Shown: positions 1 through 64,000 of the stretch, one piece after another | Layout: each line of letters starts with the position of its first letter | Position numbering within the stretch: position 1 is the stretch's first letter | DNA from: Methanolobus sp. | GTDB lineage: Archaea; Halobacteriota; Methanosarcinia; Methanosarcinales; Methanosarcinaceae | Reading direction: 5' to 3' | DNA: 64,000 nt | Assembly: GCF_030682845.1 (NCBI RefSeq) | Contig: NZ_JAUXNK010000075.1 | Location: 4,234 to 68,233, forward strand | Notes under the pieces: model-generated | Told to the model about the DNA's origin: nothing | The model's database searches: none | What the model saw: the letters and a program-made list of their open reading frames with translations, nothing else | Position numbers and translations under genes: made by a program

Positions 1-444
1 GAATCTGTCTTCAAAGAGCTTACTTCACCGGAAATAAAAGCCAGATTCAATGTCAGTATAAATCAGATGCCAGAGGGCTGCGCAGATCCTGTCCTGATGA
101 AGCAGGTCTGGAGCAATCTCCTTGCAAATGCCATCAAATATACTATGCCTGTGAAAGAGCCTGTGATATCCATTGGAGGCTACAGGGAAAATGGAAGGAA
201 CGTTTACTACGTGAAAGATACAGGAGTTGGATTCGACCCTAAATATGTGCATAAGCTCTTCGGTCTTTTCCAACGCTTGCACACAGAAAAGGAGTTTGAA
301 GGAACAGGTGTGGGACTTGCTATCATGCAGCGCATTGTTCACCGTCACGGAGGGACAGTGTGGGCAGAGGGCAAGGTAAACGAAGGAGCAACATTCTATT
401 TCTCATTACCTGCAAAGGAGGATTACAGCGATGATCGAAGGTGA
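1..444 (+). CDS. Sensor histidine kinase, C-terminal HATPase_c part (5' end outside window)
   Basis: Frame open from base 1; N box ([14 protein letters not shown]), G1 (DTGVGF), F box (LFGLFQRLH), G2 (GTGVGL). Confidence 0.9.
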
Positions 445-879
445 GGTGGAAATATTACTTGTGGAGGACAATCCCAATGACTCGGAACTGGCTCTGAGGG
501 CATTGAAGAAAAACAAGATCGCAAACAATGTAGTGGTTGTAACAGATGGAGAACAGGCACTTGATTTTTCTTTGCGAGGGGGAAGTTTTCCGGGCGTGAT
601 GCTGCCAATATACCGAAAATGGTCCTTCTGGACCTGAAGTGACCAAAAATGGATGGAATGGAGGTGCTGAAAGTCCTGAAAGACCACAACTCGACAAAGA
701 CCATTCCCATAATTATGTTGACATCTTCCAAGGAAGAGAATGATATTGTCGAAAGCTATCGTCTGGGAGTGAACAGTTATATTGTCAAGCCAGTTGATTT
801 TGATAAATTCGTCGAAGCAGTTCGGGATATAGGCATGTACTGGCTACTTTTGAACCAGATGCCCATGGGCAAGAGGTGA
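431..879 (+). pseudogene. Single-domain response regulator broken by a frameshift (~566-570) and an in-frame TGA (640-642)
   Basis: 431-570 [10 protein letters not shown]..; shifted frame from 571 reads [32 protein letters not shown]...IVKP, a complete REC domain if both lesions are repaired. Confidence 0.8.
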
Positions 880-2795
880 ATGGAAGAGCCATGGAAGAAA
901 ATAATCAGCTACGCATACTGTTCGTTGAGGATATGCCCTCTGACATGGAACTTGCAGAGAGGGAACTTACAAAAAACGGAATCTCTTTCGTATCAATAAG
1001 AGTTGAAACCCGGGACGAATTCATAAAGAACCTGGATAGTTTCAAACCCGATCTTGTCATTTCTGACTATTCCCTACCCTCCTTTGATGGCATGCAGGCG
1101 CTTAAGCTGTTACTGGAGCACGATGGTACCATTCCCTTCATCGTCTTTACCGGCTCCATGAATGAAGAGACTGCTGTAGCCTGTATGAAAGCCGGCGCTA
1201 CGGATTACATTATCAAGGAATATACAAAAAGGCTCCCTTTTGCTGTGCGTGAAGCTCTTTTAAAGAAGAAGATGAGTTTGTCCAGGGACCGGGCTGAGAA
1301 AGAGCTTGCCCAGAAAAAAGAAGAGCTGAATAATTATTTCGACAACGCCCTTGATCTTTTCTGCATCGTCAGTACAGATGGTCTCTTCGTGCGCCTCAAC
1401 AAAGCATGGGAGAGGGTCCTTGGTCTCAGAGTGGAAGAGCTGGAAGGGAAAACCATTCTGGATTTTGTTCATCCTGATGACCTCCGCACAACAGCAGATG
1501 TATTCTCTCTCCTGCAGAATGGTAAGGAAATATCCGGTTTTGTAAACCGTTTCAGGTGCATTGACGGGTCATATCGCTGGATAGAGTGGAAATCCTCTCC
1601 AAAGGATAATCTCATATACGCGGCTGCCCGGGACATCACTGACCGTAAACAGGCGGAGGACGCTCTAAAAGAGAGTGAGGAAAGACTCCAGCTGGCCATG
1701 GAAGTGTCAGAGCATGGTTTCTGGGACTGGGATATGGATAGCAACAAAGCCTATTTCAGTCCGAAATGGTACACAATCCTGGGGTACGAGCCTAATGAGC
1801 TTGCTATGAACTTTGGAACATGGTCCGGCCTTTTGCATCCTGATGAACGTGACATCGTGCTTGAGTCCCTGATGGCTCACCTTCGTGCCCTGCAGTATTT
1901 CAAAATGGACTACAGGATGAGATCTAAGTCCGGTGAGTGGGTGTGGGTGACAGGACGCGGCAGATCATTCAAAGTGGACGGTAACGGGGTGCCACACAGG
2001 GCAGTGGGCACATACGTCGATATAACCAGGCGCAAGAAGGCAGAAGAACAGATGCTGCTGGCCAGGATAGCTGCCGAGGAAGCTAACCGCAGCAAGAGCG
2101 AGTTCCTGGGCAATATGAGCCATGAACTGAGAACTCCTTTAAGCGGTGTGATTGGTTTTTCCGATATACTGCTGGAGGAATTATCTGCAGGGATGAACGA
2201 GACACAAATAAAGTACATATCTACCATAAACCGGAGTGGAAACCAGCTTCTGCATATTATCAATAAGATATTGGAAATATCCTGCATTGATTCAGGCAGC
2301 ATGTGCATAAGGCTGGACAGGCTGAGTATTCATTCTGCTGTTGAGCATACATATACGTCCCTGAACTCCCTGGCTGTCAGGAAAAGGATCGAACTTCGCA
2401 CGGACATAGACAGCCGTCTCACTGAGATAACCGCCGATGTCGAGAAGTTCAAAAGTATATTGTATAATCTGGTGGAGAACTCCATAAAATTCACACCGGA
2501 AGGTGGAATAGTTACGATAAGAGCCATACCTGAAGTGAATCATATCAAGATATCAGTAAGTGATACCGGCATTGGGATACCTGATCAGGAAAAGGGGCGC
2601 ATATTTGAGCCTTTTTTCCAGGTGGACAGTTCCGCATCCCGCAGTTATGGGGGTACCGGGTTAGGACTTATGCTTGTTAAGGAATATGTGAAAATGCACG
2701 AAGGAACGATCTGGGTCGAGAGTGAGCCTGGCAAGGGGAGCACTTTCACTTTCATAATCCCGATAGGGACACCGCCATCAGAAAGCCCGGAATAA
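876..2795 (+). CDS. Hybrid sensor histidine kinase REC-PAS-PAS-HisKA-HATPase (likely start 891)
   Basis: ILFVED/VISD REC; two PAS/PAC blocks (FVHPDD, LHPDE); H box [13 protein letters not shown]; N, G1 (DTGIGI), F, G2 (GTGLGL) boxes. Confidence 0.92.
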
Positions 2796-2846
2796 GAATG
2801 CCGGCTGGGCAGGAGCAGCACCACGAAGGGATATAAGAAAGGCTCT

Positions 2847-3395
2847 TCAGCCGAAGAACTCCTCACTCCAGTCTACAGAGCCCGGTCTGTATCTCTCAGC
2901 TAATTCCTTCTCCCTGCCTTTGGCAAGTCCCTCCAGGATGTTCCGTATGTCATCGAGAGTTCTTTCCACGGACTGAGAGGTTGTATCGATCTCAAAGACA
3001 TTATCGCACCACTCCACCGACTCACAAAGGATAATGTCCAGAGATTCTGCTTCGAGGTTCTCCTCTACTTTTTCAGTGCAATAGTTCCTCTTTTGCAGCC
3101 TGTCTCTTAACACCTCAGGCTTTGTCCTCAGTACAATAACACTATCAGCCAGATGATGAGAAAGATGGCTGTCAAGGATAGTGATGTCGTCGGTACTTGC
3201 CATTTCCCTGACACGCCGGTCCACAAGGTCCATGTCGGCAACCACGCAATCTCTTTCATTATCCACTTCTGAGTAGAGTTTCTCCTCCTTGATGAGTTCG
3301 TTGATGTGAATGACCCGGTATGACGTCCTGCTCTCCAGTAACTCTGTAACAGATGTTTTCCCGGTTCCTGGTGTTCCTGTGATCCCTACAAGCAT
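2847..3395 (-). CDS. Adenylate kinase, AK6/hCINAP-like archaeal family
   Basis: P-loop GTPGTGKT, DSHLSH motif, LRTxPExLxxRL. Confidence 0.85.
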   Translation of the reverse strand: MLVGITGTPGTGKTSVTELLESRTSYRVIHINELIKEEKLYSEVDNERDCVVADMDLVDRRVREMASTDDITILDSHLSHHLADSVIVLRTKPEVLRDRLQKRNYCTEKVEENLEAESLDIILCESVEWCDNVFEIDTTSQSVERTLDDIRNILEGLAKGREKELAERYRPGSVDWSEEFFG

Positions 3396-3419
3396 GATCT
3401 CTAATAAGCCTGTAAAGGC

Positions 3420-4010
3420 TTAATCCTTACCCATACCTGCAATCCTCAGGAAGTTGCCGATGATACACATGCCTTTTTCGGTAAGGATGGACTCCGGATG
3501 GAACTGCACACCATAAACCGGATATTCCCTGTGTTCCACAGCCATGATTATACCGTCTGCTGTTCTTGCAGTCACTGTCAGGCCTTCTGCTAAGTCATCT
3601 ATTGCAAGGGAGTGATACCTTCCGACTTTGAAACTCCCCGGCAGGCCGTTAAAGAGCTGTGATTCATTGTGGCTTATCTCGGAAGTCTTCCCATGGACCG
3701 GCCCGCTCTTTGCATGCCCAATGGTGCCTCCGAAGGCAGCATTTATGGCCTGGTGTCCAAAGCAGACTCCCAACAACGGGATCTCGGGCCCGATATCACT
3801 TATGATTTCCAGACATGTACCCGCGTCCTCAGATTTGTGGGGGGTGCCGGGTCCCGGGGATATCACGATAGCATCGGGCTTAATTTGCCTTACCTCATCG
3901 ACTGAGATTGTGTTTGGGGCTACTATGGTATCCGGCTCGAAAACGGAAACATAATCCACGAGGTTCCATACGAACGAATCCTTGTTATCGATGAACAGTA
4001 CTCTCATCAC
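3420..4010 (-). CDS. trpG: Anthranilate synthase component II (glutamine amidotransferase)
   Basis: IDNKDSFVWNL, SPGPGTP, GVCFGHQ, QFHPES; operonic with trpE. Confidence 0.95.
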   Translation of the reverse strand: MMRVLFIDNKDSFVWNLVDYVSVFEPDTIVAPNTISVDEVRQIKPDAIVISPGPGTPHKSEDAGTCLEIISDIGPEIPLLGVCFGHQAINAAFGGTIGHAKSGPVHGKTSEISHNESQLFNGLPGSFKVGRYHSLAIDDLAEGLTVTARTADGIIMAVEHREYPVYGVQFHPESILTEKGMCIIGNFLRIAGMGKD

Positions 4011-5578
4011 TTCCCTCCTATGGCTTTTATCATTGCAGCCATCTTTCTCTCAGTTTCCTGATATTCGTAAGCGGGATCGGAATCGGCCACTATCCCGGCA
4101 CCTGCCTGTACATAGGCAGTGTTGTTTTTAATCAGCACTGTCCTTATAACAATGGCAAAGTCAGCATCCCCGTTCCATGAATAATAGCCGACGCCTCCTC
4201 CATAAATTCCCCTTGATTCCGGTTCAAGGTCATCGATTATTTTCATTGCCCGGATCTTGGGAGCGCCGGAAAGCGTACCTGCCGGGAAGATGGCACGTGT
4301 AGCGTCGAACTGATCGCAGTCGTCCCTCATCTCCCCGCTCACTGTACTTTCGATATGCTGCACATGGGAGTACTTGATGACGCTCATAAGGTCATCGACC
4401 CTGACGGTGCCACCCTTGGATACCATTCTCACATCGTTGCGTCCAAGGTCCACGAGCATTATATGCTCGGCCCTTTCCTTCTCATCATCGAGCATTCGGG
4501 CAGCAAGTGCTTTGTCCTCCTCTTCATCACGACCTCTTGGACAAGTCCCTGCTATGGGGTTGGTTATTACCTTCCGGTCGTAGACTGTCATCAGGGTCTC
4601 AGGACTTGCACCTACGATGCCGATATCCTTGAAATTGAATATATACATGTAAGGGCTTGGATTAATGTTCCTTAGCCTAATGTACAGTTGCAGGGGTGTC
4701 TGCCCCATCCTGACCGTGTACCGTCTGGAGAGCACTATCTGAAAGATATCGCCATCTATGATGTGCTGTTTTGCCTGAAGGACAGCCTTCTCGAAAGTCT
4801 CCTGGTCGGTATCCGGCACCGGCTCTTCAGCATTCACTTTCCCAAGGATGCTGTCGCTGATCCCAATAACTGAAGCCATACTCAGTGACCTCTCCATAAG
4901 TCGTGAGTCAGCACAGGCATGCTCGTATACTGCTTCAAGATCACTTTCGCCTGTCACAAAGGGTGAGATGACAATGTAGGTTTCGCCAGTCATATGGTCA
5001 AAGACAAATGTCTTTGTCATGATGGCAAAATGCATGTCCGGGGTGTCAGCATCCGGTTTCTTATCGATATCAAGCCACGAATCGTACACAAAGTCGTAAC
5101 TGTTGTATCCGATCGCACCTCCAAGGAAGGTTTGCCTGTCAAAGCGTTTCTGGTTCAGGAGGACCGCGTCATTGCTTGTGGGGAATATATCACGAAATGC
5201 ATCCAGGGCATCTTTACCATCTTCTATTTTCACCCTGTACCTGCCCCCGATGAGAGGCTCCATCCGGCCCATGCATTTTACTCTCCTATATATATATTGT
5301 GAGAGTTCGGAACTTATCTGGCATTCTATCGTCAGGAACCGGTCCTTAATGGACACCACAATCTCAGGCTCAGAACCTGCAAAAGAATATCTGGCATGCC
5401 TTTTTTCCTTCTCGACAGACTCCAGGAGATAGGAGTGTCCTGCATTCTGAAGGGTTGCGTATAACTGCAGCGGGGTGCATACGCTTGGCACCTTTGCCAT
5501 GAGCTGCACTATGGCAGGTTTCTGTGACCCCCTGACAAGGGATATGAACTCTTCCTTACTAAGATCAAAATCAACCAT
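4007..5578 (-). CDS. trpE: Anthranilate synthase component I
   Basis: YLLESVE, GDIFQIVLSR, NPSPYMY, PIAGT, EHIMLVDLGRND, FPAGTLSGAPK. Confidence 0.95.
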   Translation of the reverse strand: MVDFDLSKEEFISLVRGSQKPAIVQLMAKVPSVCTPLQLYATLQNAGHSYLLESVEKEKRHARYSFAGSEPEIVVSIKDRFLTIECQISSELSQYIYRRVKCMGRMEPLIGGRYRVKIEDGKDALDAFRDIFPTSNDAVLLNQKRFDRQTFLGGAIGYNSYDFVYDSWLDIDKKPDADTPDMHFAIMTKTFVFDHMTGETYIVISPFVTGESDLEAVYEHACADSRLMERSLSMASVIGISDSILGKVNAEEPVPDTDQETFEKAVLQAKQHIIDGDIFQIVLSRRYTVRMGQTPLQLYIRLRNINPSPYMYIFNFKDIGIVGASPETLMTVYDRKVITNPIAGTCPRGRDEEEDKALAARMLDDEKERAEHIMLVDLGRNDVRMVSKGGTVRVDDLMSVIKYSHVQHIESTVSGEMRDDCDQFDATRAIFPAGTLSGAPKIRAMKIIDDLEPESRGIYGGGVGYYSWNGDADFAIVIRTVLIKNNTAYVQAGAGIVADSDPAYEYQETERKMAAMIKAIGGK

Positions 5579-6251
5579 TGATACACCTTGCTTCTCTTAT
5601 GAACCTGCACACTTTTGCAGGGTCTTTGTTCCCTTCCGTCTCCACTCCCGAGGCTGTATCCACAGCGAACGGCCGGACCTGTTCAACAGCATCGCGAACG
5701 TTTTCCGGCTTCAGCCCGCCGGCAAGTATGATTGGGATATCGGTATTTTCCACTATCTCTTTGCTCACTGACCAGTCGTGGGTGATTCCTGTACCGCCAC
5801 TCATCCCGGTCTTTCCGGAATCCAGTAGTACACCATCGATCAGACCTGTCTCACTAAGTGCCTCTATCTGTGCTATCAGGCCTGCGGTCGTCACTTCCCT
5901 CGCTCCTGGAGGCACTGTGAATGTCTTAATGATTCTTTGCCGAGCGTCATCAATTCCATCTCGGATGATCCCTATCTCCTCCGGACCCATGTCATTATGG
6001 AGCTGAATACTATCCGGGTGGGTTTTTCTTATGAGCTTCAGGGCCTGATCAGTATTGTATGGCATTATTACAAGGACCGACTCAACGAAGAGTGGCACAT
6101 GCCGGATAAGCCCGGATGCAGTATCCGGGTCTATCTTCCTGGATGTCTGCACCGGAACATCGGTGATGAAACCCACTGCATCTGCTCCGCACCTTACAGC
6201 CATGTCTATGTCTTCAGCACATCGCATACCGCATATTTTCACTTTTGGCAT
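5571..6251 (-). CDS. trpF: Phosphoribosylanthranilate isomerase
   Basis: KVKICG, GADAVGFI, LLDS, GGTG..HDW, LAGGL.PENV, AVDTASGVE. Confidence 0.95.
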   Translation of the reverse strand: MPKVKICGMRCAEDIDMAVRCGADAVGFITDVPVQTSRKIDPDTASGLIRHVPLFVESVLVIMPYNTDQALKLIRKTHPDSIQLHNDMGPEEIGIIRDGIDDARQRIIKTFTVPPGAREVTTAGLIAQIEALSETGLIDGVLLDSGKTGMSGGTGITHDWSVSKEIVENTDIPIILAGGLKPENVRDAVEQVRPFAVDTASGVETEGNKDPAKVCRFIREARCING

Positions 6252-7275
6252 GTGTTTCATTTATTGCCTCACAGGCGCTCTTATCGTCACAGAAATCCAT
6301 CAGTTTTTCAAGCGCCTTGCCGCTGTCTATGATTTCTTCAACTAGTGGTATGGCTTCTTTTATTGAGTCAGCCATGCCTGCCAGGTACAGGGCGGCAGCA
6401 GAGTTGATGACAATGATATCTCTCTTGGGGCCTTTTTCTCCTTTGAGGACGTATATTATGTCCCTTGCATTCTCTTTCGGAGTCCCGCCGACAATGTCTG
6501 TCGCTTTTGCCCTGTTGATCCCAAGCTCTTCAGGAGTAAGGGTATATGTCTTTATCCTGCCATCCCTGAGTTCAGCCACGCAGGTCTCGGCTATGCTGGA
6601 TATCTCATCCATGCCGTCGCCATGAACGACCATTGCCCTCTCAACTCCCATTTTCTTCATGACTTCGGCAAAGGTCTTACACAACCTGCTGTCAAAGACC
6701 CCTACAAGCTGTGCTTTTGCATTGGCAGGGTTTGTCAGGGGCCCCAGTATGTTGAACACTGTCCTTGTACCAAGTTCCTGCCTTATACCTGCAACTCTTT
6801 TCATGGAAGGGTGGAAAACAGGGGCGAACATAAATCCAATACCTGCTTTTTCAATGATCTGCTTCACTTCCTCAGGGCTCTTGTCCACCTTTATTCCTAA
6901 CTCCCTGAGCACATCCGCACTTCCCGAAAGTGAAGTAATGGAACGGTTGCCATGCTTTGCCACTGGAATACCGGCTGCGGCAGTGACAATAGCTGCGGCT
7001 GTTGAAACATTGATGGTGTTATGCCTGTCAGCCCCCGTCCCGACAATATCAATCAGTGTTCCTTTCACTTCAGGATAGATAAGATTGGCTGCTTTTTTCA
7101 TCCCGGTGGCAAACCCGGCAATCTCATCTGCAGTCTCACCTTTCATTTTCAGGGCCATTAGCAGGCCTGCGATCTGGGCATCAGTGGACTCTGTGAATAT
7201 CTTGGTGATAGCATCCTCAGCTTCCTTTATTGTCAGGTCCTGCCCTTCACTTACTTTCTTGATATACGCCTTCAT
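6214..7275 (-). CDS. trpD: Anthranilate phosphoribosyltransferase
   Basis: DIVGTGAD, NVST, AKHGNRS, FAPVFHP, RTVFNILGPL.NP. Confidence 0.95.
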   Translation of the reverse strand: MKAYIKKVSEGQDLTIKEAEDAITKIFTESTDAQIAGLLMALKMKGETADEIAGFATGMKKAANLIYPEVKGTLIDIVGTGADRHNTINVSTAAAIVTAAAGIPVAKHGNRSITSLSGSADVLRELGIKVDKSPEEVKQIIEKAGIGFMFAPVFHPSMKRVAGIRQELGTRTVFNILGPLTNPANAKAQLVGVFDSRLCKTFAEVMKKMGVERAMVVHGDGMDEISSIAETCVAELRDGRIKTYTLTPEELGINRAKATDIVGGTPKENARDIIYVLKGEKGPKRDIIVINSAAALYLAGMADSIKEAIPLVEEIIDSGKALEKLMDFCDDKSACEAINETHAKSENMRYAMC

Positions 7276-7292
7276 CCAAGCACCTCTAAAAA

Positions 7293-7320
7293 CATTAATG
7301 TATATTTATGTACACTAATG
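7293..7320. promoter_or_regulatory. Candidate TRP-box operator upstream of trpD
   Basis: CATTAA-TGTATA-TTTA-TGTACA-CTAATG: imperfect 28-bp palindrome with two TGTA(C/T)A hexamers 4 bp apart. Confidence 0.55.
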
Positions 7321-7460
7321 GATAAAGAGCATCACTTGTATTTATAGCTTATGGCTTTTGAAAACAGGGCAACTACGGAACAAGAGTGTTGGCACTAAAA
7401 GACATACAGGAAAGAAAAGAATACAAAGGCAGGTTTGAATAAAATCACATGTAGCAGTCT

Positions 7461-7724
7461 TCAGGACAATTTTCCACAGACGCTTCTGCCTTTTTCCGTT
7501 AGCTGGTAATATGTTGTGTTCTTCTGTGCAAAAGAGCTAAAGGTTGATGCGCAGGAGCTCCGGCATCCTGCGCATTTTCCTTCACATGTTCCTGCGTTTT
7601 GTACAATAGTTTTGAGATCTCCTCTTTTTTCCATGATGTTGAGCAGGTCCTTGAACTCATCCTGTCTGAGGTTCAGGCGGCTTGCAATCGTTCCCATTGT
7701 GAGATTCTCTTTTGAATCCATCAT
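7461..7724 (-). CDS. FeoC-like winged-helix protein with Cys cluster
   Basis: HTH-like TIASRLNL..LNIMEKRGDL followed by CxxxCxxCxxxC; last gene of the feo operon. Confidence 0.7.
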   Translation of the reverse strand: MMDSKENLTMGTIASRLNLRQDEFKDLLNIMEKRGDLKTIVQNAGTCEGKCAGCRSSCASTFSSFAQKNTTYYQLTEKGRSVCGKLS

Positions 7725-7762
7725 TGCGGCTATTCTTTTTAAAAAAAAGTTGTAACCTATTA

Positions 7763-8224
7763 TCATGCTACCTCCCTGACTACAAGTATCTCATTCAGTG
7801 AGAACCTGTTTTTCCAATACAGTATCCCCATGAGTGGAAGTATCCCCAGGTATATTCCCGGCCTGAAGTTCTCCATAACGCTCCATCCTTCATAATCATC
7901 CGGGACAATAATTGAATCCAGGAGATTCCCTCCCATCGTCAGGATATATACTGCCATGAATACAAGCGACAAGAGTATTCCCACATAGACAAAGGAAACT
8001 CCTGCATTGACACCTTTTGTCATCTCCCTTGACCCATAGAGGAACACGGTTCCGATTATCACAAGGCATGCTCCTCCAAGAATATCTCCGGAAATGAACA
8101 AAAACTCTGCAATCCCTGTATTTATGCTCAGTCCTTCTGCAATGTGAAGTACTCCAAAAATGGAGTACAGAACTCCGGCAAGTAATGCGAACAGGAGTTC
8201 TTTGTTTTGATTAATTTGTTCCAT
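7763..8224 (-). CDS. Uncharacterised membrane protein (~4 TM) in feo operon
   Basis: Four hydrophobic segments; overlaps next gene by 4 nt if the longer FeoC start is used. Confidence 0.75.
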   Translation of the reverse strand: MEQINQNKELLFALLAGVLYSIFGVLHIAEGLSINTGIAEFLFISGDILGGACLVIIGTVFLYGSREMTKGVNAGVSFVYVGILLSLVFMAVYILTMGGNLLDSIIVPDDYEGWSVMENFRPGIYLGILPLMGILYWKNRFSLNEILVVREVA

Positions 8225-8258
8225 CTGTTTCCCTCTCTAATTCTATATTTCCTGATCT

Positions 8259-10280
8259 TCAAGTAAGGAAACCTATTCTGCTTCCTATCTGATACAAAGT
8301 AAATGCAAAGACCCATGCCAGCCCTGTTCCGTATACAAGCTGGAAAAGTGTCCATTTCCATGACCCTGTCTCTCTTTTTATAACGCCTATACAGGCAAAG
8401 CAAGGCACGTAGAGAAGAGTGAACACCATGAGCCCAAGTCCTGCAAGGGGTGTCATTGCTCCGGCTGCCAGGATATTGGACAGGTTCTGTTCGTCCTCAC
8501 CAGCTCCGTAGAGCACGCCCATGGATCCTACGACTATCTCCTTGGCAACAATACCAAACACCAGTGCAACAGCTATCCGCCAGTCAAATCCAAGGGGTGC
8601 GACTAAAGGCTCTATCAGGTGTCCTATCACTCCTACCAGTGAATCGGTACTGCCGTATATTTCTTCAGATCCGAACACTCCGCCACTACCAGGTGCAGGA
8701 ATGGATGCCAGCAGCCATACACCTACAACACCGATGAGTATTATTCCGCCAGCCTTTTTCAGGTATATTTTAGCTCTTTCCCACATGTGGATGAAACTGC
8801 CTTTAAGAGTAGGCAGACGGTAATCGGGAAGTTCCATGATGAAAGGTGCATCTTCTCCCCTGAGGACTGTTGTCCTCATGAGCTTTGCACTTAGCACTGC
8901 AACCAGTATTCCAAGTGCATAGAGTCCGAAAATTACGATTCCTGCATCTCTTCCGAAGAATGCCCCGGCCAGGAGCACGTAAACAGGCAATCTTGCACCG
9001 CAGGATATGAATGGTGCGACAAGTATAGTGATCAGCCTGTCCCGAGGGTCCTCGATGGTCCTTGTTGCCATTATCGCAGGCACGTTACATCCGAATCCCA
9101 TTATCAGGGGAATAAAGGATTTTCCATGAAGCCCTATCCTTCCCATGACCCTGTCCATGATGAATGCCGCCCTTGCCATGTATCCGCTATCTTCCATAAG
9201 GGAGAGCATGAAGAAGAGCAGCAGTATGTTAGGAAGGAATATTAGCACGGACCCGATGCCTGCAATGATGCCGTCGCCTACAAGGGAAGCCAGCCACTCT
9301 GTGCTGATAACTTCGGCAGTTGCACCCGCAAGCCATCCAAAGAAGATATCAATCATGTTCATGAACGGAGTGGCAAATGTGAATGTTAATTCAAACGCCG
9401 CCCACATCAATGCAAGAAATATGGGAATCCCCAGTAGTTTGTTTGTCACAACGCGGTCAACCATATCTGAACCACTGAGCTGGCTTGTGTTGATATCACA
9501 TACCTGTCTCAACATGGCCTGGATAGTACTGTACCGCTGGTCTGCGATCTTTGTTTCAAAATTATCTTCATCCGTCTTCCTGAGTATCTCCCTGATCTGA
9601 GTGTATTTCTTACTCTCCTGTGCTTTTTTGATTATATTTTCGTCACCCTCAAGTAACTTTATGCTGAACCATCGCGAAGGGTAATGTGCAAAGTACTGGT
9701 CACTTTTAAGGATTACCTCAAGTTCATGTACCATGCCCTCTGTCGCTTCGTCATAACTTAATGGATCATCATTTTTCCTGGCCTTAGATGCCTCTTCTAT
9801 AACAGCATCCAGCAGTCTCTCAATACCAGTACCTTTGCTTGCGATTGTAGGTATCACCGGCACATCCAGGAATTCCTGTATCTTTTCCTCATCGATCCTG
9901 TTTCCTTTTGCAAGGGCAAGGTCTTTCATATTGAGTGCAATTACCAGTTTCACACCCAGTTCCATCAACTGGGTCGACAGGTAAAGGTTCCTCTCAAGGT
10001 TCGTTGCATCTATGACCTGTACTACAATGTCCGGTTTTTCCTCTATCAGGAAGTCGCGCGCAATTATCTCGTCCAGGGAATATGTTGTAAGGCTATATGT
10101 TCCGGGAAGGTCTACGATCTCCATCTCAGTGTTCTTGTAGACCCTTTTTCCCATCTTTCTTTCAACAGTCACACCGGGCCAGTTGCCAACATGTTGCCTT
10201 GAGCCGGTTATCGCATTGAATACGGAGGTTTTCCCAACATTTGGATTCCCAGCAAGGGCTACTGTTATTTTTTTTGTCAT
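8259..10280 (-). CDS. feoB: Ferrous iron transporter FeoB
   Basis: G1 GNPNVGKT, GNWPGVTVE, DLPGTYSL, GFGCNVPA, gate domains, YVPCFA. Confidence 0.97.
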   Translation of the reverse strand: MTKKITVALAGNPNVGKTSVFNAITGSRQHVGNWPGVTVERKMGKRVYKNTEMEIVDLPGTYSLTTYSLDEIIARDFLIEEKPDIVVQVIDATNLERNLYLSTQLMELGVKLVIALNMKDLALAKGNRIDEEKIQEFLDVPVIPTIASKGTGIERLLDAVIEEASKARKNDDPLSYDEATEGMVHELEVILKSDQYFAHYPSRWFSIKLLEGDENIIKKAQESKKYTQIREILRKTDEDNFETKIADQRYSTIQAMLRQVCDINTSQLSGSDMVDRVVTNKLLGIPIFLALMWAAFELTFTFATPFMNMIDIFFGWLAGATAEVISTEWLASLVGDGIIAGIGSVLIFLPNILLLFFMLSLMEDSGYMARAAFIMDRVMGRIGLHGKSFIPLIMGFGCNVPAIMATRTIEDPRDRLITILVAPFISCGARLPVYVLLAGAFFGRDAGIVIFGLYALGILVAVLSAKLMRTTVLRGEDAPFIMELPDYRLPTLKGSFIHMWERAKIYLKKAGGIILIGVVGVWLLASIPAPGSGGVFGSEEIYGSTDSLVGVIGHLIEPLVAPLGFDWRIAVALVFGIVAKEIVVGSMGVLYGAGEDEQNLSNILAAGAMTPLAGLGLMVFTLLYVPCFACIGVIKRETGSWKWTLFQLVYGTGLAWVFAFTLYQIGSRIGFLT

Positions 10281-10313
10281 AATGTCACCATCATGGTCTT
10301 GTTCCGGCCCTAT

Positions 10314-10550
10314 CTATTCGACTGTTTCAACGAGAACCGTCTGTGCTTCTTTTTTCCGAAGAGAGAGGTTGTATCCTTTTATCTTGAATTCCACAGGGTC
10401 TCCAAGGGGTGCCCGTCGCATTACTTCTACTTTTGTCCCCGGTGTCAGTCCCATGTCAAGGATCCTTTTTCTCAGGGATCTCTGTCCCGTAAGCTTCAGT
10501 ATCTTTACAGATGTTTCAGGTTCAATGAGGTCCAGTGTTTTTTCCGGCAT
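10314..10550 (-). CDS. feoA: FeoA family protein
   Basis: RILDMGLTPG..V..RRAPLGDPVE..IKGYNLSLRK.EA. Confidence 0.95.
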   Translation of the reverse strand: MPEKTLDLIEPETSVKILKLTGQRSLRKRILDMGLTPGTKVEVMRRAPLGDPVEFKIKGYNLSLRKKEAQTVLVETVE

Positions 10551-10580
10551 TGCTATTCTCCTATAAGTATGTCTATTTAA

Positions 10581-10596
10581 TGTAGTTGAACCTACA
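10581..10596. promoter_or_regulatory. Candidate DtxR-family metal repressor site
   Basis: TGTAG-TTGAAC-CTACA palindrome 30 bp upstream of feoA, downstream of a TATA-like AATATATA (10617-10610, minus strand). Confidence 0.55.
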
Positions 10597-10819
10597 ATCA
10601 GTTGTATTCTATATATTCTTTTTCATTGTCTAGTTTATTTCACAATGCAAACATAATGGTAACGGGGGTATTTTCAAAAAGATGGTCTATGAGTTGGAAT
10701 CTCGCAAAAAAGCCGTTGCTCCGCACTCTAAAAGCCAAATGCAATAATGAATAAAGAATAAAAAACAAATAAAAAATAACAAAGAAGTTGCAAGCGATGC
10801 TGCCTGCAGGAAAGGAATT

Positions 10820-12313
10820 CTAATGTTGGTCTTGTTCTTCTATCATTTCATATATCTTTCTCATGTCAAGACAACTCTCCACAACCCCCGCAAGCTCTTC
10901 ATAGGCTTCTTCTTCGGTCGTCACAACCTCGGGTATATATTCAACACCTTTTTTCTCTGCAAGGTATATCATGAGGGCATGCCTGACATTCGCATTCTCG
11001 AAAAGGCCGTGAAGGTAGGTACCCACAACAGTACCGCTGTCATCGATGCTGCCATCATTGCCAAAAACGGTTTTTTGGGTCTTTGTGGTGCCCATATGTA
11101 TCTCGTAACCCCATACCTCCTGGCCTTTGATATGCTTGAATATGGGTCCTTCGGCAACAACCTCCTTACGGACCTGGATGGTCATTTTCTTGTATTCACC
11201 AAAAGAAGTCTCCACATCCAGCAAACCAAGGCCCTCGTAGTCAGCTTCTGTCCCGTTCTCAACTCCGGAGTCATGTATGGTCCTGCCGAGCATCTGGTAC
11301 CCGCCACATATGCCGAGTATAGGTATCTTGCCGTGCAGGGCGCGTATCCGTACATCCATGCCACTTTCCTTCAGGTCCAGCAGGTCGCTCACAGTGTTCT
11401 TTGTGCCGGGGATGATTATGCAGTCCGGCTTCCCGAGGTCTTCATCAGGATTGACATACCTTACGCGTGCTATCTTCTCAAGGGGTTCGAAATCAGTGAA
11501 GTTTGATATTCTGGGCAGGCGGATGATGGCAATATCCACATCGTTGATATTTTCCTGCTTCTCCTGGCTTTTCTTCTTCTTGCGTATAGCCATGGAATCC
11601 TCGGAAGGTATCTTGAGGTTGTAATATGGCAACACGCCCAGCACAGGCACACCAGTCAGCTCTTCAAGCTGCCGGAGTCCCGGCTCGAGTATGGCAGGGT
11701 CACCCCTGAATTTGTTAATGACAAATCCTCTGATATTCCTGCTAATGTCCTCGGGAAGCAGGGCCTTGGTGCCGTAGAGGCTGGCAAAGACGCCTCCTGA
11801 CTCAATGTCGCCTACAAGTATAATAGGTGCACCGGTTATCCTGGCTGTTCCCACATTAACGATATCGCGGTCATAGAGGTTAATCTCGGCGGCCCCGCCT
11901 GCGCCCTCCATGACTATCAGCTCATATTCGGATTCCAGTCTTTCAAGCGCTCCCTTAAGGACACCGTGCATCTCTTCTATGGAGTCATAATAGTTGCCTG
12001 CAGACTTGTCGGCATATGGCTCTCCCAGTACTATCACCTGTGATGTCCTGTCTCCTTTGGGTTTCAGAAGGACCGGGTTCATATCGGCAGTAGGCTCGAC
12101 CCCGGCTGCCTTGGCTTGTATTGCCTGGGCGATACCTATTTCTTTGCCGTCTTTTGTTATCCAGGAATTCAGGCTCATATTCTGTGCCTTGAAAGGTGCA
12201 ACCTTGTATTTACGGGAAAGGACTTTGCAAAGCCCTGTGACCATAATGCTCTTTCCGACGTCTGATGCAGTACCAAGGACCAATAGTTTCTTTGCTTTTT
12301 TACCGTCTGCCAT
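10820..12313 (-). CDS. cbiP: Cobyric acid synthase
   Basis: GTASDVGKS, PFKAQNMSLNS, MEGAGG.AEINL, RISNFTDF, GICGGYQMLG, GTYLHGLF. Confidence 0.96.
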   Translation of the reverse strand: MADGKKAKKLLVLGTASDVGKSIMVTGLCKVLSRKYKVAPFKAQNMSLNSWITKDGKEIGIAQAIQAKAAGVEPTADMNPVLLKPKGDRTSQVIVLGEPYADKSAGNYYDSIEEMHGVLKGALERLESEYELIVMEGAGGAAEINLYDRDIVNVGTARITGAPIILVGDIESGGVFASLYGTKALLPEDISRNIRGFVINKFRGDPAILEPGLRQLEELTGVPVLGVLPYYNLKIPSEDSMAIRKKKKSQEKQENINDVDIAIIRLPRISNFTDFEPLEKIARVRYVNPDEDLGKPDCIIIPGTKNTVSDLLDLKESGMDVRIRALHGKIPILGICGGYQMLGRTIHDSGVENGTEADYEGLGLLDVETSFGEYKKMTIQVRKEVVAEGPIFKHIKGQEVWGYEIHMGTTKTQKTVFGNDGSIDDSGTVVGTYLHGLFENANVRHALMIYLAEKKGVEYIPEVVTTEEEAYEELAGVVESCLDMRKIYEMIEEQDQH

Positions 12314-12406
12314 GTAGAACAACCCTTCAGATTTGGAAGTTTTTAAGTTAAGGTTATGTGGATGTGAGATAGTCCAACAGTTTTATGAGGGACAACTTAT
12401 ATCTAC

Positions 12407-12450
12407 TTAACTCCGGTTAATCTTAGTAATTAACTCCAGTTTATCTTAGT
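12407..12450. repeat. 21-bp imperfect direct repeat (period 23) in the cbiP/cbiT divergent promoter
   Basis: TTAACTCCGGTTAATCTTAGT (12407-12427) and TTAACTCCAGTTTATCTTAGT (12430-12450), 19/21 identical. Confidence 0.85.
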
Positions 12451-12461
12451 TAAGGTGGAAC

Positions 12462-13034
12462 ATGACTGAACTTTTGCATGTAAGTGGCGGACCTACAAAA
12501 CCCGAGATAATTGCAATATCCCTATCTAAACTTGATTTAAAAAATGGGGATAGTTTTTTCGATATTGGCTGCGGTACAGGTGCTGTATCCATTGAAGCCA
12601 GCAAGATGGTGTGCGATCTGAAGATCCATGCCATCGACGCCAGGGAAGAGGCAATCGAGGTCGCAAGGACCAATTTCAGGTCCTTCAACATAGAGAATGT
12701 AACTCTTTATTCAGGTGAATCCTCCGATATCCTGAGCAAACAGCCGGTTGGCAGTATCGGCTGTGCATTCATCGGCGGTACGAAGAATATCTCCCGGGTG
12801 CTTGAGGTCCTTGCAGAGAAGAAGGCCAGAAGCATCGTGGTGAATGCGGTCAGGATAGAAACAGTCGTAAATGTAATAAACAAGTTAAAAGAACTTGGCT
12901 TATTCGATGAGGTGCTGCACATTATAGTGTCGCGTGGTGCGCCGCTGACAGGTGAGACGATGTTCAAGCCTGAGAATCCTGTATACGTCGTTGTAGGAAG
13001 GTCAGCCGAAGATCAGCACAACAACAGTTGTTAG
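12462..13034 (+). CDS. cbiT: Cobalt-precorrin-6B C15-methyltransferase (decarboxylating)
   Basis: GGPTKPEI, SAM motif DIGCGTGAVSIE, IVVNAVRIET, NPV. Confidence 0.9.
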   Translation: MTELLHVSGGPTKPEIIAISLSKLDLKNGDSFFDIGCGTGAVSIEASKMVCDLKIHAIDAREEAIEVARTNFRSFNIENVTLYSGESSDILSKQPVGSIGCAFIGGTKNISRVLEVLAEKKARSIVVNAVRIETVVNVINKLKELGLFDEVLHIIVSRGAPLTGETMFKPENPVYVVVGRSAEDQHNNSC

Positions 13035-13113
13035 TAATATTGCTTAGTAATAATTATAGTCAACTCATAGTGAAATTATGTAAGTACAATCTTAAGCGTA
13101 TGGTGATTAAAAA

Positions 13114-13725
13114 ATGCTTGTTGGAGTAGGACTTGGACCCGGTGACCCGGAACTTCTGACATTGAAAGCTGTCGAAACACTGAAAAAGAGCTATAAGGTC
13201 TACGTTCCCGGCCGCCTTGCAGCAGAACTGGTAGCACCTTATGCGGAAGCCGAGATAATGGACTTCCCCATGCTGACCGATTATAATGTGCTTAATGCAG
13301 TCTGGAAGAAGAATGCTGAGATGATAGCTGAGGAGTCCAGAGATAATCTTGTTTCTTTTGGTCTTATCGGTGACCCCAATTTCTTCTCTACCTTCACTCA
13401 CCTTAAGCGCGTGATGAAGAGGCTGTATCCTGATGTAGAGACCTCGACAATTCCGGGTATCAGTTCGATAACCTCCTTTGCCGCACAGACCGGTGCAGAG
13501 GTGGATGCTTCTTTTGAGGTAAGTGACGGATCTGACAGCAAGTATAAGATAAGGTTGAAGGCCAGCAGACCTCTTGAGATCATCGATTCATTCAAAAAGG
13601 AAGGCTACAGTAAGTTCACTTTTGCAGAACGGCTCTTCAGTCCTGATGAAGTGATTATCACGGAACAGGAAAATATTCCGGAGAAAGGTAATTATTTCAG
13701 CATTATCTTCGCGGAAAAGGAGTGA
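13114..13725 (+). CDS. cbiL: Cobalt-factor II C20-methyltransferase
   Basis: [34 protein letters not shown]; position in the cbi operon. Confidence 0.9.
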
Positions 13726-13742
13726 CTCACAGGAGCATCACA

Positions 13743-14477
13743 ATGACGAACAATAAGGTATATTTTGTAGGTTCCGGTCCGGGCAATGAGAAATATATAA
13801 CAGTTGCAGGCCGTGAACTTCTGGAAGAGGCGGACCTGGTTATATATGCAGGCTCACTTGTGAATCCAAAAGTACTTGATTACTCTAAAGGGGAAAAGAT
13901 CGACAGTTATGGTCTGACCCTGGACGAGACCAACAAGCTCATACTTGACAGCCTCAGAGCCGGCAAGAAAGTAGTCCGGCTGCACAGCGGTGACCCGTCT
14001 CTATACGGATCTATTGTGGAGCAGATGGAAGAGTTAAAGAACGCCGGTGTGGAAATTGAGATAATACCAGGTGTGTCTTCCGTCTTCGCCACTGCTGCCG
14101 CATTGCAAACACAGCTGACACTTAACAATGTCTCAGAGACACTTATTATCACACGCCCGGCAGGACAGACCCTGGAAAAGGACAAGATAAAGGAGCTCTC
14201 CAGACATAATGCGACCATGGCTGTTTTCCTGGGAACCCAGAAGATCGAGGAGATCATGGAAAAGGTCGAGTACCCGCCGGAAACTCCAGTGGCAGTAGTC
14301 TTCCATGCCTCATGGCCTGACCAGAAGATAATAAAGGGAACGGTTGCCGATATTGCAGGCAAGGTCAAAGAAGCAGGTGTCAAACGCTCAGCTATGATAC
14401 TGATTGGCGGAGTTGTGGATCCTGTGAATTATGGGAGGTCTTACTTATACGGAGTGGCACAAGAACCGCTGTCATAA
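13743..14477 (+). CDS. cbiF: Cobalt-precorrin-4 C11-methyltransferase
   Basis: [39 protein letters not shown]. Confidence 0.93.
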
Positions 14478-14986
14478 CCTTCGAGCGCAATCTCGAAGTT
14501 GCACAGCGTATTGCAGAGCACCTGAAAGCTGATGTCCTGATGTACGGGAAGGATGTATTCAGTAAAGCATTTGAGGAATATGACTCCATAGTGGCGGTCT
14601 TTGCCACGGGGATAGTCGTGCGCGATATCGCACCACTCATCCAGGACAAGTGGAAGGACCCGGCGGTAGTGGTTGTGGATTCAAACATGAATTTCGCCAT
14701 TTCCCTGCTTGGGGGCCACCACGGTGGCAATGAGCTGGTTCGAAAGATCTCCGAGATCGGGCCGGTTCCGGTCATCACGACAGCGACCGAAGTGCATAAT
14801 CGCAATTCGGTTGAAGGCATAGCTAAATCCCTCGGCTGTGATATCGTTAACAAACCCTCCACAGTGCAGGTCAACTGTGCCCTGCTTGAGCAGGATGTGG
14901 AAGTCCTTGAGATAAAAGGGCCCCGAATAGTTATTGTCGGCGATGATGTGTCCGTCCTGAAAAGAGAAAAGGCAGAAAACCCATGA
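14447..14986 (+). CDS. cbiG: Cobalt-precorrin-5A hydrolase, N-terminal CbiG part; probable non-ATG start upstream of the track's 14540
   Basis: [39 protein letters not shown]; frame open upstream reading [21 protein letters not shown]. Confidence 0.85.
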
Positions 14987-15336
14987 TAATAGGTATCGGA
15001 GCCCGCAGGGGTGTCAGCAGTCAGGAAGCAATAGATGCTGTGCATAATGCTCTGGCAGAACTTGGCAGGGACATCGCTGATGTGCAGTTGCTTGCCTCTG
15101 CAAAGTTGAAAGAGAACGAAGAGGGTCTTCATGAGGCATCAAAGACCCTTGGGATCGAATTAAGGTTCATAGATCACGATGAATTGAACAGGTATGATGC
15201 GCCGTCTGATTCGCAGGCAAAACGCTTCGGGCTTACAGGTGTAGCAGAACCGGCTGCACTGGCGCTATCGGAAAAAAAAGAACTTATACTAAGGAAGAAA
15301 GTTTATGGTAGGATCACAATCGCAATCGCAGAGTGA
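14983..15336 (+). CDS. CbiG C-terminal domain protein (split cbiG)
   Basis: [36 protein letters not shown]. Confidence 0.88.
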   Translation: MIIGIGARRGVSSQEAIDAVHNALAELGRDIADVQLLASAKLKENEEGLHEASKTLGIELRFIDHDELNRYDAPSDSQAKRFGLTGVAEPAALALSEKKELILRKKVYGRITIAIAE

Positions 15337-16108
15337 GGCATCCGGGAAAGGAAGGCTGTACATTATAGGTATAGGCCCAGGTTCTGTGGAACACCTTACA
15401 GTAAAGGCAAGAGAGGTCATACTGAATTCCGATTATGTCGTCGGTAACGGTACTTATCTTGATCAGATGGCAAGTCTGCTGGACAAGCAGAACATTGTCC
15501 GCAGCGCAATGGGTAAGGAAGTAGACCGTGCACGTAAGGCAGTGGAACTTGCGCAGGGTAACGTGGTTTCCATGATCAGCGGCGGAGATGCTAATATCTA
15601 TGGCATGGCCGGCCTTGTGCTTGAGGTCGCAGAGCACGCAAACCTCAATGTTGAGATAGAGGTGCTGCCAGGTGTTACAGCTATCACCGCTGCAGCAAGT
15701 GTCCTCGGTGCGCCTATTGTCAATGATTTCTGTACCGTGAGCCTCAGTGACCTGCTGACTCCCTGGGAAGTCATTGAGAAAAGGCTTGATGCAGCAGCTT
15801 CAGCAGATTTTGTCATGTCTCTCTACAACCCCAAGAGCCGCCAGCGTAATTCTAATTTCTCAAGGGCTATCGAGATCATCAGGCGCCATAAGGAAGATTC
15901 CGTGCCTGTAGGCCTTGTAAAGAACGCCCTGAGGGACAAGGATCAGGATTACATTGTCACAACCCTTGGCGAGGTACTTGATCATAACGACTGGGTGGAC
16001 ATGAGCACCACCATCCTTATCACTACTAACGACTCCCGTGTATGGGACACACCGTATGGTAAGAGGATAATCACTCCAAGGGGGTATCACAGGAAATATG
16101 ACTACTGA
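15305..16108 (+). CDS. cbiH: Cobalt-precorrin-3B C17-methyltransferase
   Basis: IGIGPGS, SGGDANIYGMAG, PGVTA, SLSDLLTPW, LYNPKS, DMST, ITPRGY. Confidence 0.94.
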   Translation: MVGSQSQSQSEASGKGRLYIIGIGPGSVEHLTVKAREVILNSDYVVGNGTYLDQMASLLDKQNIVRSAMGKEVDRARKAVELAQGNVVSMISGGDANIYGMAGLVLEVAEHANLNVEIEVLPGVTAITAAASVLGAPIVNDFCTVSLSDLLTPWEVIEKRLDAAASADFVMSLYNPKSRQRNSNFSRAIEIIRRHKEDSVPVGLVKNALRDKDQDYIVTTLGEVLDHNDWVDMSTTILITTNDSRVWDTPYGKRIITPRGYHRKYDY

Positions 16109-16802
16109 ATCCAAAAATACTGATGCAGGTATCGAAGACCTTGTGGAAATGACTACTGAGATCGACTCGGAGCTCATTGCTATCTGTAATGACCTTGGAT
16201 CACAGACCGATGAGGCAAAGGCTATCTACATGACGAGCCGCAACATCGCCCGCAAACTTGTAGGTGATGAGACGGTCGAGGACCGCGTCAAACAGCGCTG
16301 TGTTACCTCCACCGGCGATCCGGCTGTTGCAGATATCATGCGATTTGTGAACGATCCTGTCAAAGCAGGCGTGGAAGCTATCAAAAAAGGTGTTCCTATT
16401 CTTGTTGATATCAACATGGTCAAGGCAGGGATCACCAAAATGGGGCACAAATGTGAGATAATCTGTGTACTAGATAAGGATGAGGATGCAGAATTTGCAC
16501 GCAAGCACGGTATTACAAGAACCGCAGCAGGTTTCCTGAAATGCAAGGACATACTTGAAGGTTCAATTGTTGCCATAGGCAATGCGCCATCTGCTGCGTT
16601 TGCAGTATGCAGGATGATAGAGCACGGTATCAAGCCGGCTATCATTGTAGGCACACCTGTAGGCTTTGTCAATGCCGCAGAATCCAAGGAAGCTGTCAGG
16701 AACATGGATGTTCCCTCAATCACATGTGTCGGAACACGGGGCGGAACACCAATGGCAGTAGCCTGTATCAATGAGCTCGTTGCAATTGCAAATGAAAAAT
16801 AA
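16098..16802 (+). CDS. cbiC: Precorrin-8X methylmutase
   Basis: DINMVKAGI, TRTAAG, AIGNAPSA, GTPVGFVNAAESK, RGGTPMAVA..N. Confidence 0.93.
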   Translation: MTTESKNTDAGIEDLVEMTTEIDSELIAICNDLGSQTDEAKAIYMTSRNIARKLVGDETVEDRVKQRCVTSTGDPAVADIMRFVNDPVKAGVEAIKKGVPILVDINMVKAGITKMGHKCEIICVLDKDEDAEFARKHGITRTAAGFLKCKDILEGSIVAIGNAPSAAFAVCRMIEHGIKPAIIVGTPVGFVNAAESKEAVRNMDVPSITCVGTRGGTPMAVACINELVAIANEK

Positions 16803-16812
16803 GTGCAATTGT

Positions 16813-16852
16813 AAGTGTGCCGCAGAATATGGCGCACTTAAATCTCTTTTTG
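16813..16852 (+). terminator. Hairpin plus T-tract between convergent cbiC and ccdA
   Basis: AAGTGTGCC/GGCGCACTT 9-bp stem (one G-U), 9-nt loop, then CTCTTTTT. Confidence 0.6.
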
Positions 16853-16882
16853 ATTGGCGCAAGTGCCTTTAAAATGTCAGTA

Positions 16883-17530
16883 TCACATCGCAGCATTAGT
16901 GTATACCATCCAGGAACCTGCAAGTATGAGCAGTACCCCTGCAACCTTTTTAATAATGGCGTCATATCTTGCTATCCTGCTGAGCCTGGCTGAAGATATG
17001 TTTGCTGAATATGCGATGATAAGCATAGGCACTGCAAAACCAATTGAATAGATAAAGAGCATTGATGCGCCATAGGTCATGTTCCCTTCGAGGGCAACGG
17101 CGGCAAGTATCGCTCCCAGTATAGGTCCTACGCAGGGAATCCAGATCACTCCCAGGGAAACTCCAAGAAGCAACCCTCCAAAAGCACTGTTATTCTGGAC
17201 GTGTATCTTTCCTGTATAGTTCGCTACGATGCCGAAAATGTCAGCTCCAAAGAGCATAGAGATGCCAAATATCGCTATGAGTAGTCCTGCGAGAATCCTT
17301 AGGTTCTCAATATGTGGGTAGAGTACTGCTCCAAAGGCTGACGCTATGATGCCCATGAGAGTGAATGAAAGGCTAAGTCCAAACACAATGGCAAAAGGCC
17401 TGAACTTCCCCTTTCCTGCAGAGTATGCCAGGATGACAGGCAGCAGAGGCAGTACACATGGTGACAGCACACTTACGATACCTGCAAGGAAGGATGCCAC
17501 CGGGCCCAGTGTAAAAGTATCCTGAAACAT
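16883..17530 (-). CDS. ccdA: CcdA/DsbD transmembrane electron-transfer protein
   Basis: LSPCVLPLLP and WIPCVGPILG..L motifs, ~6 TM. Confidence 0.9.
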   Translation of the reverse strand: MFQDTFTLGPVASFLAGIVSVLSPCVLPLLPVILAYSAGKGKFRPFAIVFGLSLSFTLMGIIASAFGAVLYPHIENLRILAGLLIAIFGISMLFGADIFGIVANYTGKIHVQNNSAFGGLLLGVSLGVIWIPCVGPILGAILAAVALEGNMTYGASMLFIYSIGFAVPMLIIAYSANISSARLSRIARYDAIIKKVAGVLLILAGSWMVYTNAAM

Positions 17531-17533
17531 GTT

Positions 17534-18040
17534 TTAGTTTTCTGCAGTGTTTTTGCTGCGTTCTTTCAGTGCATAGTCAAGTGTCTGAGTAAGGTCTGCC
17601 TTCCTTGTAACTCCTATGAATCTTGCATCTTTTTCAAGCCTGTCTGTGGTAGTCCGGCCATCCCTCCTCATATAAACATAGGTCCCGTTCTCAATATCAG
17701 TTATAACAAAGGAATCAGGTACGTAATATACGCTGAACCCCAATGTGCCGACTTTCTGCGTGTCTATATATATCACAGTAGCTCTGTCCTGATATTCTAA
17801 AGATATATCTTCCATTATAGGCTTTTGAACTTTGCACCCTGGACAACTATCAAAGCCAATCATGGCAAGCACAGGTCCATCTTCAAGTGCACTATTGATA
17901 TCCCCCAGGCTGGATGCGGATATCATTCCCACATCAGCCGGGGATGACGCGTTTATGTCATTGCCATCATTTTCTGTGCACCCACTGACTGCCAGCAATA
18001 AGGTAAAGAGAATTATAAGTTGAAGAGTCTTTTTGTACAG
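17534..18040 (-). CDS. Thioredoxin-family lipoprotein; probable CTG start at 18040
   Basis: CPGC active site; lipobox LAVSGC; in-frame signal peptide YKKTLQLIILFTLLLAVSGC behind SD GGGGGT. Confidence 0.82.
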   Translation of the reverse strand: MYKKTLQLIILFTLLLAVSGCTENDGNDINASSPADVGMISASSLGDINSALEDGPVLAMIGFDSCPGCKVQKPIMEDISLEYQDRATVIYIDTQKVGTLGFSVYYVPDSFVITDIENGTYVYMRRDGRTTTDRLEKDARFIGVTRKADLTQTLDYALKERSKNTAEN

Positions 18041-18138
18041 TTGATTACCCCCAATAGCAGGTTTCTATTAACTTCCAGATAAATATGTTTTTTCATGAAC
18101 ATACAGAAATCCATTTTAGCGGAAGTCCTGAAATCAGT

Positions 18139-18822
18139 TTATTTTCCGGATAGTACTTTCCATCTAAGGAGGACCCCCTCCTCCATCCTGGCCGCATCAA
18201 TCAGTTCCAGTTTTAGTATGTCCTTTTCTAAAAACCCGTTGCCATCTGCAAAAGTAGGGGCAGTCTTACCGCCTATTATTAGATTGCCAACAAAGGTATA
18301 GATCTCATCCACCAGGCCGCCAGAGAGAAGTCCCCAGTTGAGGGTGGCTCCGCCTTCGACCATCAGCCTGTTTATACCCATTTCATGCAGTATTTCCACT
18401 GCTGCAGCAAGGTCTACTTCACTATCTCCTGCACTGACAATAGTAGCTTTCTCCCGAAGCCTTTCCATCCTGTCAGCAGGCGCGGAACTGGATACCACTA
18501 TTATCCGTTTTCCCTCTCCTTTGATGAAAATGTCTGAGTCAAGGGGGATTCTTGCCTTGCTGTCTACAACGATCCTGGCCGGGTTCTCTTCCAGCCCTGC
18601 CTCTTTGCGCTCAATCCTCCTTTCCGGGGATTTGACGGTAAGGCCTGGATTATCTGCCAGCAGCGTCCCAATGCCTACCATGATGGCATCAGAGGAGGCT
18701 CTTAAAGCATCCATCCTGTCAAAATCCTCTTTTCCTGATATCCTTACCTGCTTCCTTTGCTTTGTGGATATCTTTCCGTCGGCCGACATTGCGGAATTGA
18801 TGAATATGAAAGGTCTTCCCAT
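18139..18822 (-). CDS. 2,5-diamino-6-(ribosylamino)-4(3H)-pyrimidinone 5'-phosphate reductase (archaeal RibD-C/ArfC type)
   Basis: INSAMSADGKI, AIMVGIGT.LADNP.LTV, LMVEGG..LN, DEI. Confidence 0.92.
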   Translation of the reverse strand: MGRPFIFINSAMSADGKISTKQRKQVRISGKEDFDRMDALRASSDAIMVGIGTLLADNPGLTVKSPERRIERKEAGLEENPARIVVDSKARIPLDSDIFIKGEGKRIIVVSSSAPADRMERLREKATIVSAGDSEVDLAAAVEILHEMGINRLMVEGGATLNWGLLSGGLVDEIYTFVGNLIIGGKTAPTFADGNGFLEKDILKLELIDAARMEEGVLLRWKVLSGK

Positions 18823-18887
18823 TATGACCACGCTCAAGAGCCCTGAAAAAAGAATAAGTATGAACCTTCTGTCAGAAGGTCCACTGT

Positions 18888-19742
18888 TCAGTCACCGTTC
18901 ACAATAGCTCTCAGGAGGTTGCGGTCCCTTAAAAGGCCCAGGAATCTCTGGTTCGCGTTCACGATAGGGATCTGGTCTATCCTGTTGCGCTTCATCTTGA
19001 GTGCGCATTCGCTGACCCCGGATATGTAGGCAGCCTTTACGAGGTCCTTGACCATGATATCCATAGCAGGCACAGAAGGAACCTTTACTCTTGATACGCT
19101 GTAGTAGATGCTCATGGTATCCCTCATGGATTCCCATGTCCACTCGTCATCATCCGAACCATTGGACATGTCAGCCATTTCAACAGTGTCCTCGATAATG
19201 CTTGCGTTTATTATGTCCCGGTCAGTGATTATGCCTACTACCTCAAGATGGCTGTCGATCACAGGAACAGCTTTTGTTTTTGCAAGTTCCATGATCCTTG
19301 CAACAACGTTCAGTGGGGTGTCTGTCCACACAGGCACTGAAACCGGATTCAGGTATTGCCCGACATGCTCGGTAATATTCATATCAGCAAGCACTGCTAT
19401 AATGTCAGCAACTGATATTATGCCAACAAGTTTACCATCTTCAACAACAGGAAGCCTTCTGATGTTATTCTCAAGAAGGGTCTTAGATGCAACAGTTATG
19501 TCTACATGCGGCTCAATAGTCAGGGGGTTGCGTGTCATCAGCAAAGCAAGTTGTTCTTCCTCCGGGTTCTTCAACAGGTTTGCCCGGCTGACTATCCCTA
19601 CGACCTTGCCATCCTTCAGGACAGGAACTCCTGATACCCTCTTATCTTTAAGTAAACTATGGACTTCATCCCTTGAACCCGGAAGGGTTGCATAGGCGAC
19701 ATCTGTCCTCATAATGTCCATAACTTTTACATTCTTTGGCAT
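18888..19742 (-). CDS. CBS-domain protein (4 CBS)
   Basis: Repeated IMxxD..VPV..GIV/I CBS units. Confidence 0.9.
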   Translation of the reverse strand: MPKNVKVMDIMRTDVAYATLPGSRDEVHSLLKDKRVSGVPVLKDGKVVGIVSRANLLKNPEEEQLALLMTRNPLTIEPHVDITVASKTLLENNIRRLPVVEDGKLVGIISVADIIAVLADMNITEHVGQYLNPVSVPVWTDTPLNVVARIMELAKTKAVPVIDSHLEVVGIITDRDIINASIIEDTVEMADMSNGSDDDEWTWESMRDTMSIYYSVSRVKVPSVPAMDIMVKDLVKAAYISGVSECALKMKRNRIDQIPIVNANQRFLGLLRDRNLLRAIVNGD

Positions 19743-19756
19743 ATTCTGCTCCCTCT

Positions 19757-20212
19757 TTACTCCTTGCCGGACATGCCACGAACGACAAGTACCGGTACCT
19801 TGGAGTTACGAATAACGTTCTCAGCCACACTTCCAAGTAAGAAATGATCAAGTCCTCTCTTCCCGAGAGTTCCCATAATAATAAGGTCCATACCCTGTTT
19901 ATCCGCAAAATCGACTATCTCCGTTCCGGGATGTCCCTCGAGGATTATGGATTCGAATGGAACGCCTTCTTTCTCTGCAATCTCTCCCAAGGCTGTTGTT
20001 ACGTCATTTGCTTCCTTTCCCAGAAGTTCATACATCATTTCCCAGCCTGCATCCATTGGGATGGAGGCAAAAGCAGCTGTATCGACAACATATCCTGCGT
20101 ACAGTTTCGCACCGCACATCTTAGCAAACTCCAGGGCATGCTGGATTGCTTTCTTGTTCTGGTCGGATCCATCAGTTGCAATAAAGATCTTCTTATATAG
20201 GTCGCTTTTCAT
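19757..20212 (-). CDS. Universal stress protein
   Basis: KIFIATDGS, DLIIMGTLGK.G...LLGSVAENV. Confidence 0.93.
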   Translation of the reverse strand: MKSDLYKKIFIATDGSDQNKKAIQHALEFAKMCGAKLYAGYVVDTAAFASIPMDAGWEMMYELLGKEANDVTTALGEIAEKEGVPFESIILEGHPGTEIVDFADKQGMDLIIMGTLGKRGLDHFLLGSVAENVIRNSKVPVLVVRGMSGKE

Positions 20213-20240
20213 AGTCCCTCTCCGTTGTGAACAGATTAAA

Positions 20241-21353
20241 TCAGATGATTATAGATAGAATATCGTCAGGTCTTCCTCTTCTCACGATACTGCTGATAGG
20301 ATTTCTTACCCCTGCAAGATTATGTGAATTTCCATTGAGGATCATTACTTTTGCTTGATTCTTCTCCAGGATAGAACCTGAGGTATTAAGCCCCAATACT
20401 GCTGCACCCATAAGCGTACACATAATAAATACTTGTCTGTCCTCAAGCCCGAACACCTTGGATAGTATCTCCATTTCAGAGAACATACTGACCGAGTTTA
20501 GCATGACATTGTCTGTCCCCACAGCCACCCTGATACCCGTTTTAAGCATTTCCCTTACAGGTGCCATACCTGCACCCGTTATGAAATTAGAGCGCGGGCA
20601 AACTACAACAGGGATGTCCTGATCTGCTATCTCTTTCAGGTCTCCTTCCTGTGCTTTTGTAAGATGTATCAGCATATCCGGCTCAAGGGAAAGCGCTCCT
20701 TGTATATCGCTTCTGTCATTCTCACCTGCGTGGATAGCAAATTTTTTCTTTTCTTTCTTAGTATATGTTCTAATCTGCTTAAGGATTTGCAGATCCACAT
20801 CATTGGCACCACTCATCCCAATGCCTTCAGCTCTCCCGAGGACCTGCTCTATCTCCCTGTGTAGCACGTCATTATTGACAGAAGGGTTCCTTGGCCTCCC
20901 CAGTTTGATGCACTCAATGCCAAGTCCGTCAACCGCCTCCTCCAATGCATGTACTCCCTGCAGCCCCCCCTCCCTGAAATCAGCAAAAGCTCCCGTACCG
21001 GTCATGATCATGTCCCGGATGGAATGCTCCATAGCCTCCACAAGTTCGTGGTAAGGCGCCTTGTTTAGCACCTGATGCTTCAATCCGTCCGGAGGCTTCA
21101 CAAGGGCGTTCAGGTCTCTCTTTACATGGTAGTCTACACATTCACCCAGTTTAGGATCTTTAAGGACCGAGTCCCCGATGTGAGTGTGCGCATTTATAAA
21201 GCAAGGTGCAATGATATTCGTTGAGTTGTTCTTCTCTTCCGAGACTTCTTTGATGATACCATCCCTGATAACGATGCAGCCTTCGATTATATCCATTTCG
21301 GGGCCGTAGACGATTGTTCCGTAGACTGTTTGCTCAGTGGTCATTTGCATCAT
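20241..21353 (-). CDS. Amidohydrolase family protein
   Basis: NAHTH, HAGE, LIHLT, CPRSN, GTD metal-binding motifs. Confidence 0.9.
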   Translation of the reverse strand: MMQMTTEQTVYGTIVYGPEMDIIEGCIVIRDGIIKEVSEEKNNSTNIIAPCFINAHTHIGDSVLKDPKLGECVDYHVKRDLNALVKPPDGLKHQVLNKAPYHELVEAMEHSIRDMIMTGTGAFADFREGGLQGVHALEEAVDGLGIECIKLGRPRNPSVNNDVLHREIEQVLGRAEGIGMSGANDVDLQILKQIRTYTKKEKKKFAIHAGENDRSDIQGALSLEPDMLIHLTKAQEGDLKEIADQDIPVVVCPRSNFITGAGMAPVREMLKTGIRVAVGTDNVMLNSVSMFSEMEILSKVFGLEDRQVFIMCTLMGAAVLGLNTSGSILEKNQAKVMILNGNSHNLAGVRNPISSIVRRGRPDDILSIII

Positions 21354-21568
21354 CCGCTGTATAATATCTACACAGTATTTCTATTTCCAGTTGACTGATT
21401 TAAGAATGTCAGCTTGGTAATATGAACTTATTATTTGCTTGCTGTTGAGATATCGTTAGATTTATATATTGGTTTCTATAAGGTACAACTGCGTATTGCT
21501 AGGTCCTTGCATGAGAGTATGGCAGAGCCTTTCTGTGATTGTACAGACAACCTCAATGCGCTACACAC

Positions 21569-21672
21569 ATGATAATGCGATAAAAGCCTGTCACGAGGGA
21601 AACCGGGAAGGACAGCGGGAATCCCATAGGATGATCTTTCGGAGTTAGTGCGCCGGGCAACAGCATTATCAT
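21569..21672 (+). ncRNA. Candidate structured RNA or long 5' leader of unknown family
   Basis: Perfect 10-bp closing stem ATGATAATGC/GCATTATCAT enclosing CTGTC/GACAG and ATCC-CATA-GGAT hairpins; GC-richer than flanks. Confidence 0.4.
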
Positions 21673-21709
21673 TTTGATCTTACAGTTGGTTATCTCTTCT
21701 GGTGATCCC

Positions 21710-22036
21710 ATGTCCTTTGAGGATGCAATCAAAACTGTTGAATGCGGTACCATTATAGATGTAGAGGTAACGCCTGGTGCAAAAAGGGTATGCATTCCAG
21801 GCGGTTACAATCCCTGGAGGAAAAGGATCGAGGTCAAGCTCTCAGAGAATGCCCAGAAAGGCAAGGCTAACGAGCAGTTAGTGGAAAGCTTCTCTGCATT
21901 GTTCAGATTACGGGCATCAGAAGTCTCCATTGTTACGGGAATGAAAAATACTAAGAAATCTATCCTTCTTCTTGGAATCGGGCGTGAACAGGCAGTGGCT
22001 GCGATGAGAGAAGGCCTTGAGAATATTCTGGATTGA
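21710..22036 (+). CDS. DUF167/UPF0235 family protein
   Basis: V.VTPGAK, PWRKRIEVKL...AQKGKAN..LV, G.KNTKK; SD GGTGA at 21701. Confidence 0.88.
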   Translation: MSFEDAIKTVECGTIIDVEVTPGAKRVCIPGGYNPWRKRIEVKLSENAQKGKANEQLVESFSALFRLRASEVSIVTGMKNTKKSILLLGIGREQAVAAMREGLENILD

Positions 22037-22104
22037 ATACTTTCACTTAGCTTGGATCCTCTTAATATAATCTGAATGTCTATGTAATCATTGAGGTGAA
22101 ATAG

Positions 22105-22185
22105 ATGGATGATTTCTTTCAAAGTCTGGTAGCAAGAGCTGCTTACTTCGAACAATTCGAAGAATTCGTTCGCTATTACAAGTGA
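22105..22185 (+). CDS. Small protein, 26 aa (MDDFFQSLVARAAYFEQFEEFVRYYK)
   Basis: SD GAGGTGA (22093-22099), TATA-like TTAATATA (~22062-22069), downstream hairpins and terminator. Confidence 0.6.
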   Translation: MDDFFQSLVARAAYFEQFEEFVRYYK

Positions 22186-22310
22186 TCGTAATGTTACCCT
22201 GCCGTGTCGCCCTCCTAATCCCAAAGCAAACCGCTTTCATTAACGGCAGGTCCCAACTTTCACTTGTTTTCAATTTATGCAGCCCTTTTAATGTGGGGTG
22301 CTTTTCCTGT

Positions 22311-22338
22311 GGCTGACACTACTGACAGTCAGCTTTTA
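22311..22338 (+). terminator. Hairpin plus T-tract ending the sORF transcript
   Basis: GGCTGAC/GTCAGCT stem followed by TTT. Confidence 0.5.
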
Positions 22339-22476
22339 ATCATATTATCTATTAATTGTCTGTGACAATTACTGTAGTCATCTATTGTCTGATATAACAG
22401 CATGTAGGATACACTGGAAATAGCTTTTTCAGTTCAAACTAAATATATCGTCCCACTATCCAGGTCCAAATGACCC

Positions 22477-22947
22477 ATGACAGATAACAACAAGCAGAAT
22501 CGGCAATTTAAAGCGCCTTTTCATGTCTACGAGAAAAGGCTTGAGAATATTGAAGAGATAATCAGCGAGCTGACCCAGCTTGCAGCAGAGAATGCAATAT
22601 TCATAGTTGAAGGCAAAAGGGACGTTCAGGCACTTAAGAAGCTGGGAGTTGAGGGCCATTTTGAAATCGCTACCCAGCGTTCACTATCCAACTTCTGCGA
22701 AAGTATTGCACAGCTTAATGAAAAAGTGATCATCCTTACAGACTGGGACCGGCGCGGGAATATGTTAATGCTGAAGATAACAAAACATTTCCACTCACTT
22801 GGTGTGAACCCGGATATACGGTTAAGGGAACGCCTGATATCCATTGTCCAGAAAGAAATAAAAGATGTGGAAAGCTTGCATACCTATGTAATAAAACTAA
22901 GACGACTGGTAGGGCATTCCACAATTCAAGGTCATTTTAATGAATAA
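22477..22947 (+). CDS. Small Toprim-domain protein (UPF0292-like)
   Basis: IVEGKRD..AL..LG, ILTDWDRRG. Confidence 0.88.
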   Translation: MTDNNKQNRQFKAPFHVYEKRLENIEEIISELTQLAAENAIFIVEGKRDVQALKKLGVEGHFEIATQRSLSNFCESIAQLNEKVIILTDWDRRGNMLMLKITKHFHSLGVNPDIRLRERLISIVQKEIKDVESLHTYVIKLRRLVGHSTIQGHFNE

Positions 22948-22949
22948 GG

Positions 22950-23327
22950 TTAAACTACATCCCGATGATGTGGTTCCCACGTTCTTTCAAATTCCGGATA
23001 AAGTTCGGACTTGTCCATCAACTCTGCATATACATCATGTCTTGGGCTGACTATTACCACGTGAGCAGGCGGATGTATCTTCCTCAGTTTACTAATAGCT
23101 GCACCGGCGTTGTTGTCCAGTTCTACCAGCGCGGCTGAGTTACATTTTGCCCTCAGGGGCACCCCTGCAACACTAACAAGCAGATTGTCTGCAAAATTAG
23201 GCTCGATCCTTTTAGGCTTGGATGCAAACCTCATGTGTCCGTAGTGTTCAAGGTCGTGCAGTGCAACATTCACTTTATCCGGATTATCGCCCCGGATAAC
23301 GGCAAAAGATTTTACTTCGATCCCCAT
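22950..23327 (-). CDS. Conserved archaeal protein (DUF356-like)
   Basis: IRGDN..KV..AL.DLE, IHPPAHVVIVS. Confidence 0.7.
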   Translation of the reverse strand: MGIEVKSFAVIRGDNPDKVNVALHDLEHYGHMRFASKPKRIEPNFADNLLVSVAGVPLRAKCNSAALVELDNNAGAAISKLRKIHPPAHVVIVSPRHDVYAELMDKSELYPEFERTWEPHHRDVV

Positions 23328-23490
23328 TTTATTTTATCCCCCTGTGTTTTTCATGCTAGTACAGATATCAATCCTTTTCTACCTCTCCACAAGTAGCATA
23401 AGAATACCAGCTTAAATCTTATTAAAACTTTGCGTATAATAAACTTTTCTATTAATATATTGGGGAAAAATAATATTCTATCGAAAATAC

Positions 23491-24306
23491 TTATTTGCCA
23501 AGCTCCTTTGACCTGTTGGAGGATGCAATGACTGCCTTCATGAATGCTGCCCTTATGCCGCTCTCTTCCAGCTCGTATATGCCTCTTATCGTAGTTCCTC
23601 CGGGAGATGTGACCATGTCCTTGAGCTCTCCTGGATGGATATTGGTCTCAAGCATCATCTTTGCAGCACCAAGTACTGTCTGTGCGGCCAGTATCAGCGC
23701 ACTATTGCGATCAAGCCCTTCATAGACCCCGCCGTCAGCCATGGCCTCTATTACCGGAAATATAAATGCAGGCCCGCTTCCGGAAAGCCCGGTGACAGCA
23801 TCCATAAGGTTTTCCTGAACGGCTATCGCGCTGCCTACGGACTGGAATATCCTGAGGACATCATCCGCATCTTCTGCAGAGGCATTCTTCCCCTGTGCTA
23901 CCGCAGAGGCTGCTTCTGCCACAGTTGCAGCTATATTTGGCATGACACGTACAACACGTGTCCCTTCATTCAGCTCGCTTTCGATTGTTTCCAGTTTCAC
24001 GCCCGCAGCAATGGATATAACCATTTTGTCCGGGGTGATGGCATCCTTTATCGAGGAGAGGACGGTCTTCAGTATCTGTGGCTTCACAGCCAGAACTATT
24101 ATGTCTGAATTCCTTACAACCTCAATGTTATCCTGAGTAACATTGATGTGCAGGCTTTCACGAAGCTCCTTCAATGAAGCCTCAAAGACGTCGCTGGCAT
24201 AGATGCCTGAGCAGGGAATGATTCCTGCAGTGCATATTCCTCTGATCAGCGCGCTTCCCATTTTTCCGGTTCCGATAAAACCAATTTTTTTACCAACCAA
24301 ACTCAT
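23491..24306 (-). CDS. proC: Pyrroline-5-carboxylate reductase
   Basis: GFIGTGKMG, LAVKPQ, RVMPN, GLSGSGPAF, VTSPGGTT. Confidence 0.96.
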   Translation of the reverse strand: MSLVGKKIGFIGTGKMGSALIRGICTAGIIPCSGIYASDVFEASLKELRESLHINVTQDNIEVVRNSDIIVLAVKPQILKTVLSSIKDAITPDKMVISIAAGVKLETIESELNEGTRVVRVMPNIAATVAEAASAVAQGKNASAEDADDVLRIFQSVGSAIAVQENLMDAVTGLSGSGPAFIFPVIEAMADGGVYEGLDRNSALILAAQTVLGAAKMMLETNIHPGELKDMVTSPGGTTIRGIYELEESGIRAAFMKAVIASSNRSKELGK

Positions 24307-24347
24307 GATAACCACTTTGATACATTAAAATGAAATAAATAAATGAT

Positions 24348-24833
24348 CTACTTCTTTTTTATCGTTACGATGTCTCCAAGCGTGGTGCCTTTGTTGAGGC
24401 GTTCTCCGCTCCAGTCATCTTCTCCGCTCCTTTCCGTAAGCCTGATGTCAAGCTCTCTCTCAAGCTTCTTGCGCACACCTTCTTCCGGGACTATCTCTCC
24501 ACGCTCAAGTTTCTTTATCAATGCCGCTTTTTCTTTTATTCTGGTGGCGAGCTCTTCATAGCTTAACTGCTTCTTTTCCCTGGCTTCCCTGATGATGCGG
24601 TCATAGTCATCAACAAGTTCATCACTCATGGCATCCGGGCGTTTTCCTGCAGGCCTGGTGCTCCTCCTTTGTGTGACAGGTGCAACAGGTGAAACCTTTC
24701 TGGAAACTGGTGCACGTTTTTCCACGTTCTTCCCATACTGGGAACATCTTGGGCACACAGTGAGTTCACTACCATCTATAGTGATCTTGGAAGAAGGCCC
24801 TTTAATATCAGCGCCGCATATTTCACATTGCAT
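24348..24833 (-). CDS. Archaeal multiprotein bridging factor 1 (aMBF1)
   Basis: CEICG..VCPRC zinc ribbon plus HTH (ARE..LSYEELA) and TLGD tail. Confidence 0.93.
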   Translation of the reverse strand: MQCEICGADIKGPSSKITIDGSELTVCPRCSQYGKNVEKRAPVSRKVSPVAPVTQRRSTRPAGKRPDAMSDELVDDYDRIIREAREKKQLSYEELATRIKEKAALIKKLERGEIVPEEGVRKKLERELDIRLTERSGEDDWSGERLNKGTTLGDIVTIKKK

Positions 24834-24913
24834 AGATCTCAACTCGAAAAGTCAAATCTCATCTTTACGAAAGGGCTATATACCCTTTGCACTTAAATAA
24901 TGTTCGGAGGCAT

Positions 24914-26203
24914 ATGAGCGAGACCAGCGACAGTGATGTAAATCACGAAAGATATGACTTTACCAATGTAAACAAAGCAGAATACGGCTACTTTGGCGCA
25001 GAAAGTGAAGAGGACTTCTCGAAATACCTGCTAGACCGTATGAGGCAACTGGAGTCGCGAAACAATCTCCTGAAGGAGCAATGTGACCAGATAGAGTCAG
25101 AAAAGCGTTTTGTGGAAAGCCAGAAACTGAAATACGAACGGGAAGTCAGAAGACTTCAGGCTGAGATAGACCGCCTGAAAACCGTTCCTCTTGTAGTTGC
25201 AACCATAATGGATATAATCAGTAACGATAAGGTCCTTGTGAGAAGTTCGACAGGCCCTCAGTTCATGGTGAACGTATCCCAGTATATCGATGACAAAGAC
25301 CTTGTTCCGGGAGTAAAGGTGGCTCTGAACCAGCAGACACTTGCAATAGTAGAAGTCATCCCTGCAACCGAGGATCCCGCAGTTTCCGCAATGGAAGTTG
25401 TGGATTCTCAGGATGTTAACTATGATAACATCGGAGGTCTTGAAGAGCAGATACAGGAACTTATCGAGTCTGTGGAACTGCCGCTTACAAAACCCGAGTC
25501 TTTCAAGCGTATTGGCATCTCTCCTCCCAAAGGAGTGCTGCTGTATGGTGACCCGGGTACGGGTAAAACCCTGCTTGCAAAAGCAGTTGCGCACAGGACC
25601 GAAGCTACGTTCATAAGGGTCGTGGGTTCTGAGCTGATCCAGAAATATATCGGTGACGGTGCAAAACTTGTCCGCGATATGTTCGAGATGGCGAGGAAGA
25701 AATCCCCAAGTATCATCTTCATAGATGAGCTGGATGCTATCGCATCAAGGCGTCTCAATGATACCAACGGGGCCGACCGTGAAGTGCAACGGACCCTTAT
25801 GCAACTGCTCGCAGAAATGGACGGTTTTGACAATCGGGGTGATGTACGTATCATTGCAGCCACTAACAGGCTGGATGTGCTGGACCCTGCTATCCTGAGG
25901 CCCGGAAGGTTTGACAGGATAGTGCACGTGCCGATGCCGGATGAGGAAGCCAGAACAAACATCCTAAAAATTCATTCCCGCTTCATGACTCTCGGTGATG
26001 ATATCGATTTCAGCAAATTGTCACGCATGACCGAAGGTATGAGTGGAGCAGACCTTAATGCAATAACCATGGAGGCAGGAATGCTTGCAGTGAGGTTTGA
26101 CAAGGGATATGTCGGCATGGACGAGTTCCTCGAATCTGTCAAAAAAGTAGTATCAAAAATAGAAGCCAAGCCGGAAGACTTGCCAGTAGGGATGTTCGGG
26201 TAA
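24914..26203 (+). CDS. pan: Proteasome-activating nucleotidase
   Basis: Coiled coil, OB domain, [34 protein letters not shown]-terminal MFG. Confidence 0.95.
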
Positions 26204-26333
26204 ATCCGTTCCCTTACCTTCTTTTGTTTAATAACTTTCATCGCAGTTCCTTCAATAGACGTTTCTTTACTCTTTTGCCATCCAAATCCATTCTAAGTAA
26301 ACTACTTCTGCTATCCTCCGCATAACTTCAGGT

Positions 26334-26924
26334 GTGAGCAGGCGTTTTCACATCAAGGATGAGATCCGCATTCTTGGGATCGATGATTCGGCCCTTATAG
26401 GAGAAAAGATACTGATAGTCGGGGCTTTCTTCAGGGGAGGGATATGGCTGGATGGCGTGATGAGTTCTTACATTACACGGGACGGCATGGATGGCACCGA
26501 TTCTATCATCTCAATGGTAAAGTCCAGCAAGCATTTTCCTCAGCTGAGGATCATTATGCTTGATGGCATCACCTACGGAGGGTTCAATCCGATAGATATC
26601 ATTACCCTGCATAAGAAAACAGGGATACCTGTGATCGTACTGATGCGAAAGTATCCGGATTTTGAGCTGATAGCAAAAGCCCTCACCCATCTGCCGCATG
26701 GGGAAGAAAGAATGGCTATTTTCAAAAGAGCGGGCAGCATAACTAAAGTGTGCACAGTTGACCCTCTAAACCCGGTTTACATCCAATGCTGCGGGATCGA
26801 TCTCATGGATGCAGCTAAAATAGTGCGGTCAAGTTCCACAAGGAGTAATATCCCCGAGCCTTTGCGTGTGGCGCATCTTATTGCAACGGGGGTAATTCTT
26901 GGCGAATCCCGGGGGAAGGCATAA
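26334..26924 (+). CDS. DUF99 family (endonuclease V-like) protein
   Basis: RILGIDD, IMLDGITYGGFN, PEPLRVAHLIA. Confidence 0.85.
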   Translation: MSRRFHIKDEIRILGIDDSALIGEKILIVGAFFRGGIWLDGVMSSYITRDGMDGTDSIISMVKSSKHFPQLRIIMLDGITYGGFNPIDIITLHKKTGIPVIVLMRKYPDFELIAKALTHLPHGEERMAIFKRAGSITKVCTVDPLNPVYIQCCGIDLMDAAKIVRSSSTRSNIPEPLRVAHLIATGVILGESRGKA

Positions 26925-26954
26925 GCCCTCCGTCCAGTTTTAAGTCCGCAATAC

Positions 26955-28295
26955 TTATTTGCATTTTTCTACCAGCAGGACACCCTCTCCCATAAGTTCG
27001 TCTGCTCTCAGTTTAGACCTCGCTTCGGCGAAGATACGTATGATGGGCTCAGTGCCCGAAGGCCTGATGAGTATCCACCCATCTTCATGCCATACCTTGG
27101 CCCCGTCGATCGTGTCGGCTTCTTTATTCCATATGATTATATTCTGCTTGACCTTCTGCATCGTCAGGTCAAGATTCTCACACCTTATCTTTGTTTTTGA
27201 GTTGTAGTATACAGGAACACTTGCAGAAAGCTCGGATAGCTTTTGCCCGTTAGCAATGATCTCAAGGAATTTGGCGCAGGCCATGGCCCCATCGCGGCAA
27301 TACTGGTGTTCAGGGAAGATAAGGCCTCCATTGCCCTCTCCGCCGAAAACAGCATTGATCTCCATCATCTTCCTTGCCACATGTATCGACCCGACCTCGG
27401 TCCAAACAAGTTCAACGCCTGCTTCCCGGGCGATATCCTGCATTCTGGAGGAAGAGCTTACAGGCGTTACAATAGGGCCTTTTTTCCTCGCAAGCACATA
27501 CTTTGCCATCATGGCAAGCAGCACATCCTCGGGGATGAAATTGCCTTCTTCATCGATGAACACTGCCCGGTCCGCATCCCCGTCCTGCGCCACTCCCATA
27601 ACGGAGCCTGTCCTTTTAACAAGGTCTATTATCTCCGTAAGCGCATCAGGGGTAGGTTCCGGGTTCCTCCAGGGGAATGTGCCGTCCACCTGTGCGTTCA
27701 GGGTCAGGATCTCGCATCCGAGTTCCCGCAGAAGGAATGGGAGAGTGACCGAGCCCGCTCCACAACCGGTATCCACAACCACTTTGAATCTCTTCTCCCT
27801 TATCTTCTCACTGTCGACGGATTTTACGATCCCGTTAATGTAATTCTCATTTGCATGCAGGCATGTTCTAAGACTCCCGGTATTTTCCCAGCTGGCTGTG
27901 GCAAATTCCTTGGAGAAGTATATTTTCTCTATTTCAGCTTCTCCTTCCCGTGAGAGTTCAGTGCCGTCTTTTGCTATCAGTTTTATGCCATTGTACTCAC
28001 GGGGGTTATGTGATGCCGTTATTACTATGCCTGCATCAGCATGATCCCGTACATAATACTGGATGGAAGGCGTTGGGACCACTCCTATATCTACCACGGT
28101 GAGTCCTGTTGAAAGGGCACCGGCAATTGCTGCTGACTTGAGCATCTCTCCCGAAGCTCTTGTATCCCTGCCGATTGCAACTGTTCCCTTTGACCCCATA
28201 TATGTGCCAAGACTTCTGGCAACATCCATCACAAGCTGAGGATCTATGTACTCGTTTGCGATTCCCCTTACTCCGTTAGTTCCAAAAAAAGCCAT
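26955..28295 (-). CDS. glmM: Phosphoglucosamine mutase / alpha-D-phosphohexomutase
   Basis: FGTNGVRG, ITASHNP, DGDADR, GGEGNG, IRPSGTEP. Confidence 0.88.
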   Translation of the reverse strand: MAFFGTNGVRGIANEYIDPQLVMDVARSLGTYMGSKGTVAIGRDTRASGEMLKSAAIAGALSTGLTVVDIGVVPTPSIQYYVRDHADAGIVITASHNPREYNGIKLIAKDGTELSREGEAEIEKIYFSKEFATASWENTGSLRTCLHANENYINGIVKSVDSEKIREKRFKVVVDTGCGAGSVTLPFLLRELGCEILTLNAQVDGTFPWRNPEPTPDALTEIIDLVKRTGSVMGVAQDGDADRAVFIDEEGNFIPEDVLLAMMAKYVLARKKGPIVTPVSSSSRMQDIAREAGVELVWTEVGSIHVARKMMEINAVFGGEGNGGLIFPEHQYCRDGAMACAKFLEIIANGQKLSELSASVPVYYNSKTKIRCENLDLTMQKVKQNIIIWNKEADTIDGAKVWHEDGWILIRPSGTEPIIRIFAEARSKLRADELMGEGVLLVEKCK

Positions 28296-28400
28296 TTAAT
28301 CTCTCCTATCTTCAGATTCCTTAATATGATATGTCAAATCTGCACTTTATATTTTGTTAACGCGATGCTATTAATAAGATATTTCTCCATATTGAAGGTT

Positions 28401-29201
28401 ATGTCTGATGCAAGGATTGACCAGCTGCAGAAAGCGATAATGGAAAAGGATAGTGCCGTTGTAGCATTTTCAGGTGGTGTCGACAGTGCAACACTTGCAT
28501 ATCTTGCTCACAATACACTGGGAGGCAGGGCTGTAGCGGTCACAGTGAAGCTCTTTTCTTATCCAAAAAGGGAGCTCGATAATGCGAAAAAGATTGCAGC
28601 AGAAATAGGTATACAGCACAGGATAGTGGACTTTGATGAGCTGAAGGTCCCTTCAATAGCAGCAAACACTTCCAGAAGATGCTATTACTGCAAGAAAGAG
28701 ATATTGGGTTTGCTTGCTATTGTAAAGGAAGAATTGGGGTTTAATGTGATACTCGAAGGCAGCAATGCCTCAGATACAGTTGTGTATCGTCCTGGAAGGG
28801 AAGCTCTTTCAGAAGCAGGCAAACTTGTGTACTCTCCTTTCGTCGAACATGGTGTAACAAAAGAAGAGATAAGGCAAATAGCCAGGCAAGCCGGGCTCAC
28901 TGTAGCTGATAAACCTCCTTCACCCTGTCTTGCATCAAGGTTTCCATACGGGAATGTACTGACCCGGGAATCGATCGGTAGGGTCGAAACAGCTGAGTAT
29001 TTCCTTTCAGATATGGGCTTCACAGAGCTGAGAGTGAGAGACCATAATGGGATGGCGCGCATTGAACTATGTCCTTCCGATTTCAGGGAGCTTCTGATCA
29101 ACAGGGAAAAGATCCTGTCCTATTTCAAAATGATCGGTTTTGATTATGTGACACTCGATATCGAAGGTTTCCGTAGCGGCAGCATGGATGAGATACTTTG
29201 A
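28401..29201 (+). CDS. larE: LarE-family ATP-dependent sulfur transferase
   Basis: PP-loop AFSGGVDS, RCYYCK, RPG, KP.SPCLASR.PYG, RVR, GFRSGSM. Confidence 0.88.
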   Translation: MSDARIDQLQKAIMEKDSAVVAFSGGVDSATLAYLAHNTLGGRAVAVTVKLFSYPKRELDNAKKIAAEIGIQHRIVDFDELKVPSIAANTSRRCYYCKKEILGLLAIVKEELGFNVILEGSNASDTVVYRPGREALSEAGKLVYSPFVEHGVTKEEIRQIARQAGLTVADKPPSPCLASRFPYGNVLTRESIGRVETAEYFLSDMGFTELRVRDHNGMARIELCPSDFRELLINREKILSYFKMIGFDYVTLDIEGFRSGSMDEIL

Positions 29202-29653
29202 ACTCCGACCTGAACGCTGATATCCGGATACGTGACGCTTTACCGGAAGATATCCCCTCTATCCAGGTTTTGATGTCTACTTACTTCCTTGATATTGAAG
29301 GAGTTCCCGTGGAAGATTTCGTTGTTGCACAGAGCGGTGAAAAAATAGTGGGTGCAGGAGCTATTGTGAACGGTCGTTTTCCTGAGGTCCATTCCATAGC
29401 TGTGCATCCGAACTACCGCGGAAAGGGAATTGGTTCGTCCGTGATACGTTATCTCCTGTTGAGACTGAAGAGCAGGAACGATGCTGATATTTGTGTCTAC
29501 ACAAGGACAACTTCACCTCTGTTCTTTGAAAAAGTGGGATTTATCGAACTTGATCCTGTCACAAAAGCAGAATTATGGGAAGACTGTTCCTCATGCGACA
29601 GGTTAAGTACGTGCAGGCAGTCTGTCATGTGCCTTAAACAAGGACAAAGGTGA
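29198..29653 (+). CDS. GNAT acetyltransferase (ArgA-like)
   Basis: SIAVHPNYRGKGIG motif A; FFEKVGF; C-terminal CxxC. Confidence 0.85.
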   Translation: MNSDLNADIRIRDALPEDIPSIQVLMSTYFLDIEGVPVEDFVVAQSGEKIVGAGAIVNGRFPEVHSIAVHPNYRGKGIGSSVIRYLLLRLKSRNDADICVYTRTTSPLFFEKVGFIELDPVTKAELWEDCSSCDRLSTCRQSVMCLKQGQR

Positions 29654-29657
29654 AAAA

Positions 29658-30194
29658 ATGCTGACTCTTGGAATTGTTAACACTTATGATAAGATCAAAG
29701 TGCTCGATGCACACTACAGGGCCATTGCCAGGGCTGCGCCGATATGCCATGCATTTGGATTTTCACTCGCACTCTTTGATTTCCCCTTTAAGATGACACC
29801 CGATGAGCTTGTGGACTTTGTTGCGGACAAGACAACAATAGGTGAATCCGGGAAATACCTGCGCCTGCTTCATGAGAAGCGCAAGCTCTTTGTCTTTGAG
29901 CTTCCCAAAAAAGGCTTCCAGTCCCAGTTCGGTGATGTTGTGGTGACATCCTCCAAACCCGAGGACAGGCGTGCTATCACGCCCGAAGAACTTGCTGACG
30001 AGATCGTGCGTAACAAATCTTTCCTGCTGCTTGTGGGGCTCGGTCACAAAGGCCTTCCAAAGAGCCTCTTTGAGGTAGCACCCCTCCATCTTGATATTAC
30101 AGGCAATGGCATCTCCCTGGAAACCTGCACTGCCATTGGATGTATACCTGCCTATCTGATGGGGCTTGTGAGAATGAAAGCAGGAAAGAAGTAA
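29658..30194 (+). CDS. DUF531 family protein
   Basis: MLTLGIVNTYDK, AHYRAIARAAP, GLGHKGLP, SLETCTAIG. Confidence 0.8.
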   Translation: MLTLGIVNTYDKIKVLDAHYRAIARAAPICHAFGFSLALFDFPFKMTPDELVDFVADKTTIGESGKYLRLLHEKRKLFVFELPKKGFQSQFGDVVVTSSKPEDRRAITPEELADEIVRNKSFLLLVGLGHKGLPKSLFEVAPLHLDITGNGISLETCTAIGCIPAYLMGLVRMKAGKK

Positions 30195-30278
30195 AAAACT
30201 ATATTGCGAAGAGTTCCAGGGAAATCCATGATTATTTCAGGGAAACCTAATTAATACTTTATCCGGAAAAGACAATGC

Positions 30279-31037
30279 ATGCGAGTGAACATTTTCTATT
30301 CGGGTGAGTTTGGGAAAAAGGTGATCGGTAATCTTGTCAATTCCGACCGGTTCTGCGTGGCCTGTGGTGACCTGTGCGATCATTGCAGAGAGCTCAGACC
30401 AGGTTTTGGAAACATCATCACAGGAATCTTTGAATTAAGGAACGATCTTCCGGACTTCATTGAAGAGCCGATGGAATACATGCCTGACATTGTTCCGAGG
30501 TGTGATCTTGTCATAGCCATTGATATAAATCCTGATTTACTTACAGTGATTCCTGAGATTGCAGAGATCTCAGGTGCAAAAGGTGTTATAATTCCTATCG
30601 ATGATTCAAAGATAGTTCCCGCAGGCCTGGCCGAGCAAGTGAGGCAAAGATTGGAAGAAAAAGGCATTGATTGTGAATGTCCCAAGCCTTTCTGTGCCCT
30701 TCACCTGACAGGAAAAAAACCTATAGATGATTTTGTTAAACTGGGTTTTGGGAAACCTCTCTTAAAAGTGGAACTGGGGCACGATGATGAGATCTTCACC
30801 CATGCAGAGGTTCTGAGAGACGCTCCCTGTGGCTCAACATGGTTCGTTGCGAAGAAGCTCAAATGGTCGGATGTCAAGGATTATAAGGATACCATCTCCG
30901 GAGCTCATCATTCTTATCCATGTACCGCAAGTATGGAGAAAGACTCTCAGATCGGCGATACTGTCCTGCATGAAGCAGGTTATATCATTAGGAAAAGTGT
31001 TGAAGATGCTATGAAAAAAGACGCTCAGAAAAAATAG
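30279..31037 (+). CDS. DUF166 family Cys-rich protein
   Basis: C..CGD.C..CR, PKPFC.L, FG.P, APCGSTW.VA, HHSYPC.ASM. Confidence 0.8.
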   Translation: MRVNIFYSGEFGKKVIGNLVNSDRFCVACGDLCDHCRELRPGFGNIITGIFELRNDLPDFIEEPMEYMPDIVPRCDLVIAIDINPDLLTVIPEIAEISGAKGVIIPIDDSKIVPAGLAEQVRQRLEEKGIDCECPKPFCALHLTGKKPIDDFVKLGFGKPLLKVELGHDDEIFTHAEVLRDAPCGSTWFVAKKLKWSDVKDYKDTISGAHHSYPCTASMEKDSQIGDTVLHEAGYIIRKSVEDAMKKDAQKK

Positions 31038-31121
31038 ACCGAAAGGAGTGACATTCACCCCTTCCTTCAACGGATTAGAATATCTCATCCAGAGTACCCT
31101 TGGAACAACAGCTGACCAACA

Positions 31122-33047
31122 TTAATTCACGACTATAACATTGTCATCATCTGGTGTTGCTGTATCATTCACAGTCTCAGTATCGTTTACTGTTTCTGTG
31201 TCTTCTGGAGTTTCATCCATTGGTGCTTCTTCGTCTACCGGAGCTTCTTCGTCTACTGGTGCTCCTTCATCCACTGGAGCTTCTTCGTCTACTGGAGCTT
31301 CATCTACTGGAGCTTCTTCATCTACCTCGCAGAATCCCAGAGTCACCCATGCATTGTCATCTCCCATCTCTCCGATGTTCTCGATTTCTAATGCAATGAC
31401 ATATCCTTCATTATTTGGTGGAAGTACTCCGTCCCAAGTATCTTCGAAGTGAACGACAATAGAAGTAATTCCGGCTTCACCAGTCTGGTTCATGTCCTCA
31501 GTCTGGTTCATGTCTTCAGTCTGGTTCATGTCCTCAGTCTGGTTCTCCATGTCCTCCATTTCAGTCATGTTCGCTTCATCTCTTACGAACATGACCTGGC
31601 CTGTCTCATTGTCCTCTATCTCAGTCCAGTTTCCATTCTCATCACTTACATGGCTTATCTGGTCTGCAGGCACATTGAGCATGACAGTACTGATAGATGC
31701 ATCCGGGAATGTTTCCAGGGTGTCACTTGTCAGTTCTATGTTTGCGAAGTAAGGGGTCGTTTCATTGTTAACTATCATGGTGGCATTCAGCTGACCATCA
31801 TATTCGCTCCTGTCTTCCTGAACAACGTTCAGATAACATGTTGTTATCCCTTCTCCCATGCAGGCTATCCACGCATTGTCATCCTCAGCATCACCGATGT
31901 TCTCGACCAGTGCTGCAATGACATAACCACTCTCTGTAACCGGCATGGTTCCATCCCATTCCTCTGTAAAGGTTATGGTGATTGGACCTGTTGCGTTGCC
32001 GTTCTCCTCAGATACTGTGATCTCTGTTGCGAAGTTTCCGAAATCATGTTCTTCCATAGCGGTCATCCTAGAAACGATCACTATAAGGAAGTCTCCGAAT
32101 GGCCTGTCGTCTGCTTCTTCCTCGATCTCTGTGAACTCAAGTTCATTTCCTTCAGCATCAGTCACACTTTCGATCTGATCTGCAGGTACATTGACTAGAA
32201 TCTTGCTTATCTGTGCACTCTGGAATGTTTCAAGAGTTTCATTTGCCAGCTCTATTTCGGCAGTGTTTGCTTCATCATCTATTATCATGCTTGCATTGAG
32301 CTGTCCTTCATATTCGCTCTTGTCTTCCTGAACAATGTTCAGATAGCAGTCAGCTTCTTCTGGCGCCTCTTCATCTACCGGAGCTTCTTCATCCACTGGA
32401 GTTTCTTCATCTACTGGTGCTTCTTCATCTACTGGTGCTTCTTCGTCTACCGGAGCTTCTTCATCCACTGGTGCTTCTTCGTCTACCGGTGCTTCTTCAG
32501 GCACACCTTCTATAGGTGCTGGTGCTTCACAGAAACCGAGGGTTACCCATGCACTGTCATCGGCAGTTTCTCCGATGTTGTTGATCTCAGTTGCTATGAG
32601 ATATCCTGCATCGTTACTTGGGAATGATTGGTCCCAGTCCTCCACCATAGTTATGGTGATGGTAGTAGCAGGTTCGACTTCTATATCTGCACCTGGCTCA
32701 ACGCTGGTAGTGAAAGTGCCAAGATTCTCTGCATCTTCGCTAACCTCATTTACTTGCCATTCGTTTCCCTCTGCATCAGTTACGCTTTCTATCTGATCGG
32801 CAGGAATATTGAGCAGTATGGTCTCAATCACTGCTTCCGGATAAAGGGCCTGAGTTTCATCTGTCAGCATCATTTCAGCTGTATATGGAACTGATGTGGC
32901 CACATCCATGCTCACATTCAATTGCCCGTCGTACTCGTCTTCCTGGACGTCGTTTAGATAACATGCCGCACTGGTAAGCCCGATTGACAGGAATACCATA
33001 ACAGCAGTTATCAACGCTATTCTTAACCTCGAATCATTCATTTTCAT
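31122..33047 (-). CDS. Secreted acidic protein with three copies of an unrecognised ~145-aa Cys-bracketed domain and acidic repeat linkers
   Basis: Signal peptide (..LTSAA); three CYLN..AW(V/I)..C units; (APVDEE)n and (EDMNQT)n repeats; no C-terminal anchor. Confidence 0.85.
   Translation of the reverse strand: MKMNDSRLRIALITAVMVFLSIGLTSAACYLNDVQEDEYDGQLNVSMDVATSVPYTAEMMLTDETQALYPEAVIETILLNIPADQIESVTDAEGNEWQVNEVSEDAENLGTFTTSVEPGADIEVEPATTITITMVEDWDQSFPSNDAGYLIATEINNIGETADDSAWVTLGFCEAPAPIEGVPEEAPVDEEAPVDEEAPVDEEAPVDEEAPVDEETPVDEEAPVDEEAPEEADCYLNIVQEDKSEYEGQLNASMIIDDEANTAEIELANETLETFQSAQISKILVNVPADQIESVTDAEGNELEFTEIEEEADDRPFGDFLIVIVSRMTAMEEHDFGNFATEITVSEENGNATGPITITFTEEWDGTMPVTESGYVIAALVENIGDAEDDNAWIACMGEGITTCYLNVVQEDRSEYDGQLNATMIVNNETTPYFANIELTSDTLETFPDASISTVMLNVPADQISHVSDENGNWTEIEDNETGQVMFVRDEANMTEMEDMENQTEDMNQTEDMNQTEDMNQTGEAGITSIVVHFEDTWDGVLPPNNEGYVIALEIENIGEMGDDNAWVTLGFCEVDEEAPVDEAPVDEEAPVDEGAPVDEEAPVDEEAPMDETPEDTETVNDTETVNDTATPDDDNVIVVN
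31218..31325 (-). repeat. 18-bp coding tandem repeat (APVDEE)
   Basis: About 6 imperfect copies of GAAGAAGCTCCAGTAGAT/C. Confidence 0.85.
31485..31575 (-). repeat. 18-bp coding tandem repeat (EDMNQT)
   Basis: About 4 copies of GAGGACATGAACCAGACT inserted within domain 3. Confidence 0.85.
32355..32500 (-). repeat. 18-bp coding tandem repeat (APVDEE)
   Basis: About 8 imperfect copies between domains 1 and 2. Confidence 0.85.
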
Positions 33048-33487
33048 ATTGTACCACCTACATTTAAGTGTAGTCGATAATGCTTTTGTTTCTAGTGTGT
33101 TATTCTCTTTGCGAAACATTGCTACATAATTTGCTTAGTGATTACATATCTTAGGTGGTAGCACTAATGCAAGAGCAATCTTGAGGCTATATCTTGTGAT
33201 CAAAAAGGCTGTAATAAATGATCCTTCTCTGCTTTGAGAACACAAGAAACAACAACATCAGGAGCTAAAAATATGCCCGATAAGGAACATTAGAACTACT
33301 GGAAATTAGAAATGGCGAAAGTTAATGGTAAGAAAGTTAATGGTAAAATATAAAATTGAATAAAGGACCAGTGTCGCAAATGAAAACAGTTTCAATTGCC
33401 GGACATTTCCCTTCTTCCACTGGTACACCTTCATTCTGTTACTATTCGTTTCTTGCAATCTGATCTATCTCTTAATCACCTTCTCAA

Positions 33488-35647
33488 TTATTCTGTATCG
33501 TTCATGTCTGTATCATTTACAGCTTCCATGTCCTCCATTGTTTCGGTCTCATTTGTTCCTTCAAGCATTGAAGGTGGCAGCATCACCGAGTCAATTACAT
33601 GTATGATGCCGTTGCTGGCTTCAATATCTGCTGTTGTTACATTGGCATCATTTACCATGACATTCTCGTCTTCTATTGTGACATTGATATCTTCGCCCTG
33701 TACCGTTGTCAGGGATTCCATATCTGCTATGTCACTGGCTGTGTACTCTCCTGAAACTACATGGTATGTCAGAACAGCAGTCAGAGCTTCTTCATCCTGT
33801 AGTAGTTCATCCAGTGTACCTTCCGGGAGTGCTTCAAAGGCTTCATCTGTTGGAGCAAATACCGTGAAAGGTCCATCTCCACTCAGCGTCTCAGTAAGAT
33901 TTGCTTCCTCCAGGGCCAGGACCAGAGTTGTAAAAGAACCTGCCGCGGTTGCTGTTTCGACAATATTCATTTCCTCTGTGGTTTCATCTACCTCGCAGAA
34001 TCCCAGGGTTACCCATGCACTGTCATCTCCCATCTCTCCAATGTTCTGGAAATCAACAGAGATAACATATCCTTCCTCGTTTGCAGGCAGAGTTCCATCC
34101 CATGTCTCATTCATGTAGATGGTAATGGGGCCTGTATCTGTTGCATTGGCCTCGTCCGTTGCAAATCTCTCGATAACTGTCCTGTTGTCACCCAGATCAA
34201 CCAATGTCCAGTTTCCATGCGGAGCTGTTACATTGTCTATCTGGTCTGCAGGGATATTGAACAGGATGGTTTCGATCATCGTGTCCGGGAACGTCTCAAG
34301 AGTTTCATTTGTAAGCTCGATCTCAATGAAATAAGGCTCTGTTTCATTGCTGATCATCATGGTTGCATTGAGGTCATCTGCATATTCACTCTTGTTCTCC
34401 TCAACAAGGTTGATATAACACAGGGTCATCATGTCAACCGGTGGCTCTTCCACAGGCGGTTCCTCTATTGGTGGCTCTTCCACTGGAGGTTCCTCAACAG
34501 GTGGTTCTTCTACTGGCGGTTCTTCAACAGGTGGTTCTTCCACTGCTGGTTCTGTCTCGCAGAAACCAAGTGTCACCCATGCACTGTCATTACCCATCTC
34601 TCCGATATCTTCGATGTTCGCAGCTATCACATATCCTTCCTCATTCTCTGGGAATGTACCGTTCCAGCTGTCGTCGAAGTATATTGTGACAGGACCTGTT
34701 GCATTGCTGCTGGTCTCATTGATGGTTATCTTTGTAATGAACTGGCCGAACGGGTTCATCATATCCTCACTCATGGTGAGCATTGTAGTGAAATTACCAA
34801 ACGGATTTGGTTCTTCCTCCACTATCTCCGTTATTTCCCACTCGTTCCCAAGTGTATCGTTTGCATTGACTATCTGATCCGCTGGCACATTCAGCACTAT
34901 TGTCGTTAATGTTGCATTCGGGAACGTTTCCTGGGTGTCATTCGTCAGTTCGATCTCAGCCGTGTAGGGCGTGGTTTCATTATTGACGATCATTGTAGCG
35001 TTCAGATCACCATCATACTGTGTCTTGTTCTCTTCAACAATGTTCAGGTAGCATGTTGTTACATTGGTAACGTTCTCGGCGGGTTCTTCCCCGTTGACTG
35101 GTTCCTCGTCATCTACAGGCACATCATCTATGGGTGTGTCCTCATCACAGAATCCCAGGGTTACCCATGCACTGTCATCCTCCATCTCTCCAATGTTCTC
35201 TATATCGACTGCTATAACGTATCCTTCATCGTTCTCCGGGAATGTTCCGTTCCAGCTGTCATTGAAGTTTATGATTACAGGACCTGATGCATTCTCGGTG
35301 TTCTCGTCTATATCAGCCGTTATGATAGTATTGGTCTGACCTTGTTCATCTATCTCTACTATTGACCAGTTCCCGGCTGCACTGCTTGCACTCTCTATCT
35401 GGTCTGCAGGGACATTCAATAGAATAGTGGTCATAGTAGCGTTCGGGAAAACTTCCAGAGTTTCATTGCTCAGCTCGATCTCAGCTGAGTATGGTGTGGT
35501 CTGGTTGTTTATGGTCATTGTTGCGTTGAGGTCGCCATCATACTGGCTCTTATTCTCCTCAACTAAATTTATATAGCATGCCGCGTTCGCAAAGCCTATA
35601 GAAAGGACCGCAATCGCAACAGCTAAAAGCAATATTCTTTGTTTCAT
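33488..35647 (-). CDS. Secreted acidic glycoprotein: three copies of the same domain plus C-terminal fasciclin (FAS1) domain
   Basis: Signal peptide (..FANAA); three CY(I/L)N..AWVTLGFC units; FAS1 H1 (FTVFAPTDEAF) and H2 (NGIIHVIDSVMLP); more than 35 NxS/T sequons by hand count. Confidence 0.88.
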   Translation of the reverse strand: MKQRILLLAVAIAVLSIGFANAACYINLVEENKSQYDGDLNATMTINNQTTPYSAEIELSNETLEVFPNATMTTILLNVPADQIESASSAAGNWSIVEIDEQGQTNTIITADIDENTENASGPVIINFNDSWNGTFPENDEGYVIAVDIENIGEMEDDSAWVTLGFCDEDTPIDDVPVDDEEPVNGEEPAENVTNVTTCYLNIVEENKTQYDGDLNATMIVNNETTPYTAEIELTNDTQETFPNATLTTIVLNVPADQIVNANDTLGNEWEITEIVEEEPNPFGNFTTMLTMSEDMMNPFGQFITKITINETSSNATGPVTIYFDDSWNGTFPENEEGYVIAANIEDIGEMGNDSAWVTLGFCETEPAVEEPPVEEPPVEEPPVEEPPVEEPPIEEPPVEEPPVDMMTLCYINLVEENKSEYADDLNATMMISNETEPYFIEIELTNETLETFPDTMIETILFNIPADQIDNVTAPHGNWTLVDLGDNRTVIERFATDEANATDTGPITIYMNETWDGTLPANEEGYVISVDFQNIGEMGDDSAWVTLGFCEVDETTEEMNIVETATAAGSFTTLVLALEEANLTETLSGDGPFTVFAPTDEAFEALPEGTLDELLQDEEALTAVLTYHVVSGEYTASDIADMESLTTVQGEDINVTIEDENVMVNDANVTTADIEASNGIIHVIDSVMLPPSMLEGTNETETMEDMEAVNDTDMNDTE
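34438..34548 (-). repeat. 15-bp coding tandem repeat (EEPPV)
   Basis: Seven copies of GAAGAACCACCTGTT-like units. Confidence 0.88.
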
Positions 35648-35913
35648 TGTTGTACCACCCCACTTAAAGTGTTACATATAAGGTTCTTTTTTTTGCTTAA
35701 GGGGGTTGCGAAACTTAACTTCGGAGGATTGTAAAGGCAGATACATTCTGGCTTTTGAGTTAGATTGTAAAAAGCATGACCTTGCCGGTTTATGTATATA
35801 GTTAGCCACAAGTACCGCTGAAACCGTCTTAGCAGCAAAAGTACATTGAATAATGCACGGAAACAAAAATAGAACGAATAATATTTAAAAATAAAAGTCA
35901 GGAAGGAGTTAAT

Positions 35914-36537
35914 TTACTCCTTTCTGCGCTGTAACATGAATGCAAGACCAATGATTGATGCTATTGGAAGTGCAACGGTTGGAAACTCTGGAATCTCTTG
36001 GATGCTGGCACTGGTGCATTCTGCAAATGCCCAGACGGAACTAAGTTCTCCTTCTGTGCCAGTTGCATAAAGCACTGCATACTCTTCTTCCCCATTTTCA
36101 TTTACCCAGCGGATGTGGATCGCGATCTTAATCTCATCGGGACACGTATCATTTTCGAAGCCGGAGATGTTTAATCCAGTACTCCTAAGTTTTGCTTGAT
36201 CGATCTCGAATTCAGTACCATCGCTAAATTCATCTTGAAAAGGTCCTGACATTGGACTTTTTATGCTCCAGTTTATGGAGGGATTGTCATCAATTGCTGT
36301 TGTTGCGCTTGGCCAGATCTGTATTGTCTTGATGCCTGGATTCAGGATTCCACTACTGTTGTCAACAATGTGCAGTTTGCCGTCAATACATTCTATATCA
36401 AAATCTATGTCCATCCCTTCCGGGATATCATCACTATATTTCCAGCTACTGCAACTATAGGCAGCACTTGTAGTTCCCACAATCACTAGCATGCAAATAG
36501 CTACAGCTATTGTCACTATCTTTAGTATTGTCCTCAA
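35914..36537 (-). CDS. PEF-CTERM sorting-domain protein (TTG start)
   Basis: Signal peptide; C-terminal IPEFPTVALP-TM-QRRKE. Confidence 0.9.
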   Translation of the reverse strand: MRTILKIVTIAVAICMLVIVGTTSAAYSCSSWKYSDDIPEGMDIDFDIECIDGKLHIVDNSSGILNPGIKTIQIWPSATTAIDDNPSINWSIKSPMSGPFQDEFSDGTEFEIDQAKLRSTGLNISGFENDTCPDEIKIAIHIRWVNENGEEEYAVLYATGTEGELSSVWAFAECTSASIQEIPEFPTVALPIASIIGLAFMLQRRKE

Positions 36538-36703
36538 CTAACCACCCCAAACGGTATTTCAACTCTTAACTATCTGTTCTGAGGATATATACTTTTCTAA
36601 TTTATGTTATATGTATATCTATAATTAGGAGGTGTGTTATTCAGTGTTAACACTTTAAAACAGAATAATAAGCAGTAAAAAAGAGAAAAAGAGAGGAGTA
36701 AAA

Positions 36704-37342
36704 TTACTCCTTTCTGCGCTGGAAGAAGAATGCCAGACCAAGGATTGCTGCTATTGGGAGCGCAACAGTTGGGAACTCTGGAATCTCGTTTATTCCACTG
36801 CCGCCATTGGTGCAGCGTGTGAATGCCCAGACGGAGCTAAGTTCCTCTTCCTCAACTGGACAACCATTTGCGAAAAGTACACCCTGCATCATTTCGCCAT
36901 TTTCATTTTCCCAGCGGATGTGGATTGCAAGTGCAATCTCTTCGGGACACTTTCCATCATTAAAGAGTATGCTTACTCCGGTGCTTCTCTTGTTTGCCTG
37001 ATCTATCTCAAACTCAACGCCATCAGCAAATTCATTTTTGAATGGTCCTGTCATAGGAGACTTTGGACTCCATTTTATGGCTGTATCATCATCAATGACT
37101 TGTGTTGCAGTTGATGTATTAGACCATATCTGTATTGTCTTTATGCCTGGATTCAGAATGCCGCTACTGTTGTCAACAATTGACAACATGCCATTGTCAC
37201 ATTCTATATCAAAGTCAATATCAATTCCTTGAGGGAGCTCATCGCTGTATTGCCAGTCGTCACAAGTGAACGCAGCACTTGCAGTCCCTATAATCATTAG
37301 CATACAAATAGCCATTATTGCAGTTTTCAGTATCGTTCTCAC
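36704..37342 (-). CDS. PEF-CTERM sorting-domain protein, paralog of 35914-36537 (GTG start)
   Basis: IPEFPTVALP-TM-QRRKE; shared IVDNSSGILNPGIKTIQIW. Confidence 0.9.
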   Translation of the reverse strand: MRTILKTAIMAICMLMIIGTASAAFTCDDWQYSDELPQGIDIDFDIECDNGMLSIVDNSSGILNPGIKTIQIWSNTSTATQVIDDDTAIKWSPKSPMTGPFKNEFADGVEFEIDQANKRSTGVSILFNDGKCPEEIALAIHIRWENENGEMMQGVLFANGCPVEEEELSSVWAFTRCTNGGSGINEIPEFPTVALPIAAILGLAFFFQRRKE

Positions 37343-37523
37343 CTTACCACCTCTATTTGATATATTCATTCCTTATCTCTCTTCCTGAGGATATATACTT
37401 TTCTAATTTGTGCATGAAGTGATTGTGATGATGATGATGAGATTCAGCATTTATGCTTAATCTTAAAATATGACTATTTAATTTAAAAAAGTAAGGAGAG
37501 GATTAAAGCTTACGAATGTAAGC

Positions 37524-38141
37524 TTATTCTTTCTTGCGCTGGAACATGAACGCAAGTCCCAGTATTGCTGCAATTGGCAGTGCAACTGTTGGGAACTCAG
37601 GGATTTCCTGTACAGGGCCGCCGTTATCCTCGCTGTTGTCCTGGTATCCCAGCCATACACTCTCAGGGCATTCGGGCAGTCTTGTAACGTGCAGAACTAT
37701 GGAGTAGTTGTTCGCATTCTTCGGAAGCACGCCATCCCAGTCTTGGTCCATCTGTATCTTGATGTACTTTACAGTTCCCTGGTTGCCGCTTTCCCTGTCA
37801 ACTGCTGTGAGCATTGCTCCGTATCCTGCATTACCCTGACCTTTGTCATCCTCGACTACCCAGTCGACTTTTGGGTTGTCATCTGTGACACTTACAATCT
37901 TGTCTGCAGGGATGTTAAGCAGTAATGTCTTCATAGAAACCTTGGCAGTTGTTGGCTGCAGGATCTGAAGTTCTACTGTTTTGTCTGCGTCATTGACTTT
38001 GATTAAAACGTCGATATCGCCTTTGTAGTATTCGTTCGCATTTTCTTCAGTCAGGTGAAATTCATTCACTGCTGCACTGGCTGTTCCTAAGACCATGAGC
38101 AGGCAAGCTGCCATGATCATTCTGAGTAGTGTGTTTTTCAT
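37524..38141 (-). CDS. PEF-CTERM protein carrying one copy of the repeated domain
   Basis: IPEFPT-TM-QRKKE; LLLNIPADKIVSVTD and DWDGVLPKN match the large proteins. Confidence 0.9.
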   Translation of the reverse strand: MKNTLLRMIMAACLLMVLGTASAAVNEFHLTEENANEYYKGDIDVLIKVNDADKTVELQILQPTTAKVSMKTLLLNIPADKIVSVTDDNPKVDWVVEDDKGQGNAGYGAMLTAVDRESGNQGTVKYIKIQMDQDWDGVLPKNANNYSIVLHVTRLPECPESVWLGYQDNSEDNGGPVQEIPEFPTVALPIAAILGLAFMFQRKKE

Positions 38142-38440
38142 CGTACCACCTTATTTAAGTACAGGCGCACATGACCTCTCTACCTATTTATATTTACCTC
38201 TTGAAATATTAAAGGGTCTAATTATAATTAGGCTCAAAGAGGCTGTTATATATCTGTTTCTCTACTGCCAGGCATATTTACCAATTATCTGCAACAACTC
38301 TGAAAAGAGTTTAGCTTAATTTTCTCTCATATTATGGTCGCCGAGGCCAAATTGTCTGCGGTGCCAGGAATTTATGCCTCATCCGGAACTAATGACTTCA
38401 TCACTTCTAATCGCGCCTGAGTTGCCGCACTGATGGATGT

Positions 38441-38467
38441 TACTCATAAAGTTTATATTTATGAGTA
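38441..38467. promoter_or_regulatory. Perfect 10-bp inverted repeat overlapping a TATA-like element
   Basis: TACTCATAAA-GTTTATA-TTTATGAGTA. Confidence 0.55.
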
Positions 38468-38545
38468 TGATAAAAGGAAAATATCGCTCTAATAAACGCG
38501 AATACTATATAAAGGAAAAAAAGGGAGGAACGGTGGAAGGAGGTT

Positions 38546-39151
38546 TTACTCCTTCCTGCGCTGGAAGATGAATGCAAGTCCCAGTATTGCTGCTATTGGC
38601 AATGCAATTGTTGGGAATTCAGGGATTTCGTTGATGTTGCCACCGTTATCCTGATATCCCAGCCAGACACTTTCAGGGCATCCAGGCAGCCTTGTAACGT
38701 GCAGAACTATGGAATAGTCATTCACATTCTTTGGAAGCACGCCGTCCCAGTCCTGTTTCATCTGTATCTTGATGTATTGTACAGTTCCCTGGTCGCCCTT
38801 GTCCCTGTCAACTGCCGTGAGCATTGCTCCGTATCCTGCATTGCCCTGGCCTTTGTCATCCTCGATCACCCAGTCAACCTTCGGGTTATCATCTGAGACA
38901 TTTATGATCTTGTCTGCCGGGATATTGAGAAGTACTGTCTTCATAGAGACCTTTGCATCGGATGGTTCTATGATCTCAAGTTCTACTGTTTTGCTGACAT
39001 CATTCACGGTGATCTTTACATCGATCTCGCCGTTATAGTATTCGTTTGCGTCTTCTTCGGTCAAGTGGAATTCAGTTACTGCTGCACTAGCTGTCCCCAC
39101 AATCATTAGCAGGCAAGCTGCCATGATTATCCTAAATATTGTGTTTTGCAT
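38546..39151 (-). CDS. PEF-CTERM protein, close paralog of 37524-38141
   Basis: IPEFPT-TM-QRRKE; near-identical core (GQGNAGYGAMLTAVDR, VLHVTRLP.CPESVWLGYQD). Confidence 0.9.
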   Translation of the reverse strand: MQNTIFRIIMAACLLMIVGTASAAVTEFHLTEEDANEYYNGEIDVKITVNDVSKTVELEIIEPSDAKVSMKTVLLNIPADKIINVSDDNPKVDWVIEDDKGQGNAGYGAMLTAVDRDKGDQGTVQYIKIQMKQDWDGVLPKNVNDYSIVLHVTRLPGCPESVWLGYQDNGGNINEIPEFPTIALPIAAILGLAFIFQRRKE

Positions 39152-39355
39152 TGTACCACCTTTTATGTTTGTACAAGTGCACAGTGTCCTCTTCTGATAT
39201 TTATATTCTCTGCTGATTATAAAAGTGCTCATAATGATGATGAGCAGTTTAGGTGCAGTGATATAGTGTTTTCTATAGTTTTGTCTACCTATACTTCATT
39301 TCTATCCTAACAACTGCAGTAAAAGAGATTTACTCCCCCGGCCTTACATTCATTT

Positions 39356-40477
39356 ATGGCCAGTAAAGTCTCCATAGTTCGCTGCACTGACTATTCTGTC
39401 GCCGCAGAGAGCGTCAGGATGTCAGTTAACCTGATAGGCGGTCTCTCTGCAGTTATCAAAAAGGGTAATCGTGTGCTTCTCAAGCCCAACATCCTTGCTG
39501 CACGCAGGCCGGAAGAAGCTGTTACCACCCATCCGGCCATAATCTCCACACTGTGTGAGATTGTGCGCGAGGCCGGCGGCATCCCGGTAATAGGTGATGG
39601 CGCAGGTATCGCCCGTCCGGGAGCGACTGCTGAGGCGTTCGTAGTCTCAGGGATAGCTGCAGTGGCAGAAGAGCTGGATGTCGAGCTCATCAATTTCCAG
39701 ACTGCAGGCTTTAAGCTAGTAAATGTGCCGAATTCCAGACACTTTCCACAACTCTTCGTATCAAAGGCTGTGCTGGATGCAGATGTCATAATATCCCTTC
39801 CAAAGCTCAAGACCCATGAACTGACCTATTACACAGGTGCTGTCAAGAATATGTTCGGCGCGCTGCCGCTGAAGGCCAGAAAAGAGATGCATCTCCTTGC
39901 CGAGAGGCGGTTGTTCGGAGAGGCTGTGATCGATCTTTACACCGTGACAAGGCCCCACCTTGCTGTGATGGACGGCGTTGTAGGAATGGAAGGCAACGGT
40001 CCTTCACACGGTAAGCCGGTAAATACGGGTGTTGTAATGGCAAGCTATGATCCTGTTTCCCTGGATATAGTTGCATCCAGGCTGATAGGGCTTGACCCGA
40101 TGAAGGTCCCAACAACCCGGGCGGCGCTTGAAAGAGGATTGGGGACTGTGGAACCTGAAGTAGCAGGAATTCCGCTCGATGAGGTAGCAGTAAAGTACAA
40201 ACCCTCCAACGGAGGTATCCTGTTCAATGTCCCGCCTGTTATCACTCGTATATTCGGAAGATACTACACCGTAAGGCCGTGCATAGATGCTTCAAAGTGC
40301 ATCCTTTGCGGAGCGTGCGCTGGTGCCTGTCCGGTCCATGCCATTGAAAGTAAGAATGGAAAGCTCAGGATCGACAATGAAAGATGCATCCTGTGTTACT
40401 GCTGTCGTGAGATGTGCCCGCAGAACGCAGTAGCATCCGATAGGTCCCTGCTTGCAAGAATACTTGCAAATGCCTGA
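39356..40477 (+). CDS. DUF362 domain protein with C-terminal 2x[4Fe-4S] ferredoxin
   Basis: LKPN, VTTHP, PKLKTH..T.YTGAVKN, DG.VGMEGNGP; CxxCxxCxxxCP twice. Confidence 0.9.
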   Translation: MASKVSIVRCTDYSVAAESVRMSVNLIGGLSAVIKKGNRVLLKPNILAARRPEEAVTTHPAIISTLCEIVREAGGIPVIGDGAGIARPGATAEAFVVSGIAAVAEELDVELINFQTAGFKLVNVPNSRHFPQLFVSKAVLDADVIISLPKLKTHELTYYTGAVKNMFGALPLKARKEMHLLAERRLFGEAVIDLYTVTRPHLAVMDGVVGMEGNGPSHGKPVNTGVVMASYDPVSLDIVASRLIGLDPMKVPTTRAALERGLGTVEPEVAGIPLDEVAVKYKPSNGGILFNVPPVITRIFGRYYTVRPCIDASKCILCGACAGACPVHAIESKNGKLRIDNERCILCYCCREMCPQNAVASDRSLLARILANA

Positions 40478-40504
40478 AGTAAAAAATAAAAAAGGATAGC
40501 CAGC

Positions 40505-41983
40505 TCAGAGCTGGCATATCTCACTCTTGCGTAGCCAGTCTATATCGGACTGGTACAGAAGGCGCAGATCCTTAAGCCCCAGCTTCAGCATGGCCAGACG
40601 GCTTACGCCAAGTCCCCATGCAAGTACCGGGTACTTGATTCCCAGGGGCTGTGTCACTTCTTTCCTGAACACGCCTGCTCCCCCAAGTTCTACCCAGCCA
40701 AGCCCTTCGACATATACTTCCGGCTCGACACTGGGCTCTGTGTATGGGAAGTAACCGGGCCTGAAGCGCACATCCTCAAATCCCATCCTGTGATAGAACT
40801 CCTTCAGGCATCCCAGCAGATTGGCAAAGGACATGTCTTTATCCATAACGACACCTTCCAGCTGCTCGAACTCGGGTGTATGGGTTGGATCTATGGTCTC
40901 GCGGCGGTATGCCCTGTCAATGGAGAATGCTTTCACGGGAGGGTTGGGATTGTCTGCGAGATACTTGATGGTCAGAGCCGTAGTGTGCGTCCTGAGCACG
41001 TTCTTGCAGGCCACTTCTTCGCTCCAGGTGCCTCCCCAGCCGGTTGAGTCGGTATCTCCGCCATATTCGTGCATGGTACAGACATTATCCTTATATTCCG
41101 CTGGTAGTTCCGAAGTACTGGAAAGGTGGAAAGTGTCCTGCATCTCTCTTGCAGGATGGTCCTGAGGCTGGAACAGTGAATCGAAATTCCAGAACGAACT
41201 CTGCACGACCTCCCCCTTGATCTCAGTGAAACCCATATCCAGGAAGATCCGTCTCATCTGGTCTATCAGGCGCTGGTATGGATGGGATTTCGCACCGTAT
41301 ATGGCCCTTGGCTGAGTGTGGATATTGTAAGGCCTGAACTTCATATCCTTCCATTGTCCGCTCTTGAGCATCTCTGAAGTGATCTGGGCAACCTCTTCTT
41401 CGATTACGATTCCGGAGGCAGCCACTTCAAGACCCTCGGGGGTGATACTAACAGAACGGTGTTTATCTTCTTTTTTGGTCACAAGTTTACGTTTGAGCAG
41501 CTCGGCAACAATTCCTGTGTCTGTTCCCAGTTCCTCAATAGTTCTTGCCCGACCTTCAAATTTCTCCAGCACATGTTCATCCTCTCCCTTCCCGGCATTA
41601 CCGGTAGGTACGACCACTCCATTTTCTATGTTGGCCCATCCCTTGCGGCGCAGCCAGCCGGTAGCTATGCCGGCTACATCCGGAGAGAATCTCTGCTTGA
41701 GTTCCTGCATTGGTATCGGCTCAGAGATAGCATCAATTACCTTCCTCTCCGGAAGCCCTTCGGAAGCATACTTCTGTCCCTCGCTGGTGAGCTCATAGGT
41801 CTCTATGATACTTTCATCCACCCGTGCAAGGCCGTTCTCTTCCAGCAGGAAAGCTGCCTGCATCGCAGTCTCTATTTTCATTCCTGCATTTTGCGCAAGC
41901 TCTCCCGGAGTTGCCTTCTTCAACTTTTCAAGTGAGATCAGCAGGGTCTTCTCATTAGATGTAAGGTTATAACGGGATTTCAT
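40505..41983 (-). CDS. pheS: Phenylalanine--tRNA ligase alpha subunit (archaeal type)
   Basis: [50 protein letters not shown]. Confidence 0.97.
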
Positions 41984-41993
41984 AATTGCACCT

Positions 41994-43301
41994 TCATTTT
42001 CTCTTTAAACCATATTCTTCAAGCCTGTCCTTCGCATGCTCGCGTAGCTCCTGATGTTCCCTGAGGAACCTTTCCATCCTCTCCGCAGCAAGGGCCTTGC
42101 AGTTGCCACAAACCTTTTGTCCGCCCACGCATTCGCTATATATCAATGCAAGCTCCTCTTCATCCTCCACGAGATGGAACATCAGCAATTCGTAGACTGA
42201 ACACTTCCCAGGCTCGCCGCCGAGCTTCTTTTGCTCCTCAAGTGTCATCCTGCCGCCAGTCTTTGCCCTTTTAACCTTCTTTGCGGCTTCCTTTGGATCT
42301 TCTGTTAGTGAGATATAACTTTCAGGAACACTGCTTGACATTTTCCCGCCCTGCAGTCCTGACATGAACCTGTGGTAAGTGGAACATGGGGGAACGAACG
42401 CATACCCACCTGACCTAAGCTCCACTTCCCGTACGATTCGGAGCAACTCATCAAAGTTATCGCAGTCCTGAACGTCCAGGTGCCCTTCAAACAGTTTTGT
42501 CCTGCCGGGGATACGCTCCTGAAGCTCTTTCATGGATTCCTGAGATGCAGTTTTGCTTCGTATGCTGAAGTAGCCGTTGCCTTCCTTGTCCTTGCGTCTC
42601 TCTATCTTGAGCATATTCATTTTATTGCCCAGCCCTCTTGTGAGGCGAATATGCGGGTCCTGGTCCGCACCCACTGGTATGACTGTGGGTTTTGGCCCGC
42701 CGTATTCTTCGAGTTGCGGGTGCAGTATATCGGCACTCTGGGTCACGGCACTTAGCATGTGAGATACGCTGGTCTCCCCCGTGAACCCGTAGATAGCGCT
42801 CAGTTCTGAGAAGTTTGCCTTTGACCCTAGCTCAAAAGCCAGGTCCTTCACCTGCTGCGAGTCCGACTGGAAGTATATGTGCCCCTTTGGTTCGAAACCA
42901 AGGGCAATAAGGCTGATTATGTATTCTTCGATACCGATGTCCCTGCACCTTTCCCAGGAGATACCCCTGACAGCATGTGCTTCCCTGTCTGCGATACCGA
43001 CAAAAGCATCGGCGCCTTGCTGCTGGTGCCAGATGATCTCTTCCATCACCATCTTGTGTCCAAGGTGTATCTTACCGGAGGGCATGAATCCGCTCATAAC
43101 GGAGAATGGTTTACTGTTATTCATTGCATCGGCTATCATGTCGTAGTCACGATGGCCGAAAATGACCTTCCTGCGCATGTACCTGTGCGGATTCGGTATC
43201 TCCGAAAGCACATTATCAAAAGGTAATATCCCAAACTCTTCAAATAACTTGGAATAATCTTCTATGATCAATGCACTCCAGGGGTCGATCTTCATATTCA
43301 T
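41994..43301 (-). CDS. trpS: Tryptophan--tRNA ligase
   Basis: [12 protein letters not shown] (HIGH), GADQDPH, KMSSS. Confidence 0.96.
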
Positions 43302-43539
43302 TTGAGGCCTCTTTATATCGAATGGTCAGATAGGAGCACTCGTTTTCCTATAAGCGTGTCGCATAAAATTGTTAGTAAAAATACGTAGTGATATGTAAAG
43401 GTTCTTATCGCAAGTCCGGGCATACATTCCAATTTTCATCAAATATGCCGTAATTGGATTTTACTGGCAAAACAAAAAACTGCTGGGAAACCTTGATACA
43501 AACGATTTCCATAAAGTGAAAAAGAAGTCAATGATAAGT

Positions 43540-44742
43540 TTAGTGTTCTATTTTTTCGATATCGTAAGGTTTCGATGCACCTTCAGGTATCTTTTCCACA
43601 AGCTCCAGATATTCTCTTTCCTGCATAAGACAGGTGCTGCGCTGCCCTCTGAAAGCCTTGTCCTTACGTATGCTTTCCCATATATCCTTCATGCTGTCCC
43701 TGCTGATGTTCCCATAACTGAAGGGAATGTAGGGGCAGGGCTTGACCGCGCCGTCCACACATATGTGGAGCCATCTCTGGCCTGCCATGCAACCAAGCAT
43801 CTTTCCCTCGAAATACGAGTTTGCAAAAAGACGGGGTCCTTTCCCGGTAGAATTGATGCGGTGGTACATGTCAAGGACAATTCGCCTGTCATCTTCCGTT
43901 ATTATGGCATCACCTTTCTTTTTGGGAACTGATTCCCAAAGTGAGAACTCATGCACACCTATCTGCCTTGCCAGTTCGTACATGGCAGGCAGTTCACCTA
44001 TGTTCTTCGGTGAAACGTGCGTTGCCATTGTGACAAGCAAACCTGCTTCAAGTCCCATTTTCATAGCACCCGTGGCTATCTCAAAAGCTCCTTCGAGGCG
44101 ACGTACAGCATCATGCTTTGCAGGGTCAGTGGAGTAGAGGCTCACAAGCAGGTTATGCAGTCCTGCTTCCTTGAGCCTCTTTGCGTTCTCAGGAGTCATC
44201 TCGGTTCCTGGAGTGTACATATTGACTATGGCGCGTTCCTTGTCGACATAGTCTATGAGCTCGTATATCTCTTCCCGCATCATGGGGTCGCCTTCGGTGA
44301 ACACTATAACCATTGCTCCCATGTCAAGTACTTCATCTATTGCACGCTTGATCGTGTTTATATCCAGATCGCCCTCCCCTCCGCTTACAACACAGTGTTC
44401 GCATTTGCATTTGCATTGGCGGGTAATTTCAAAAGAAACGGTTTCAGGGATGTACCTTCCAAGGGCTATCTGGGTTTCAGCCATAAGAAGTCTCTTGAAG
44501 GCTTTACCCGGTATGGGCGGAAGCCATGTGGAAGCCACAACATAGTCTTTTGTAACAAGAGCTGGCCTTTCCTCCTTGAGTCTTTCGTTGATCCTGCTTA
44601 GAAAAGGAGCGCAAGCCTTGTGCAAGCCTCCGGTTGCCTTCAACTGGATGAAATCGTCTTTTTTATCCATCCTGATGGAAAGTCCCGGTATTGAGAGTAA
44701 CGTGATCTTCTCGTCCTGTGAGTCTGCATGATCCGGTTTCAT
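43540..44742 (-). CDS. Radical SAM protein with SPASM/twitch-like C-terminus
   Basis: CxxxCxxC (CKCKCEHC), GDPMMR, CMAG....ICVDG.VKPCPY, late Cys. Confidence 0.9.
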   Translation of the reverse strand: MKPDHADSQDEKITLLSIPGLSIRMDKKDDFIQLKATGGLHKACAPFLSRINERLKEERPALVTKDYVVASTWLPPIPGKAFKRLLMAETQIALGRYIPETVSFEITRQCKCKCEHCVVSGGEGDLDINTIKRAIDEVLDMGAMVIVFTEGDPMMREEIYELIDYVDKERAIVNMYTPGTEMTPENAKRLKEAGLHNLLVSLYSTDPAKHDAVRRLEGAFEIATGAMKMGLEAGLLVTMATHVSPKNIGELPAMYELARQIGVHEFSLWESVPKKKGDAIITEDDRRIVLDMYHRINSTGKGPRLFANSYFEGKMLGCMAGQRWLHICVDGAVKPCPYIPFSYGNISRDSMKDIWESIRKDKAFRGQRSTCLMQEREYLELVEKIPEGASKPYDIEKIEH

Positions 44743-45526
44743 CTGGTTTTCTCCTGTCATTGAGTGTTTCCGTGGAGAAAACATCCGCTTCCTTACCTAT
44801 GACGGACTGTGTTGGGTAGACAACGATCCCGTGATCGGTCATAACATAAGGGCGCAACACCTCATCGTGTTTGGTGCCTCGCATCTTCAGTATCTCTATA
44901 GACCTGATCCTTTCTCCGCCAATCCTCAATACCTTAAGGCAAATAACTCCTTCGGCAAGATATTCTTCTACGCTGAAATGGTCCGGGTCATTATTGAGTT
45001 CGCTTGTTATCAGGGTAGTGCAATCAAAGCTCTCGATATTCTTGATGAATTCAAGGATGATGTACCTGACATTGACCGGGTCGGGAGTAATCTTGAGGGA
45101 TGTCATAGAGTCAATGAACAGACGTTTGGCGCCAATTTCCTGTACGCTGGCGTATATCTGCCGCAGAACAGCCTCAATGGTGGTCGTATCTGTTTCACTG
45201 CCGGACCCTGCATCCTGGTTCTTCTTGATGTACCTTTCATAAGCGATGGGGTCTACCCTGATCATACGTAGCTTGTCTTCTTTTACGAGCCTCTCAAGGT
45301 CCCAGCCATGTCTCCACATATTGCGCATGATGCGCGCAGGTGTCTCCTCGAAGGTGACATAGACTCCTGTTTCTCCGTATCTTGTGATACCTTCATACAG
45401 GTACTGTGCTCCGAAGGTTGACTTTCCGGCTCCAGGCCCGCCTATGAGGAGGATCACATCATTCTCTATGAAGCCGCCTTCTATAAGCTGGTCAAATCCG
45501 GGTATTCCAGTAGGTACGCGAGCCAT
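44663..45526 (-). CDS. KaiC/RAD55-family single-domain ATPase
   Basis: TGIPGFD, GGPGAGKS, FEE, IDS, EYLAEGVI, KMRG. Confidence 0.9.
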   Translation of the reverse strand: MARVPTGIPGFDQLIEGGFIENDVILLIGGPGAGKSTFGAQYLYEGITRYGETGVYVTFEETPARIMRNMWRHGWDLERLVKEDKLRMIRVDPIAYERYIKKNQDAGSGSETDTTTIEAVLRQIYASVQEIGAKRLFIDSMTSLKITPDPVNVRYIILEFIKNIESFDCTTLITSELNNDPDHFSVEEYLAEGVICLKVLRIGGERIRSIEILKMRGTKHDEVLRPYVMTDHGIVVYPTQSVIGKEADVFSTETLNDRRKPDETGSCRLTGREDHVTLNTGTFHQDG

Positions 45527-45661
45527 TCAAAACCTCGAGGTAAAATTAAAGCGATATTATATTCATGGCTTTTATATAATATAACCTATTGCTTATACAC
45601 GAGACTTAAAATGATAAATAAAAACAGATAAGGATCAGACATGCATCTGACCCTTTGGAGA

Positions 45662-46270
45662 TTATACCTTTTCTGCGAAGGCCAAAGTACCACTGAGGCG
45701 TTTTACTTTTATCTTCACTGCCTGGCCCTTTGCAGCGCCGGGAACGAAGATAGTGTATTTATCCACTTTGGCAATGCCGTCCCCTTTGGAGCCGACTGCA
45801 TCTATGTGAACTTCGTATTCCTTTCCTTCCTCAATAGCATCCTGCTTCACTGGCGCTGTGCTGCGTCTCTTCTTCACAGGTCTGTGGGCTCCACATGCAG
45901 AGCATTTCAACACGAGCACTCTTTCCATCTTGGTGAGTTGTGTGTCAGGCCTTGAACATTCAGAGCACATGACAAACTCTTCCACATAGGCTTCTATGTT
46001 GGACCGTATCTGGTCTTTTGAGAAGCGTCCCTGGAATATAGCACGCATGCCTTCTATCTTGCATGCGGTTCCCATCTCACGTGTAAGGTATTTCATCACG
46101 TGGTCTGGATCCCTGTTCAGGACATCCGCTATGTTGAGGAAGTTATCCAGAATGGTGGTCTTGCCTTCCATCATTATTTTAGGCTCAGGGATCACGAAAC
46201 GGATGTCCGTGGTCTCCTTGTCAGGCAGGTTCTCTATCGCACGGTTCAAAAGCGCTTCGTAATCTTTCAT
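45662..46270 (-). CDS. eif2b: Translation initiation factor aIF-2 beta with TRAM domain
   Basis: [29 protein letters not shown] zinc ribbon, TRAM (GSKGDGIA). Confidence 0.95.
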
Positions 46271-46294
46271 ACCATCACTCCCAAGTCCTACACT

Positions 46295-46813
46295 TTACTG
46301 CACCAGCTCAAGTCCCTGATCGATAGTGATCCTGACTGGAGTCGGCAGTTTGTGGCCAGCCTTTCGAAGTGCATCCTTTGCTGTTGCAAAGTTCTCTTTA
46401 TTGACTGAGATCGTGAATATCTTCTGTCCTACAGAAACCCTTGCTGCGGTACTTACATTCTTGCCATAGGCGCCACGCATACCACTGGATACACGGTCTG
46501 CACCTGCTCCGGTTGCCTGCTTGTTCTCTCTGAGCACCTCGTGAGGATAGACTCTCAGTTTGAGGTGGAAGCCTGTACGTCCAGCTGCAGCTGTTATGGC
46601 CCTGTTGGCAGTGATACGTGCGGCCTCAAGTGCAGTATGGCGTATCTGGCATCTTTCCTCAACTACCAGTGAAAGCTTTATCGGGAACTCGAAATTCTTG
46701 TTACCCATATCGTAGTGAATGACCTGGCTTCCAGGCACACCACCCATGTATTTTCTTCTTGTGAATGAACGCTGTCTTACGTTCCTGTACATACTTGCTG
46801 GTTTTCTTACCAT
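46295..46813 (-). CDS. rpl10e: 50S ribosomal protein L10e/uL16
   Basis: [44 protein letters not shown]. Confidence 0.97.
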
Positions 46814-47025
46814 GAGTTTAAGTCTCCTTGGATCGATTATAAGGATAAAGTCACTATCAATTTTACTTTTTAGTCCGTTCTTAATTGATATGTCCGTATA
46901 TGAATTTGTTGATATCGTAAAATATCAGTTGGATACGATTTCATCTGGATGGTTCATCCCCTACTACTTAGGACTTTATAAGCCTTATTGTCTTCATAAC
47001 TGTACTCTCGTATCCGTCTTCTAAT

Positions 47026-48105
47026 TTATATATGTGACCTTGCCTGTGTTTCCCGCAGGTAGGAAGCAAGCAGGCCATAACAACCTGAGAGCATCATGTT
47101 CCCAAAAGGCGCCGCAAAATGCAGCTTTTCCCATAATCTCATATTCTTTTTCTCAGATTGCATGTTCTTCAGTACATTAAGCCTGGGGCCGGTTACTATG
47201 ACTGACCTGATGGCATCAAAGCCTTCAGTCTCTTTTACATGGCACCCATGTCCGCCTTCATTGAACACATCATCGAATGAGAGTTTGCCATCCGCAAAAA
47301 GAATTATCTGCTCCTGTAACTTCTCCCCGGTAAGGCTGGATGTATGATGCTCGTAGAGCGCCCTGACCCTGTCATCTTTAACGATGGCTGCAAGGGTATG
47401 TCCGTTGCCTATGTTCACGACAATGGCCGGCTGTATCGCCGCAGGGTCGAACAGGGCCCCAAAGATTGCCGCAGGCCCTGTATCCATGAAGATCATTCCT
47501 TTTTTTTCCAGCGTGTGCGCTGCAGCCTTCATGCGCGTGAGATCTGCAGGGATGTCATCTCTGGTATATGCAAACCTCTCAAATTCCCCTCCCTCGCCTA
47601 TGATCCTCTCAAATATCCTGAACCTGTAAATGCGGTTGCTCAGGTAAGGTGAATTCCCATGGTCCTGGACGGCAACAGCGAACATATCGGGCATTTCCAC
47701 TCCAAAACCGGCCAAAGCCTTCCCAATGGCCTGCATATCAATATCCTGCAGGATTATTTCTTCGAGTGTTCCCGGTTTTGTATCATCATCACTTATTACC
47801 CTTATTCCCATTTCCTTCACTTTCTCAAGGTCATCGTTGATAGTAAGTGCGGCATCCGGGGTGGCATAGACTTCCAGTCCCTGCTTCAGATGCTGCCTTA
47901 CAGCCCTGGCTGAAGCCCCGCCTCCCATCAGGCTGCCTTTAAGGAAGATACCTTTATTCCTTGATCCGGCACCATATATCCTCCCGGCAATTACCACGGT
48001 AGGTGACGGCATTATCATTAAAAGGCTGTTCTCCACTTCCCTTTCCGTGTCGTACAGGACTATATCCTGGGTACCTGCACCTATATCGATTGCCAGTATT
48101 CTCAT
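47026..48105 (-). CDS. DUF1786 family protein (ASKHA-like)
   Basis: ILAIDIGAGTQD, AVAVQDHG, MDTG.AA, NIGNGHT, EHHT, GPR. Confidence 0.82.
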   Translation of the reverse strand: MRILAIDIGAGTQDIVLYDTEREVENSLLMIMPSPTVVIAGRIYGAGSRNKGIFLKGSLMGGGASARAVRQHLKQGLEVYATPDAALTINDDLEKVKEMGIRVISDDDTKPGTLEEIILQDIDMQAIGKALAGFGVEMPDMFAVAVQDHGNSPYLSNRIYRFRIFERIIGEGGEFERFAYTRDDIPADLTRMKAAAHTLEKKGMIFMDTGPAAIFGALFDPAAIQPAIVVNIGNGHTLAAIVKDDRVRALYEHHTSSLTGEKLQEQIILFADGKLSFDDVFNEGGHGCHVKETEGFDAIRSVIVTGPRLNVLKNMQSEKKNMRLWEKLHFAAPFGNMMLSGCYGLLASYLRETQARSHI

Positions 48106-48151
48106 GATCGTATCGAGTTGTTCATATACCCGGGTGCGTATAAAAGTTGGT

Positions 48152-48691
48152 ATGAAAGACTCCGCTGTAAAGGAACACCATAAAGGGAGCAAAGGCCCTT
48201 ACAGTTTTGCCATTATCATAATATCAAGTTCAAGATTTGAGAAATATGGTCATGTATCCTCTCCGCAGGAAGCGGAGGACAGGTCAGGGCAGATAATGGA
48301 GAGCCTGATTCTCCGGGAAGGCCACCGGATATACCGTTACCGGCTTGTGGATGACGACCCGGACTCTATCGCCGGCGCGGTCCTTGAGGCTGTAAAGTCG
48401 GATGCCGACATGGTTATAACTAGTGGTGGCACAGGTCTCACCTCAAGGGATGTGACCATCGAGTCCGTTGTGCCCATGTTCAGCAAGCAGATGCAGGGCT
48501 TCGGAGAGCTTTTCAGGTATAAGAGCATTGAGCAAATAGGCAATTCTGTTATACTCACCCGCGCCTCGGCTGGAGTTATATCGGGAAAGGCAGTCTTTTG
48601 CCTGCCTGGCTCTCCGGCTGCAGTGGAGTTAGCTCTGGGCGATATAATAATCCCTGAGGCAGGGCATATAATGAAACATGTACGCGAGTAA
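48152..48691 (+). CDS. moaB: MoaB/MogA molybdopterin adenylyltransferase family
   Basis: GGTGLTSRDVT, GFGELFR, SRA/TRASAG, LPGSP. Confidence 0.9.
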   Translation: MKDSAVKEHHKGSKGPYSFAIIIISSSRFEKYGHVSSPQEAEDRSGQIMESLILREGHRIYRYRLVDDDPDSIAGAVLEAVKSDADMVITSGGTGLTSRDVTIESVVPMFSKQMQGFGELFRYKSIEQIGNSVILTRASAGVISGKAVFCLPGSPAAVELALGDIIIPEAGHIMKHVRE

Positions 48692-48870
48692 AGAAAAAAG
48701 TTTTATATTGTTTGTTATATGTACATACCTGAGTAAATATTGTAAATATAGGCCGATAATTATATATTGCACATCTTAACAAAAGGTATGCACTGCACTT
48801 CATTGTGAGCCCGAAAAGAGTACAGATATGGCAGAGACATTCGCTACATTGTTCCCGTGATGGAGAAAGT

Positions 48871-49578
48871 ATGCCCGGTTATTCACTAGGTATCAAGGAA
48901 CTGGATGATTATTTAGGTAGCATCCGGGAAGGCACTAATCTTATGATGATAGGTCCGCCTATGAGCCGGAAGGACGAGTTGCTGGACGCTATCCTGTCCC
49001 ACAATCTCGGTGCCGATGACGGGGTGATCATAGTTTCCACCAGAGAACCCGGAGAGAGGGTACTGGAATGGTTCACAGACCAGGGTATAGACCTGTCAGA
49101 AGCCAACATCGGGGTAGTGGACTGTGTCACAAAGACCCTTGGAATGGGTGCATCCGACACGGCCAGGATAAAGCGGGCCTCAAGCCCCGTGGACCTGACT
49201 GGCATTGGTGTGAAGATTAGCCAGTTCTTCGAGGATTTCCTTGTAAAAAAGAACCTCGGAAAGATCAGGCTTTCCATAAATTCCCTTTCAACAATACTGA
49301 TGTACTCTAACCTGCAGACCGTTTTCAGGTTCCTGCACGTTTTTACCGGCCGTGTGAAAGCTGCGAATGGTTTCGGGTTGTATGTAGTGGAAGATGAGAT
49401 GCATGATGCACAAACCATAGCAACCTTAAAGCAACTTTTCGATGGGCTGATCGAGATAAAGGACATCGGGGATTCTTATGCTATGAGAGTAGTCGGTATG
49501 ACCTCAAAGCCGACCCCCTGGTTCGAGTATGATATCATAGGGACCGAAATAATTCTTAATAAGCCGAAAAAACCTTAG
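48871..49578 (+). CDS. RAD55/KaiC-like ATPase-fold protein with altered Walker A
   Basis: GIKELD, IGPPMSRKD, SLSTILMYS, FRFLHV.TGR, QLFDG.IE. Confidence 0.8.
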   Translation: MPGYSLGIKELDDYLGSIREGTNLMMIGPPMSRKDELLDAILSHNLGADDGVIIVSTREPGERVLEWFTDQGIDLSEANIGVVDCVTKTLGMGASDTARIKRASSPVDLTGIGVKISQFFEDFLVKKNLGKIRLSINSLSTILMYSNLQTVFRFLHVFTGRVKAANGFGLYVVEDEMHDAQTIATLKQLFDGLIEIKDIGDSYAMRVVGMTSKPTPWFEYDIIGTEIILNKPKKP

Positions 49579-49719
49579 GTCCCGGCAGATTACTTAAAAT
49601 ATGCGAAAGGGCATTTTCAGCCATATGTACCTGGCAAACAATAAGTGCGGTTTTACCGGACATATGTTTTTCACTAAAAGCAATTATAAAGTACAATCAT
49701 TATTATGTAGGTGTATCAC

Positions 49720-49980
49720 ATGGAAAAAGACAAATTATACAAGCTTAAGGCGGAAGCCTCAGGCATAAAACCAATTCTCAATATCGGCAAGAACGGGATT
49801 ACTGACGCTGTAGTTGAAGAGGTTAAAAAACAGGTCAAAGCGTACCGTCTGGTGAAGATCAAGATGTTAAAGACCACTCCTGAGGGAGAGGACGTTAAAG
49901 AGGCTGCGCAAAAGCTGGCTGAAGTTACGGGCACAACTCTTATAGAAGTGCGCGGCAGTACTGTGGTCCTCTATAGGTGA
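49720..49980 (+). CDS. YhbY/CRM-domain RNA-binding protein
   Basis: L.AEA..IKP...IGKNGIT, LVKIK, G.T.VLYR. Confidence 0.92.
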   Translation: MEKDKLYKLKAEASGIKPILNIGKNGITDAVVEEVKKQVKAYRLVKIKMLKTTPEGEDVKEAAQKLAEVTGTTLIEVRGSTVVLYR

Positions 49981-50000
49981 TCCTGTTAGGCTGAAGGATA

Positions 50001-50150
50001 TCAGGATGTTTCCGTGAATCTTTCACCGGAAACTATCTCGATGTCCTCAATAATGATCAGTTTTCCAGGCAGGATCCTTTTGAGTTCAGGGATAATGTCT
50101 CTTATTTTCTCTTCCCTGTCGACGGCCTGGATGATCACGGGCAGGTTAGT
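50001..50150 (-). pseudogene. 3' remnant of a DUF190-family (PII-like, crcB-associated) gene
   Basis: TNLPVIIQAVDREEKIRDIIPELKRILPGKLIIIEDIEIVSGE matches my recollection of the DUF190 C-terminal half; no N-terminal half or plausible start. Confidence 0.6.
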
Positions 50151-50184
50151 AAGATATATAATCTTAAGGTAACTATTTTCTCTC

Positions 50185-50652
50185 ATGGAAAAAAGTAGAT
50201 TCCCGGCAGTTCTCCTGGGAGTTCTTGTGCTCCTCCTCCTTCTCGGGGGCATCTATCTGGGAATGGTTCATTTGAAGGCTCAAAATCCTGGCGGATTGAA
50301 TGTGAGTTCCTCCAGGGCAGTGAATATGATAGAGACTAATCCTGCAGCAGCTGCCTTTATCTCTGACAATTTCAAGGTTTCAAGCTGGAGGGCGACAAAG
50401 ACTACGCTTATTCAGAGAGCTGAGTTCTTAAATAGCACTCAGGACGACCCCGACAGTAATGCAGCATACGGTGACCGGGTCTGGAAGGTCGAGATCATGG
50501 AACGTACCTGTGCATGCCCGGCGCCAAATGAACTTTATGTGGTTGAGGGCTATGTAGATGCAGATACGGGCAACATCCTTTACGTTAAAACTATGAAGGC
50601 TCCGGAGAAGAACTATGAAAAAGAGACCTGTGCTTCAACAGCCTGTCATTAA
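50185..50652 (+). CDS. Membrane-anchored protein with PepSY-like core, CAC and C-terminal CX4CH
   Basis: N-terminal TM; VWKVEI..YVDADTGNIL; ends TCASTACH. Confidence 0.75.
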   Translation: MEKSRFPAVLLGVLVLLLLLGGIYLGMVHLKAQNPGGLNVSSSRAVNMIETNPAAAAFISDNFKVSSWRATKTTLIQRAEFLNSTQDDPDSNAAYGDRVWKVEIMERTCACPAPNELYVVEGYVDADTGNILYVKTMKAPEKNYEKETCASTACH

Positions 50653-51733
50653 ATTCCTTTTAATACTGGCTCTGTGCGCGCTTTTCATTGTACCGGTTCC
50701 GGCAGCTACAGTCATTTCAAATGAAGTACAGGTAGAATACTTCTCTGATCTTGCATGCATCAAGTGCACAAGGGCAGCCCCGGTGATCGAAGATGTCGCA
50801 GGCCGGTATGAGAACGTCAATTTTACCCGTTATGATATACGTTCCTCTTTCACATATGCACAGCAATATGGGGTAACCCTTGTACCGGCTGTTGTCATAA
50901 ATAAAAGCCTGGTAATAACTTACGATGACTACAAAGGTGACATCGTAGTACTTGAGAACCTGCTGGTTGAGGGCATAGAGAATCCTCCTGCAGCTGAGGG
51001 TCCGGAAGTGTCCTGGAAAAACGATGCATTTCCAAATGAAGGCCTGATTCTCGGGAAGTCCCATCTGCTTGTATTCATTGCAGGCCTGCTTGCGGGTTTT
51101 AACCCCTGCCTTCTGGCAGTCATGGCCTTCCTGTCATCAGCCATCATATCCTCTAACGGGACCCGCAGGGATCTGCTTACTCTTGTTTGTGGCTTTTGCA
51201 CAGGCATCTTTGTAACATATATGATCGTAGGTATCTGGATACTCAATACTGTAAACTCTTTCCCGAATGTGCAGGAAACCATCACCTTGGTAATGGTCGC
51301 ACTCATTTTTGTTCTGGGGATATGGCACCTTTATGATGCTTTTTACATGAAGATTCATCATAAAGGCACATTCAGGACGCCTCAATTTTTTATCAGGTTC
51401 ATGGGGGAGATCAAAGGCAGGAACATCCTTTTACTCTCTTTCCTCGCAGGCGGCTTATTCTCACTTATAAAAGCTCCATGTGTAGGGGCTGTGTACCTTG
51501 CAATCCTGGATATGCTTATTTCCGGGAGCGACCTTTTAGGAGGTGCTGTGTACCTAGGCCTCTACAACTTTGGCGTAGTCCTGCCTATCCTCATACTGGG
51601 AGGCATGCTTGCTTTCGGGCTGGATCCTGAAAAGGTCTCGGACTTCAAGGAGAGAAGGCGTGTTGAGATACGGCTGATAACCGGAATGACGCTTATCCTG
51701 CTGGCTGTACTGCTGCAATTGAAAGTGATCTGA
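50615..51733 (+). CDS. Thioredoxin/glutaredoxin-like domain fused to CcdA-type membrane domain
   Basis: Signal peptide; CIKC; VPAVVIN; FNPCLLAV and KAPCVGAVY CcdA motifs. Confidence 0.85.
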   Translation: MKKRPVLQQPVIKFLLILALCALFIVPVPAATVISNEVQVEYFSDLACIKCTRAAPVIEDVAGRYENVNFTRYDIRSSFTYAQQYGVTLVPAVVINKSLVITYDDYKGDIVVLENLLVEGIENPPAAEGPEVSWKNDAFPNEGLILGKSHLLVFIAGLLAGFNPCLLAVMAFLSSAIISSNGTRRDLLTLVCGFCTGIFVTYMIVGIWILNTVNSFPNVQETITLVMVALIFVLGIWHLYDAFYMKIHHKGTFRTPQFFIRFMGEIKGRNILLLSFLAGGLFSLIKAPCVGAVYLAILDMLISGSDLLGGAVYLGLYNFGVVLPILILGGMLAFGLDPEKVSDFKERRRVEIRLITGMTLILLAVLLQLKVI

Positions 51734-51763
51734 TGTACATCTTATGGGTTCCGGCATCGGCAC

Positions 51764-52636
51764 TTATTGCCCGAATATCAGGTATGCGGCCATAACGCCT
51801 GCCATGCACACACCCAGGTTCAGTATGATATTTAGGAATGAATATTTCCTCTCTCCTTCCTCGAGGAGCCTGAAGGACTCGTAGGCAAACGTAGAAAAGG
51901 TTGTGAAAGAGCCGAGCACTCCAATGCTCACAAGATATGTCATTGAACCGGATACTGATGAGAATGTAAGTGCGGCAAGTACGAAGCTGCCTATGACATT
52001 CACTGCAAGGGTGCCGGTGGGGATCCCTCCTACCCTCGGAATGGCGCCGGCTACAAGGAACCTGAGAGTTGCACCTGCAAATCCTCCTGTCCCCACAAGC
52101 AACAACTCTGTACTCATTGTATATCCTCCCTCCATGGCCGGGAAAAGTATCAGGATTGATAATCCTGCTACGCCATATGCCATGTGACCCGCATGCCTGC
52201 CTTTAAGAAGAGTCGCCATCGTGTCTGGCAAGGGGAAAAATAATCTCCTTTCCTTCAGACCTGTAAGGTATATCACTATCCCCTTGCCTGCGAAAACTCC
52301 TGCAACCGCGAGGACTGTGTTCCCAAGGATGTTCAGGGATGCAGCCAGGGGCGGCATCTGGAATGTTTGTAATGCAAATGCAGAGAATGTTGTAAAAGAG
52401 CCCAGGAAACCTATCCCGAAGAACATCCTTGCCTTTGGGGTGACATAACCGAGATACTCGGAGTTGTATAGCAAAAAGCCCAGCAGGATGCTGCCGAGCA
52501 CATTGACCACAAGTGTACCCGTGGCCGGGCTGAAATAACCTGAAAGCGCAAACCTGGATGTTGCGCCCAGCACCCCCCCTGTTCCTATTATAAGCAGGGG
52601 CTGGCACTTCTCCTGAAACGTGGCTTCTTTACTCAA
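51764..52636 (-). CDS. crcB: Tandem double Fluc/CrcB fluoride channel in a single ORF
   Basis: Two complete Fluc units (GxxGATxRF, GTLxVNVxGS, GxLGSFTTFSxF) joined by ~50 aa containing a 17-aa hydrophobic stretch. Confidence 0.9.
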   Translation of the reverse strand: MSKEATFQEKCQPLLIIGTGGVLGATSRFALSGYFSPATGTLVVNVLGSILLGFLLYNSEYLGYVTPKARMFFGIGFLGSFTTFSAFALQTFQMPPLAASLNILGNTVLAVAGVFAGKGIVIYLTGLKERRLFFPLPDTMATLLKGRHAGHMAYGVAGLSILILFPAMEGGYTMSTELLLVGTGGFAGATLRFLVAGAIPRVGGIPTGTLAVNVIGSFVLAALTFSSVSGSMTYLVSIGVLGSFTTFSTFAYESFRLLEEGERKYSFLNIILNLGVCMAGVMAAYLIFGQ

Positions 52637-53825
52637 TCAATACAACATCCACTTCATTTCCTTCTTCGTACCCTTCCACGTTCTCAGGTATGATCACAAA
52701 ACCGTTGGATTTGGCGATGGAACTCAGGATCCCCGCTCCTGCGGTCATTAGAGGCCGGGCTGTATTACCTTCCAGTATCACCCTTGCGTAGCTCACATAG
52801 CCTTCCCTGGAATTTATCTTGCCTGTAAGTCTTGCCTTTACGGTGATGTCAGGTATCTGCGGGATGTTTCCTTTTTTGCGTATTGCCGGCTTACCGAAAG
52901 CAAATAGCGCCACCAGTCCTGCGGCAGGGTATCCGGGCATACACAGTACAGGTACATCACCGATGATCCCAAGTGCTGTCGGTTTCCCGGGGCTTAAACC
53001 CACGCCGTGCACAAGCTTCCTGCCCATGGAAGCCACCACCTCGGGCACATAGTCTTTTTCGCCAACAGATGTCCCGCCGGAGATTACTATGAAGTCAGCA
53101 TCGATATTCTCTGAGATAGCTTTCCTTATAAGTTCCCTGTCCTCGGGAACGATTGCGCAGTATCGCGGCAGTGCACCCCACTGACTGGCATACAGGCCTA
53201 TCATGAGGCTGTTGATATCCAGTGTCTTCCCCGGAGGTGGCACCTCTCTGCTGCTCTCAAGCAGTATAAGGTCGTTACCTGTGGGAATGATGGCAACCAG
53301 CGCCCTGGAGTAAACCTTTATTTCCCTTATTCCGAGTGAAGCGAGCACTGCTATGTCGCAGGGTCGCAGCAGATGGCCTTTGTAGAATATGATCTCATTC
53401 TGCCTCACATCCTCGCCTATGTCGCCTATGTTCTTTCCCGGATGGACCTGTGCGCGCACCTCTATCATATCTCCGATACATATTGTGTCCTCTTCCATGA
53501 GCACGGCATCGGCAGCATCAGGTACATAGGCTCCCGTATTCATTGGGCAGCAAATGCCCTCATTCACTTCGTCCTGAATCAGCAGCATCACAGGGTTGGT
53601 TGGTGAGGCTCCCAGGATGTCAGTTGAACGGACAGCATAGCCATCCATGGCAGAGCGGCGGTAGTGAGGCACATTTCTCGGTGCAAGTATGCTGGTTGCA
53701 AGCACCCTTCCCACACCTTCATTGATCGCTACTATGTCAGTGCGTTCCAGGGAGCTTATCTCTCCAAGGAACTTCTCTCTTGCTTCATTCACACTGCTGC
53801 GCTCTTTAAATATCCTGCTGTCCAT
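52629..53825 (-). CDS. moeA: Molybdopterin molybdenumtransferase
   Basis: SAMDGYAV, TGA.VP..ADAV, PTGNDL, SGGTSVG.KD, PGKP, PGYP. Confidence 0.94.
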   Translation of the reverse strand: MDSRIFKERSSVNEAREKFLGEISSLERTDIVAINEGVGRVLATSILAPRNVPHYRRSAMDGYAVRSTDILGASPTNPVMLLIQDEVNEGICCPMNTGAYVPDAADAVLMEEDTICIGDMIEVRAQVHPGKNIGDIGEDVRQNEIIFYKGHLLRPCDIAVLASLGIREIKVYSRALVAIIPTGNDLILLESSREVPPPGKTLDINSLMIGLYASQWGALPRYCAIVPEDRELIRKAISENIDADFIVISGGTSVGEKDYVPEVVASMGRKLVHGVGLSPGKPTALGIIGDVPVLCMPGYPAAGLVALFAFGKPAIRKKGNIPQIPDITVKARLTGKINSREGYVSYARVILEGNTARPLMTAGAGILSSIAKSNGFVIIPENVEGYEEGNEVDVVLIE

Positions 53826-53840
53826 GCTTTATCCTCAAGC

Positions 53841-54125
53841 TTATCCGCCGGATACGGGCGGGAAAACACCTAGCTCGTCCCTGTCCTTGACTTCCGTTGC
53901 GAGGCTCTCCATATGTTTTACATTGTTCCCGTTGAGGAACACATTGATGTACCCGCGAAGCTTAGGCTCATCGCCTGTTCTTTCAAAAACCATTTCCTTT
54001 AAGGCGGGGTACCGGTCTGTAAGAGAGAACAAAACTTCCTGCACGGTATCTCCGCTGAGCATAATCGCAGATTCGCCTGCGATCTCTCTCAGGTTTGCGA
54101 ATAGTTTGACCTTGACCATTGCCAT
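53841..54125 (-). CDS. MoaD/SAMP ubiquitin-like sulfur carrier
   Basis: VKLFANLRE, INVFLNG, FPPVSGG C-terminus. Confidence 0.92.
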   Translation of the reverse strand: MAMVKVKLFANLREIAGESAIMLSGDTVQEVLFSLTDRYPALKEMVFERTGDEPKLRGYINVFLNGNNVKHMESLATEVKDRDELGVFPPVSGG

Positions 54126-54231
54126 GGACCTCTATTCTAAACGTATAATTAATAAATCTATTCCAGTTCGGGAATTTTAGACAAAAATGTGTGACAAATG
54201 AATGTGTGGCATATTTGAAAATTTGGATAAG

Positions 54232-54309
54232 TGGTGGGATAGCGCGGATTTGAACCGCGGTCCAAGCGTCCCAAACGCTCGAGGATGGACCAAGCTACCC
54301 TACTATCCC
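54232..54309 (-). tRNA. tRNA-Pro(UGG) with encoded CCA
   Basis: GGGATAG acceptor stem; anticodon arm GAGCG-TTTGGGA-CGCTT; T arm CGCGG-TTCAAAT-CCGCG; 3' CTATCCC-A-CCA. Confidence 0.97.
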
Positions 54310-54418
54310 ATTTTGATTCAGAAGGGTAGCTGCTCAATATACTTTCTCGGTTAAATAGGTTGCGTGAGAAAAGGTCTTGATGCAGGGTAATCCGGCTAAA
54401 TATCTCCGGATACAGGGT

Positions 54419-55192
54419 CTAACGATCTCCTGCCTTATCAAAAGACCAGCTTCCAAGCAGTATCATGGTAAGTGCGAATACTATTATGACTGTCATGGAA
54501 CGCATGATCGGTATTTCGGATACGCCAAGAAGCGCCCACCTGAGAGCTTCCACGCCATAGGTGAGGGGGTTGAGCTGAACAGGTATGCTTAGCCATGGAG
54601 GAAGGTTGGCCATGGGATAGAATGCCGTGCTTGCCATCAGTGTAGGGAACGTGATGAATGTCATCATCATCTGGAAGCCTTCATGAGATTCTATCCTTGA
54701 CGCAAGGGTGATCCCAAGTCCGATGAAGCCCATGCCTGTAATGAACATTATCAGGATGCTTAATATCTGCCCCATGACAGATGTGTAGTCCACAATGAAC
54801 AGTCCGCTGATGATCATAAGCAGCGTTCCCTGCACCATAGCTGCTGTCACGCCACCTGCAGCTTTCCCCAGAGCTGTGTAGAAGCGGCTTACAGGCGCCA
54901 CAAGTATCTCTTTGAGAAAACCGAACTCACGGTCCCATATGATGGAAACACCACCCATGAGCGATGCGAACAGCACAGACATGCCGATGATGCCCGGGGC
55001 CATATAGTCAATGTAACTGCCATTGCGCATGGTCATTGTGCTTCCCAGGGCAGACCCCATTATGACAAGAAAAAACAACGGTGTGGCAAGTGACCCGATT
55101 ATCCTTGAGCGTGAGCGCCTGTATCGAAGCATCTCCCGAAGCCACAGGGTGAATACAGTGTTCATGCTATGCTTCATCCCGGTGAGGCCCAT
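54419..55192 (-). CDS. ABC-2 type (DrrB/NodJ-like) exporter permease; true start may be 55165-55177
   Basis: WLRE..R..RSR, PGII.MSVLF.S, DREFGFLKEILVAP, NPLTYGV.ALR. Confidence 0.9.
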   Translation of the reverse strand: MGLTGMKHSMNTVFTLWLREMLRYRRSRSRIIGSLATPLFFLVIMGSALGSTMTMRNGSYIDYMAPGIIGMSVLFASLMGGVSIIWDREFGFLKEILVAPVSRFYTALGKAAGGVTAAMVQGTLLMIISGLFIVDYTSVMGQILSILIMFITGMGFIGLGITLASRIESHEGFQMMMTFITFPTLMASTAFYPMANLPPWLSIPVQLNPLTYGVEALRWALLGVSEIPIMRSMTVIIVFALTMILLGSWSFDKAGDR

Positions 55193-55193
55193 A

Positions 55194-55745
55194 TTATCTC
55201 CAGCGTTTGTACACTTCGTTATCGATGCCCATGAGGTCCAGTGCCCTGCCTGCCATGGAATTGACCAGATCGTCTATTGTCTGCGGCCTGGAGTAGAAAC
55301 CGGGGCATGCAGGGAGTATTATTGCGCCTGCCCGTTCGAGTTTGAGCATGTTTTCCAGGTGTATCTGGTTGAATGGCGCTTCTCTGGGCATCAGGACAAG
55401 CCTTCTCCTCTCTTTCAGGCACACATCCGCCGCGCGCCCAAGCAGGTTATTGGACATGCCACAGGCGATCTCACCCAGCGTTTTCATGCTGCAGGGGGCG
55501 ACCAGCATCCCGGCGAACCGGTGAGATCCGCTTGCAATAGGCGCTGTAAGCTCTCCTTCCCCATATACGTGGCTTGCCAGGTCTTCTATTTCAATGACAG
55601 AATAATCAGTTTCAATCTCTATTATCTGCTTCGCGGTCTTAGTTATGACAAGGTGGGTTACAATATCCATTTTAGAAAGGATCTCCAATAACCTTATCCC
55701 GTATATGGAACCCGATGCACCGCTGATACCAATGACTATTTCCAT
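55194..55745 (-). CDS. ubiX: Flavin prenyltransferase
   Basis: GISGASGSIYG, IASGS, APCSMKTL, KERRRLVL.PRE.P, PGFY. Confidence 0.95.
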   Translation of the reverse strand: MEIVIGISGASGSIYGIRLLEILSKMDIVTHLVITKTAKQIIEIETDYSVIEIEDLASHVYGEGELTAPIASGSHRFAGMLVAPCSMKTLGEIACGMSNNLLGRAADVCLKERRRLVLMPREAPFNQIHLENMLKLERAGAIILPACPGFYSRPQTIDDLVNSMAGRALDLMGIDNEVYKRWR

Positions 55746-56125
55746 TTTTTATCCTCCCGCAGGATGTCCGATAGTTCATCTATCATCCCTTCTGAAACGT
55801 CGACTATCTCGTCTATCTCCTTTTTAGTTATACTGTCCACATGGATACCAACTATAAATACAATTGTCGAGCGACTGGCTTCACTCAACTGCCTCGCTCC
55901 CTTAAGCGCGAGTTCATCTTCCCTGTGCCCGGGTGCGGTTATCACAGAGGATGAAGCACGCCCTGATATGCTGTCAAAGCTACCCAATGCCACCGCCCCC
56001 ACATGTGCCCTGCCGCCAGTAAGCCGCGCGCTATAGTCGCTGCCTAGCTTTTCCCATTCAAGTAAAAGGGCTGTTCTACCTAAAACACGCTCTATGCGCT
56101 GGCAGGGCAATTGGCGGCTTTCCAA
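55736..56125 (-). CDS. LpdD-like prenylated-flavin chaperone
   Basis: GG..HVGAV, PGHRED.LA, GIHVD.IT..EI; overlaps ubiX. Confidence 0.65.
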   Translation of the reverse strand: MESRQLPCQRIERVLGRTALLLEWEKLGSDYSARLTGGRAHVGAVALGSFDSISGRASSSVITAPGHREDELALKGARQLSEASRSTIVFIVGIHVDSITKKEIDEIVDVSEGMIDELSDILREDKKWK

Positions 56126-56126
56126 G

Positions 56127-57329
56127 CTATACCTCCAGGTCCGTCAAACGGAACTGTCTTGTTTCTCTCTTGATATCAAAGAAGTCCCTAGCAGCTTTTC
56201 CTACTGCTTCACGGTTCTCTTGTGTGGTGTAGACTCCCATCTTCCAGTTATCCCTGTGAGCTTGCTCCAGCGTTGCCACAACATGCGAAGCCTCATCCAG
56301 GCGCAGCATCCTTCCGTTCATCTTGACAAGTGCTTTCATCTCGACTATCTCAGGGTCTCTTGGTATATCGATGAGGACTTCCTTGCTGTCAATGCCCACA
56401 ATGTCGGCAATCTCAGCTTCGATGCGCCGGACGTTTTTGCGCTGCTTGAGCACACCTTCCCCCACATCCTCAAAACCAACATAAAGGGCTCTCTTGTACA
56501 GTTTCCTGTCATCAAGTCTTGCTGCAAGTTCTCCGGCATAGCCGCTATTGTTACGCATTGTCTCGAATATCCTGGCGTCGTCCATCCTCCTCAGCTCAAA
56601 GGGGTCAAGCATTTCCTGCTGGATGAGGTCTTCAACAGCCCTGACAAACATTGTCTCAGCAATCCTGGACACATGATGGTAGTATACCGAAGGATGCATC
56701 AGGAACCTGGAAACAAGCAGCGATTCCGCAGCCTTTACGCCGCCTGCGGCGACAACCAGTTTGTTCTCATAGAACTGCATCTCGTTTATCAGCCTTGCAT
56801 GGTCCACAAGTCCGAATGCAACGCCCGTATAATGTGAATCCCTCACAAGATAGTCCATTTTATCCACATCTATCTCGCTGTTGAGTATTTTGCCAAAATC
56901 CGTCTGCCCCTGGATATGTCTCTCGACCTTTACGGGATTGATGCCATGTTCGCCCAGTATCTCGGCAATTTCTCCCTTTTTCAATATGTCCCGTATATCT
57001 TCGTGTCCCTGCCTGGTATAGTGCTTCACCAGCCCTTCGGTCACATGAGAGAAAGGCCCGTGTCCGAGGTCATGCAACAGGGCAGCAACCCGCAGTTCCT
57101 CTTTTTCTTCCCTTGTGACAGTGTCTATCCTGGATGTGAGCATACCTGCAAGATGCATCACTCCGAGGGAGTGCTCAAAACGGGTGTGATTAGCTCCCGG
57201 ATAGACCAGGTTTGAAAGCCCCAGCTGGCTTATTCTCCTGAGGCGCTGCATTGGAGAAGAATCTATCAGGGCCATGGTGAGGGCGTCAAGTTCTATATAT
57301 CCATGGATAGGGTCACGGATGACTTTCAT
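56127..57329 (-). CDS. HD-domain phosphohydrolase (SAMHD1-like dNTPase family)
   Basis: IRDPIHG, QRLRRI.QLG, HTRFEHSLG, LLHD.GHGPFSH, DVDKMDY. Confidence 0.92.
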   Translation of the reverse strand: MKVIRDPIHGYIELDALTMALIDSSPMQRLRRISQLGLSNLVYPGANHTRFEHSLGVMHLAGMLTSRIDTVTREEKEELRVAALLHDLGHGPFSHVTEGLVKHYTRQGHEDIRDILKKGEIAEILGEHGINPVKVERHIQGQTDFGKILNSEIDVDKMDYLVRDSHYTGVAFGLVDHARLINEMQFYENKLVVAAGGVKAAESLLVSRFLMHPSVYYHHVSRIAETMFVRAVEDLIQQEMLDPFELRRMDDARIFETMRNNSGYAGELAARLDDRKLYKRALYVGFEDVGEGVLKQRKNVRRIEAEIADIVGIDSKEVLIDIPRDPEIVEMKALVKMNGRMLRLDEASHVVATLEQAHRDNWKMGVYTTQENREAVGKAARDFFDIKRETRQFRLTDLEV

Positions 57330-57410
57330 ATATTTTAAATATATTTCATGGTATAAATGCTATCTTGATTGTAATCCCTTATATTCCGCTAAGCGAAGAG
57401 AGAAATTAAC

Positions 57411-58328
57411 ATGCTTGTATTATCTGGTGGGACAGGAACCCCAAAATTGCTGAACGGCCTTCGTAAAGTGATGCCTGAAGAAGACATCACTGTGATTGTG
57501 AATACTGCAGAGGATCTGTGGGTTTCCGGTAACCTGGTGACCCCGGACATAGACACGGTGCTCTATCTGTTCTCGGACAGGATCGACCTTGATAAATGGT
57601 GGGGTGTGTCAGGCGATACTTTTTGCACATATGAGCTTATGAGGTCGCTAGGACACAGGGAAAGGATGATGCTGGGAGACCTCGACCGCGCTACTCATAT
57701 CATCCGCACAGAGTACCTGCGCAATGGTTATTCGCTGACCGATTCCATCAGGAGTTTGTCAGCCTCCATGGGGATAAAAGCCAAAGTACTGCCCATGTCG
57801 GATGATCAGGTCGCGACCATGATAGTAACTCCGGCAGGAAAGATGCATTTCCAGGACTTCTGGATAGCTAATCACGGGAAGCCTGAAGTGCTGGACGTGT
57901 TTCAGGAAGGGATAGAAACGGCAACAATATCACCTGCTGTCCTGGAAGCCCTGGAAGCTGAGGAGTATATCCTGATAGGCCCAAGCAACCCGATAACAAG
58001 TATCGGTCCGATAATAGGATTACCGGGGATGGTGGACATCCTCAGGACTAAGAAGGTCATTGCAGTCAGTCCTGTTATAGGAAATGAGCCCGTGAGTGGC
58101 CCTGCAGGAAAGCTGATGCGTTCAAAAGGATTACCCGTATCATCGGCAGGTGTGGCAGCCTATTACAAGGAGTTCCTGGATATAATGGTTATCGATAATC
58201 GCGACACTGCAGATGAATCCATGTTTGAGGAAATAGGCTGTAAAGTGGTGCGCGCCGATACTCTCATGAAGAACCGGGAAATAAGTATGGATCTATCCCG
58301 CATGGTAATGGAACAGTTCAATGCCTGA
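57411..58328 (+). CDS. cofD: 2-phospho-L-lactate transferase (F420 biosynthesis)
   Basis: SGGTGTPKLL, NTAED, PDIDTVLY, GD.DRATH, HFQDFW, GPSNPITSIGP, GPAGKLM. Confidence 0.95.
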   Translation: MLVLSGGTGTPKLLNGLRKVMPEEDITVIVNTAEDLWVSGNLVTPDIDTVLYLFSDRIDLDKWWGVSGDTFCTYELMRSLGHRERMMLGDLDRATHIIRTEYLRNGYSLTDSIRSLSASMGIKAKVLPMSDDQVATMIVTPAGKMHFQDFWIANHGKPEVLDVFQEGIETATISPAVLEALEAEEYILIGPSNPITSIGPIIGLPGMVDILRTKKVIAVSPVIGNEPVSGPAGKLMRSKGLPVSSAGVAAYYKEFLDIMVIDNRDTADESMFEEIGCKVVRADTLMKNREISMDLSRMVMEQFNA

Positions 58329-58380
58329 AGCGTTTTCAGGTCGATGCCCTCTTTTTTGCTTTTGATGGTGCTGCCGGAGT

Positions 58381-58409
58381 TTCAGGTTCTGCCCCGAACA
58401 TCCTGAAAA
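58381..58409 (+). terminator. Possible hairpin downstream of cofD
   Basis: TTTCAGG/CCTGAAA 7-bp stem. Confidence 0.35.
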
Positions 58410-58517
58410 GGCTTGTTTTACATTTGGCGTTTTAGTAAATACATTTTTATTATCCTAATATCATATTACTACTGATATATTGCAAAATGTTATTTAATAT
58501 CTCTACAAGGTGAAATT

Positions 58518-58925
58518 GTGGGCGATGAATGGAAAATAGACCTTAAGATTCCTGATATAGGGACAATGATCACACTTCTGGCAACTGCGATATGTTCAGT
58601 TATCCTGAGCGCGGCGGAGATCGCTTACACAATGATGTGGATAACTTCAGCTTACGAGAGGAACGGCAAGGACTTTTTTATCGATCTTCTTAATGCGAAG
58701 GCCCTTACATGGACAGCGGAGTACATAGTCGTTGCAGGTTCACTCCTGCTCATATCATCTCTTTTCTTCCTGCTTTCCATGACCCTCTCATTGTATGGGC
58801 TGAACACGCTTGCAAAAAAAGAAGACAAAAAGGTACACACAACTATTACCTTTACACTGTTTGCCATTGGAATGGTCTTACTTTTCATGGCGCTGATATC
58901 AGCAATAATACTGAGGTACCTGTAA
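58518..58925 (+). CDS. Uncharacterised 3-TM membrane protein
   Basis: Three hydrophobic segments; GTG start after AGGTGA. Confidence 0.7.
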   Translation: MGDEWKIDLKIPDIGTMITLLATAICSVILSAAEIAYTMMWITSAYERNGKDFFIDLLNAKALTWTAEYIVVAGSLLLISSLFFLLSMTLSLYGLNTLAKKEDKKVHTTITFTLFAIGMVLLFMALISAIILRYL

Positions 58926-58962
58926 ACATGATCCGGTCATCCTTGTCAAGGAAGGCGATAAT

Positions 58963-60084
58963 ATGAGTTTGAACATAAGTGGAACAATAAAAGAAGTCCC
59001 TAAAGAGATAGAAAAACCAGCCGGCTCTCTGGAGGATATCATCCGTCCGGTTACAAAGGTTGAAAGGGTGCTGTATCCCATATCTGCTGTGGTGGGCCAG
59101 GAAAAGATGCTCAGGGCCCTTATACTGAACACCATCAATCCTTCCATAGGCGGCGTGCTTATAAGGGGGCAGAAAGGAACCGCCAAGTCCACGGCAGTCA
59201 GGGGACTGGCCGAGATACTGCCTGAAATAGAAGTGGTGGAAGGGTGTAAGTTCAACTGTGACCCTTCAGATACGGAGAAGATGTGCTGGGAATGCATGGG
59301 CAAAAGGTCTAAGGGGACCCTGCGTATCCAGAAGCGGCAGATGAAGGTCGTAGATCTCCCAGTGGGTGCTACCGAGGACAGGGTCGTGGGCAGCCTTGAC
59401 ATCGAGAAAGCTGTCCGGCAGGGTGTGCAGGCATTTGACCCTGGTATTCTTGCTATGGCCAACCGCGGCATATTATATGTGGATGAGATCAACCTGCTTG
59501 ACGATTTTGTTGTAGATGCGTTGCTGGATGCGGCAGCCATGGGTGTGAATACAGTTGAGCGTGAGGGTGTGAGTGTAAGCCATCCTGCAAATTTCATTAT
59601 CGTAGGCAGCATGAACCCGGAAGAAGGAGAGCTAAGGCCTCAGTTACTTGACAGGATCGCGCTGCAGGTGGAGGTCACAGGTATCTATGATGTTGAACTG
59701 CGTATTGAGATCGTGGAGAGGAGGAATCGCTTTAATGATGATCCTAAGCACTTCATGCGCGAGTTTGAGAGCGAGCAGGAAAAACTGCGTTCAAGGATAC
59801 TCAAGGCTATGCAGTTGCTGCCAAGGGTAACGACCACAAGGGACAATCTGCGTACCATTGCGGAGATATGCATCGTTTTCAATGTGGACGGCCACCGGGC
59901 TGACATCATGATCGAGCGCACGGCACGCACTAACGCTGCCTATGAAGGCAGGGAGCGCATCACAAATGATGACATCATCGAGGCTGCCGAAATGGTCCTG
60001 CCACACAGGATGCGCAAGAAGCCTTTCGAAGAAGAAGAATTCAGCACAGATCAGTTGCGTGCGGTAGTAGAAGGCAACTTCTGA
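58963..60084 (+). CDS. ChlI/BchI-like AAA+ ATPase (chelatase I / MoxR-related)
   Basis: AVVGQE, GQKGTAKS, LP.GATEDRV.GSLD, DEINLL, NPEEGELRPQLLDR, LPHR. Confidence 0.92.
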   Translation: MSLNISGTIKEVPKEIEKPAGSLEDIIRPVTKVERVLYPISAVVGQEKMLRALILNTINPSIGGVLIRGQKGTAKSTAVRGLAEILPEIEVVEGCKFNCDPSDTEKMCWECMGKRSKGTLRIQKRQMKVVDLPVGATEDRVVGSLDIEKAVRQGVQAFDPGILAMANRGILYVDEINLLDDFVVDALLDAAAMGVNTVEREGVSVSHPANFIIVGSMNPEEGELRPQLLDRIALQVEVTGIYDVELRIEIVERRNRFNDDPKHFMREFESEQEKLRSRILKAMQLLPRVTTTRDNLRTIAEICIVFNVDGHRADIMIERTARTNAAYEGRERITNDDIIEAAEMVLPHRMRKKPFEEEEFSTDQLRAVVEGNF

Positions 60085-60090
60085 CGGGGT

Positions 60091-61449
60091 GTGCACATGA
60101 ACTCCGGTGATAATGCCCAGCGACTTCGCAGGAACCTTCTCCGGAATTACGGAGTAAAGGTGATGTATCTCGGTGCAGCAGTGCTTGGATTGCGCATACC
60201 CCGGGAGTCGGTGGCGGATATATCTAAAAAGGACACTGACACACTATACGGGATCCTGCAGTATAATTTCGAGCAGGTAAGACCTGATGAGATCAGTGTG
60301 ATCTATATCATAGCTGATTCAGACCATCTGGAAATGGAGCCTTTAAAGTTCTTCGAACCTCTGTTGGGAAGTGTTGGAAATGCGCTGCTGGAACTGCCTT
60401 TGATACAGGCAGGAGAAACTCCTGCAGTACTCCTGGATGAAAAAGATGCGTTGATTGAAGATACGTCAGGCTTGTTTTCCTCCGGGGGGCAGGTCCTTGT
60501 AGAGCTGACACCAAAAGAATATCTCCCTGGAAATATTGAGGGTGAAAAGGACACCGGGCAGGCATCTGTTCCTGCTTCAGATACTGAATTACGCCGGGAG
60601 TTGCAGGAGGATAAGAAAGTCGGGAAGATCATGAATGATTTCGCCCGAAATTCTCCAAAGAAAAGGCTTGCCTCCGGCAGGCTGAAGTCCGGCAGGCGGG
60701 CAGAGGTGCTGACAAAAAGCAAGCGTGGGCGTTATGTCAGATACCGGATGCCCGGGGAAAAGATAAACGATATAGCCATTGCTCCAACTGTGCGCGCAGC
60801 GGCCCTGCACGCAAAGGATGGCAAACTTGAGATAATGAGTGGCGATATAAGGGAGAAGGTCCGCAGGAGACGCATTTCCAGCCTTATCACTGTTGTCTTT
60901 GATACGTCCGGTTCCATGGATGAGCAGGATAAGATAATGATCACCAAAGGTGTTGTCATAGCCCTGCTCAAGGATGCTTACCAGAGGCGTGACAGGGTTT
61001 CACTTGTAACTTACAGCGGCAGGTCTTCCCAACTTGTGCTGCCTTTCACCTCATCTGTGGAGGCTGCCAAAAGGTATCTGGAGAAGGTTCCCTTCGGAGG
61101 CACAACACCTATGGCCGCAGGTGTGCTTACCGGAATGGACACCATGTTGCGTGAGGTGAAAAAGGAACCTTCAGCAGTTCCCATAATGGTACTGGTCACG
61201 GACGGAACTGCTAACTGTGCCTTGCACCTGGGAGGCAATATCAGGAGGGAGGTACTGCAGGTTTGCAGGCAGATAGCCATCCATAATGTCAATATGCTTC
61301 TGGTGGATATCAGCCCCACAGGATCAAAACTGGTACAGGAGATGGCTGCTCATAGCAGGGGCAATTACTACCATCCCGGTTCGCTCAGCAAAGAGGCCCT
61401 GTACTCCGCCATCACACAGGAGAGGGATGCAAAAATTGCTTTTGTATGA
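60091..61449 (+). CDS. vWA-domain protein resembling the ChlD/BchD C-terminal half, with unrecognised N-terminus
   Basis: GRYVR, IA..PTVRAAA, MIDAS DTSGSM, YQRRDRVSL, GGTTP, VTDG. Confidence 0.88.
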   Translation: MHMNSGDNAQRLRRNLLRNYGVKVMYLGAAVLGLRIPRESVADISKKDTDTLYGILQYNFEQVRPDEISVIYIIADSDHLEMEPLKFFEPLLGSVGNALLELPLIQAGETPAVLLDEKDALIEDTSGLFSSGGQVLVELTPKEYLPGNIEGEKDTGQASVPASDTELRRELQEDKKVGKIMNDFARNSPKKRLASGRLKSGRRAEVLTKSKRGRYVRYRMPGEKINDIAIAPTVRAAALHAKDGKLEIMSGDIREKVRRRRISSLITVVFDTSGSMDEQDKIMITKGVVIALLKDAYQRRDRVSLVTYSGRSSQLVLPFTSSVEAAKRYLEKVPFGGTTPMAAGVLTGMDTMLREVKKEPSAVPIMVLVTDGTANCALHLGGNIRREVLQVCRQIAIHNVNMLLVDISPTGSKLVQEMAAHSRGNYYHPGSLSKEALYSAITQERDAKIAFV

Positions 61450-61511
61450 TGTTAAAGGGAATCCGGCACAAAGAAAAAAATCTTATATCTTTTTGACAGC
61501 GATATTATCAC

Positions 61512-62303
61512 ATGAACAGGATCTCAGGCTTAATTGTCTTCATAATGATAGTAGTTCTTGCATTCTCAGGCTGCCTTTCCTCCAGCACTGACGATGAAGC
61601 GGCAAGACCTGCTGCTGAAAGTGAGCTTGAAGTAGTTGCAGATCCGACTTTTGATACAGAAATACCAGTCTTTGAAGAACCAATTCCCGAAGAAATAAAT
61701 ATAGATATTGCAGCTGATTATTATAATCCAAATGTATATTCTCATATTGTTATTGAAGATTCAGCATTTGAGAGAGTCCACGGTGGCGATGTATCCGGTT
61801 ATATGCGAGAATATGCCCATGAAGGAGGCACTAGATTCACAATTGTGTCAACGAATCTCTTCACTGAACATCCAGATTTTTTAGGAACTCTGTTTTATTA
61901 CCGCGCAGACTTATCCCCCGTAGTTCTATCCGGCCTCCTGAAATCCGATGTCGGCCGTGAATTTTCAGAACAATATTTCCGACCCACATCCGGAACCTTA
62001 GAATTTTACCGCGACCTAAACGACCTTGACATGATCGAAGCGACCGCCCAAGCGACCTTAGCGGTTAAGGACCCCTACACAGGTCCTCGTTATAATTACG
62101 GTGCTTTAACATTGCATGGATCCAGCGGCGAGAAACATGTAATCATGATGCCTTATTTCAGTAATTTAGCAGCAGATTATGTTCAAGCAGATCAGACCGG
62201 TGGCTTAACTTCTGAGATTTATGAAATAAATAAAGAATTTAGTTTAAATAGAGGTCTTCCCGAATCTTATTTTAAAATTGCAGAACGAAATTTAGGTCTT
62301 TAA
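61512..62303 (+). CDS. Uncharacterised lipoprotein
   Basis: Lipobox LAFSGC, acidic linker, unrecognised domain; atypical codon usage. Confidence 0.75.
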   Translation: MNRISGLIVFIMIVVLAFSGCLSSSTDDEAARPAAESELEVVADPTFDTEIPVFEEPIPEEINIDIAADYYNPNVYSHIVIEDSAFERVHGGDVSGYMREYAHEGGTRFTIVSTNLFTEHPDFLGTLFYYRADLSPVVLSGLLKSDVGREFSEQYFRPTSGTLEFYRDLNDLDMIEATAQATLAVKDPYTGPRYNYGALTLHGSSGEKHVIMMPYFSNLAADYVQADQTGGLTSEIYEINKEFSLNRGLPESYFKIAERNLGL

Positions 62304-62304
62304 T

Positions 62305-62547
62305 TTAGCATTTACAGTCACAATTTTCAGTTTTAAATCTATTATTATCTGCGGAAGTTCCACAACTCTCAGGATATGGAGTACTAGGATCTAAATTAAC
62401 ATAATTACAACACTTATAGCATTTAATCTTGCATTCAGAAGTATGAGTTGGTACATCGAGTTTTTCTTTCATAATCCCGAAATATCCGCCAGTCGAGTTT
62501 GACACAAGAAGCAGTATCACAACCACAAGAATTAGCATAATCACCAT
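62305..62547 (-). CDS. Small Cys-rich pilin-like protein (class III signal-like N-terminus), 5' end uncertain
   Basis: Frame open upstream of the ATG reads ..KDRSKLSLNTIVAMVIMLILVVVILLLV; 8 Cys in the C-terminal half. Confidence 0.5.
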   Translation of the reverse strand: MVIMLILVVVILLLVSNSTGGYFGIMKEKLDVPTHTSECKIKCYKCCNYVNLDPSTPYPESCGTSADNNRFKTENCDCKC

Positions 62548-62654
62548 CGCAACGATTGTATTAAGTGATAATTTGGACCTGTCTTTTTGAAATGATGTTA
62601 TTTGAAGCTCAGAGCTGCAAAACTTTAATACTCTATAGTATATTATAGTAAACT

Positions 62655-62873
62655 ATGGCCACGACGATACAGATCAGTGAAGAACTGCAGGCTGAACTGG
62701 CAAACCGGAAACTTTTCTCAAGGGAGACCTATGAAGAGGTCATCTGGGACCTGCTCGAGGATACGAAAGAGCTTTCCGCTGAAACCAAAAGAGAGATAGA
62801 GGAGTCACGTGAGCAGATCAGGGCCGGGAAATTCTCAACTCTTGAAGAGGTCAGGGATGAGCTGGGTCTATGA
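62655..62873 (+). CDS. Antitoxin of type II TA pair
   Basis: N-terminal TTIQISEE (RHH-like), acidic C-terminus ..TLEEVRDELGL; 4-nt overlap with relE. Confidence 0.8.
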   Translation: MATTIQISEELQAELANRKLFSRETYEEVIWDLLEDTKELSAETKREIEESREQIRAGKFSTLEEVRDELGL

Positions 62874-63124
62874 CCTATACTGTGATCTTCTCTGAAAATG
62901 CAAAAAAGCAGTTTCAGAAGCTTGAACAAAATGTGCAAAAGAGAATAATAGCAGCCCTTGAGAGGATAAGGATACGCCCGGAAAGCTATATCTCAAAACT
63001 TGTGGGTGACCCGGGTTACAAATACAGGGTGGGGGATTACAGGATAATTCTGGACCTTGATAATGAGAATCTGTACATACTTGTTATCATGATCGGGCAC
63101 AGAAAGAGTATCTATACGCGATAA
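62870..63124 (+). CDS. RelE/ParE family toxin
   Basis: Y.VIFS..AKKQF.KL, KLVG, YRVGDYRII, IGHRK.IY. Confidence 0.92.
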   Translation: MTYTVIFSENAKKQFQKLEQNVQKRIIAALERIRIRPESYISKLVGDPGYKYRVGDYRIILDLDNENLYILVIMIGHRKSIYTR

Positions 63125-63170
63125 TGTGTTTCCAACTGTTTGGCAGTACCGGGTAGTCAGGGAATAAGCC

Positions 63171-64000
63171 GATACCGATACAACACTCATTGATGGGCGG
63201 CTTCTTGAGCGCATCGGTATGAAGCTGAAATGCTTGATTCATGCTTCCTTTGCCTCCGGCGGTTCTCAGGCGGCTGTATGAGGAAATGAAACTGATGCAC
63301 ACATATCATTCCAACGCCATGGAGGGAAACACTCTCACTCTTCAGGAAACAAAGATCGTGCTGGAGGAGATAACCATAAGCGGGAAATCCCTGAGGGAGC
63401 ATATCGAGGCCAGCAACACTGCAAGGGCCTTTGACTTGGTCGGGGACATGGCAAGGGGCAAGGTCCCCATAAATCATGTCAGTATCCAGCGGCTCCATGA
63501 AGTTGTAACTTCGGGCCTGCCTGAGGATGCCGGCAGATATCGCACAGATAATATAAGGATCACGGGTGTTGTAAAAACACCTCCTGATCGGTAAAAGATT
63601 GTCGTGCTCATGGATGAGCTGCTGGGCAGGGTGAGGGCAGCAGGCACCCATCCGATAGAGACCGTTGCATTGCTGTACCACAGGCTTGTTGAGATACACC
63701 CCTTCACCGACGGTAACGGCAGGGTGGCACGCCTTCTCACGAATCTCTACCTGATCTCCCGGAATTATCCACCGGTGGTCCTGAAAAAGGAAGACCGAAG
63801 GCAATACTATGCCTCACTCAGGTCGGCGGACTCCGGGAACCTGAAACCCTTGGCACAGTTCATCGCAAAGGCAGTCGACCACAGCCTGACTTTATATGTC
63901 TCGGCTTCCGGAGGTTCCGATGAGCTTCTCTTGCTTAAGGAACTGGCAGGATATACGCCTTACTCACAGGAGTACCTAAGCCTTCGTGCAAGGCAGTGAG
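63171..64000 (+). pseudogene. Fic-domain protein, disrupted (no start codon, frameshift ~63232-63240, TAA at 63592-63594); runs off the window
   Basis: IDGRLLERI in another frame; HSNAMEGNTLT; in-frame PPDR*KIVVLM; intact HPFTDGNGRVAR motif. Confidence 0.85.

Follow-up and report, generated by a model that had tools for sequence, protein, structure and literature searches.

A minus-strand island of six genes (31122–39232) in the 64,000 nt stretch of Methanolobus sp. DNA analysed here (the window) specifies two large and two small members of a protein family built from a ~145 aa unit, together with two probable, more distant relatives. The unit is a domain without a name in Pfam or NCBIfam and without a solved relative. 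The family is real, restricted to one lineage and highly transcribed, and we infer that its members are cell-surface or matrix glycoproteins. As a preliminary description of this DNA had proposed, the island mixes PEF-CTERM-anchored and anchorless members: four of the genes specify small PEF-CTERM proteins (C, D, E and F) and the other two specify large anchorless proteins (A and B). Each product begins with a signal peptide, read from the sequence as a basic n-region that leads into a hydrophobic h-region and a site of the A-x-A type (TASA/A, ANA/A), so that an extracellular location of all six proteins is the natural reading. GGAGGT Shine–Dalgarno motifs precede the likely true starts of A (33047), D (GTG, 37342) and F (39151). 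All parts of the island listed below lie on the minus strand.

Gene A (31122–33047, within a listed ORF of 31122–33119) probably starts at the ATG at 33047, behind AGGTGG, and its orthologue in the syntenic locus L014 has a matching start region. It specifies a secreted, anchorless protein with three units: A1 (32526–32963, residues 53–198; HMM i-E-value 6e-61), A2 (31848–32348, residues 258–424), a long form in which an FGxFxT segment is duplicated, and A3 (31326–31838, residues 428–598), which carries an MNQTED repeat insert (DNA repeat 31481–31545). The linker between A1 and A2 (32356–32499) consists of 18-nt tandem repeats encoding (EAPVDE)n; a similar array follows A3 (31212–31325), and the tail ends in DDDNVIVVN. 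The mature part of A has a pI of ~4, 1 % K+R and 15 N-x-S/T sequons. Gene B (33488–35647), also secreted and anchorless, comprises units B1 (35144–35578, residues 24–168) and B3 (33992–34420, residues 410–552), the long-form unit B2 (34556–35053, residues 199–364) and a linker between B2 and B3 (34434–34553) made of 15/30-nt tandem repeats encoding (PVEEP)n. Its mature part again has a pI of ~4, with 0.9 % K+R, and its 37 sequons amount to 5.3 per 100 aa, compared with a genome 99th percentile of 2.18. The three units per protein that had been described for both A and B were confirmed. Two features had been absent from that description: a full-length fasciclin (FAS1) domain at the C-terminus of B (33575–33937, residues 571–691; PF02469, E-value 1.5e-42, 145.1 bits against a cut-off of 22, profile positions 2–123 of 123), and a third anchorless paralogue with two units, which lies elsewhere in the genome and is split between contigs C21 and C45.

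The four small proteins form two pairs of paralogues. Gene C (35914–36537; PEF-CTERM at 35920–35994) specifies a 207 aa protein, and a terminator-like hairpin lies at its stop codon. Gene D (36704–37342 from the likely GTG start; ORF 36704–37369; PEF-CTERM at 36710–36784) is its paralogue, with 68 % identity, and the 212 aa form of D is P0019. In gene E (37524–38141; PEF-CTERM at 37530–37604) the mature part is a single unit (37632–38069), and gene F (38546–39151, with the ORF open to 39232; unit 38642–39079, PEF-CTERM 38552–38626) is its tandem paralogue, with 81 % identity. The PEF-CTERM profile TIGR03024 matched C, D, E and F with 34.9, 42.0, 39.6 and 44.2 bits, respectively (cut-off 23), in each case over profile positions 1–25 of 25 and with a single residue left before the stop. 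No TIGR03024 match was obtained for A or B, nor did Pfam and NCBIfam scans find an anchor of any recognisable kind in either protein; both may just be set free from the cell. Since a Cys comes after the signal peptide in A and B, a lipoprotein anchor at the N-terminus was also weighed, and was rejected: the preceding residues (S-A-A, N-A-A) do not make a lipobox, and every internal unit likewise begins with this Cys.

The genome also holds ArtC, as had been expected (TIGR03762, 302.7 bits against a cut-off of 100; G000:C40:5408–6223, frame intact), which two papers give as the predicted PEF-CTERM-specific archaeosortase (PMC5244752 and PMC9723798, both citing Haft et al., 2012). The literature that we searched contained no experimental study of an ArtC substrate, and no publication was found for the M. 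psychrophilus homologues under their locus tags. To our knowledge, no substrate has been demonstrated for the processing of PEF-CTERM proteins by ArtC, almost nothing has been established on the identity or role of archaeosortase C substrates, and the envelopes of methylotrophic methanogens are poorly described beyond the S-layer. The layout of C–F, with a signal peptide, an extracellular domain, the PEF motif, a hydrophobic helix and a basic tail, is that of the ArtA/PGF-CTERM glycoproteins of Haloferax and of the predicted PEF-CTERM/ArtC class (TIGR03024/TIGR03762; Haft, Payne and Selengut 2012). Unlike known archaeosortase substrates, however, these proteins carry a passenger domain from an unnamed family and have paralogues, A and B, that lack the sorting signal.

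That the PEF-CTERM proteins E and F share the unit of the large proteins, as had been claimed, was borne out by an HMM for which the six units of A and B were the only input. Run over the genome's complete set of 16,517 six-frame ORFs, it matched E (E-value 2.5e-13) and F (E-value 1.2e-11) across nearly the whole profile. By profile homology, eight clear copies of the unit in the locus, six in A and B plus E and F, can be taken as proven. Full-length PEF-CTERM homologues were dropped from the search profile, since hmmbuild then models the PEF-CTERM tail; trimmed DNA from the fetched loci provided the profile references in their place. The domain had been thought not to be assignable to a named family, and this held: no family for the unit emerged when the six proteins were scanned with Pfam and NCBIfam, a Pfam search with 19 diverse units at E ≤ 10 gave a best E-value of 0.017 with no family common to more than two members, and a sequence profile search of the PDB gave no match at E ≤ 10.

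Structure prediction produced a complete and confident model of the unit, taken from E. AlphaFold2, run with a 40-sequence alignment, returned an all-beta domain of ten strands (pLDDT 92.8, pTM 0.88), and the unit is predicted to be an extracellular domain of the Ig-like sandwich type. Foldseek found no match to this model in the PDB at E ≤ 0.001. The best hit was the cohesin-like module 2jh2 (E-value 0.012, TM 0.31–0.33), a similarity that is not significant and is accompanied by no Pfam cohesin match. Neither was there significant similarity to the donor-strand-complemented pilin fold of chaperone–usher or TasA-like archaeal filaments (AggA, E-value 0.04, TM 0.25; Cuniculiplasma filament, E-value 0.36). 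Repeated in tandem as an all-beta module of ~145 aa, with flexible linkers in between and adhesive or functional domains at the end, the unit gives A and B the appearance of the tandem Ig-like/beta-sandwich surface proteins (DUF11/CARDB/SdrD-B fibrillar adhesins, cohesin modules), and some relatives are fused to DUF7507, SdrD_B or DUF11. It nevertheless differs from these families in having no sequence match and no significant structural match to them (E-values of at least 0.012, TM about 0.3) and in termini that are bracketed by a co-occurring Cys pair.

Whether C and D add two further copies, making the total of about ten that had been proposed, is less clear-cut. At the level of HMM searches they do not: the six-unit HMM matched neither at E ≤ 10 among the 16,517 ORFs, and unit HMMs of six, eight or 19 sequences failed to reach them (E-values of 11–30 in one search). 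Profile–profile comparison with HHalign did align C/D to the unit over 90 columns, in the register and motif order that had been suggested (P=0.0013), although with an HHalign probability of only 18 %. The score of 25.6 was reached by none of 400 column shuffles (mean 12.3, maximum 22.6), and other PEF-CTERM families used as controls gave P values of 0.04–0.58. C/D also resemble the unit in size and Cys pattern, with a Cys near the mature N-terminus and S-x-W…C at the C-terminus. An AlphaFold model of D, of moderate quality as it draws on only four sequences (pLDDT 64.7 overall, 70–88 in the core), is all-beta with 11 strands; it has no significant Foldseek match in the PDB, and its list of weak matches overlaps that of E (DsbD-alpha, YcnI, 2czn, 4lee). 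That C/D are distant relatives of the unit, with an all-beta core in C, is on these comparisons probable, if unproven. It is possible, though we favour it less, that they are unrelated and represent a small beta-rich PEF-CTERM family occupying the 'second gene' slot of the island, which in other genomes is filled by HETAW-type and ISHxTFC-type families. The absence of HMM significance and the low HHalign probability fit this alternative, as does the presence in L015, L022 and L026 of a second PEF-CTERM gene from a family without a detectable unit; the C/D profile is itself weak, as no more than four family members occur among 5.8 billion proteins. The shuffles, the controls and the shared Cys pattern and fold class speak against it.

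The unit is narrowly distributed. Its family forms 45 clusters among 1.84 billion representatives, all from Methanosarcinaceae, and the unit occurs in 24 of 151 Methanosarcinaceae genomes, covering five of 16 genera. In a phylum-wide sample of 401 genomes, 20 had a match, 18 of them Methanosarcinaceae and the other two marginal (E-value ~1e-3). Multi-unit forms were found in Methanolobus only. Among cultivable Methanolobus, M. chelungpuianus has the homologues P0007 and P0146, and M. psychrophilus R15 has the two-unit paralogue P0160. The gene order trpS–pheS–DUF362–[PEF-CTERM genes, with or without multi-unit genes]–DUF166…glmM is conserved in L014, L017, L022, L024, L026 and L029, and in L022, L026 and L029 the DUF362–DUF166 site holds one or more PEF-CTERM genes and no multi-unit gene. 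The family is under purifying selection, with dN/dS of 0.16–0.22 versus 0.04–0.09 for the flanking pheS and trpS. In a tree of units, those of the multi-unit proteins form one clade, with the anchored single-unit protein P0075 nested inside and E/F as sister.

These patterns suggest a route by which the island may have arisen. The site between the DUF362/4Fe-4S and DUF166 genes would ancestrally have held one or two genes for small proteins in which a single domain stood between a signal peptide and a PEF-CTERM signal. By analogy with ArtA/PGF-CTERM, archaeosortase C would cleave that signal and leave a lipid-anchored protein. In part of Methanolobus the anchored gene would have been duplicated in tandem to give E and F and probably, with very strong divergence, C and D as well. 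An anchored unit resembling P0075 would have multiplied inside one gene, which then would have lost its anchor to yield the secreted three-unit proteins A and B.

We consider it fairly probable that A and B are abundant, acidic, N-glycosylated glycoproteins of a cell coat or matrix, acting in adhesion or aggregation with the unit as their scaffold, and that they reflect a lineage-specific expansion of the island. Pro/Glu-rich repeat linkers join the units within these extremely acidic, almost Lys/Arg-free and sequon-dense proteins, and the unit would be a structural spacer or scaffold carrying other modules, such as the fasciclin domain of B. The architecture suggests this scaffold role, and specific ligand binding by the unit itself may occur. 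B resembles the secreted FAS1 (PF02469) adhesion proteins of bacteria and archaea in having a full-length C-terminal FAS1 domain and in being secreted and probably glycosylated, but FAS1 accounts for only 121 of its 719 residues, the rest being three unnamed units, and A has no FAS1 domain. In relatives, cupredoxin (with an amicyanin-like C-x2-H-x2-M motif), hemerythrin or beta-helix domains take the place of fasciclin, and other relatives combine beta-helix/NosD, unit and PEF-CTERM, or unit and DUF7507/SdrD_B repeats.

The preliminary description had gone further and suggested that anchored single-unit proteins hold the large ones at the cell: ArtC-anchored E and F, perhaps with C and D, would seed or tether A and B through homotypic contacts between units, forming a fibre, matrix or accessory layer. 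Anchored and anchorless proteins with the same unit are indeed adjacent in this genome, a multi-unit gene is preceded by at least one PEF-CTERM gene in six of six loci, and anchorless A and B need some way to be retained. Short, conserved, hydrophobic strand-like motifs at the C-termini of several anchorless members (DDDNVIVVN, EADLVVTLQS, TQINEVITT) could in principle join a strand-mediated assembly, and a donor-strand-complemented fimbrial subunit appears alongside a cohesin-like module among the top Foldseek matches, all of them weak and none significant. At E ≤ 0.001, however, single-unit copies are missing from seven of the 11 Methanolobus genomes with multi-unit anchorless proteins, which speaks against homotypic tethering as an obligatory mechanism, and in four of the six syntenic loci (L014, L017, L018, L019) the neighbouring PEF-CTERM protein belongs to another family and lacks the unit. 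A PEF-CTERM gene appears to have occupied the site ancestrally, also in the loci without a multi-unit gene (L022, L026, L029), so its adjacency to multi-unit genes would be explained by descent. In contigs of four metatranscriptomes, A and B were covered almost end to end (depth 5–54) and C up to 75, whereas E, F and D were hardly seen; five flanking housekeeping genes had depths of 0–3 in the same runs. These matches come from relatives with ~90–95 % identity, and assembled contigs are a poor measure of abundance; within these limits, transcripts of A, B and C are prominent in situ. Tethering may operate in this genome, where we regard it as unlikely, and the sequence comparisons do not support it as a general rule for the family.

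Another reading, in our estimation decidedly unlikely, makes A and B exoproteins that leave the cell. As polyanionic glycoproteins, either soluble or embedded in EPS, they would condition surfaces or bind cations or minerals, and the anchored paralogues would play an unrelated role. The lack of any anchor and the extreme acidity, with about 1 % basic residues, agree with such a function, but fasciclin serves mainly in adhesion, and archaeal envelope glycoproteins, too, are typically very acidic and dense in sequons. The fusions of units to cupredoxin and hemerythrin in relatives are in its favour, as is the finding that the EPS fraction recovered from granular sludge contained a fasciclin protein from a methanogen of the Methanosarcinales (PMC6367495). 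Very improbable is self-association of the unit, to which the C-terminal strand motifs might contribute, such that a second, highly glycosylated layer or fibres of the abundant anchorless multi-unit proteins would be nucleated by anchored copies (the substrates of ArtC) or by the island's other PEF-CTERM proteins; if true, this would be a new archaeal extracellular assembly outside the methanogen S-layer, displaying FAS1 and, in relatives, cupredoxin or hemerythrin.

The favoured reading of A and B as coat or matrix glycoproteins involves no new principle, since repeated beta-sandwich modules on surface proteins are commonplace. What the island does offer is a well-delimited, nameable domain family with a confident fold model and no solved relative, in which anchored and anchorless paralogues are naturally placed side by side. 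For Methanolobus populations in groundwater and sediment, the metatranscriptome contigs place the anchorless members of the family among the better-transcribed genes. Relatives in which blue-copper or hemerythrin domains are fused to the unit prompt the question whether redox or metal chemistry takes place outside the cell. The island also provides an entry point for studying sorting by ArtC, N-glycosylated matrix proteins, and aggregation and attachment in methanogens of the subsurface, coal and oil.

The island consists of six head-to-tail ORFs, all on the minus strand and together spanning 31122-39232: A (31122-33119), B (33488-35647), C (35914-36537), D (36704-37369), E (37524-38141) and F (38546-39232). 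GGAGGT/AGGTGG Shine-Dalgarno motifs lie inside long ORFs, where they are translated as 'RW' or 'GG'; from these in-ORF motifs, and from the 212 aa database form of D (P0019), the likely true starts were judged to be 33047 for A, a GTG at 37342 for D and 39151 for F, the last coinciding with the end coordinate in the preliminary description. As gaps of 150-400 nt separate the genes and D, C and A each have a terminator-like hairpin at the stop codon, the six look like separate transcription units. Every one of the six proteins begins with a signal peptide, in which a basic stretch precedes a hydrophobic one and an A-x-A site. C, D, E and F match the PEF-CTERM model TIGR03024 with 35-44 bits (cut-off 23), and A and B show no match to it. 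The source genome encodes archaeosortase C (ArtC; TIGR03762, 302.7 bits) and ∼10 PEF-CTERM proteins, four of them in the island; another PEF-CTERM gene (C40:349-975) lies ∼4.4 kb from artC (C40:5408-6223) on the same contig. B is a genuine fasciclin protein, with a full-length domain at its C-terminus (PF02469, E-value 1.5e-42, residues 571-691) that had previously been overlooked.

A and B each contain three copies of a ∼145 aa unit beginning C-Y-[LI]-N and ending W-V-T-L-G-F-C-E, joined by tandem-repeat linkers that encode (EAPVDE)n and (PVEEP)n. Within the long units B2 (34556-35053) and A2 (31848-32348) a ∼20 aa segment with an NPFGxFxTxxT motif is duplicated internally, and in A3 (MNQTED)n occupies the same place; at this point the domain can accommodate an additional strand-loop insertion. 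An HMM built from the six A/B units only was run over the genome's complete set of 16,517 six-frame ORFs and matched E (E-value 2.5e-13) and F (1.2e-11). As this A/B-only model recovers both along nearly its full length, the proposed homology between the large anchorless proteins and the anchored E and F is statistically sound; the failure of an HMM to join them, named beforehand as an outcome that would count against the idea, did not occur. A third anchorless paralogue also emerged from this search; it has two units, ends EADLVVTLQS and is broken within repeated sequence between the end of one contig (C21:9371-10276) and the start of another (C45:1-405); in Methanolobus sp. Soudan_28, locus L021 is its orthologous second site.

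Eight of the roughly 10 copies originally counted in the locus are certain, the other two, in C and D, being probable only. No HMM reaches this pair: neither protein scored at E-value ≤ 10 against the A/B-unit model among the 16,517 ORFs, and a broader 19-sequence profile gave E-values of 11-30 only. The C/D family has just four members among 5.8 billion proteins. Profile-profile alignment of the C/D cores with the unit family (P = 0.0013, probability 18 %, 90 columns) agrees with the register first drawn by eye (IKTIQIW, DDNPSINW, IAIHIRW). Controls with three further PEF-CTERM families gave P = 0.04-0.58, and none of 400 column-shuffled C/D alignments attained the 25.6 scored by the real one (shuffled mean 12.3, sd 2.3, maximum 22.6). 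C/D and the unit have in common their size, a Cys near the mature N-terminus and an S-x-W...C end. Modelled by AlphaFold from four sequences only, D comes out as an 11-strand all-beta domain (core pLDDT 70-88), and its weak Foldseek matches partly coincide with those of E. On balance we consider C and D likely to be divergent copies of the unit.

The preliminary description could not place the unit in a named family, and scans of 19 diverse members at E-value ≤ 10 bore this out, with no matching model in Pfam or NCBIfam; PDB sequences likewise gave no match. The AlphaFold2 model of the E core is confident (40-sequence alignment; pLDDT 92.8, pTM 0.88) and has ten strands and no helices, and Foldseek against the PDB returned nothing at E-value ≤ 0.001, the top match being a cohesin-like module (E-value 0.012, TM 0.31-0.33). 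From this model and search, the unit is predicted to be a beta-sandwich of Ig-like appearance with no close solved relative. Among 116 family domains, 86 have Cys both in the first 24 and in the last 14 residues, 23 have neither and seven have only one, a co-occurrence that suggests a staple between the two termini; such a staple would be notable in a strict anaerobe. Each A/B unit (31326-35578) has Cys at its start and end; the pair is present in C and D, and both residues are lost from E and F.

Named matches show the source organism to be a Methanolobus, and the family is narrowly distributed. A trimmed 19-sequence profile found only 45 clusters among 1.84 billion representative proteins at E-value ≤ 0.001. 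The unit occurs in 24 of 151 whole Methanosarcinaceae genomes (five of 16 genera), with only two marginal matches (E-value about 1e-3) outside this family in a 401-genome sample of the phylum. Multi-unit anchorless proteins are confined to Methanolobus (11 genomes of the sample), and at least 20 Methanolobus genomes have no unit at all.

Homologues of A and B end in fasciclin, cupredoxin, both, hemerythrin (P0159) or nothing. The cupredoxin of several relatives (P0141, P0150, P0151) has an amicyanin-like copper-site motif, C-T-I-H-P-E-M; B-like relatives whose terminal cupredoxin contains this motif (YYCTIHPEM) include these three and L015:4623-7082. A 1574 aa protein of Methanolobus sp. ZRKC2 (L017:7310-12034) has no anchor and reads unit, cupredoxin-like, FAS1, cupredoxin-like, FAS1, unit, unit, cupredoxin-like, FAS1; its cupredoxin-like domains contain zero Cys. 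The cupredoxin and hemerythrin of these relatives are extracellular redox or metal domains of a methanogen. Elsewhere the unit separates a beta-helix/NosD passenger from the PEF-CTERM signal (P0261, P0264, P0265), or stands N-terminal to DUF7507/SdrD_B/DUF11 repeats followed by a different C-terminal membrane helix (P0278, P0280, P0282). These varied architectures indicate that the unit behaves as a structural building block of surface proteins and not as an enzyme. Anchorless members, namely A (C-terminus at 31122-31150), P0155, P0157, P0158, P0160, P0162, P0148, P0153 and P0156, end in short conserved hydrophobic strand-like motifs (DDDN[VI]I[IV]VN, EADLV[IV][TI]LQS or TQI[NT]EV[IV]TT) after an acidic, sequon-rich tail; these could be interaction or assembly strands.

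The site of the island is constant: trpS, pheS, DUF362/4Fe-4S (opposite strand), the island, DUF166 (opposite strand) and onward to glmM. Distant single-unit members come from unrelated metagenomes (P0075, P0015, P0083 and P0071); of five looked up, four lie at precisely this site, either by themselves or next to another PEF-CTERM gene from a different family. In Methanolobus sp. Soudan_28, sp. ZRKC2, M. halotolerans and others, one PEF-CTERM gene is followed by one or two multi-unit genes. Second-slot genes (L022:9133-9744, P0025; L026:5744-6226; L014:9131-9652, P0028; L017:6573-7067) come from other small families, one with a HETAW motif and one ending ISHxTFC, with no detectable relationship to the unit; the site is a turnover hot spot for ArtC substrates. 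In a maximum-likelihood tree of 32 units, grouping follows position and orthologue: all units of multi-unit proteins form one clade (support 87/93), with the anchored single-unit P0075 nested among first-position units and E/F as sister group (94/91). The simplest history would begin with an anchored single-unit ancestor, followed by internal multiplication and anchor loss before the Methanolobus species diverged, and later by the tandem duplications E/F and C/D. All pairs are under purifying selection (dN/dS 0.16-0.22; flanking pheS and trpS 0.04-0.09). Between A/B and their Soudan_28 orthologues (L014), dS is 0.62-0.99, two- to fourfold that of adjacent pheS and trpS (0.20-0.28), and the island alleles may be older than their flanks or have been exchanged between lineages.

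Contigs 90-97 % identical to the locus were present in four metatranscriptomes, each from a different study (groundwater, sediment and one coded organism). B appeared as single ∼2.07 kb contigs (depth 12.8 and 54), A was covered nearly completely and C was represented by a 601 nt contig (depth 74.7), with D, E and F scarcely present. As the adjoining 4.2 kb of housekeeping genes gave only three short contigs of depth ≤ 3 in the same runs, the signal is RNA and not carried-over DNA. In natural populations of close relatives, transcription of A, B and C is comparatively strong, contig depth being a rough measure.

Mature A and B have a pI of about 4, with Lys+Arg only about 1 %, and contain 15 and 37 N-x-S/T sequons, respectively; the density in B is 5.3 per 100 residues, in a genome whose median is 0.39 and whose 99th percentile is 2.18. 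Acidity, sequons, signal peptides, FAS1, linker repeats and high transcription combined, A and B are best read as abundant N-glycosylated cell-coat or extracellular-matrix proteins with an adhesive role, in which the unit would act as scaffold; E and F, probably with C and D, would be membrane-anchored members of the same family. A and B might instead be released into the matrix, or anchored and anchorless proteins might form a heterotypic partnership. In granular sludge, the EPS fraction was found to contain a fasciclin protein of a methanogen (PMC6367495). Tethering of anchorless by anchored copies through homotypic contacts, as first proposed, is possible in this genome but not the general rule, as seven of the 11 genomes that encode multi-unit proteins are without a single-unit copy at E-value ≤ 0.001 and, in four of six syntenic loci, the unit is missing from the adjacent PEF-CTERM protein. 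Moreover, a PEF-CTERM gene occupies the site even without any multi-unit gene, so that descent explains the adjacency. We regard as improbable the assembly model in which the unit would be a self-associating module.

In the way it is used, the unit resembles Ig-like repeats found in fibrillar adhesins and in S-layer-associated proteins, but by membership tests it is neither a cohesin nor a donor-strand pilin. The anchored proteins show every sequence-level feature of PEF-CTERM/ArtC substrates, a class for which the literature searched contained no experimental test of ArtC processing. The gene family and its island are real and well supported; the domain is new, in being unnamed and family-restricted, and the system is of a familiar kind. 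The island is of value chiefly as a way into ArtC biology and the envelope and matrix glycoproteins of methanogens.
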